Made by a program: the position numbers and the translations under genes. This document shows, in pieces, positions 1 through 64,000 of a stretch of DNA of 64,000 nt. The notes under the pieces are model-generated. The model saw only the letters and a program-made list of their open reading frames with translations. It searched no databases and was not told the DNA's origin. Source of the DNA: Utricularia gibba (taxonomy: Eukaryota; Plantae; Magnoliophyta); contig NEEC01000002.1 in the NCBI GenBank assembly GCA_002189035.1, forward strand, positions 62,001 through 126,000, given 5' to 3'. The first letter of the stretch is position 1, and the number at the start of each line of letters is the position of its first letter.

Positions 1-11522: not shown

Positions 11523-14500
11523 CTACAAAAGAATGGTGATGACCTACACGGGGCAACCTGAAGCTCTTCGGGATTATGTGCGTGTGCTGTTACCTTTGTA
11601 TCTGTTTCCTTTTTCTTGGACGAAAGAAGAGGAGGAGCAAAGGTGTGCTGCAGATTGGCTAAAACCCCCACAATTGACGAAGGAAAAGGACACATTCAAA
11701 GCAGGCAGCTCGTGTGCTTAAGACAGAGGATGTTATGTGATAACATGACCTCGTAGACAAACAGCAACAACAACTTATAAAACATGTTTGTGTCGGTTCT
11801 CTTTTCCAAGGAAAAGAAAAATTGTTTCTTATATGTTGAAAAACCTTAATAATGATCTTTGTTTACTGCATCTAACAACATCTCATCTGCTTTCCTTGTT
11901 TCCTCTGTGGCGGGGCGGTGGCGCATGGCATGCCGACGGCGTTGCACGCCATCAATTCCAAAAGAGAGGATCAGCCAGGCAGGCTACCAACCACCGAAGG
12001 ACACCGTATTTACCTCCAAGCATAAAGACCCATCGCATATTCGTGGTGCTGCCTCTGGGCCCACACCCACTGTGCACACATTATTTTATTGTTTAATAAA
12101 TCAAAACCTTGTGGATGAACCATCTCCCACCACTGTAGCGGTTGACTGCTTTTGGCATCCGCTCGCATCTCCCTCTGTCTGTCTCTCTTTCCACGTGTGG
12201 TGGATGCGCCTCAGACAAGCCTATTATTTAATGTTGGATCACTCATGGGCTTAAGGCTTCCCCTTGCTGCTGCATTCAGTGAAATGATGGCTTTTTTTCG
12301 TGTTTGAGACCCTCAAACGACCCAAATCCTTGCTGCTCCTAGACATGCCTCGCAAAAATGAGACTGAATCATCAACTATCATCCACTCTCAGTTCTGTTA
12401 GTATCTGCACAAATTCTGTCATTTGAGCCAACTTTTGAGATGGTGCCAATGCTGTTAACGGCTTTCTTTCTCCTTCCCCCTCCCTGGTAAGCTCCATTTA
12501 ATAAAATACGTGGATCTGAAACCCGAATATAACTAAAAAGCCCGCACAGAACAACGATACTGCCACTCTGCCAGTAACTTCGCAGCCTTCCGTGTCTGTT
12601 GCAGCCCGGTAAAGAAAGAAATATGCATACGCAACCGATCATTTACATGCCCTAATTTCCGGCTGTCTGGAACCAACATAATAAATGGCATTATTACGTT
12701 GAACTAGCAAAAGCAGGGTGCGGGCGTCCCAGGGTTCCCTCAGCTCCCATTCTCCCCTGTGCGCGGTCCGGAGACGTTACGCTGCACTCTACCTGTGTGG
12801 TTCCAGAAAGTGGAATCAAGGGTAGGCTGCAGCTCCACCGTTGCACTGTTTTCGTACTTGTCTCATGTCTCCATGATACTGGAGTCACTAGCGCAACAGA
12901 TCAAACATTGGCAATCACGTTAATCAGCCATGACTAATTTCAATGAACAAATATGCGACTCTTTGGATACCAAGCAACAATCTCAGTGTGTGTAAATGTA
13001 TATGACAGGGATGCTACCTTGTACTTGGGAGGGAACGCATGAATCCTACCAGATGAGAGCAATTTCAATGCCACGAAGAACGGGGAGCGCGAAGGCTTTT
13101 TTTGAGGAGCCCTCTTTTTCTTTTGTGCGTGTGTCTTCTTGTCTTAGGGAGATTCACTTGCCGGCTCGCGTCCTTGTCTACGAAAACTCTCGCCTTGTTG
13201 AAAAACCCTAATTTCATGGAGAAGAAGGTTAGGCGAGCTCGTCTTTTGATGGCACCTCCTTTTTCGGTTAAGAAGAGGGATGCGGTATGGGCACCTTGAT
13301 AGTAGAGTTGTAAAGTGAAATCTTAGTCAGTCAGTCATCTGAGTCAATGAATTAATGGAGGAGAACTGGTGTCGCAAATGGCGAGACGGACTTTCTGTGA
13401 GTTAGTTAGTTTCCCTCTCAAATAACCAAACGTAGTCATATTCATTCCCATTTATAATTTTGCTTTCAATTTACAGGTCAGGGCATCAGTGCAGCGCAGG
13501 GCCAAAAGAAGAATTAGTGAGAGCGAAACGAAGAAAAGTCGAGTGGCAACGCGGAACCCCGCCGTTTGTGGTTGCGTGTGGGAGACTGTCTGAATCTGAG
13601 ACACGTTTGTGTGGCTCGGTTTTCCTTCATTTAACGTGATCCATCCACAGTCCACACATGTGACCGAATCATCCGGGGCGGCCCCAATGCAGAAAAGATT
13701 ACATCAGTGCACCGCTGTGTACGTGCAGTGCAAACCACTCTTCATATTCCAATCGCGCAAGGGTGACGACGGCGGGCTGCCTGATTCCTTCCCTAACTAT
13801 TTGTTCCTCAATCGCATCAAACTCAATTTTTGGTACTAACACATCATTTTTTTTGTAAAGAAAATTAATTTTATTGAAGTCTCCACTCTCTTTTGTTTGT
13901 TTGTTTGCTTTTTGTTTTTTTTTTTTCGTGAATAAAAATAAGGTGTCCTCCCTCTGCCATGGAGTACAGCTATGGAAAGTGAAGTGTCACGGCCCACATC
14001 CCAAGATGGGTCAGACTCTCCCTCTCTCTTACGCAGGCAGCCTTGGACATACAACCAACCAGGTGGAGCTCGAGTTGGGTCAATTTGAAAGAATGGTGTC
14101 ACTTCATCACTCTCCAGTCTGGTGTCGACCCCTTCGGTGAGTGCAATAGGCATGCAGCATCATAGACATGGAGTAAGTCCCTGGAGCTGTCCCCATTTCT
14201 AATTAACCATTGGAATCATGCTTGGCCTGGGAGCGACTCCCATCCACCACAGGCTGCAAAACCGTATCAAGAAACTTAATGGCAACTAGCATGGTGTGTA
14301 ATAGAATACCAAAGGCAATTAATCCGCCATTTCGGAGAAGCCCCTCTAGTCCACTGACCACCCACACGGAGCCTTGGTTGAAAATCTTGGCACCTACACT
14401 CCTCTACGTGTCTGTTTGGTCCCACCACCTACACCAAAAACATAACAAAACATGTGTGGTAATGCAATTAATAAGCAAAGGAAATAGGGGGTTGGTTATG

Positions 14501-15148
14501 GTTATTGCCATTAACAGGGTTGCACTATTCAAGCTCTAGATATATATATAACAGCGGTCTCTAATCACTTTGGCCTTTTCAAGCCGTAACAGGATTTAAC
14601 CCTAATTCTGCTGCTATCTCGTGTTGATAGAAAAATAAAAAAAGAAATAGAGTCCTAATTTTAAGTATCAGCACATGGCGTGCAAATGAAAAGTTGTGGA
14701 TGGAAATTTAAAAAGGTATACTGTACCACTTTATTGTATGTAGAAATCTGGGGTTGGATGGTGGCCTGGTCTCGAGCCAAGGGGGTGATAGGCACGACAA
14801 ACCTTCGTTAGGGGTGTTGATAAAAAATCTAGTGTCATTACTGCCTGTGTGGAAAGTAGATGAATCCGAGGTTCACCGAATGTCCACCCTCGGATTTCAA
14901 CCGATTTATGGAATGTCTTACTGATCCATTTATAATGGTTCAATTCTTGTATGATGTATTGCGAGAAGAAGAAATGCATCTTGCTGATTAGGAACTCGTG
15001 TGAGGGTTTTGCTCTTTGGCCTCTTGGTGCAGTAGGGGAGGTTGGTTTTTGGCTTTGTTCGCCGAGACTTGGTAAATGGTAATTACCAACCCACCGATCT
15101 AAAAAGCCTCCTACCTGATCTCCATCATCAAGTAGTGTGAGTGGGGGA

Positions 15149-15697
15149 ATGGATAACTACTCGTATCTGTTTCGGTCTTCTTCTTCTGCTTCCCCTCAAT
15201 TTTCCCTCGTGAATATGAGCAACAACCAGCACCATCATGTTCTTGGGGATTCAGCAGTAGCTTCGTGGGGTTTGAGGGTTCTGGGAGTCCTCAGATGATT
15301 AACGAATGTGGGGTTTCCGAGCAGCAGGAGAAGAAGGAAGACACGAGTGGCAGATTTGCTTTTAAGACCCGGAGTGAAGTTGACATCCTCGATGACGGCT
15401 ATCGCTGGAGGAAGTACGGACAGAAGGCTGTCAAGAACAACAGATTCCCCAGGTACCGTTGTTTCGTCTCCCTGAACGTTTGGGTTGATCCTTACAGTGC
15501 GTGCGCGCGTGCCTGGCAGGAGCTATTACAGGTGCACTTTCCAGGGTTGCAGAGTGAAGAAACAAGTCCAGAGGCAGTCGTGCGACGAAGGCGTTGTGGT
15601 GACAACCTACGAAGGGATCCATTCGCATCCTGTTCAGAGATGCGCCGACGACCTGCAGCACATAGTCGCTCAAATGCAAATCTACCCTTCCTACTAA
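15149..15697 (+). CDS. Group IIc WRKY transcription factor (WRKY75/45-like), 2 exons, apparent 1-nt frameshift at 15245-15248
   Basis: [34 protein letters not shown]|[18 protein letters not shown]...[10 protein letters not shown]...QMQIYPSY*. The N-terminus [23 protein letters not shown] is in a different frame. Confidence 0.93.
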
Positions 15698-16772
15698 ACT
15701 TGTTAGGATCAGTTCCATTCCAGCAAATCAACCCGAACACCTCTTTGTGCCTTTTACGCTGAACACAATAGCAGATAAATAAAGGAAAACATTCCAAATG
15801 TGTTCTTTGCTTTACTTTCAAACCCTCCGTTCTTGGGGCTGTGAACAGATGGATACTTTTGTTTTTTTCAGAACGGAGTGGGCGTAGGCTGCTCCTTGCA
15901 AGATCAAACCCTTGAATTTGTTGCATCAGTAATGTCCAACCTTCTTTTTGATTCTTCATTCAACTCCAGCCCTAGGATAGGACTCCACTCTGCTCTGGGC
16001 GGGTTAATGTAGTGGGTTGGGCTTTGAATACGGTCCATTATTGTGCTCAATTTTTCAGCATCCAAAAGGCCCAAACTCAACTGTGTGCACTCTGCGTTTG
16101 AGAAATGCTCGCGCCGTAACCGCGGCTCATACTCTACAGTTGCTGCACTGTTTGTGAGACTTCTGGGGTTTTTTTTTGCTCGAATTGATCCGTCCCTCGA
16201 GATGCGTGCGACCGTTTTAACCAGGGATTGCACGGTGGCGATGATGTACGGAAACATGGGGCTCTTGTGGGGTTGTTCCTTGTCAAAGAAAGCCCAATTT
16301 CGTTGCCTGATTTTTCATGTCAGACGCTCTTAAGGTAACGTTTGATCTTGTCAATCCATACTGTGCTCGATTCATATGGTTTCGCAACGAGCAAGTGTTC
16401 TTTTCTATCGAAAATCAGAATTTGTAAAGCCAGTAGGCAATATTGTATGCCTGGGTCCTGTCCCAAACTCAATGATGTGTTGGTACGGTAGGTTGAGATA
16501 TTCATCCTCTTACGACTTGCTATTTAAGTGCATGCTTCATCCCTGCTCTCACTAGTCCCCTTTTCTCACTTCACTTGGATGGCTAATCTTCACTTAATTC
16601 TGTTCCCTGGCTGTAAAATGTGGCCTAACCATGGCATGTGATCGTGCAGGAATGCAGCCACTGTATCTAAATCTCTTTTTTCGTTTTGCCTCTATAGCAT
16701 CTCAAAGGGAGATGCGTTTCATCACATTAAACATATACATGTGGAGCAAGGTAACTAGAAGCGGCATCATTA

Positions 16773-17552
16773 TCACTTCAAATTCTCCGGCTTGTCCATT
16801 TTCTTTGCCATTACGACTCTTCTCCTTGTTCCGATCCACGGCAATGGCAGCACCCATGGGGGATCACGAGAAATAATGCGGTAACCTGCTCTTGAGTACA
16901 GGTTCTGGGCACCATAATCATCTTCATAAACTCTCAGCACAAGATACCGAAATCCCCATGCAGTGCAAACCACATCAGAGGCTTCCAACAGGGCTGTAGC
17001 AGCCCCCTGCCTCCTGAATTTTCTCAGCACGGCTATTCCAGAAACGTAGAGGTACTCGTCCACACCTTGCAGATGCTGAAGAATTGAACCTTCTCCCTGC
17101 GCGGTAACATCAACCACTCCAACAATTCCTTCGTTTGTGTCGCGTATTGATTCCACTACCAGACATGCATATCTATCAGGAGGCGAGTTCCTGAGCCTGT
17201 ACATGAGGCCTGAAAGCACCTCAGCCTTGAAAAACTCAAAGAAAAGATGATCGAATAGAAGCACGGGCTCGTGAAAAGCTTCAGCCTGAACAAAGGCGAC
17301 GTCCCTGGTGTCTTGAGTTTCCACCATCCGGCGTACCCGCCAGTTCTCATGGCTAATCAGGTACACAGGTGGTGCTGCTAAGGTTTCTGGGCATTCAGCA
17401 GATTTTGCGGCTACGAGCCCTGCAATCTTGTCGGTGATTTGCCAGCTGCAAGAGTGGGAAGATATCCATACCCGAGAAAGAGGAGGTATTTGCAATCGGA
17501 GGGGATGCCTGGTCAAAGCGCAGTGGCTATAAGGAGGAAGAAGATTAGCCAT
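16773..17552 (-). CDS. Plastid GNAT-family acetyltransferase (GNAT4/At2g39000-like), intronless
   Basis: 259-aa ORF with transit-like N-terminus, VQAEAFH...FFKAEVLSGLMYRLRNSPPDRYACLV, and acetyl-CoA motif A YVSGIAVLRKFRRQGAATALL. Confidence 0.9.
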   Translation of the reverse strand: MANLLPPYSHCALTRHPLRLQIPPLSRVWISSHSCSWQITDKIAGLVAAKSAECPETLAAPPVYLISHENWRVRRMVETQDTRDVAFVQAEAFHEPVLLFDHLFFEFFKAEVLSGLMYRLRNSPPDRYACLVVESIRDTNEGIVGVVDVTAQGEGSILQHLQGVDEYLYVSGIAVLRKFRRQGAATALLEASDVVCTAWGFRYLVLRVYEDDYGAQNLYSRAGYRIISRDPPWVLPLPWIGTRRRVVMAKKMDKPENLK

Positions 17553-19167
17553 TTTCAGTGTGATGGGTATGTGTGTTGGTTTTTGAGTTCCTTGGTTACT
17601 AGCTCGCGGAAGTGTTCTGGCCTGGGAGCCCGGTGATCCGCAGCCATTCGTTTCATATCCTTGGGAATGGGATTGGGTTGTGAGAGATGAGATGATGATG
17701 ATGATGTAAGGTCAGAATCGCGGGCACAGTTTTTCGTTGCTGTAAATCGGAAGAAGAAGCATCGAAACTTAACCCAAAAAATGAATTTGAACCGTGGAAC
17801 TTATTTTCTATCAAGTACGATTAGGAAAGCCGACGGCATCCGATCCCGAGTCCGAGTGAGAGAGAAGCGAAGGCGAGTCGGCCCACGGGGTTTTCCACGA
17901 GACAAGAAGGAATGGGGAGGCCCACCATTGTAATTTTGGGTTTTCAATAGCAGTCTAGGGAAGGAAATTTGAGTGGCTGACAGGGAGCCAACAAGGCGTA
18001 CGCCTAATGTGCATCGAACTGTCACTTTCCGATGTGGAGCCAAAAGTCAGGGGGCTTCTGCTTTTCCCAGTTTCCTGCTCCTGCTGGCTGGCGGCTTCTG
18101 TTCTTTTTCTAGTTTATCGCTTTTCCTTTTGCTTTTGCTCGGTCTCTCCACCCAAGATTTCCGATTCACTTTCCCAATTTCGCTTATTCTCGCGCTTTCT
18201 CTTTTGGGCTCTCCCACTTGCCAAGGGTACTTGGTACCTCGCCGCCGCTTCAACATTTTCGTCGCGAACCCGCAACTGAAATTTTAGTAGAATTCCTCGA
18301 ATGCGTCCATCTCCCCACACCGTTGATTCCTTGGTCAGGTGTGGTTCTTTCTACCTGTAAAAAGAACGCTGATGTTTTTCAAACTAGGCTCTCTTGTTCT
18401 TTTCTTGTTTTCGATTCTTCCTCTCCCTGATGTACAACATGTTTCTTCCCGTATAGCCGTTGAATCGAGGGCAAAGATCTCATCTTTGGTTCTTTTTTTT
18501 TTTGTTATGAATAAATTCTGCGTGGATTTTGTAGTTCATGTGGTTGCTCCGTGTTCGGGTGGCTTTCATTTCAGCTAATCGGTGTTCGTGTTGATTGATT
18601 AGCAGTCGGATGTTGAAATATTGGGTTTCTGAGTTGAAGATTCTGCTGACTTTTTTTTTTCTCGCGATGGATTGATGCATCCGTCCTTTAATTATCACCA
18701 TATTTAAGACTGAAAAGTTTTCAATGGAGGGACCAGCTAACATCTATTGCGCTTAGCTGTCCCAACCAAGTGGCGCAGACACTCCATTAATGGCGCTGCA
18801 ACTGTGTCGGATACCACTCTTGACTCGTCAACTCTCCGACACCGACTCCTCCCACATAGTTGCTAATTGAAATCTATTAACCTCTTTTCTCAAACCTTTT
18901 TTTTTTATGTATTAACTTCACTGAGTTTGAATTGAAAGTGCCATCTCCAAGAGTCTGCTCCGGAGGTGCCGACTTCTTCTTTAGGCATTGGATACCCTCC
19001 ATCGCTGCTTATATGGTTTCTCTATTCTTCCTTGCTTTGCTTTGGTTGCTTCAGCGCTCTGATTGCATTTGCACACACTTCCTTAGGAGGGTCCTGCTGA
19101 ACCTGACACCAAGGTATCAGTTGGGAATACAGAATTTACAACTATCTGCAAGGCTGTTCCATATCTA

Positions 19168-20118
19168 ATGGAAGACGAATCTTCATCATCATCAACCAAG
19201 CGGGCTAAGCCACCGAGCAGCAGCACTTCCCAATCCCAAGTTCCTAATTGCCTTGTTGACGGTTGTCATGCTGATCTGAGTCTTGGCAGAGACTATCATC
19301 GGCGCCATAAGGTCTGCGAAGCTCACTCCAAGACTCCTGTAGTTACCATTGCAGGTCGTGAACAGCGCTTCTGTCAGCAATGCAGCAGGTATTAATTACG
19401 CACCAATTCATGTATTTAAGGTTGAAAGATCGAGTCTTTTTTTATGGTTACGTGTTGCAGATTCCATTCGTTGGTGGAGTTCGACGAGGCGAAGAGAAGC
19501 TGCAGGAAAAGACTAGATGGGCATAACAGGAGAAGAAGGAAGCCGCAGCCTGAATCCGTGGCTCCGAACTCAAGGTTCCCACCATTTGGGTGCGCGCAAA
19601 TGATGAGACCATCAGTTTTGCCCCCTGCGTGGCCCGGATTCATCAAAACGGAGAACGATTTAGCGCTCTGTTCTAATCAACGTAGAACAGAGTCGTTTCT
19701 CAAGTTCCCCTTCAAGGGAATTGATCATCATCAACATCAACAACAATTTCATTTCGATGAAACCTCCATTTCTTCGATGCCCAGTGATCCGAGATTCTTC
19801 AACGAAAGACGGAATCTTCAAGTAGTGGAGACCCAGGGTGCTCCCTCTCTTCTGTCAACTTCACCGCAAGCTACAGAAGAATTCAATTTGAACCGTAGAT
19901 ATAGAAACGAAGGTGCGATGCCACCCAGCACCACACAGGCTATGGCCCATGGCTTCAACTTCGGTCCGTTTCATCAGTTTCCTCAAGATATCAAGCCCGT
20001 TGTGTCTTCTGCTCAGATCCATGGGACCACACTCCATTTCCCAGAAATGTTTCAGCATGGGGGAGCCTCCTCATCTGGTGGCGGTTCTCATCAAACTCTC
20101 TCTTTTATGTGGGAGTAG
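19168..20118 (+). CDS. SBP-box transcription factor, SPL13-like, 2 coding exons; a further upstream coding exon is possible
   Basis: [47 protein letters not shown]|[31 protein letters not shown]; miR156 site within the CDS. Confidence 0.93.
19838..19857 (+). promoter_or_regulatory. miR156/157 target site
   Basis: GTGCTCCCTCTCTTCTGTCA, near-complement of miR156 (UGACAGAAGAGAGUGAGCAC), encoding APSLLS in an SPL gene. Confidence 0.92.
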
Positions 20119-20496
20119 AGAAGGGTGCAGCTTCGGTGTTGATTGATCAACCCCGACGGCCTCATGCTATTTGACTGCTGCTTCTACTGTCATTTGCAGT
20201 ACTCTTCCCTTGTCACCTCTGGGTGTATTCCGGAATGACGAATTCAATTATTATTATTACTTTTTACTGAAATCAAAACTGAACCCCAAACCCGCGACTA
20301 GCCGCCGCAACGGCGGTAGCCGGTTTCTGAACATACGGAAACTATTTGACTTGCGAAATTACGGCCACTTGCCTTCAGAAATTACATTTACCCCTCGGAT
20401 TCCGTTCGCATTCGGCATCCATTAAAGCGAACAGCTTCGGGTATATTCACCCTCGCAAAGTAGGTGAACTACAGGCTTTTGCTGAGTGGTGGAGAA

Positions 20497-22240
20497 ATGG
20501 GGAGACGGAAACTAGAGATAAAGCGAATCGAGGACAAGAGCGCGAGACAGGTGACTTTTGCGAAACGGAGAAATGGGCTGTTGAAGAAGGCAAGGGAATT
20601 GTCGGTGCTCTGCGATGTGGATGTGGGCTTGATTATCTTCTCCAGCCGGGGGAAACTCTTCCATTACTGTAGCACATCCAGGTTCACGAAATTCAAACCT
20701 AATCTTGCATTCTTTGATAACTTTTCTTCCCGGAAAATCTTTACTCAGATCATGCCGGTTTTTTTTTTTTTACTCTTTTCTTGTTTGACCGTTTGAATGG
20801 ATGGCGTTTTGATTTGATTGGTGATATTTGAGTTGGAACACAAAAGAGGTATAGGGCAATATGGCTTTGAATTTAAGATAAAAGGAGGAACATGGGATTC
20901 ATGTTCTTGAATATAACTTCCTTCATGGATTGCTACTGCCTCTGGGGCATACTTAGTGAATCTTGTCTCATTACTTTTGTTGCTGTTACTTACAGTACTT
21001 GCCAGTTCGGTTGGCACCATTAGTGTTTCAATTGTTTCTATCAATCATTGCCCAGCTTGTCTGATATCGTGCTGCAATATCAAAGTCATGTTGAAAATGC
21101 TGGATGTCCTACTTCTGGAGATCGCCCAAGCAAGGTAATATTCATTTGGAAGTGACTAAAACAGACATCTCCTATACTGTTATATGATGAGAAACTAGAA
21201 TTAGGAATACACGCCGAACTTCGATTCGGTGTTTCGAACACCTAAAGCCAGTTTTGCGTGACCTTCCACACTAAAAAAAAAATTGCTTAGTCTCTCTTGG
21301 TCTGGTACCATTCTCAATATAAATACCCGCGAAGTGCAGGACGATTTTGTTTTGTTTTAGTGATTAAATTAGTTTGAGTGATTGAGTTTTTTTCATTCGA
21401 CCATGTCCCTGGAAGTTGGGATTTTAGCTTCTATTTGTGATCATGGGCTCTGTCAAGTTTGCTGGACTAGAATGATAGGATATCCACTGTGGGTTTTCGA
21501 ATTACATAGCAGGAACAGTGCTCAAATTCTCCTGGTGCTCTCACGGTCAGTGATTTCCTTGATTCAGTGGCGAGGTAACCCAACCCCTGTGTGTGTGTTT
21601 TTTCATTTAATATTCTAGCTATGTTTCATTTTTTAGCAGTCATTATCTTTTTCTAGGGAACTCACCGAGGGATGTGTCGACCAGTTTAGTTTAACGGACC
21701 TCATTCATCTGGAGAAACAACTTGAGATAGCTCTCATTCGAACCAGGGCTGCGAAGGTTTCGTTTTCCATTCACGACTTAAAAAGTTTGAATCCGCTACA
21801 ACTCCATTTAGTTACAATGATCTTCTGGCGTTTGGTTTGCCTTTTGCACTCCTGTTGTAGTATATATAGTTTCTTTTTCATGTTGTGCACTTTTCAACTA
21901 ATGCAGACGCATTTGCTTCTGGATTCACTTCGAGGTCTCCATGAGAAGGTAACTTGTCCGTCAGTTTGCTAGTCCTAGAAGAATGATAGCTGAAATACTG
22001 TCACGACTTTTAATGTGAACAGAGGAAGATGGTTTCAGAGGAAAGAAGACACCTGCAGGAGAAGGCATGCTGCCTGCCTTGACACAGCATCAATCTGCCT
22101 TGTCCTCGTTAAGGGAATTCATTATTTCTAAGCCACGCTTTTTGCAGTCGCAGGTTGTTGGGCGCAAGCCAACACAATCTACCAAAGAGGTGATGATGGA
22201 TCTCAACGTCGTCGCGCGAGATCAAATCATGCAAGACTAG
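20497..22240 (+). CDS. MIKC MADS-box gene, FLC/MAF-like clade, 7 exons; last exon tentative
   Basis: [61 protein letters not shown]|[14 protein letters not shown]...|QEQC...DFLDSVAR|[33 protein letters not shown]|[14 protein letters not shown]|[14 protein letters not shown]|SQVV...MDLNVV...QD*. TDLIHLE.QL..ALI and THLLL are typical of asterid FLC-likes from memory. Confidence 0.85.
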
Positions 22241-23651
22241 CAAAACGGATACTTTGATGGTGTACTGATTTTTTTCATAGGAGCAAATAACCCCTTCCTT
22301 AAGCATTACTACTCTGGATAGTAGATGTGCACAGAAGCAGCAGCTCTGCTCTTTGTTAAAAAACTCCTGTGCATGGAGCTAATGATAAAACATGCTTTCC
22401 AGAAGAACAATCGCCATTTGTGTGATCTGGCCATCAATAAACAATTTTTTTTTATATAATTATAGTTTCTTTCTGTTATGTTATATAATTTTAGACAGGA
22501 ATCTGTGCGTGTTTTCTGAAACTAATTTCGTCAAAATTGCAGCAGGGTCGAATGGCAACAGACAAGAGCACAAGCAGGACGCCGGTGGACTCTGAAGGAG
22601 CTTTTTGTGGGTCCATTAGTTTGAGATTGGGCCGGTCCAACACCGGGTCGGCCCATCATTCCTCTTTTTCGGGAAACCTTGTCGCCCGAGTTGTTGAAGA
22701 TTGTAGTGACTGGCTCAAAACAATAATAATGGCGTAATGTAGTGAAGAATTAAACAAAAAAAAGGGTATTTTTCGATTACTTTTGCAACCTCACACACAC
22801 TGCTGTGCTGTTGTATTGCACGTTTAATTCTAACCGTGGTTAGGATTGTAGACCACCCATTCTATGCTTGAAAATTAACCATGGTTCCGTTACATGGGTT
22901 AAATGAACCCCAAAGGCAAGGGCCAGTTCTTCACTTTCGCAGTTTTGTCCAAGTTTTTTCTGTCTGTCTACCTTGAGCACTGAGGAAGATTATTCGGCAT
23001 ATTTTTAGGGTCCTTTCTTTCTGATATTCCGATTTTCTCGGTGTCTTTTTTTTTTCGTGGGGGATTTACAAATGGAATTTCGCTGCTGAATTTAGTCCTT
23101 CGCTCATACGGTAACGCGTGCTTCACTCAGATTTCATATTGTGTAGCTTGATCATCGTTTTTAGGGTTTTATACTGTGTACCGGAATGTGGGTTTAATAC
23201 TACACTGGGAGAGGTGTTAGATCTTGTTTGTAATGGTTTAACGGTTGGGTTGCTCGAGATTAGGCTGATTATCTCACTGCGCTTTTGTTTCGATTTATGT
23301 CGAAGCTGGTCTGCTCTTTTACCTGTTTGTGTGATGATGATCATGATGTGGGCTGATTTTTTGGTTTGTAGTTGAGTGACTGCCTACACTGTATCAAAGC
23401 AAAGCACGCTACCTAAACACAAAAGACGCAAGTTTGCATAAATCGCTAAACAACCTGTTAATGTTATTGAATTTTATGGTGTTGGACTGATGCATCTTAC
23501 TGCGTTCAGCTTTCTGGTGGGTAGAGATCGAGTTTGTGTGTGTACATGCGTATATGCTTGTTTTTTGAGTTCCGATTTCTTGATTAAATCATATGTTTTT
23601 TATATGTTGATGATTGATAGAGAGAAGCTCCATCCCAAGCAAAAACGGTAG

Positions 23652-25883
23652 ATGGAGTGTAACAGAGATGAAGCTTTGAGAGCAAAAGCGATTTCTGAGA
23701 GGAAATTTCTGGCTAAAGATTTCAAGGGAGCAAAAAAATTTGCACTTAAGGCTAAAAATTTGTGTCCCGACTTGGAGGGATTATCTCAGATGCTGTTAAC
23801 TTTTGACGTTTATGTTTCTGCTCAAGACCCAAGAATACCCGGGACATCAAATTGGTATGGAGTGCTGGGTGTCACACCTCTAGATGACGAAGAAACCATA
23901 AGGAAACAGTATCGAAAACTTGCGCTGCTTCTTCATCCTGATAAAAACAGGTCTATCGGATCTGAAGGAGCATTTCAGCTTGTCTCTCAAGCATGGAGTT
24001 TGCTGTCAGATAAGTCAAAGAGAATGGCCTACGACAAGAGTTGTGGTGGAATTTTTCAGAGCAAAAATCAGACTTCCTACAATTTTGCAAACACTGTTTC
24101 TTCGAAAGGTACGGATCCAGTGAAAAAAGTGAGCAAGAGGAATGCCTCATGTGCTCCGCGCTCGTCTCAAATGGAAGAAAAAGACACTTTCTGGACAGTA
24201 TGCCATCGATGTAGGATGCAGTATGAATACCTTCGGATATATCGCAATCACAATCTTCTCTGCCCAAATTGCCAAGAAGCTTACTTTGCAGTTGAAATTG
24301 ACCCCCCTTCCAACCAGAATTCTAAAACTATGTATAGTTGCGCCAGTCAACAACAACGGAAAGCTAAACAACCAGGATCTGGAATTACCACAAACTTGGC
24401 CTGGCAGCAGGAGGCTTTTGATTCTCATAGAAGTAAGAATTCCAGTAACTGCAGTTTTGGATGGACTCCTTTCCAGAAGTCACCTGATGCTCACTCTGCC
24501 GTTCAAGCAGCAAATATGGTTAAGGAGGCATATGAGAAAGTGAAGCGAGAAAGACTGAAGGCACAGAGTGCTTCTAGAAAACAGGAGGCATTGCTGCGGA
24601 GAAATCTTTCCTCGAGAAAAAGAGTAAGTGGTGCATCCTCCAGCAATCCAAATGCTTCCAAAAGATGCAAGGGAGATGAAGATTCCAATATTTATAAGGA
24701 GAAGCCAGTAGACCTTGGTAGTGCAAAGCCTGATCTTAAACAAAATGATGCTTCAAATATTAGGCAGATTTTGATAAAGAAAGCTTGTTCAGAAATATGT
24801 GAGAAGTTGAGTACATGCCTCTCGACATCTGTGGTGAAGAATGCAGCCTCTGTGGAGTTTCATGATAATAGCATAGAAAGGACATCATGCACACAACACG
24901 AATTACCTCCAACCGAGTGCAGATTATCTGAGAATGAACTTGATCAAAACCCTTCACACTCGTGTCCCGAGAGGAATTCGATTGATCAGCTTTCATTGCA
25001 TGTCCATGAGTCTGATTTCCATGACTTTGACATGAGCAGGGGGGTGCATTTTTTTGGGAAGAACCAAGTATGGGCCGTATATGATGATGATGATGGTATG
25101 CCGCGCCATTATGCGATGATTCAAAGTGTAGTATCTTTGAACCCCTTTAGAGCGAGGATGAGTTGGCTTAGTTCGGTAACGCACAGCCGAAGCAGCAATG
25201 CAAGTTGGTATTCCAATGGATTTTCAAGAACATGTGGGAAGTTCCGATTGGGCAAGCAAGTGTGTGTGGATTCAGTGGACTATTTCTCACATCATGTGAG
25301 ATGGAAAAAATGCACGTCCAGTACAATTCTCATATATCCCAGGAAAGGGGATATCTGGGCTTTGTACAGAAATTGGTCCTTGGAATGGAATGAACTGACG
25401 GAAGATGAAGTGGTGCACAAGTATGATATCGTTGAAGTATTGGAAGATTGTGATGATGAGCTTGGTGTGGTTGTGATTCCACTGGTTAAGGTGGTCGGAT
25501 CCAAAGCCATTTTCCATCAGCATTTGGATCCAAGTCAAATACGAAGAATCCCCTGTGAAGAAATCACTCGATTTTCTCATCAGGTGCCATCACATTTATT
25601 TACTGGGCAGCAAGGACTGAAGTTGCTCAAGGGTTGTAGGGAGCTCGATCCTGCTGCGGTTCCATTCGATCTTCTTGAAGCTGCATCATTATTTATTGAA
25701 GGGATTGACGCCCCTGAAAACGTACACATTGTGGAGGAAATTGATTCTAAGGAAAATAGAACCAGCAATCCAGTTGTAGGTGTTACCCTGGACGATGCTG
25801 AGACTGTGAAACAAGTTGACATCGGAAGGAATCTTCCAGTTTCTGACTCATTACAACCTGCTTCGGCCACATCGGACACGTAG
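23652..25883 (+). CDS. DnaJ/J-domain protein with Cys-rich zinc-finger-like region and DUF3444, intronless
   Basis: 743-aa ORF: MECNRDEALRAK..., J domain with HPDKN, TFWTVCHRCRMQYEYLRIYRNHNLLCPNC, and DUF3444-type QVWAVYDDDDGMPRHYA...IYPRKGDIWALYRNW. Confidence 0.95.
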   Translation: MECNRDEALRAKAISERKFLAKDFKGAKKFALKAKNLCPDLEGLSQMLLTFDVYVSAQDPRIPGTSNWYGVLGVTPLDDEETIRKQYRKLALLLHPDKNRSIGSEGAFQLVSQAWSLLSDKSKRMAYDKSCGGIFQSKNQTSYNFANTVSSKGTDPVKKVSKRNASCAPRSSQMEEKDTFWTVCHRCRMQYEYLRIYRNHNLLCPNCQEAYFAVEIDPPSNQNSKTMYSCASQQQRKAKQPGSGITTNLAWQQEAFDSHRSKNSSNCSFGWTPFQKSPDAHSAVQAANMVKEAYEKVKRERLKAQSASRKQEALLRRNLSSRKRVSGASSSNPNASKRCKGDEDSNIYKEKPVDLGSAKPDLKQNDASNIRQILIKKACSEICEKLSTCLSTSVVKNAASVEFHDNSIERTSCTQHELPPTECRLSENELDQNPSHSCPERNSIDQLSLHVHESDFHDFDMSRGVHFFGKNQVWAVYDDDDGMPRHYAMIQSVVSLNPFRARMSWLSSVTHSRSSNASWYSNGFSRTCGKFRLGKQVCVDSVDYFSHHVRWKKCTSSTILIYPRKGDIWALYRNWSLEWNELTEDEVVHKYDIVEVLEDCDDELGVVVIPLVKVVGSKAIFHQHLDPSQIRRIPCEEITRFSHQVPSHLFTGQQGLKLLKGCRELDPAAVPFDLLEAASLFIEGIDAPENVHIVEEIDSKENRTSNPVVGVTLDDAETVKQVDIGRNLPVSDSLQPASATSDT

Positions 25884-26342
25884 CTGGAAAAGTCGAGGCA
25901 CATTCTGTGCATGCCCGGGTAGGCGTTTAAGTTACATTCCTCTAAACGATGAGTCTGGCGATGGTTTCAGTGGATAACCAGTTCATTTGACGCGTTTAGT
26001 GTCTTTGATCGTAGATATGGCGCTGGAAAATGTATGAAAAATTGGGAAGATAGTCAAGTCGGAGATGAATATGTAAATCATTAAGAACCTTGACTCTTTA
26101 AACCATTTGTTCATTCAATACTTGGATCTATTTTGAATTTTCTGTACTTGTGTTCTCGAGACGACATGAACCAAATGGCCCAACTCATCCAGTGAGCACA
26201 GCCTCGTATCAAGATCAATTTTAGGATGCTTTAACAGCAGCAGTTTCGTTTCTTGCACACCGTGTTTCTACGTTGTTGCCTGGCTCCTTTGCTCCAGCTT
26301 GGATAGGTTGAGTTGGAGCGAAAAATAAAAGAAAAAACGCAT

Positions 26343-26398
26343 GCATATGACTCACGAAGGAATAAGTCTGGCATATGACTCACGAAGGAATAAACCTG
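26343..26398 (+). repeat. 28-bp tandem duplication between convergent genes
   Basis: gcatatgactcacgaaggaataagtctg followed by gcatatgactcacgaaggaataaacctg. Confidence 0.9.
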
Positions 26399-26598
26399 GC
26401 TGAAGAAACCGAGAAACAAAAGGTGCCAATATCTAAGTATCATCGAATCAAAAGGCATATGAAGGAAGAAAGTGGCAATACAATCAAACCAAAACACAGA
26501 AGCACAAGAAATTACAGGATTTACCAAGGCAGGGGTCGTCCAGCTTACCGATATCTGGCATTTTCATCACATTGCATCTTCCTTCATGGTCAAAGACA

Positions 26599-27761
26599 TC
26601 AAAGTGCAGTCGACGTCAAGAACTTCCGGATTCGTTGCAACATCTCTGCTTTTACTGAATCAGGAACTGAAGCTGCAAGTGGAGGCAGCCAGCACATGTT
26701 GAATACCTACACCTCTTGTATAAACATATACACTGCTGGAGAATATTCCACAGCATCGAACCCAAACTTGAAGATCTCCAATATATGCCTACTATTAGAT
26801 CACCCCATATCCCTTAGATCTATCATAAATTGGAACACAAGTAGGTTCCCCACCCTTGGAGTAACGAGAAACACAAACTAGAGGAACCCATTGATTGAAG
26901 TGCACAAACGGAAACAAAGATCATTTGAAAGAATGAATAGAAACGAAGCCCACCTCTTCCCTTAGGTGTCATAACTGTAACAAGTTCATCAACAGTAACA
27001 TTATTCCTTCCTTTCTTCCTTGCAAACTCCCTTGCCAAACAAATTTCAATTTTTTTCATACAATGAATCCATGAGACTGAGAAGAATAGTGGGATACATA
27101 GTTGCCATGTGAAAATAAAAATGCAACAGTTTACTGAAAGAGAGAAATGATCAGGGTTAATAGATTAACGATTTTCGAGGACATCACATTTGGGGAAGGC
27201 TGAGCAGTATAATCAACCTTCAGTAGTCAAACTTTTAGAAAGATATGATAAGATCCTCTATCCAGTTGAATACTACAAGCGCTACATTTTTTAATCCAAA
27301 ATTTAATTCTTTACAGGAGCTTTGAATGTATAATGTGTGAAACCAGGGGCTCATTTATTAAGGCTCATACGAAACAGAAGAGTCACCTGCAAAGTGCCTT
27401 CATCTCATCCTTCCAGCCACACTCTATCAGCCTCTCTCTCAACAACTCTTGCAATCGCTCCTTTTCTCCACTCTCGGTTAGCTAGACAACGGATTAACAT
27501 ATACCCGATTTACAAACAAAGCGAACGGATGGGAAACATCCACACACCGCTGGAAGAAGCAACAAATTTAGAGAGCAATCCACTCGAGAAGTAGGTTACC
27601 CTTATATTGACTAATTCCTTGAGAGTTGGCTCGCGACCCCCCTCGAATTCAGGATCTGGAGTCGGTGGACGCTTAACAGACGCCTTCCTTTCTCCAAACA
27701 ATGAGCTAGAAATTAGAAAATATCAATAGACTGAAAGAAGCCAAGATCAGGATCCTCACAT
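26599..27761 (-). CDS. ENY2: Transcription and mRNA export factor ENY2/SUS1, 5 exons
   Basis: AT|G AAG GCG start split by an intron; [11 protein letters not shown]...TLKELVNIR|[32 protein letters not shown]|[25 protein letters not shown]|[24 protein letters not shown]. Confidence 0.93.
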
Positions 27762-28233
27762 TTAAGCAATTTTTAGGTTGTTTTTTCCCAACGAATAGCT
27801 CTCTCTGAATTCGTACGGCAACGGCTTGGCAGATTTTCCTGCTTCTCTAGAGCCCTCACTTTCCTCCAACCATCCAGGATATTGGGCTGGTGCCCATGTT
27901 TGGCAATGGTCGCCTTCTTTACCCGCGGGCTGCGATAAGACGATGGGCTTCTTTCCACCACTCGATAATTTTGAATATTCAAATTATTTTTCCATGGGCT
28001 GAGCCATCCAGTTCTTTTAAAAGATTGGGGTGAATGCCCACTTGCGTAGAGAAGGCCCATTTCAGTTCATACTCCTCGAACCAACGGCACGGGCGGTGCG
28101 GAAATCCCGAAGCTCTGCACCTACAGCAGGTCTTAACCAACTGAGCTTGTAATTCTTGTATTGCCTCTGCTTCAAATCTTCTGGCGACGCTCGTCTAACA
28201 AGTTTCTATAGTAGTCACACTGCATTTCAAGGA

Positions 28234-30536
<2,303 letters not shown>

Positions 30537-31102
30537 CAGAATCCATCGGATAACTGTTTGATCCTCTTGCACCTGAAGATTAGATGCCGTTTTTTTCGGA
30601 ATTCATCATTTGTTGAATGGGATGTTCATGCGGATGCTACTTTGTTTACGTGACTACGTAATAAAGAGGGAATCAGTTTGTTTTATGTTAAATTTAATGG
30701 ATGAATCGTTGTGTAAATAAAAAAAGATCTGAAATATATTCAATCGAATTCATCAGAATCTATTTAAAAAAGATAAAAAAAAATGTTCAAAAAAATTATA
30801 AAACACTTGTGATTGAATTACATTGACGGCAAAGCACGACAACCATTTTTAATTAAATAATATTATTGCTTCTGTAACTAATAAATAATACCAAGCACAC
30901 TATTCAAAAATCATTTCTCAATAATCATTAACCAAACATCCCCAGCATTGAATTTGAAGTCCATGTTTCTAGTGTTGGTTCGAAGTCCTCCAACAACAGA
31001 ATTCGTTTATTGTTACATCAACTTACTCCTGGGAATGGAAGGGAAGTCAGGCCGAAAGGGGTGTGGGGGAACCCCAGGCCTGAACAAGACACCCCGCATA
31101 CC

Positions 31103-33258
<2,156 letters not shown>

Positions 33259-33687
33259 GGCAGATCTACGAGGATGCTCCGATACGAAAATTCTAGAATC
33301 AGAGAGAGCCAAACGGAGCGTGCGAGAGTGTGCGTGGAGGAGCAAGTGGCTATCGAGTCGTATTTATTTTGTTGCGAACAAAAAAATAAAGAATCTATAC
33401 ATAAACATTATTCCAACAATTGGAATATTCATACAATAATTCGAGGAGGCATCTACTCAGTGCTCGAAATTGGGATGCCTGTCTTAAATTTCTTGATTAA
33501 TTAGTGATAAGACAGGAAATTCCTAAAAAAAAAAAAGAAAATGATTAATGGACTGCATTGGGCCGTTGTTCAAGTCAGTATCCCTAAAGGGGCCGCATGT
33601 TTGGGCTTTCAGGCAACAGAGCCCATCTTTGGGTTTAAGACGTCTAGCTCATTGGGTTGGGTTTCCGAAGCACCAGAGGAGCAAAAC

Positions 33688-33712
33688 GAGCCGAGCCGAG
33701 CCGAGCCGAGCC
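33688..33712 (+). repeat. (GAGCC)5 microsatellite in the divergent GAPC / PP2A-B' promoter
   Basis: gagccgagccgagccgagccgagcc; site II-like TGGGCC/TGGGCT motifs nearby at about 33558-33610. Confidence 0.85.
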
Positions 33713-34414
33713 GACTGTTGAAGCCGAAAATTCAATAGATCTTGTTAGGAGTGAAGATTAATCGCGGTCCACTGGTAAATAAATCGGACGACTCCGCCTT
33801 CTTGGAAACGCAGAGGCCAACATGAGAAGAGGACTTCCTCCGATGAGATGAGAGGCAGAGGGGGCTGCTGCTTATAACCCGAGTTGAGTTCAACAGCACG
33901 GCAGAAGGTTGTGCTAATACAGGACTCGTAAGTCGTTGGGATTTCTGCTTCTTTACGAAAGCTTAAATCCGTTAGTTTGTTTTCGGTCTCTGTGCTGGGT
34001 TTTATTAGTGAAAGTGAGATAATTCAAGTTCCCTTTGCTGTCGCTTTCCTTGGAGTCGAATCATGGATTTTGGATTCCAAGTCAAAAGGTCTCCTGGTGT
34101 CTCGCTTGGAAGTTTTAAGGGGCCGAGGAAGAACGCGCTTCACCGATGTCACTAGGAATTTGATGTTTGGCTGAGATTTGGCTTTTCCATCTGCTTTTTG
34201 CCTATTCTCAGATTTGACTTGAAGAAGGGGAAAATATTATTCATTAAGAGAAGGGAAAAGGTGAGCTCTCCGTTGAATTTTCGATGCATTCCGGGTCTAA
34301 TCGAAGATAGAGGCTTGCCGGTGTTGGGGATTCTCCAGAAACTTGGTTCTTGAACTTGAATTTTTTGCTGGTTACAGGAGGTGTAAGTGGGAGAAAAGTG
34401 AGGATTTTGGAAGT

Positions 34415-36139
34415 ATGATTAAACAGATATTAGGGAAGATTCCCAGAAAGAATTCGAAATCCTTCAGTGACCCTAGCCCCTCTTCAAGTCCCTTGAGTTC
34501 GTCAAGGAGAAACGGAGGAAAGAAAGGATTGGGTAGTGCAGCCGATGAACTTAATTCTACCTCATATGGTGTTTTGGGTCTTGGAAGTAAAGTGAACAAG
34601 CTCCAACTCAATAAAGAGTCAAGATTGAGTGGGGAAATGGTGTCAGCTCCGTATGAATTGCTACCGCCTTTTAGGGATGTACCAGGTTCGGAAAAGCAGA
34701 ACTTATTTATCCAAAAGGTTAAGATGTGTTGTGTTGTTTTCGACTTTGTTGATCCTACCATGGATCTTAAGGAGAAAGATGTGAAAAGGCAAACTCTACT
34801 GGACTTGGTTGAGTATATGACATCTACGAATGGGAAGTTCAATGAAATGGCAATGCAGGAGGTGGTGAAGATGGTTTCCTTGAATATATTTAGAGAATTC
34901 ACACCTCAGCCAAGAGAGAACAAATTAATTGATGGTGTAGATCTTGAAGAGGAAGAGCCTGCTATGGATCCAGCATGGACTCACTTGCAAGTTGTGTATG
35001 AATTTTTTCTGAGGTTTGTTGCCTCCCCAGAAACCGACGCGAAGGTTGCAAAGCGATATATTGATCATTCCTTCGTTCTAAGATTACTTGATCTCTTCGA
35101 CTCTGAGGATCCTAGGGAGAGGGAGTATCTGAAGACTATACTTCACCGAATCTATGGAAAATTTATGGTGCACCGACCGTTTATCAGGAAATCTATCAAC
35201 AACATCTTTTACCATTTTATATTTGAAACAGAAAAGCACAATGGCATTGCAGAATTCCTTGAAGTCCTTGGCAGCATCATCAACGGTTTTGCTCTTCCTT
35301 TAAAGGAAGAGCATAAGCTCTTTCTTGTACGAACACTGATTCCATTGCATAAACCGAAGTGTTTAGCAATGTATCATCAACAGCTATCTTATTGTATCAC
35401 CCAGTTTGTTGAAAAAGATTGCAAGCTTGCTGATATTATAATCCGGGGACTGCTAAAGTACTGGCCTGTGACCAATAGCTCAAAAGAAGTTCTTTTCCTC
35501 AGTGAGCTGGAAGAGGTATTAGAAGCTACACAAGCACCTGAATTTCAGCGATGCATGGTACCTTTATTTCACCAGATTTCCCGCTGTTTGAAGAGCTTGC
35601 ATTTTCAGGTACCAACATGCGACTTCAAAATCGAATTAATTTCTTCTGTAGTTCATGTTGACTGCAACAGTTCATGGTTCCATCAGCTAATCATGCTGAC
35701 TAGATGTGTTTTCAGTGCGGTGTCTAAGTAAACCTTGATGGGCGAAACTTTTGTTCCTTTTTAACTGCAACACTTCCCCGTTGTCAACCATCATTTTTTG
35801 TATTTTCAGGTGGCTGAAAGGGCTTTATTTCTGTGGAACAATGATCATATTGAGAGCCTTGTTCGACAAAACCGGCAAGTCATTTTGCCGATAATCTTCC
35901 CTGCCCTGGAAAACAATGCAAGACACCATTGGAACCAGGCAGTGAACAGCTTGTCTGTGAATATTGGCAAAATTTTCTACGAAGTTGATCCTGATCTCTA
36001 CAAGGAGTGCCAGATCAAGTTCGAAGATGATGCATCAAAGCAAAATGAAATCAACGAGCGACGACAAGCTACATGGAAACGCCTGGAGGAAGTAGCTTCA
36101 AAAAATGCTTCAGTCAATGAAGCTATTCTTGTTTCCTGA
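34415..36139 (+). CDS. Protein phosphatase 2A B' (B56) regulatory subunit, theta/eta-like, 2 coding exons (34415-35608, 35810-36139)
   Basis: [12 protein letters not shown]...[28 protein letters not shown]...LHFQ|[14 protein letters not shown]. Confidence 0.96.
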
Positions 36140-36737
36140 ACTGCTGCGGCACCCTCCTTTTCCTGATGAAAAACCAGTCAGGCGATTGCTTCCTCGAGTC
36201 ATACATTTCCTGGTCGTTCGGTTTCTGCACGCTCCTCTTCAGATTCGCCTTTCTGTTGGCTTCGTGGAGAGATAATTCAAGTTGGTTTAGAGGGGTAGGA
36301 TTTGGAACAGCTTGTGATCTTGTTCTTTGTTGAACAAAATGTTACAACTTTGGTAGTATGTGATCGTGTCCTACGTCGAACAAAACGTTACAACTTTGGT
36401 TTGTTCGATTTTGGACATACGTTTTCGATGCTACGTGCACGGGATCCCAGAAGCACTTCATTTGGTTTTGCGGGTGACATTCCTCACACACTGCCAACTT
36501 AGTTCGCCAAATTCTGACATGCCCCAAATACAAATGATCAGATAAATGAAGATGAGAGTTCCAAACGAGCTCTTGCTCCCTCGCCAGCCTGAATAGTGAA
36601 TAGTGGTAGTCCTTCCCGGACCCCACTGCAAGGTAGTGTTTGTGGATAGCCTTTCGCCACGAGACAAGATAAAGGGGGCACTCTAAACTTGCAAGAACGA
36701 CAGGATTGAAGCGAAGGGGCGCTGTTCTCCGCCTAAG

Positions 36738-38248
36738 ATGGAGGCCGGAATGACGTTGAACTCCGTTGTGGCGCTACCTCTTTCATCAAAATCAAGACTT
36801 TATGAAAATTCTCTCATCAGACACTCATTCTCGTCTGCAAGCATAGCACCCCAGAAATCCTTTCCACAGAAGCATCATAAATTGTTCGTAGTTGAAGCAA
36901 AAGGCAAGAGAGGGATCCCTGGACAGTACCAACGAACTGCCCCTCCTCCTCTTCCGAAACTTGAAGATGATGGCAACCCCAAATTTGTTATCTTCATTCG
37001 AATGGCAAACGTTAGTTTTCCTTTCCAAAACCCCGCTTGCTCGTACAATGATTATGGATATTTCATCTGCTAATCATCCTTACCGCGCCAAATTCTTGCG
37101 TTTTCATTTCTTCCTATGTGCACTTGATTTTCTGTATCTGGTTCGGTTATTCCGATGGGTTTGTTTGCGACTATAAACTGCTAGTTTCATTAGTGCTCTA
37201 TTAAAAAAAAGGCTTCTTGGAGACGATTTTAGAGCTTCTCTTAGTTAGGTGCTTTGTGGAGGTTCGAATTTTGAGGCTTTTAGGTCGTTCAAAATGCTGA
37301 TCATTCGGCAACAACGATTCTCTGAGTGGCATTTCAGAAGTTGAACTCATTGTGCCTGATGTATATTAACATGTGTATATTGAATTTGTGGTTTGGGATG
37401 GTTCTCCTTCTCTAGGTGTACCTTTGGTACCCACTTAATATTGTCACCGGTGGAACAACTGCGAAGATCATGGTTTCGGCAAAGGATAATTTCTTGGGGA
37501 AATATATATACAAGGATACGCTAGCCAGAAACCTTGCCGCTGTTATTTATAGAGTGAGCTTCATATGCATAGCTTTATTGTTCAGCTAAACTAGGAGCGC
37601 TTTTATGTTTGTTGATATCTATGTCTGTTGTCCCTCTGGTTAGGATGAGAAGGAAATGCAGAAAATGGCTATAAAACAGTTTCGGGTGCTACGTTCTGCA
37701 ACCGAGTTTCGATATGGCTATAAGCTTGTGGTAAGTATTGTAATCTATGGTTATTGATCTCTAGAAAAACTCGATCTTTTGGATGTCTCTTCATTCCTGG
37801 ATTATTGTAGGAAAACAACAATTTGAGAGCTGCACTCGGTGCGAATGATGTTATTGAGGTAGTCTTGTTCATCATGTTTATGGTTTATCTTTCTGATTGA
37901 GATTGGTACACAGTGAGCATTTCCTTTGTGTGTTTTATACTAAAGCATATCATAAGCGTGTACACATTCTCAGCTCCCAACTCAGGAAGAACTTAAGACA
38001 GTTGTTGACAAGGTGAAGGACTTCTTCGGGGAGGCAAAGGAGTCTTTTGGGAAGATCTCATTCTTGAACTCGGGGACTGAGGATTCATCCACAGAGCCTA
38101 CAACCAAGTGAGTAACCATCAATAGCATAGTGAATTCCTGGTATGGTTGTTGAAATTGAAACTTGATCCTGTCTCATTATCTTCCATCAAGTTTTGCTAT
38201 CTTTCTAATCTCAATTAAATTTTTTTTAGGGCGAAAAGTAAAGGCTGA
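36738..38248 (+). CDS. HHL1: HYPERSENSITIVE TO HIGH LIGHT 1-like thylakoid protein, 6 exons
   Basis: DDGNPKFVIFIRMAN|VYLWYPLNIVTGGTTAKIMVSAKDNFLGKYIYKDTLARNLAAVIYR|DEKEMQK...FRYGYKLV|ENNNLRAAL...|LPTQEELKTVVDKVKDFFG. Confidence 0.92.
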
Positions 38249-38852
38249 GTGCAGAACTGTGGGAAGGGAGAGGAGACCTGCAGAGCTCTGTGTACTTGTT
38301 TGTATCAGCCAACAAGATTTGTTCATATAGTGTGTCTCTTTGCATCAGGAGAACGATCTCATTTTGCCACTGAATTCCATGGGAAAAGATACCATTTTTT
38401 TTCTGAGCTTCCAAGTTAGTGAAGTCAATACCAGACTACCCCAGTCATGTGTGTGTTGATGGTGTGTTGTATCAGTTCTTGTTGTAGCAAATGAGGAAAA
38501 AATGTAACTTTCGAGAAGAAACTACCTAAGTGAAGGATAAGGGCGGTTACGATTTACGAAAGAAAAATGTCTATATTCCAAAGCCTCATGGCGCTGTTTC
38601 CAAACCTACAACAGCTCTGCAGCAGTTGGAATCTTGTGATCTAGAAGACACGAGCCCGAGTACGATTGAAGGGTCGGATCCTGATTTCACGGAGGGTTTG
38701 CCGTTTGGGTAGAAGTTACCAGCCCACTCAAGAATACGTGTAAAACCCTCCGAGAAACTGAAGTTTGAACGGCACCCAAAACCGTTGAACTTCAACTCCA
38801 GAATATCTTGCTAGCTCCTCATTCCCCGGGTAGTGTTTTTGGAGTGACGAAG

Positions 38853-41446
38853 ATGTCAACTTTTCTTTGTCCAATAGGGCCGACCATAGTTCTTTCCCCC
38901 ACCAGGGGAAGAAGAATGGCGAATTCGTTTCTGAAGGGAACTCACTTCGGTGTTCACAGGTCCTTCTTCAAGGGCGGTATCGGAATTGCTCGTTTGGGTT
39001 TGGGTGAGATTCCGTTTCCTGACCCGGAGAGTTCCGGGATGGTGGTGAAGGACTTGTTCGGGAGATTGGAGGGGTTTCTTTATACTGTTGCCGATGCTGC
39101 GGTTACTTCTGCGGATACAGTTGATGGAGTTACAACGGCGAAGCAAGAAGGTGATTGGCTTTCTGGGATTGCCAATTCCATGGAAATGGTTTTGAAGGTT
39201 TGTTCAAGGTTCAGTTCTTGTTATGCAATGTGATTGGGACAAGGAATTTGTTTTGTTCAATGTTCTTCTTAAGTGTGTTGTGAGTGATATTAGGAACTTG
39301 TTGACGCGTCCTAAAGACATCTGCACCCAAAGTTAGTTTGTATAATCTAAGAGGGAATAGGGTGTGGTACCAAACAGAGTGATTTCTGGAAGTGCGATGA
39401 GATGAATATGATGATATTGATGGCATATTCTTTGTGAAATTCCGTTGTTTTCTTGTGGAATAGCTGCATACGATTCTTGATGCTCTGCAGGTTCTCAAAG
39501 ATGTGCTTTCCACGCTGCACGTTCCCTATGCGTATGGTTTTGCAATTATATTACTAACTATAATTGTGAAAGGAGCTACATTTCCTTTGACAAAAAAGCA
39601 GGTTATTTAACACTGCGTTTTCAAGTTTAGTTGTCATTCTATAAATAAAATACTTATGCAACTTGTGGAACAATATTTAGGTGGAGTCTGCAATGGCCAT
39701 GCAATCTCTAGCGCCCCAGATAAAGGCTATCCAGGAAAGATATGCTGGAGATCAGGTTTCATTTCATCTTTTTAGTCATCGATGTTTCTCATACAAGAAA
39801 CTTGCTGCAGGCATTGAGTATTGATCGTGTGCATTAGATGCTCATCACATAAACGAGTCTCAGATTATTCTTAACATATTTTCTTTTGCAGGAAAGGATT
39901 CAACTGGAAACAGCTCGGTTGTATAAACTCTCTGGAATAAATCCTTTGGCGGGTGCTGAAACCTTTTTTTTTTTTTTTTCTGACTAGCCACATCATCTTA
40001 TCATAATTTATATGTTATGTTGGTTTTCACTAGGATGTCTTCCGACACTGCTCACCATTCCAGTATGGATAGGGCTTTACAGAGCTCTTTCTAATGTGGC
40101 CAATGAGGTAAACTTGTGCATTTGATCCCACAGTTCTACTTATGATGGCTGTTGCCTCACATTTCATCGCAATTTTACATCTTCAACTGTTATTTAAATT
40201 AAGGGACTTTTAAGTGAGGGCTTTTTCTGGATACCCTCGCTCTCTGGTCCAACAACGACTGCAGCTCAGAAAACTGGTAGTGGCACCTCTTGGCTGTTCC
40301 CCTTCATTGTAAGGATCTGCCACCCCTAACCATATATGAGGTGTGGTTATGAGTTAGGTGTCAAGTCTGATTTCTTTTGCTTTGTATTCATAGGATGGGC
40401 ATCCTCCTCTCGGATGGTCGGATACTCTTGCGTATCTCGTGTTACCTTTGCTTCTTGTTCTATCACAGTATATCTCAATACAAATCATGCAACCTCCACA
40501 GGTTTGTGTTCAAGCTGGCATGACATTCATTTTTGCTGATTTTACCTCTGTTAATATTCCTATGGGTGAGATTAATGCTACTTCAATTTTTTCTGATGGG
40601 GGACGCCTTCCTTGCCAGAGCAATGATCCGAATGTAAAGAATTCACAAGCCATAACCAAATTTCTGCCTCTGATGATTGGATACTTTTCTCTCTCAGTAC
40701 CTTCTGGATTGAGCCTCTACTGGTTTGTCCTTCGCATTTTGTGCTTCATCTAGTGGTTTTCATTTTGCTTTAATTTTTTAATCCAATGCAAGAATTTTGC
40801 TTTTCAGGTTTACTAACAACGTACTTAGCACAGCTCAACAAGTATGGCTACGAAAACTGGGTGGTGCCAAGAATCCTGTTATGAAATCGAGCAATGATCT
40901 TTTAAGCAAAGATCAGTTTGAGATTCCAAAGCTCACACCCCAAGCACCATCATCAGTCAAAGTGGTCGACAAAGAAGATGACGCCAGTCCAGATGTGCCT
41001 CGTCGTGGGACAGGTGGAACTTTTACAGTCACTTCCTGTTTGATTGCTTTGTTCCCCTAAAAAATGGGCTGTGTAGAAGCTTGAAGATACAGAACTATTC
41101 CATAGTTAACCAATATCGTAGCCAAAATCTTACTTTTGAAGCGTCTTTCTGTCGCATTTGCAGGTTTAAACAGCTGAAAGAGCAAGAAGCTCAAAGAAGA
41201 AAGCTAAGAGAGGAACAGAGTAAGAAAGCTGAGGGCGCAACAGCCATAGGCAGCAGCCAAATAACTACTGATGCACAAGCAGCGATTAGTCTCGAGAAAC
41301 TCCCTGTAAATGGGAATGGCAGCAGCATCGATTTGGAAGCTAATGATGACGCAAGACCACCGGTTAATAGAAGGAACAACCCCGGAAGTTCAGATGATAA
41401 GGAGATCGGAATAAGTGATCTTCGTCTAGACAAAAATGACGATTAG
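38853..41446 (+). CDS. ALB4: ALBINO3-like thylakoid insertase (YidC/Oxa1 family), ALB4 type, about 10 exons, apparent 1-nt frameshift at 41007-41009
   Basis: DWLSGIANSMEMVLK|VLKD...YGFAIILLTIIVK...KKQ|VESAMAMQSL...ERYAGDQ|ERIQLETARLYKL...GINPLA|GCLPTL...|GHPPLGWSDTLAYLVLP...|LSLYW|FTNNVLSTAQQVWL. Confidence 0.92.
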
Positions 41447-42355
41447 GTACCCTGAGATGACTCTGAATTTCTTTTTTTCTTCCAGGTTGCTTTTCCTGTA
41501 TCACAATGTAGTCTTCCTGTCCAGTCCAGGCAACACAATCCTATGCAATGAATGCAGATGAACAGCAAGAAACAAGGTGAGCTCAAGTCCACGATAGACA
41601 TGCAAACATTCATTGGAGAAACTCGGGTTTCAGAGACAGTGGCCGACATATTGTTGCTGAGAGTTCATCGGGGAGCATACACAGTAGCAGGTTTTTGTAG
41701 ATATAAAAGCAACTGGCTGAATATTTCAAAAAAAAAAAAACTCCGCGGTTGCTATTTTGAAGTTGGCGCTGAATAGAATCCATGTGCGTCTCTGCAATTA
41801 TGTGAACCGGTCTGCAGTCTCTCCCCCCATTGGCTTCAGGGACCACGTCCGGTCATGTCATCAAACCATTAGGACTACTACGATCTATTTGTTTTACTGG
41901 ATGAGGATTGGATTGGATGACCGGCAGCAGTGCTCGGAGCTCACTTGCTTCCATAAAACCCATGATTTGCTTTGAACGAAAAAGCCTCCCTCTATAGCTT
42001 CCAATCATGCTTCAACCTCAGAGCGACAAGGTGATCACTGGCGTTGTGAATAATACAATGCAGTGCTTCGTTTTTATGCAGAGTGTGGATGGGGTCATCT
42101 CCGATCCATTTAGAACACAACGCAATAGGATTGGACGATATGAGGAGAAAGTGTGTCGGTCACATGGGTGTCTTTAATACTACTGTTGAAATTATTGAGA
42201 GGCAATCAGAGGTATGTTCTGAGCATATGTGAGACACATGGTCACTGCATTCACACTAAGCCCCCTTCTCCCGCCCAGCCGATGAAAGCATACTATCCGG
42301 AGAGCTCCATTATAAAGGTAGGATGGATTTGCTCCTATCAGGGTTCTTAGGGAGA

Positions 42356-43841
42356 ATGAGACCCCCGTGCCATATTCTCATTCTGCTTCCCATTTTGCTT
42401 TCTCCCGCCCTCTCATTCTCTTCTCCGGTTGCTGATCCTGAAACCGTCGTACAAGAACTTAATGAGTGAGATTCCATTTTCCTCAACTTTCTTCTATCAC
42501 TACTGTGCTGCATTCATTTCAAGATTCTGTTGTATTTTTCATGCAGGAAACTGAATGTATCGAGAAGAAAACTGGGCTTCCTCTCCTGCAACGTCGGCAA
42601 CCCCATTGACGATTGCTGGCGGTGCGACAAGAACTGGGAAAAGAACCGCCGCCAGCTCGCCGACTGCGCAATCGGCTTCGGGAAGCATGCCGTCGGAGGA
42701 AGAGACGGCGACACTTACGTTGTAACGGATCCCGGCGACGATCCGGTGAACCCAAAACCAGGAACCTTAAGATACGGATGCATTCAAAAAGAGCCGCTAT
42801 GGATCATATTCTCTCGGGATATGGTAATCAAGCTCAAGCAAGAACTGATGATGAACTCATTCAAAACCATCGACGGCCGTGGAGCCTCCGTGCACATCGC
42901 CGGCGGGCCATGTATCACCATCCAGTACGTGACCAACATCATCATACACGGCATCCATATACACGACTGTAAACAAGGGGGCAATGCTTACGTGCGGGAC
43001 TCCCCAGAGCACTACGGCTGGAGAACTGTGTCAGATGGCGACGGCGTGTCCATCTTCGGCGGCAGCCAGGTAGCCCACACCAGCCAGTTTTAAGTTTCGG
43101 GTTGTCCATCTAAGTGTTTTTTTTTTTTTTTTGTTTCTTCTGAAAACTAGGTGTGGATTGATCATTGCACACTCTCAAGCTGTCGCGATGGGCTGATAGA
43201 TGCGATCCACGGATCGACGGGCATCACCATTTCCAACAATTACATGTCTCATCACAACAAGGTGATGCTCTTGGGCCACAGTGATGACTACTCCCCCGAC
43301 AAGAGCATGCAGGCCACTATAGCCTTCAACCGTTTCGGTGAAGGCCTCGTCCAGCGCATGCCAAGGTACCAAAACCTCTCTGGAATCCGCTCCCTGTAGT
43401 TGCTCATGTTACGCTTTCATGTCACAGGTGCAGGCATGGGTACTTCCACGTCGTAAACAACGACTACGCGCAGTGGGAAATGTACGCCATCGGAGGGAGC
43501 GCAGCTCCCACCATCAACAGCCAGGGGAACCGCTTCCTTGCTCCCGATGATTCAACCATCAAAGAGGTAGTACCAAAACGTTTTTGACATCTTTTCACTT
43601 TAATAACATGTCGCATCAGGTGACTAAGCACGAAGATGCGCCGGAGAGTGAGTGGAAGAAGTGGAACTGGAGATCGGAAGGAGACCTGATGCTGAACGGC
43701 GCCTTCTTCACGAGCTCCGGTGCCGGCGCGTCATCGAGTTACGCCAAGGCATCGAGCCTGAGCGCCAAGGCATCTTCTCTGGTGGGTTCAATCACCATGG
43801 GGGCGGGCTCACTCAACTGCAAAAAAGGTGCGAGATGTTGA
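42356..43841 (+). CDS. Secreted pectate lyase (PL1), 5 exons
   Basis: Signal peptide [20 protein letters not shown]; [30 protein letters not shown]|[29 protein letters not shown]. Confidence 0.96.
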
Positions 43842-45421
43842 GGGAGACAGACAGAGAGGCCGTTCAACAGTTAGTTACCATGTCTCTCAAATCATCATGA
43901 CTTGGCTTGGCATTTCCGACGAGCATTCTCGTTCAATGAATGCTAGCTAACTGGATCAACAAACCATAAGCATAAAAATGAAGAAAAGTGACGGAGCGAG
44001 CAGTAAGTCATAAATGCAACACATGTTGTTTTCTTGACTTGAGAGAGGCAGGCACAGACCAGAGCAGAGCAGGGGAGTATTTGCATTTAATGTGCAACAA
44101 CCCCCAGAATCGAAACGCGGCCAGCATCAAATGCTGCACCAGCCCCATCTCCCATTTAAAGGATCAAATAAATGCAAACAAAAGTCCAAATCGGAAATAG
44201 AAGGGCCATAGAAGGGTGCACCGGGGACTCAAAATAGAAGGTGAAAGACAAGGAATGCAGAGAACTCCGACACCGCCCACTGAAGCAAGGGAGGGGAGGG
44301 GAGGGGGCATTGCCGTTGAAGGCTGACCTTTCTTCCATTTTTTGGCGACTTGAAATCAGTTGCCCAAAAAAGCCATGGAATACAAGCAAAATCAAGGCAA
44401 AGTGTTCACTACAAAAAAAATGATGCCATCGACGCCTAGGAACGAATACAAACAAAATCAAGGCACCCTCCCCTGGTTCCCCACAAGCCCAGTGAGTTAC
44501 ACAGTGTCCCACAACACACAAGCATACATAAGCGTGCTTACAGGAGATCTCAGGTATCTACAGTTCCTGCCTAAAATACAACATTCACATTCTCTCTTCT
44601 CATCACCTGGAGGCTATCCCAGCCACCGCATGTTGGCTTACAGGAGCTAGAAGCACCAGCCAAAGTGTGTTTACAAGACAGCTCATACACGTACATTGTG
44701 TGCTAACACAAAACTCACACCTACGCTTTTTACAAGCTTCGAGATGAGTTACACATTGTTAACAAAAAAAAAAAAAAAAAAGATTACAGTGGAGAACCTA
44801 TCACAGGGAAGAAATACATCAGATAGAGATACACATGCACATACTTCCAACATCATGAATACTCGACATGTGCAAATGCCTCATGAATGCGAGAAAGACT
44901 TAAGGCTTCTTTGGAATATAGCACTAAGCGAAGTACCCCAGGAAGTTATTTTTTGTCTGCTCCTGAGTAGGATAATCAAAGAAAAAACCAGGTCAATGAT
45001 CTACACAACTATCGCCAGGGATCCATGCAGAGTACACCTAATTCACACACGAAGCATCATGGCTAAGAACCAAAAGAGAACGTGCAAGACACCAATGCTC
45101 AAATGCAAAACGTCAAGTGGCTTGAAATGAAAACTAGATAAATAACGTCCTGAATGGAAGTATCATGGCATATATCACATAAAAGCCTTATGGTGCTTAA
45201 TATCATACCGCACACACATGATATAACATCAAATTCGGTTTTGGGGCATGAAAACGGAGAAAGTAGATTCTCCCATCTGAATCAGATTGAAGGCACTTTC
45301 TTCTCCAAACTCAAAATGCAAGCAACTTGGTGTCCACAAAATCACGAGGAGCTCTAGACCTGTTAATTGTCCTAAAAACGTCACTTCAAATAAAGAAAGC
45401 AGCTTAACTTCTCTCATTTTA

Positions 45422-47321
45422 TCATTCAGATGGCACGCGCCTCCGTTTTCCATAATCAGCGTCCCTGGATCGAGACCTGCGATCATCTTCTGCTACTGCA
45501 CCAGAACGACTATGGGACCTTGAAGATTGTCCTCTATCCCGCTCATCATCATAACCTGCATCACGATCTCTATGACCATGTTCACGATATCGAGACTTGT
45601 CATCCCTGTGTCTAGTGTCCCTGTCATTTCGCCTCGAGTCCCGTTCCCTCTCTTCTCGGTGTCTCTTATCAGGATTATTAGACCACTCACGCTCAGAACT
45701 TCTTTCCTTTTCTCTTGAAGCAGCACTAGACCTCCCACCCTTATCATGACTTGCATCTGCATGGCCATATTCTGAAGCATTATCTTCACCACCATAACTA
45801 GATTCTCCCGTAACTCTACCATGTTCGTCGCCCCCCATACCACCCATGTTTGGGTCATTCCACATACCAGGACCACCCATTCCAGATATACCCATCCCAT
45901 TGGGTGCCATACCTCGACTGAAAAACGCAGGGTTAACATGCGGAGCAACACCAGGGAGGCCCATAGTGTTTACTGCAGGAAATGGAGGAATCATTCCTGG
46001 AAAAGCTGGACTGGAGAAGTTCCCATATCCAGCGCCACGACCCATAAAAGCGAGGTCAAAACCAGGAGGCATCATGCCCTGTGGGTGCATCATGCCAGGA
46101 GGTGCACCAAAGCCTGGGCCAGCAATCCCCTGTCCATAGTTAACTCCACCACCAGCAGGTGTATTCCCCATCATGTTCTTATTTCCACCGCCTCCTCGCC
46201 CCTCATGTTACCAGCACCTGAACCTCTGTTAAGTGCTTGATTTCCACCTCTTCCCCATCCGCCACGTGCAAAATTTCTCCCATCATCTCCACTGGTATAA
46301 TTTGTCCCAATGACATGTCCCGCACCATCATTCATGGCATTCCTTCCTTGAACTTGAGATTGACCCTGGCCTTGGTTTTTATTCATGTAAGAAGCACCCA
46401 TTTGTTTAATGGTCTGTGGAGTGGCAAATGCCACCACGCAGGCCCTCCCATTGAAAAGATGTCCATTCATCCCTTCCTTACAGGCGTTGGCGGCAGCAGG
46501 ATCATAAAACTCAACTTGGCAATACCCTTTGGACTTGCCACTGGCCCTTTCATCAAAAAATTTAATGTCCTTGAGTTTTCCATACTGAATCAGCACACTC
46601 TCAAGCTCTGCATCTGTTGTCCACCAATGCAGCTCCCCGACATAGAGCATGGTGTTTCCATTTCCAGAAGATGGCCGATGAAGGTAATCCACATCCACAG
46701 AGCGATTTGCATTGGGATCTGTAGGCAAATTATTTGAATTGAAAGGAGCATGAGGAACTCCTTTGGAACTGACCATACTAGGAACCGCCAATGATGCAGG
46801 ATCATTAACAATTTTATCGGAGTTGTTTACCCGATCTTCTGTAGTTTTATTAGGAATAACTCCTGGTCCTTGATATCCCAAGTGATCTGACTGAGAAATT
46901 TGTGCTACATCAGGGACCCTACCCTCGGAGAATGGTCACGAGCAAGTGAAGCCTCGTCCATGGGTTTAAATCCCTCTTTCTGCTCAGGGAATTGGACAAC
47001 GGGAAGCCCATAGGACCGATCATTGCTTAATCTGGAATTGTTAGCGTCTAGTGAGGGCACTGCTTCATTTCCATTTCCTAAAGGATTGATTTTGTTTTCG
47101 GCTACGGAAGAAGGCATCTGCGTTTCTGATTGCTGTACTTGCATGAAACTCTCTCCAACATTAACGTCATTGTAGAGGTCATCATATTCATCATCCTCAC
47201 CAATCATTTCCTCATCCGCAAGGGCAGGTATAGCAGCACCCTGGTGATATTGCATCCTTTGATGCCCATCATACTCTTCCTCTCCATAGTCTGCTTGCTC
47301 TCTATTGGCTGGATCCATCAA
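45422..47321 (-). CDS. Cleavage factor Im large subunit (CFIm68/CPSF6)-like RRM protein, single coding exon broken by two apparent 1-nt frameshifts
   Basis: Three consecutive ORFs: AIPALADEEMIGEDDEYDDLYNDVNVGE; RRM MLYVGELHWWTTDAELE...KSKGYCQVEF; Gly/Pro/Met-rich region then an RE/RD/RS-rich C-terminus. Confidence 0.9.
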
Positions 47322-49629
47322 CCCTGTTTATAAGGTCCCGGTTAACCCACCTGACTATGAAGGAGCGAGATATCAATGGAACAGACATTTATGCACGAAT
47401 ACAGCATACAAAGGTCGCAATACGTCAAAATAAGTTCATTCGACCTAAGGTATTTGAAAGGCAAACTGAAAATCTGGAACCCCTAAACTCACAAGTGAAT
47501 TAAGAGACCCGGATGCATATTTCACAAAACGCAACCAAGATGCAAGCACCCACATCCGACAAATCGTTCCCAAACAAGAATTAGAATCTGAGAGTGAAAC
47601 GTGCGCACCCCTTTTCAGATACTCACTTGATAGAAGTGCGTGGAAGTACTGGCCTCCAGCAAGATCAAGGGCGGCAGACGGGCAGAGGCTCTCCGGACGT
47701 GGAAGTCAATCAACAAGGCAACACGGGTCCGTGTTGTTCAATTTAGGGTTATGATTCGGGTAATTTGATTTTCAGCCATCCAGATACGACGACGATGAGT
47801 GTTCGTTCCGTTCCTTCCAAGAAGCCATAAAATGAAATAAAAAAATAAAAAAAAAACCAGCGACAGGTACATACGAAATTAATCTCATTGGTTTGCTAAG
47901 GCCCAATAGTTTTTAGAAGCCCAGACCAAGTTCAAAAGTGATACGGCCTGAGCCCACGATCCCCGCCACAATTGCAAAGAGGCGATCGTACCCATTTGCT
48001 GCGATACCACGAAAGGAGGAGACAAACTGCAGATGAGATGCGGTGAAAGCCGTGGGTTGGCCCGGCGCCGACACAACAAGAAAGCGTGTTGCCGGGGAAG
48101 ATAAATAAAACCCCAAGTGGTGGGGTGGGTTTGTAGCTTGGGATTGCGCCCACTACGCTGCGCCGTGGCTATGGAGACAGCAAAGCGTGCTGACATCCTT
48201 TATCCACGCAGCCGCAAAGTTGTGATGCAGTGCAGCAGGAATAGAATATGACTCCACTCGACTCGGCTCGACTCTTGCATACAACATTGAAAGCCCTTGC
48301 CTTGGTGGTGTTGGATAATGAATGTTCCCTTTGACGACCAGACACAGCACACGAACAACTCATTGCTTCCATTCCATCCCATTCATTTTTCTCTCTTGTG
48401 CGTGTTGTTGCAAGGCGGAGGCGGAGCTAGGTCATAATTATGCGAGAGAAGTCGAGTTGGGGCAAATTCATTTCAGTTTGAAATAAATGAATTGTCGTGT
48501 CAGCAATGGGTGGCAGATCTGTTGGGTCGTACAGCAGCCCTCCTCTCCTCTCCTCTATTCTCTTCTTCACGGCTTCAGTTTGAAATAAATTAATGGGTCA
48601 GTTGTAGGTAGGAGTCAGATCATAAAAAAAGCTTTCACCTTTTCAGTCTCCGTCTCACCAACAAGATCCGATCCGATCCGGTCCGGGGAGATCCGATCCG
48701 GTCCGATCAACAGGACAACACCACACACCTGAACTTCAACACCGCCACCCTTGAGCTCCTTCTCGTGCAGGAAAAGAAAGGGTTTGAGCTGTTGTGGTAG
48801 CGGAGAGATGCTGAACACACACAAGTCGGGTGCGTGTTGGGAAGATGATCCGACAGAGTAGGAAGTTACGGTTGTGCCCTTGCATCTGGGCCAACAGCAA
48901 TCTCAGATGCCTGTCATGTGGGCTCTCGGCATCTCTCCACGTGTATGATCAGGGTTTGGCCCCATCACATCCCATCTTCCTTGCTGATAAATAAAGCGGC
49001 CGAGCCACCACCAGAGAAAGAACGGGGGCCGGGGGCGGGCTCATGCTTAGGTTACTCGCCCTAGCAACTGACATGTGCATCGCATGCGAGGCGAGGGGGG
49101 GAGGTGAGCGGAGCCCTCGGGCGCCGGGATTGATGATTGACTGGACTGACGGGAAAAAAAGGGACGAAGAAACTCATAATGCCATGCCATGGATCGCTAG
49201 CCAAAGAAGGGGAAGGGGGCATTAACTCGAAATGGTCCCGACGTGTATGCATTAAGTACGTAATTGGACAAAAAAGAAACGTTGTAGGAGAGCTATTTTG
49301 TTAATTCCTCCAAAACAGAAAGTCGTGGTAACGGGGCACCCACCTTTTTACATACGCGCTCCGCTCTGGAATCATGCGCTTTCTCTCTCACGCACCCCCG
49401 CGTGCTACCATATAGGTGCTACTCTAGAGAGAGAGTGTGTGAGGGGAGGGGAGGGGAGGGGGGCTGGATCAGATCAGTCTGCAGGTAAAGAATGAGAGAG
49501 AGTGGGGGAATCAGAGGATATCTACTGGAGCGGCAGCAGCAGCAACAGCATATGTGAGGAAACGGAAGAGAGGGGAGGACTAGGGGGTCAACAACAATCT
49601 ACTCCGCCGGAAAGCCCTTTGCCCCCGCC

Positions 49630-51923
49630 ATGAATGATCCCCGATTTTCTGGCTTTTCGGTGCACCACCTTGACCCATCAGCGCAAGAGTTTTTTCCGGC
49701 TGCTTCCGTCAGTTTCCCGGCTTTCGGGCCCCAGATTGTGTACCCCTATCCTCCAATGGTGTACGAAAACATGGGGTTTAGGCCGCCGCCGTTCGCCGGG
49801 GGAGCCATGGAGCCGCCACCGCCGCCTTCGTTACCCCCCTCGTCGTTATCGCCGTCCAGGGCTTTACTTCTGAGTATGGTGCCGCCCAACGTCAGCGAAT
49901 CGACGGTGCGACGTGAACTGGAAATCTTCGGGGACGTCAGGGCTGTGGAAATGGAGAGGCGGCGGGAGGGTTTAGTAACGGTGCATTTCTACGACGTGAG
50001 AGATGCACAGGCCGCACTGAATGCGATTCAGGATCAACACATGCAGCAGCAGTTCCGTTTGGGTCGCCATTACGAAGCTATGTTGAATAATTCCTTGGGA
50101 TTTGTCGCGGTTCCACCACCACCACCGTTGCCGCCGCAGACGGCGGCTGGCTTAATCTCCGGTCGGGTAGTTTGGGCCCAGTTTATTCCTCCTGCGACCT
50201 TTGGTCTTCCTGATGGAAACAACCAGGGAACACTTGTGGTATTCAATTTAGACCCCGGCATTCCATCTTCTCATCTCAGAGATATTTTCCGTAATTTTGG
50301 TACATGAAGAATTCCCACTTTTCTTCTGAATTTCTTTCTCCCCGTGTCGGTTACTCTTTTGCTTCTTCTTCCTGTTATCGGTTTCTGATGTGTTCGTAAT
50401 AGTGGAGATTGATGAGTGTTCTGGTTATGCTGGGTCCTTTTCGTGCCCACATCATGGAAAGCATTAATTATTGTCTCATGTCTTCTCTGTGCTGTTTGGT
50501 CTTCTACTCTTGTCCAGGGCCTGTTAAAGAGTTGAGGGAGACCCCCAACAAAAGGAATCAAAAGTTCGTGGAGTTTTATGATGTTCGAGACGCGGCCAAA
50601 GCAATGTCGGAGATGAACGGTAAAGAAATCGCCGGAAAATGCCTAGTGATTGAGTTCAGCCGCCCCGGTGGTCAATGCAAGAAGTTCTGGAAGAGCAGCG
50701 TTGGTTCCAGTTCCAGTAAGATGAGTAGTGGTCGATGTTCTTCTTCGCCACCACCTCCCACATCAAGAAACGTGTTCCGGCACGACAAGAAACCGTCGCC
50801 GCCGCCGCGAGGGTACCACTCTAGTACTAGAGGAAACCCATGTAAGAGCCCATCATCGTCGCTTTGTGGATCCGTTTCCAAATTGTCCATTGAGAACGAA
50901 GAGTACACATTGAAGAGTTCCAGAAGAAGCGGCGGTCAAGGTTATGGTTCTTCCTCATCATCGAAACAGACCGCGGCAGCAACGGCGATTCGTAGACACT
51001 GGAAAGGAAGCGCCGGCGTAAAATATGGAAAAGAGCACCATGATCCCAGCTTTCTCATTAATGAAGATGCGATAATGGAATCAAATTGCCGTGATACAAG
51101 AACCACTGTGATGATCAAGAACATCCCAAACAAGTACAGGTATCACTGTGTAATGTTTCATGGTTTTGCTTGCTTCTTTCGCCAAGATATTCTGCTACCC
51201 GTTTTCAAGAAATCTGTTTTTCCCCTAGCAGCCACCCAATTGTTGTGTTTTTTTATTAATATTTGGGATGTTGCAGCCAGAAGTTGCTGCTGAACATGCT
51301 GGACAACCACTGCATTCACTGTAACGAGCAGTTGGTCGACGGCGGGGATGAAGACCAGCCCTTGTCGTCTTATGATTTCGTTTACCTCCCGATCGATTTC
51401 ATGTCACTTTCCTCTCTTTTCTGCGTCTGCGTTTTTAATCGAAGAATCATCACAGCAAGTTGAACTTCTTCATTTCCCTTTCAGAAACAAATGCAACGTG
51501 GGTTATGGGTTCGTGAACATGACTTCCCCTCAGGCAACCCTACGTCTCTACAAAGCTTTCCACCATCAGAACTGGGAAGTCTTCAACTCCAGAAAAATCT
51601 GTGAGGTCACCTACGCAAGGCTTCAGGCAAGCAGCAGAGTGGGATACTGATAAATGCGATCTTGCACGTTTCATAGGCGGCATCTAACCTTTTTTTTTTC
51701 CTGTTTGAAGGGTCTCGATGCACTGAGGGAGCATTTCAAGAACTCCAAATTCCCCAGCGACGACGAGGAGTACATGCCGGTTGTCTTCTCGCCACCGCGA
51801 GACGGGCGGATCCTGAGCGAGCCGGTGCCGATACTGGGCCGGATTACGCCTGAAAGCCCCCCTCCGGGATCTGACGGAGATGGCTGTTCCGACAGCGGGC
51901 AGGATGATGAAAGGAGCGTGTAG
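49630..51923 (+). CDS. TEL: TERMINAL EAR1-like / MEI2-like RRM protein, 5 exons
   Basis: [13 protein letters not shown]1 ([13 protein letters not shown]), RRM2 ([11 protein letters not shown]...[13 protein letters not shown]), RRM3 ([14 protein letters not shown]|[12 protein letters not shown]...YLPIDF|[13 protein letters not shown]...YARLQ|G). The last intron probably has a GC donor at 51627. Confidence 0.94.
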
Positions 51924-53127
51924 GTAGGCTGTTGCTTCTAGGGGGGAGTTGCAAGCGGGGATGGAGCTCGAAACCCTAGGCATGGCGCATTAAAAAAAAC
52001 CCTTTTGTTTTGTTTGTCTTTTGAGTAACATGAATTTGTTAGGGGTGAAAGTGGAAATATATATAAGTGTCAATATATTCGTGCATTTTTGTCCTAATTT
52101 ACCCGGTACACTTTCTGTTCGTCCACTTTCCATCCGCAACGTCGTCGTTTCAGTGGAGATGCATTTGAGATTTTGTATCTATACAAGTGTAGCTAATGGC
52201 TTCCCTTCCATCTCAAGTCCTAAAAGCGAAGCTTACTGCGACTCCCCTCGTGCCCGTGTCTAGGTACAAGGGTACAAGACAACCAACGCAATGACACTGG
52301 TAACGGTGGTGCCCAGCAGTCTGCAATGCGATGTCTTCATGAAACAATACAATCTAAAGGTGGTACAGAAGCGAAGGGCTGAGCCCCTAAGCTACAGCCA
52401 TTTACAAAGTCATAGGTGAAGCACTAGGAATAGAATCAAACACTCGCAAGGACAGGAACCGTGGAGAATCAAACTCTCAAGTAGCCCGAGAGAGACATTT
52501 TGACGGTCAATTTATCACACGACGGGAAATCAGATTGCAATAAATCAAGAAATGATGGCAAGGTTTAGCATGGAGGAGGATACCAATTCTTACTCGTTAC
52601 ACGTTCATATCTTGTATCTGAACTGAAGAACGAATTGCATCCAGAAGAAAAGGGAGGCACAAGGCCGCAAAAAGTCAATAGCAGTCGAGCATATGAAAGA
52701 ATGCAACCCCCCTCTAAATGCTCATTCAGATTTACAAATAACATTCTTTGTGACTCTGGCTGTTGTTCATGTCCATTATACGCTTCCATTTCCTTAGAAA
52801 GATGTTTTGTGTATGCGCACTTCCAAATGCGGGAAAAAGCTGAAGAAGGGTACCATGAGAAGCCGTAGTCCTATCCACTCACCTCCTATTTCGAAGATAA
52901 GGCAGCAATTACAAACCTTTCCAATCTAAGTGAAACGAACAGTACTCATCCTATGAAAGGTCAAGTCTTTTGCGACGCTTACAAACAAACACTTGATCTA
53001 AGCTTAAAAAAAAAAAAGAGAGAGATGCGAATGAACGTTAACTCTTATCGATCCCGGAATGACAAGCATTCCATTAATAAAAATCTCATGAACCTGATTA
53101 ACCATTGAAAAGTTTTCATCATCTAAC

Positions 53128-53430
53128 CTGACTTTCCGCACAAGAATCGCTTTAAGATTACGAGCAAGGTCCTGCGAACGGATCTTGCGCTCCAGATTCT
53201 TCCTAGCCCGCACGCCCTTCTCGGAATTCTCAATGTGGCACGTCGGCTCAACCTTAATCATTCGCTCAATACCACTGTCACGCATCTTCCTCTGCACCAG
53301 AGCCAAGGCCTGATCTAAATTGTTGTTCAGAACCTTCACTCGGATGCCTCGCCATTGCTGCCGCTGAGAAGTCCCCCTCCTCCAAGCCACCAAAAGAAGC
53401 GGACAATCGCTTCGTGAACTGGATCAAGGG
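53128..53430 (-). CDS. Ribosomal protein bS21-family (mitochondrial-type) exon; start and stop not resolved, possibly degenerate
   Basis: QQWRGIRVKVLNNNLDQALALVQRKMRDSGIERMIK...HIENSEK...RKNLERKIRSQDLARNLKAILVRKVR matches the plant S21-family pattern from memory. There is no clean in-frame ATG upstream. Confidence 0.72.
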
Positions 53431-53823
53431 TTCGACCCAATCGCACAAATTCTTCCTACTTTCCGAAAAGCCGTCCAAAATTCTTTTTAAAAAGGGTCAA
53501 AATTTGGATACATCTTTGAGTTGCAACGTAAAATTTCGGAGCCGGGTCGGGCATCTCTTCTCTTATTTCTCATGAGGTTTGATATATTTACATATTCCAA
53601 GAATAAAGGCGGTTGCATTTTCAAGTATATTCCATTTTACAGAATATTGAAGAAAGGATGAGAAAAAAAGAAAAAATGAGTATCCGAATTTTCATTTGAA
53701 GTGAATTTAGGATGCATGAGCATCTCATTTGGAGCCCTATATAAAGCAGCATGCAACCACCATTCGGACTCAGGAGGAAGACACCAGGAGCCGGTTAGTT
53801 ACCCAAGTCTTCAGCCTCCAGAG

Positions 53824-55040
53824 ATGGCCCCCGTAGCACCACTGGAATCCCTCCCCGCCGCCAAGGCCGCCCTCGGGCCGGCTCAATCCAAGAGGGCCTA
53901 CGTGACTTTCTTGGCCGGCAGCGGTGACTACGTGAAGGGAGCCGTTGGGCTCGCTAAGGGCCTCAAAAAGGTCAAGAGCGCTTACCCTCTGGTGGTGGCC
54001 ATTCTCCCGGACGTCCCGGAGGAGCACCGTGAACTTCTCCGGTCACAGGGATGCATTGTGAGGGAGATTGAGCCGATTTACCCACCGGAGAACCAGATTC
54101 AGTTTGCCATGGCTTACTATGTCATCAATTACTCCAAACTCCGCATTTGGAGCGTAAGTTATCGTGTATCTCAGACGCACATACTCTTCTTTTTTTTCAC
54201 GAAGCATAATAAACTCTTTTTTTTTCCGGGGCACAGTTTGTGGAGTACGAGAAGATGGTGTACCTTGACGCAGACATCCAAGTTTACGAGAACATCGACC
54301 ATCTTTTCGACACTCCCAACGGCTACTTCTACGCTGTGATGGACTGCTTCTGTGAGAAGACATGGAGCCACTCCCCCAGTATAAGATCGGATACTGCCAG
54401 CAGTGCCCCGATAAGGTGACGTGGCCGGCGGAGATGGGATCCCCTCCTCCGCTCTACTTCAACGCCGGCATGTTCGTTCACGAGCCCAGCATCGAAACCT
54501 ATGAGAATCTCCTCGCAACTCTGCGCATCACTCCTCCCACACCCTTCGCCGAGCAGGTACAGACTTACTTCAGGTGTCCCCTTCCAAAACATCGAGATTC
54601 ATATTGAGGCTGGGCAATCTTCAGGATTTCTTGAACATGTTCTTCCAACCCATCTACAAGCCAATTCCTCTGATCTACAACCTTGTGCTTGCTATGCTTT
54701 GGCGCCACTCTGAGAACGTTGAGCTGGAGAAAGTTGTCGTTGTTCACTACTGCGCGGCGGTAATAACTTGGCCAATCATCTTTTTGTCGATTGGGGAGGA
54801 AAATGCAACTTTTCCATCTTTTCATGTCTTGCTCAGGGATCAAAGCCATGGAGGTACACGGGTGTGGAGGCCAACATGGACCGTGAGGACATCAAATATC
54901 TAGTGAAGAAGTGGTTCGATGTCTACGATGATGCCTCTCTTGACCTACCGGCCGATGACTATGCCTCGAAGCCAGCTTCGATCAGGGCTTCCCTTCCCGA
55001 GCCAGAGGTTTCCTACATCCCTGCGCCCTCTGCTGCTTAA
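53824..55040 (+). CDS. GolS: Galactinol synthase (GT8), 4 exons, apparent 1-nt frameshift at 54373-54377
   Basis: RAYVTFLAGSGDYVKG, INYSKLRIWS|FVEYEKMVYLDAD (DxD), YFNAGMFV, TPFAEQ|DFLNMFF, VHYCAA|GSKPWRY, C-terminal APSAA*. TATA-like ctatataaa at about 53738-53746. Confidence 0.95.
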
Positions 55041-55559
55041 GAGTCACCATCCAAACCAGACACACGGTGGTGCAGCGATGGCTCAAGGTTAAAGCCTTCG
55101 GCCGTGTTATCCATGTCCTTTCCTTGTTTGTGGTAGCACAAAGGGATGTAGGCCTACTTACTTCCCTTTTGCTGCGATTATCAGTACTACTACTCTTTTT
55201 TTTCTGCTGATGCAAATCCAATCGGGGTGCATAAAGATCACTGCTTTCAAGAATAATTAACATCCACATTAAGCGATACACGGTTACAAGGCTGGAACTC
55301 TACAGATGATGTCTTTCCAGGGGAATAAAGTGTAGAACGAATCCTAAAGAAGAAAGATGCAGGGGATCATTGAGATGCAGAGTATGGTATCAAAAGGGGT
55401 GTAAGTTTTTAGACAAACTCCCGTGGACGCTTGTAAAATGAACTCCGCACGGTAAGGAAGAGGAAGAGACGATCGCCGCTGCACTTTCTCCCGCTTAGCT
55501 TTTACTCTTCAAGTACACATTTTACTTTTGCCGGAGGGTGATGTTTGCAGATTAAATAT

Positions 55560-55830
55560 CCAATAACGAGTATAGGTTAGGTGAAATTTAATCATATATT
55601 AAATGTAGATCACATTAGAAAAAAATTAAATTTATTCGATTATTAATTTATAATTTTGTATATATTTAATTAATTCACGAGTATTGATGTATGATTATTT
55701 TTTTAATATTTAACCTAAATCGAATTGATATTTTGATTCTATTAATATATTATTATTTTTTGTATGATTGTAAATAATGTTTGAATTGATCAATTTTTTA
55801 TCATCTAATCTAATTGTTTGACCAGGTCTT
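55560..55830. other. Very AT-rich island, possibly a remnant of a non-autonomous transposon
   Basis: Abrupt switch to strongly AT-biased sequence between GC-balanced flanks; no clear TIR or TSD seen. Confidence 0.35.
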
Positions 55831-56601
55831 TGATCGGCCTGATTTTGGGAGTACACATGGTGTGTTGTTCACATCTGCAGAGGCGCTTCCACCGCCTAGC
55901 CTTACCCTCGGCCTCGTTGTACATAAGCAACAGAGTGAACACAAGTGATCAACACCAAATCCTCTGGATCCTCAAACCAGGAGCTCACCCAAGCTGAATG
56001 GTATAGCCCCCAGATGCCTCAATTAATTAACCAGCTTGCGCGGAACAAGGTACGCTACGCGATTGGGAATGGGAAGCGAGCGAGCTTGCGAGCAATTAAG
56101 ATGATGCATCCGAACACGTGGGAGGGAGGCCCATGGGGCGGGGCGGGGCGGGCACTCGCTCTCGCTCTTTGTTGGTTTCTGCTGGAAAACTGTGGCCTGG
56201 GAATACCGAGGGCGGGCACTCGGTCTCGCTGGCTCGCTCTCATTTTTAATTGCCCAAAGGGGCTTCGGAATCCAAAATATTATATTGAAAAGACATGCCG
56301 CCAAATCAGCATAATCTGCTATCCAAAACCAGACATGCCATTTGGATAAGAACCACCAGCACGAGCTGTGGATAAGGAGGAGCCCTAGAAAGATATTTCC
56401 AACCCCCCCCCCCTCCCGTCCCAATCCGCCCATTTTTTCTAAAATTCTGTAACGTCAAAAAATGGCGAAAATGCAGACTTTTGCATTTTAATGGGAATTT
56501 TAAAATAAACGCGGAATACCTACTCTTTGGAAATTCCGAATTCGTATATAACGGGGGCTCTGCCTCTCTGGCTCTCTGTGCATTTCGGATGTGAAAAAAG
56601 G

Positions 56602-57709
56602 ATGCTGCAAGAGGCTGTGGAGATTCATGGAGACGTGCTCGAGACCGTGTTCAGTCGCGTTCCCCTGGTGTACCTGCCATCGGCGGCCGCCGTATCCAAG
56701 ACGTGGAGCGACGCCGTCATGTCCTCGCTCCGCTACTGGAACAAGCCGCGCCCATGGCTAATCATTCACGAGCAGGCGACACGCCCGCCTTACTCCGCGA
56801 CCACGCGCGCTTACGATCCACGTTCTAAACTCTGGATCAAGGTTTCCCCCCGCCCATCGATTACGCCTCCGACCTCCGATCCTCGCACTCCAGTTTCCTC
56901 TACATGTTGTCGCCGGCGCGCCTTGCCTTCTCCTCCGACCCCCTGAATCTGGATTGGCACGAATTGGACCCTCCCGCTGTGTGGCGGATGGATCCAATCG
57001 TCGCTTGCGTGGGCGATTGCGTAATCGTCGCGGGCGGAGGGTGCGACTTCGAGGACGATCCCTTGGCGGTGGAGATCTATGATTTGAAGACGCGTGAACG
57101 GCGTAATTGCGACTCAATGCCGGTGCGTCTGCAAGATTCCGCCGGCTGCAACTCCCTGTCCGTGGCGGGGGTCGCCAATCGACTCATCGTCACGCACAAG
57201 GAATCCGGGCTGACCCATTGTCTCGACCCGGAGACCAAATCCTGGTCGGGTCCTTTCCATCTGGATCCGCGTGAGTCCGTCAGCCGCTACATGATTGGTT
57301 GCACAACCCAAGGCTTGATCCTCGTGGGATTGTGCAGGCTTCACGACGGCGAGGGTTGAAGGTATGGAGATTGAACTCTGAGAATTTCTCGTGTGTGGAA
57401 GAAATGGGTGAGATGCCGTGGGAGTACGTGGAGAAGTTGAGGAGCGGTATGTTTGGGTTTAGTTCCCTGAACAGCACGGCGGCGGGGAACACGGTATTCC
57501 TATACAATGATACGTGTGACGTGGAGGAGGTGGTGGCGTGCGAGATAGAGGAGCAGGGTGGGTGTAGGTGGTGGAGCGTGAGACATGTGGTGGCGCGTGA
57601 GGAGATGATTGCGAGGCGGATGGTGTACACGTCCTCCGCCGTGGGATTGGAGGAGGTGCGAGCAATTGTTGGGCCGGGGAACCTGACCCTGGAACCCCTG
57701 ATCTCTTGA
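56602..57709 (+). CDS. F-box/kelch-repeat protein (At1g23390-like), intronless, two apparent 1-nt frameshifts
   Basis: F-box-like IHGDVLETVFSRVPLVYLPSAAAVSKTW, RAYDPRSKLW, then LYMLSPARLAFSSDPLNLDWHE...WRMDPIVACVGDCVIVAGGGCDFEDDPLAVEIYDL, then LKVWRL...GEMP, in three successive frames. Confidence 0.9.
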
Positions 57710-58178
57710 CCACCCCACCCATCCCATTTTACTCCCTCTTGTTGCTGACGCCGTGGGCTGCTTTTTCTTTTGTGGTCACAAATTGGGGAATTTTTTCAGA
57801 AAAGCCTGCGATGGAATATCAGACTATTTATTTATTTATCGATATGCGGATGATTACTAACGAACCCGGCCATCCACGTATGCCTCCATATTTTAATTTA
57901 AATATGAAATAAATACTTTTAATGAAGAGTTCATTATTTGACAGTAATATATTTTGTAAAGAATGATTGAGAAAATAACAGAATTATAATGTATAGGATT
58001 AATTTTTCAATAAAAGAAGTTTGCGAGTGGAATCGATTTTTGAGAATCTCATTATTTTAGGGAAGTTTGTTACTATTACTACTGCTTCCCCAACCCCAAG
58101 CCTATATGAAGACGACGTTCTGAAATTCTCCCCTAGAATTGGGCGTCGTTTTCTTGTGTTGGAGGCGGAGGGAGGGCA

Positions 58179-58571
58179 ATGGGTTTTGTGTGTGCCGTGT
58201 GCGCCCAAGTCGGCGACAAGAAGGATTTGGTCTTCTGCTTCTACTGCATGGAAGCCGCCGTGCACACCGGCTGCGCTGATGTTTTGCCCCCGCCGGGGTA
58301 CCCACCCTGCTTCCTCTGCCAGGACTGCCTCTATGCCGATGAAGAGTACGATGCGATTCTTGAGGAGACGTGCTACGACAGGATCGAACGACTCGCGCGG
58401 TTTCTTGAAGATGGTGGAGAATCTCATCCCCTGATTTCCGGAACCAATGCCAAGGAAGAAGCGGGAGTGGAGGAGGAGGAGGAGGAGGAGGATATCAGAC
58501 CCAGTAAGAAGCGTCGCCTATCGGACGCCCCAGGAGAATCTTTCTGTCCGTCCGCGTCGGCAGACTCGTAG
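58179..58571 (+). CDS. Small protein with a PHD-like C4HC3 zinc finger, acidic tract and basic NLS-like motif
   Basis: CAVC-x11-CFYC-x5-H-x2-C-x14-CQDC spacing, followed by EEEEEEED and RPSKKRR; 130-aa ORF with ATG start. Confidence 0.7.
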   Translation: MGFVCAVCAQVGDKKDLVFCFYCMEAAVHTGCADVLPPPGYPPCFLCQDCLYADEEYDAILEETCYDRIERLARFLEDGGESHPLISGTNAKEEAGVEEEEEEEDIRPSKKRRLSDAPGESFCPSASADS

Positions 58572-59054
58572 ACGAACAACCTCCACTGCTGTTGCCTTGG
58601 AATGAGGACAACACGCCGATAACTGATTAGTGTAGTACTACTCTGTTTCCTGGTTCTGGTATTCTATGGACAAACTTCGTTGAGGATGGCCAAGATCCAG
58701 TTTTTACTTCAAGAAACTACTTTTGCGTGTACATCCATCACAACCAAGCGAGATCTAAAAAGAAAGACGCATCCGCAGTCTTCATCCAGCCACAAGTTAG
58801 GTCAATATTTGGGAGTTTCTGGTATTGTATACTACTTGGCTCCAAACCAAAGCCTTCAGCTATGATGGAGCAGGAAAATGTTGCAATGCCGACACACACC
58901 AAACCACGAGATTATTGCAAGTGCTTTTTTTCCGACCAAATCATTGGCTCATAGTGGAATCATTCCCATCATCAACTCGAAGAAAAAAGGTACCTTCGCT
59001 CATCAATCCTTCTTCTCTTATCTTCCTCAACCCACAACCATTCCTCCGTAGAAA

Positions 59055-59558
59055 ATGGGTTCAAATAAGGCCGCTATCGCGCTCACGGCCGCCCTTTTAA
59101 CCGCGGTCGTCGTCATCTCCGCCGCGGCCGATTCCTTCTGCGCAACTGCAAAAGATGCAGCCTTTTGCTCCGATTTGACGGGAGGGGCAGCCACGTGGTC
59201 GGAGGCAATGACGAACGCGCTGAAGGCGGCGCTGGAGAAAGCCAAGGCCGGAAAGTCTATCGCCGACGGCATAGAGGCGGCGCTGCCGGCGGAGATGATG
59301 GGGAAAACGAAGCAATCGCTGATGCAGAGCTGCAAGGAGGCTTACGAAACCGTGGTTTACATTCTGGATCGGTGTCTCGGGTTTGTCGCAAGCGATCCGG
59401 ACTCTTCGATGAATGTCTATCTTTCCGGCGTGTCGCTGTCGGATTGCACCGACGGCCTGAAAGATTTCAACGTTTCGTTGCCGGCGGTGGAGGAGTACGG
59501 CAGGCATATACTCAACCTGAGTAGCGCTCTGCTCACGGTGGCGTCAAAGAAACCGTGA
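59055..59558 (+). CDS. Secreted pectin methylesterase / invertase inhibitor (PMEI-like) protein
   Basis: Signal peptide (MGSNKAAIALTAALLTAVVVISAAA), FCATAKDAAFC (C-x8-C), SCKEAYE, LSDCTD; 167 aa, predicted helical, intronless. Confidence 0.85.
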   Translation: MGSNKAAIALTAALLTAVVVISAAADSFCATAKDAAFCSDLTGGAATWSEAMTNALKAALEKAKAGKSIADGIEAALPAEMMGKTKQSLMQSCKEAYETVVYILDRCLGFVASDPDSSMNVYLSGVSLSDCTDGLKDFNVSLPAVEEYGRHILNLSSALLTVASKKP

Positions 59559-59742
59559 GTTACTGTGCCCCATCATCGTAGGGCCAGAGTTAGGCCCATG
59601 TTTTCTCTGCAAGCGGTTTGGCTTGGTTTCATAGAAGGAAGGAGTTTGAGAAATCCAGCGTCGTCCAACAGAATCATTCATACTACCGTCATTCGAAAAT
59701 CGAATAGAAGCAGAGGGAAAAGCGAAATTATTTCTTCAGAAT

Positions 59743-60121
59743 TCAGTAGGCGGGCGGCGGCGGCGGCGGCGGTGGCGGTGGCGGTGGCGATTGTGGTATT
59801 CGTGGCTTGGGTAGGTAATGACTCCTTCCCATCGGCGGTGGATGCGGCTGATTCGGTGGATCCTGACGCTTGGAAACTGCGAATTGGAAAATCGTCTCCC
59901 GGTTGTGAAAATGGGTTTCCTCATCTTCAGTTTTCATAACAAACACAACAGAAAAACTCGCAGCAGTCAGTTGTTCAACTTTCTGAGAAGCGAGACTAGA
60001 AAAAGCAACCAAAAAGGTCTCCTTTAACCGCCTCAGTACTCAAAAGGCAGCAGCAACTTACGGCAAGGATGAGTGCAAAAACGAGTGCAGTTGCCCGATC
60101 CTGAACTCGGTGCTTAGCCAT
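59743..60121 (-). CDS. Small secreted Pro-rich protein 1 (about 97 aa), 2 exons (60121-60010, 59924-59743 preferred)
   Basis: MAKHRVQDRATALVFALILAVSCCCLLSTEA-VKGDLF|DEETHFHNRETIFQFAVSKRQDPPNQPHPPPMGRSHYLPKPRIPQSPPPPPPPPPPPPAY*; 85-nt phase-1 GT-AG intron. An alternative 79-nt intron (60061-59983) is also in frame. Confidence 0.72.
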
Positions 60122-60592
60122 CGAAATTCAAATTTCGCCCCACGCCACTCCCTTAACGCGACTGCTCTGACCTCAGGGTAATTCTTGAGACAGTCGCAGT
60201 TGCTGGGCGCGGGCGCATAGAAAAAGAAGGGGAATAAAAATGGGGCCTGTGTGCACATGTGGAATAATCTAAGAGGAGGGAGTGGAATGTGCACTACGTA
60301 ACTTGATACATTCCATCGTCGCTTGACTCGGCTTGTCTGTGCAAGCTGATTGGGCCTCCCAGTTCAGTTGAATGTGTGGATGGACAGCCTCGGTGTCTGA
60401 TCCTGGGTTTGGTAATCAAATCATCACTGTTATCATCTTCCTTGCTTAGATACTCCAACGATAATAGACTATGATTAAGAGGAGAATAGATTCGCAGGGA
60501 CTCCAGTTCCACACACCAAAGCAAACATCCCCTGAATATAGGAAGACTTCCTTTATTAGTCGAGGAGAATGATGCCCTCAAACGCGCACACA

Positions 60593-60941
60593 TTATTTAT
60601 TCAAATCTTTGTTCTTTTCACCCCTCCTGCCACGGCCATGCGGAGCCTCATTCGGTAACGGAGACCCAATCTGATATCCGCGGGGGCGTTTGGAGTCTGC
60701 GATCATCCTCTTCCCCATGTACCAGGAAGAGACTCGAGCATCTTACAAACAGAAGAAAAAATTTGCAAGCCTCCCTCAGTTTTCACAGCATATGCGAATC
60801 ATGGATTGAGGAGGGGAAGCTGGCTGCCGTACCTTGAATGGTGGTCACCCCTGCCTGAGTGCGTGAAAGGCAGGAGTTGAGTGTGGATATGATGAGTAGC
60901 AGCAGCAAGGTCGGAAAAACGACAGCAGCTGCCTTCGCCAT
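60593..60941 (-). CDS. Small secreted peptide precursor 2 (85 aa), 2 exons (60941-60833, 60741-60593)
   Basis: MAKAAAVVFPTLLLLLIISTLNSCLSRTQA-GVTTIQ|DARVSSWYMGKRMIADSKRPRGYQIGSPLPNEAPHGRGRRGEKNKDLNK*; phase-1 intron gtacgg...tttgtaag. Confidence 0.78.
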
Positions 60942-61594
60942 CCCACTTTGTTTTGCTGTGTGTGGTTTCACAATAACAGGAAGGAAGACTGAATCCTATT
61001 AATCAGCACGCCTGCTTACTCTTCTCTTCGTGGGCCGCCTCGGCAGCACTCCGCCTTTGAATCATTCAAACCAACGCAAGGAACCTTCGTCATTTGTCTT
61101 TTGTGGCGCCCAGGGGACGGCATGCCACCACCACAACTTCCGCTTCAACTTAGGAGCATTATCCTCAGCATTATTGAGGCGGAAAACAAGATTCTCTAAA
61201 AACGCCATACTACCTACCACCTCGTCTGCAGCACCCTACAGACTGGTTAAAGCTGCCTGTCGCTCTATTATCAGAGTCGTGAGAACGCACCAAGCTTTGT
61301 TCAATTCCGTGGGTTCTTTAGAATTTCAGGTGCACCCAAATCATGTAACAGAAATGGGTCGGATATATATCTGTGTGCTTTTACTTATGGTTGGATCTTG
61401 ATCAAACGCATGTTATTGTTGCACAACTCACAACCTGAATATATTAATATACATATATGTAAGGATAAGGAAAGCAAGGAGAGCCACCACAGGGCTTTCT
61501 GGTTTCAGTAGAACACGCCAATGCGAATCCCCAGAACAGGAACAAAAAAAGAAAAAGAGCAACTTTATTGTAATCGAGGGGGGAGAGTTGTTCT

Positions 61595-61996
61595 TCAGGG
61601 GTGGTGGACTGGTGGCCAGTCAGGTCTCTTGTACCATGGGAACTGCATCCCGTAGGGGGTTGGGTGGATCTCAATCACAGGCTTCGATTCTTCCAACGGC
61701 CCCAAAATCTTCCTGTTGCTGTACGGGAATGATGCTGCCGCAGCCGCACCTTCAAAAAAGACATCCACCACCAATATCTCAGTGATCTACGGTCTAATTG
61801 CAATGCTATCCTACTCATTTGGGAGATGATGGAGGTTTGAAGAAAAGAAAAGAAAACAGAAAAAATGATCCATCTATCTATCAAGTGGCGTATTGATCTG
61901 ATTTCAGAGACGAAGAAAAGTGAGCTCACCTTGGGGGATCAGCGCCGCGATGATGAACAGCAGGATTGCAAAAACAACTACAGCTGTCTTGGCCAT
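61595..61996 (-). CDS. Small secreted Pro-rich peptide precursor 3 (73 aa), 2 exons (61996-61930, 61749-61595)
   Basis: MAKTAVVVFAILLFIIAALIPQ|GAAAAASFPYSNRKILGPLEESKPVIEIHPTPYGMQFPWYKRPDWPPVHHP*; donor gtgagc, acceptor tcttttttgaag; TATAAAT about 90 nt upstream of the ATG. Confidence 0.85.
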
Positions 61997-62759
61997 GGTG
62001 ATCAACAAATCTAGGCGGCTGGTGTCTCTCTTTCTCCTGCGTCTCCCACCAAAATGTGTAAGAAATACACCTCCGGGGTGTGGAAATTTATAGAAGAGGT
62101 GCTGCCTTTGCCTTTGCCTTGTGTGGGGAGAATACTTATCAATGCCCATGCTTCCTTGTGCGGACTTTACGACCACCCCCTTTGAACATTCAAACCAATG
62201 CATTTTTCTTGTTGACTGCTTGAATTGTATGTACGGAGAATCTTCTAGAGAATTTTGGTCGATTTTGTCACCAACACCAACAATGATTAATTTATTTGAG
62301 TCTTAAAAGTTGTTCCCTAAAATATAGGAAAAATAAGGCAAATACTTTAATTTTTTATTTGATTTGGCGTTTAACTTAGTTATAGCAAAAATTTATAAAT
62401 TATCGAAAAATAAGTTATTCTTTACATTTTATCTTATTTTTATATTTTTTTCGTTTTTTATGTTATTAATAATATTTTTTGGATTTAAAATTTAGGGATT
62501 CAATTTTAAAGTTTAATATTTAGTATTTATAACTTGGGAATATTATATATCAAGTTTTCGTAATTTATGGTTGGATGTTGATCAAACGCATGTTATTGTT
62601 GCAAACTCAGAAGCTGAATATATTATTATTAAGGATAAGGAAAGCAAGGAGAGGCACCAGACGGCTCTCTGCTTTCTTTCAGTAGAAGACGCCAATGCGA
62701 ATCCCCGACAGAGGAACTTTATTGTAATCGACTCGACGGGGGAGAGTTGTTGTTCAGGA

Positions 62760-63115
62760 TCAGGGGTGGCCGACTGGTGGCCATGGGAACGGCGTCCCGT
62801 AGGGAGTTGGGTGGATCTCAATCACACGCTTCGATTCTCCCACCGGCCCCGAAATCTTCCTGTTGCTGTAGGGCGATGATGCTGCCGCAGCCGCACCTTC
62901 AAAAAAGACAACCACCACCACCACCACCAATATATTTCTCAGTGATCTACGGCTAAACGAAAAGAAAAGAAAAGATCCATCTATCTATCTATCTATCAAC
63001 TGGCATATTGATCTGATTAACAGAGACGAGAAACAAAAGTGAGCTCACCTTGGGGGATCAGCGCCGCCATGATGAAGAGCAAGATTGCGAAAACAACTGC
63101 AGCTGTCTTGGCCAT
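62760..63115 (-). CDS. Small secreted Pro-rich peptide precursor 4 (67 aa), tandem paralog of precursor 3, 2 exons (63115-63049, 62896-62760)
   Basis: MAKTAAVVFAILLFIMAALIPQ|GAAAAASSPYSNRKISGPVGESKRVIEIHPTPYGTPFPWPPVGHP*; same splice sites and TATAAAT as precursor 3. Confidence 0.85.
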
Positions 63116-63544
63116 GGAGATCAAATATGTATGAAATACACCTCCGGGTTGTGGAAATTTATACAAGAGGAGCTACCTGCCTTGCCTTGTGTGGGGAGAA
63201 TCCTAATCAATGCCCCTGATTGCTTCCCCTTCTTGTGCGGATTTTACGATCACCCCCATTTGAACATTCAAACCAATGCATTTTTCCTGTTCACTGCTTC
63301 AATCATATGTACGGAGAGAATCTTTTAAATAATTTTGGTCGATTTTGCCACCAAGACCAGTAATTTTTTTGAATCTTAAACGTTGTTCCCTAAAATATAC
63401 AGGGAAAATAAGGCAAGTACCTTAATTGCTTGATTTGATTTGATTTGATATTTACCTTAATTATACCAAAGATTTGTAAACTACCCAAAATAAGTTATTC
63501 TTTGCATTTTTATTCGGTTTTTATGTTATTAATAATAATTTTGG

Positions 63545-63730
63545 ATTTAAAATTTAGGGGTTCAAAAATGATTTAGGGTTTAGGGTTTCACAATTTTTTA
63601 CCGTTACTTATTTAGTGTTTAGGATTTCATGATTGGGATTTAGTTTTTTGGATTTTAAATTTAAATTTTAGAGTTTAAGATTTAAAATTTAGAATTTGAT
63701 ATTCAATTTTACGATTTAATATCCAAGAAT
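63545..63730 (+). repeat. AT-rich tract of degenerate TTTAGGG-like heptamers
   Basis: atttagggtttagggtttc, tttagtgtttaggattt, tttagagtttaagattt, tttagaattt; extends beyond the matching position in the first duplication unit. Confidence 0.6.
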
Positions 63731-64000
63731 TTAAGATTTATCTAAACTGCCTGAAAACTGAACAGCAGACATTTCTGCCTTATCAATCATGAATAAGGCT
63801 ATGTCTGTATGTCTTCTTCATTGGGCGATCTGCATCAGCTCTCCGCGGAAGCTGCCGTGAACAGATATTGCCGGCATGTATAGTACGAGTTCCTCGGATC
63901 GCCGGCTTGGCTTGGTATCTCATCTTAATAATCAATCTGTCATCTAACTTTTGTAATTATCACTCTGCCCCCCAGGCCTACGGTGCCGGCCAACTGGAAA

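Follow-up and report, generated by a model that had tools for sequence, protein, structure and literature searches.

Precursors of the modified small peptides of plants (CLE, CEP, IDA/IDL, PIP, RGF/GLV and PSY) have fewer than 100 residues and combine a secretion signal with a variable pro-region and a Cys-free, Pro-containing core on the C-terminal side, flanked by basic residues; their genes occur in tandem. Four genes (A–D) in the 64-kb window, the whole stretch of DNA analysed here, share these properties but lack the defining motifs, the Asp-Tyr pair and a terminal H-N or G-H. They also have the general features of small secreted pre-pro-peptides: 67–97 residues (below about 120), a predicted signal peptide and, in all four, a Cys-free exon 2 in which an [HS]PxP core follows SK[RP]. 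On balance, we favour the reading that A–D form a tandem orphan family of two-exon genes for secreted pre-pro-peptides that would be processed at basic sites; a hormone role of the peptides is conjecture. As judged by sequence comparison, the family appears to have no detectable relatives and to fall outside the described peptide families.

The CLE motif spans 12–13 residues (R-x-x-P-x-G-P-[ND]-P-x-H-[NH]), IDA/IDL and PIP/PIPL peptides carry a PIPPSAPSKRHN-type core or SGPSxxGxGH, and the sulfated peptides (RGF/GLV, PSY, CIF and PSK) have Asp-Tyr at the peptide start, with YIYTQ for PSK. A regular-expression scan for CLE, CEP, IDA, PIP, RGF, PSY, SCOOP, RALF and HypSys motifs found none in A–D and, together with Pfam, bears out the initial annotation, which had recognized no canonical CLE, CEP, IDA, PIP, RGF or HypSys motif. 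The CLE motif was unmatched in A–D in both strict and relaxed form, the IDA/IDL and PIP/PIPL cores were likewise missing (SKR is present, with no H-N after it), and neither DY nor YIYTQ occurs in any of the four products. All CEP genes known at the time of an earlier study were single-exon (PMC4197245), and the CEP domain has a fixed length of 15 residues, most commonly DFRPTAPGHSPGVGH, and contains Hx5H (PMC4197245). By contrast, a phase-1 GT–AG intron after the signal peptide is needed to reach the tail in A–D, and neither strict nor relaxed CEP expressions matched any of them.

Genes for glycine-rich proteins of PF07172, frequently arranged in tandem arrays, consist of an exon for the signal peptide, a single intron and a second exon of high variability. 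A–D share this layout, but their tails are not Gly-rich, and PF07172 was not matched at E ≤ 10 by full-length C, exon 1 of A and B or the four exon-2 products. The Pro-rich secreted tails also recall HypSys, systemin and extensin motifs, a resemblance only. Tomato systemin contains SKRDPP, and SKRQDPP is found in A together with a single SPPPP run; runs of this kind are absent from B, C and D. The precursors of HypSys, with several (S/T)PPS-type peptides, are roughly double the length, and prosystemin lacks a signal peptide.

Gene models and flanking signals

The initial annotation had described four same-strand genes of one architecture, and all of its models were reproduced when re-derived from the sequence: two-exon genes, all on the minus strand (Table 1), each with a product of 67–97 residues that starts with MAK, a phase-1 intron and a Cys-free exon 2 that contains Pro (4/4). 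The proposed introns have GT–AG ends in every case, but the donor of A is weak and ambiguous among four candidates. Besides the weak TTG/GTTGCT of the original model, a stronger GCC/GTAAGT at 60061, paired with an acceptor at 59920, leaves the exon-2 frame unchanged, and two further workable phase-1 donors lie at 60057 and 60039. An in-frame TGA is located 9 nt 5' of the ATG of A.

Introns (GC 0.38–0.46, T 0.32–0.41) and coding sequence (GC 0.53–0.60, T about 0.2) show the contrast between T-rich introns and GC-rich coding sequence that is usual in plants. In a weak test of codon usage, the predicted frame scored best of six in all four genes, and best of the three sense frames for exon 2 of B, C and D.

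The start context is good in C and D, and B has no TATA box at the aligned position. We rejected the idea that the promoter palindrome is a conserved heat-shock element, since its spacer is 3 nt in B versus 2 nt.

Table 1. Gene models and flanking signals in the window (slashes mark exon–intron boundaries).
Feature	Positions	Strand	Description
Gene D	ATG 63115, intron 63048-62897, stop end 62760	-	67 aa
D exon 1	63049..63115	-	MAK and hydrophobic signal-peptide core, 22 codons + 1 nt; donor AAG/GTGAGC
D intron	62897..63048	-	152 nt, phase 1, T-rich (GC 0.38, T 0.41), microsatellites; acceptor TTTTTTGAAG/GT
D exon 2	62760..62896	-	poly-Ala cleavage region, NRK..SKR, HPTPYG, tail WPPVGHP, stop
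Gene C	ATG 61996, intron 61929-61750, stop end 61595	-	73 aa
C exon 1	61930..61996	-	signal peptide; start context ACCATGG
C intron	61750..61929	-	180 nt, phase 1
C exon 2	61595..61749	-	D-like; SKP for SKR, in-frame 18-nt insertion (YKRPDW), tail WPPVHHP
Gene B	ATG 60941, intron 60832-60742, stop end 60593	-	85 aa
B exon 1	60833..60941	-	MAKAAAVVF... signal peptide; 42 nt longer than C/D, same phase
B intron	60742..60832	-	91 nt, phase 1, AAG/GTACGG ... TTTGTAAG/AT
B exon 2	60593..60741	-	GKR..SKR, SPLP, basic tail, stop
Gene A (initial model)	ATG 60121, intron 60009-59925, stop end 59743	-	97 aa
A exon 1	60010..60121	-	initial model; 3' end uncertain, alternative ends 60062, 60058, 60040
A intron	59925..60009	-	initial model, weak donor; alternative 59920-60061, donor GTAAGT
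A exon 2	59743..59924	-	NR-x8-SKR-x7-HPPPMG, poly-Pro tail, stop
A microsatellite	59752-59787		CCG/CCA repeat (slash separates units), encodes the poly-Pro tail
TATAAAT box, D	63157..63163	-	48 nt 5' of ATG; kept in C
TATAAAT box, C	62086..62092	-	kept in D
Promoter palindrome, D	63259..63272	.	TTTGAATGTTCAAA; copies in C (62181-62194) and B (61056-61070, one extra base)
AATAAA 3' of stop	D 62718..62723, C 61564-61569, B 60552-60557	-	matching sites

Relationships among the four genes

By sequence comparison, C and D stem from a recent tandem duplication and show about 90% identity over promoter, exons and UTRs (range 88–92%; exon 1, 92.5%). Their introns are 76% identical, with identical splice-site flanks, and the sole coding indel between them, of 18 nt, is in frame. 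Two aspects of this comparison count against our reading: exon identity does not exceed that of the promoter and UTRs, and dN/dS, which is 0.21 for the signal peptide, is 1.25 for the mature part, a value based on few sites.

B is demonstrably an older paralogue of C and D on the sequence features they have in common: the promoter palindrome, exon 1, blocks of the 3' UTR and the intron phase. Exon 1 of B is 79% identical to that of D over 38 nt, and the protein it encodes stands out from shuffled sequences (p ≤ 0.001). Between B and C/D, preservation is best in exon 1 and at the start codon; exon 2 has diverged. A is probably a more distant paralogue, with motifs as its only tie to B, C and D, and a profile of C and D failed to retrieve either A or B when run against all six translated frames of the window. 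Given the duplication of C and D and the paralogy of B, the four genes do not represent four independent events.

Searching the window with the four products by tblastn revealed no additional copies. A possible third C/D-type unit 5' of D was rejected; only the AT-rich spacer repeats there.

Secretion signals and conserved motifs

The secretory N-termini proposed in the initial annotation were examined with a simple signal-peptide test on the ATG-started open frames of the window, which 12 of 1,092 frames passed. A–D have the four top hydrophobic scores among these frames. Each N-terminus consists of a positive n-region followed by at least 12 uncharged residues with a mean hydropathy of 2.85–3.57. 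These predictions support N-termini of secretory type that strongly resemble signal peptides.

In all four genes, SK[RP] lies 17–22 residues into exon 2, and A, C and D share the pattern N-R-x8-S-K-[RP]-x4-7-H-P-x-P-x-G; the motifs that tie A to the others were picked after inspection. When A, B and D were shuffled, a shared tripeptide within 5 positions arose in 37 of 40,000 trials, and alignments of the pro-region outscored shuffles for B against D (p = 0.0018) and A against D (p = 0.011). Across six frames of the 64-kb window there are exactly four instances of SK[RP]-x3-8-[HS]PxP, all of them within predicted second exons, and both NR-x8-SK[RP] and SK[RP]-x3-8-HPxPxG occur in A, C and D only. 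Several shared residues are encoded by synonymous codons (R CGG/AGG, S TCC/TCG, K AAG/AAA, R CGT/CGC and H CAT/CAC). The basic motifs NRK and SKR, flagged at the outset as candidate processing sites, are conserved in position between paralogues, as fits such sites.

The composition of the tails bears on a different possibility, which we consider unlikely: that A–D are real and secreted but act whole, as disordered apoplastic or cell-wall proteins or Pro-rich antimicrobial peptides, A being extensin-like with its single SPPPP and terminal Tyr. A has 12 Pro in addition to SPPPP and ends in AY, and C and D are aromatic-rich with 22% Pro. In C and D the mature part evolves rapidly, as is common among defence proteins, and the Arg of SKR has been lost from C. 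However, conservation falls on the basic motifs and the short Pro core with no repeated structural unit, B has just 7% Pro, and structural Hyp-rich glycoproteins are far longer than the products of 67–97 residues.

Database searches and a candidate peptide family

No homologues were found among 1.84 and 5.8 billion proteins, in searches that relatives sharing just a short motif would escape. Word-indexed searches with D exon 2, full-length C and full-length B gave no match. Exact look-ups found no record of the B, C and D proteins; the PMEI and DnaJ genes of the window, both clear genes, were equally absent, so this negative is weak. No transcript-derived protein turned up in the collections searched. 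The sole HMMER match of C exon 2 among 1.84 billion representatives, P0001, is an artefact, as it is a translated 55-residue satellite in which 34 repeats each contribute about 0.5 bits.

Pfam assigned no family to the exon-2 products of A–D, full-length C or exon 1 of A and B. Six mechanical ORFs from both strands of 58–63.4 kb yielded only the PMEI neighbour and a weak PHD finger. Neither the protein searches nor Pfam placed the genes in a known family. Look-alikes of the exon-2 products of A, B and C in the ESM Atlas were uninformative (best 0.45–0.74), and language-model recognition scores were low (1178–1848), which counts against our reading. So do the failed retrieval of A and B by the profile, the SKP of C, the missing TATA box of B and the ambiguous donor of A. 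Rfam had no match in 59–64 kb, metagenome DNA scans with a degenerate VIEIHPTPYG pattern and an exact B exon-2 pattern found none, and a search of the literature on small secreted peptides of Utricularia returned nothing relevant.

These negatives also bear on a further alternative, in our view doubtful, in which some or all of A–D are non-functional, being young or decaying duplicates of an untranscribed or untranslated ORF with residual or chance motifs. The missing homologues and transcript-derived proteins in the collections searched would fit, as would C/D exon identity close to that of the flanks, a mature dN/dS of about 1, the failure of the profile to tie A or B to C/D, the lack of a TATA box in B, and the ambiguous splice model and microsatellite tail of A. 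Against this, it is exon 1 and the start codon that are best kept between B and C/D while exon 2 diverged, the frames remain open although lengths differ by 18 and 42 nt, in both cases in frame, the SK[RP] position is conserved with synonymous codon changes, and C and D retain a full set of promoter, splice and poly(A) signals. It is highly improbable that C and D are very divergent hormones of the CEP/PIP type (Pro-rich, G-H end): HPTPYG and the PPVGHP end of D loosely recall DFRPTAPGHSPGVGH (PMC4197245), but C and D are two-exon genes whereas the CEP genes known at the time of that study were single-exon (PMC4197245), C and D differ by 6 residues in the distance from HPTPYG to the tail, C reads VHHP, and the CEP expressions failed in strict and relaxed form.

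Under the favoured reading of a secreted pre-pro-peptide family, exon 1 would encode MAK and the hydrophobic core of an ER signal peptide, with the phase-1 intron next. Exon 2 would supply a pro-region of about 20 residues with a basic motif (N-R-K/E; G-K-R in B) that ends in S-K-R, followed by a variable Cys-free tail with an [H/S]-P-x-P core (HPxPxG in A, C and D). The signal peptide would be cut at ER import, in C and D inside the Ala run at the exon junction, and subtilase-type or Kex2-like proteases may trim the pro-peptide at the basic positions that are conserved. Hydroxylation of prolines may follow, and a peptide of 17–40 residues would reach the apoplast, where it would act in signalling or defence. 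A bolder version, quite improbable as it stands, is that A–D constitute a peptide-signal family not described before, whose members are processed and combine a signal peptide with an R-x-x-hydrophobic site, an SKR site and an HPxPxG core. In this version, the family may form part of a broader S[KR]R-type superfamily with expansions at several loci in this plant, which is probably rootless and carnivorous, and each member may have its own receptor.

The cluster is a well-formed candidate, not yet a discovery. Plant genomes conceal many small secreted-peptide genes that annotation based on ORFs and homology overlooks, and receptors are known for only a few secreted-peptide families. A positionally conserved basic motif combined with a Pro core would define concrete peptides for synthesis and testing.

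Architecture and coding character of the cluster

Rebuilding the minus strand between 59743 and 63115 gave four two-exon gene models, A to D (see table). The architecture proposed in the initial annotation was recovered in full: 4/4 introns are GT–AG and phase 1, 4/4 products begin with M-A-K, and exon 2 contains Pro and lacks Cys in every gene. The splice sites of C and D are near consensus and the same in both copies (donor AAG/GTGAGC, acceptor TTTTTTGAAG/GT), and those of gene B are good (donor AAG/GTACGG, acceptor TTTGTAAG/AT). In gene A, the modelled donor is a weak one (TTG/GTTGCT). Splicing from a consensus GTAAGT at 60061 (phase 0) to an acceptor at 59920 would yield 78 aa with the exon-2 frame unchanged, and further phase-1 donors at 60057 and 60039 join in frame to 59925. 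As all of these alternatives keep the exon-2 frame, that frame is robust and the end of exon 1 is not. Because the 12 Pro of the gene A tail come from a 36-nt run of CCA/CCG trinucleotides, this tail is likely to be unstable in length.

Coordinates of the candidate genes and other features in the window
Feature	Strand	Span	ATG	Intron	Stop end	Product	Promoter palindrome
Gene D	-		63115	63048-62897	62760	67 aa	63259-63272
Gene C	-		61996	61929-61750	61595	73 aa	62181-62194
Gene B	-		60941	60832-60742	60593	85 aa	61056-61070
Gene A	-		60121	60009-59925	59743	97 aa	
CCA/CCG run in gene A		59752-59787					
PMEI-like gene	+	59055-59558				167 aa	
ORF with weak PHD-finger match	+	58179-58571				130 aa	
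DnaJ/DUF3444 gene	+	23652-25883				743 aa	
Telomere-type units (AAACCCT)		63572-63588					
AT-rich minisatellite		63595-63731					
AT-rich spacer between C and D		62416-62528					

Of the 1092 open frames with an ATG start across the window, 12 passed a signal-peptide heuristic (a positively charged n-region, then an uncharged 12-residue stretch with a mean hydropathy of at least 2.2). A–D took the four top scores; the PMEI-like neighbour and the antisense of the gene B signal peptide were among the other passes. Introns (GC 0.38–0.46, T 0.32–0.41) and coding parts (GC 0.53–0.60, T about 0.2) showed the contrast usual for plant introns and exons. Codon-usage log-odds put the predicted frame first of the six in 4/4 genes, a weak test given that it was trained on the window's long ORFs, a noisy set, and penalises other frames for stops; within exon 2, the predicted frame beat the other two sense frames in B, C and D, and A was ambiguous. 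C and D carry a TATAAAT box, gene C has the start context ACCATGG, and AATAAA lies 26–41 nt past the stop in B, C and D. C and/or D are probably expressed coding genes. Gene A, in some splice form, would be one by a slight tilt of the balance, and for gene B the chances appear about even or a little short of it.

Relationships among the four genes

C and D are a single tandem duplication, the unit measuring about 1.07–1.18 kb. Their identity is 88% in the promoter, 91% in the 5'UTR, 92.5% in exon 1, 91% in exon 2 and 90% in the 3' region, and 76% in the microsatellite-filled intron; the only coding indel is 18 nt and in frame. With very few sites to go on, dN/dS was 0.21 for the signal peptide and 1.25 for the mature part, so selection on the protein is not clearly visible from this pair alone. 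The spacer upstream of D contains two plant telomere-type units adjoining an AT-rich minisatellite with 14–21-nt spacing, and a related AT-rich spacer separates C from D.

Gene B is a paralogue of this pair, and an older one. The promoters of all three carry the palindrome TTTGAATG(A)TTCAAA, similarly far from the ATG in each, and a dimeric factor might bind there. In C and D it reads TTTGAA-TG-TTCAAA, lies 140–200 nt upstream of the ATG and is preceded by CATTGG (inverted CCAAT); gene B keeps both arms with a 3-nt spacer. No further copy of the 20-nt version exists in the window, where 0.01 matches would be expected. The start of exon 1 in B matches C/D at 79% over 38 nt (MAK.A.VVF), and blocks around AATAAAG in the 3'UTR are common to the three genes. 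Exon 1 of B is 42 nt longer, in frame, with the phase of the CAAG/GT donor unchanged, and exon 2 could not be aligned with C/D at the DNA level. Secreted peptide families typically pair a conserved signal peptide with a diverged mature part, and this pattern argues for translation in both lineages.

At the DNA level gene A was not significantly similar to any of the other three; its membership of the family is probable, not proven, and draws on the exon-2 products. When the four were aligned, S-K-[RP] fell 17–22 residues into exon 2 in every gene. A, C and D share N-R-x8-S-K-[RP]-x4-7-H-P-x-P-x-G, the counterpart in B being G-K-R ... S-K-R-x7-S-P-L-P. B, C and D are paralogous, and the basic motifs and the Pro core are positionally conserved. 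In shuffles of A, B and D, a common tripeptide arose within 5 positions in 37/40000 cases and at any position in 927/40000, and pro-region alignments exceeded shuffles for B–D (p=0.0018), A–D (p=0.011) and A–C (p=0.03). Among patterns picked post hoc, after inspection of the sequences, SK[RP]-x3-8-[HS]PxP occurs exactly four times in the six frames of the 64-kb window, once per predicted exon 2, and two stricter ones are confined to A, C and D. A profile from C and D alone recovered neither A nor B from the six-frame translation of the window, and a generic spaced-pair statistic was not significant. At the shared residues the genes differ in their choice of synonymous codon (Arg CGG/AGG, Ser TCC/TCG, Lys AAG/AAA, Arg CGT/CGC, His CAT/CAC), which looks like conservation at the protein level.

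Comparison with known families and databases

The claim that no canonical peptide motif is present held: expressions for CLE, CEP, IDA/IDL, PIP, RGF, PSK, PSY, CIF, SCOOP and RALF, written from general knowledge with the CEP domain checked against PMC4197245, matched nothing in A–D, and a single SPPPP run occurs, in gene A. Pfam gave no match of any kind for the four exon-2 products, full-length C or exon 1 of A or B, and so none to the glycine-rich protein family, which has a gene layout like that of A–D. Every CEP gene known at the time of PMC4197245 had one exon and a 15-residue domain of fixed form, whereas C and D contain an intron and differ by 6 residues in the spacing from HPTPYG to the WPPV(G/H)HP tail, so CEP membership fails.

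A HMMER search with exon 2 of C against 1.84 billion representatives returned a single match, P0001. This 2756-aa protein repeats a 55-residue unit about 50 times and is evidently satellite DNA read as protein. The match was rejected as an artefact, since it reaches E=1.6e-11 against the 50-aa query by summing near-zero-scoring repeats (34 at about 0.5 bits each). Word-indexed searches with exon 2 of D, full C and full B found nothing, nor did exact protein look-ups, a search for Atlas look-alikes, Rfam or two scans of metagenome DNA with the cluster queries. Relatives whose likeness is limited to some 12 residues of motif cannot reach significance in such searches, so the lineage specificity raised in the initial annotation is conjecture. 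Exact look-up likewise missed the PMEI-like neighbour and the DnaJ/DUF3444 gene. Coverage of this genome in the collections is thus evidently poor, and the blank searches say little about expression of A–D.

The PMEI-like gene, convergent with gene A and 185 nt from it, is a single exon encoding a secreted protein (Pfam PMEI 28.8 bits, just below the 29-bit cut-off). The 130-aa ORF has an acidic tail and matches the PHD finger weakly (18.4 bits); it may belong to a larger gene as one of its exons. The DnaJ/DUF3444 gene, an uninterrupted ORF that also encodes a zinc-ribbon, is a clear plant gene. The source organism is a plant, and the window contains this gene, the PMEI domain and the AAACCCT repeat.

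Proposed processing of the precursors

The A–D precursors would be imported into the ER co-translationally and their signal peptides cut in the small-residue region. By the -3/-1 rule the predicted cut follows TEA in A and either TQA or CLS in B, and lies within the Ala run in C and D. Trimming of the pro-peptide at its conserved basic positions may come next. The RKIL of gene C would fit the preference for R-x-x-L that site-1 protease/SBT6.1 is known to show in the processing of RALF and of pectin methylesterase, and KR would suit cleavage of the Kex2-like or subtilase type; gene C reads SKP at the SKR position, which counts against a strict SKR cleavage site. With Pro hydroxylation, a tail of 17–40 residues might be set free to the apoplast. 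Of the initial peptide-precursor reading, the architecture and the secretory-type N-termini (by heuristic) stand, and the basic motifs flagged there are conserved in position; that the products are processed signalling peptides seems unlikely. The cluster is an orphan family of candidate genes for secreted pre-pro-peptides, of a familiar kind.
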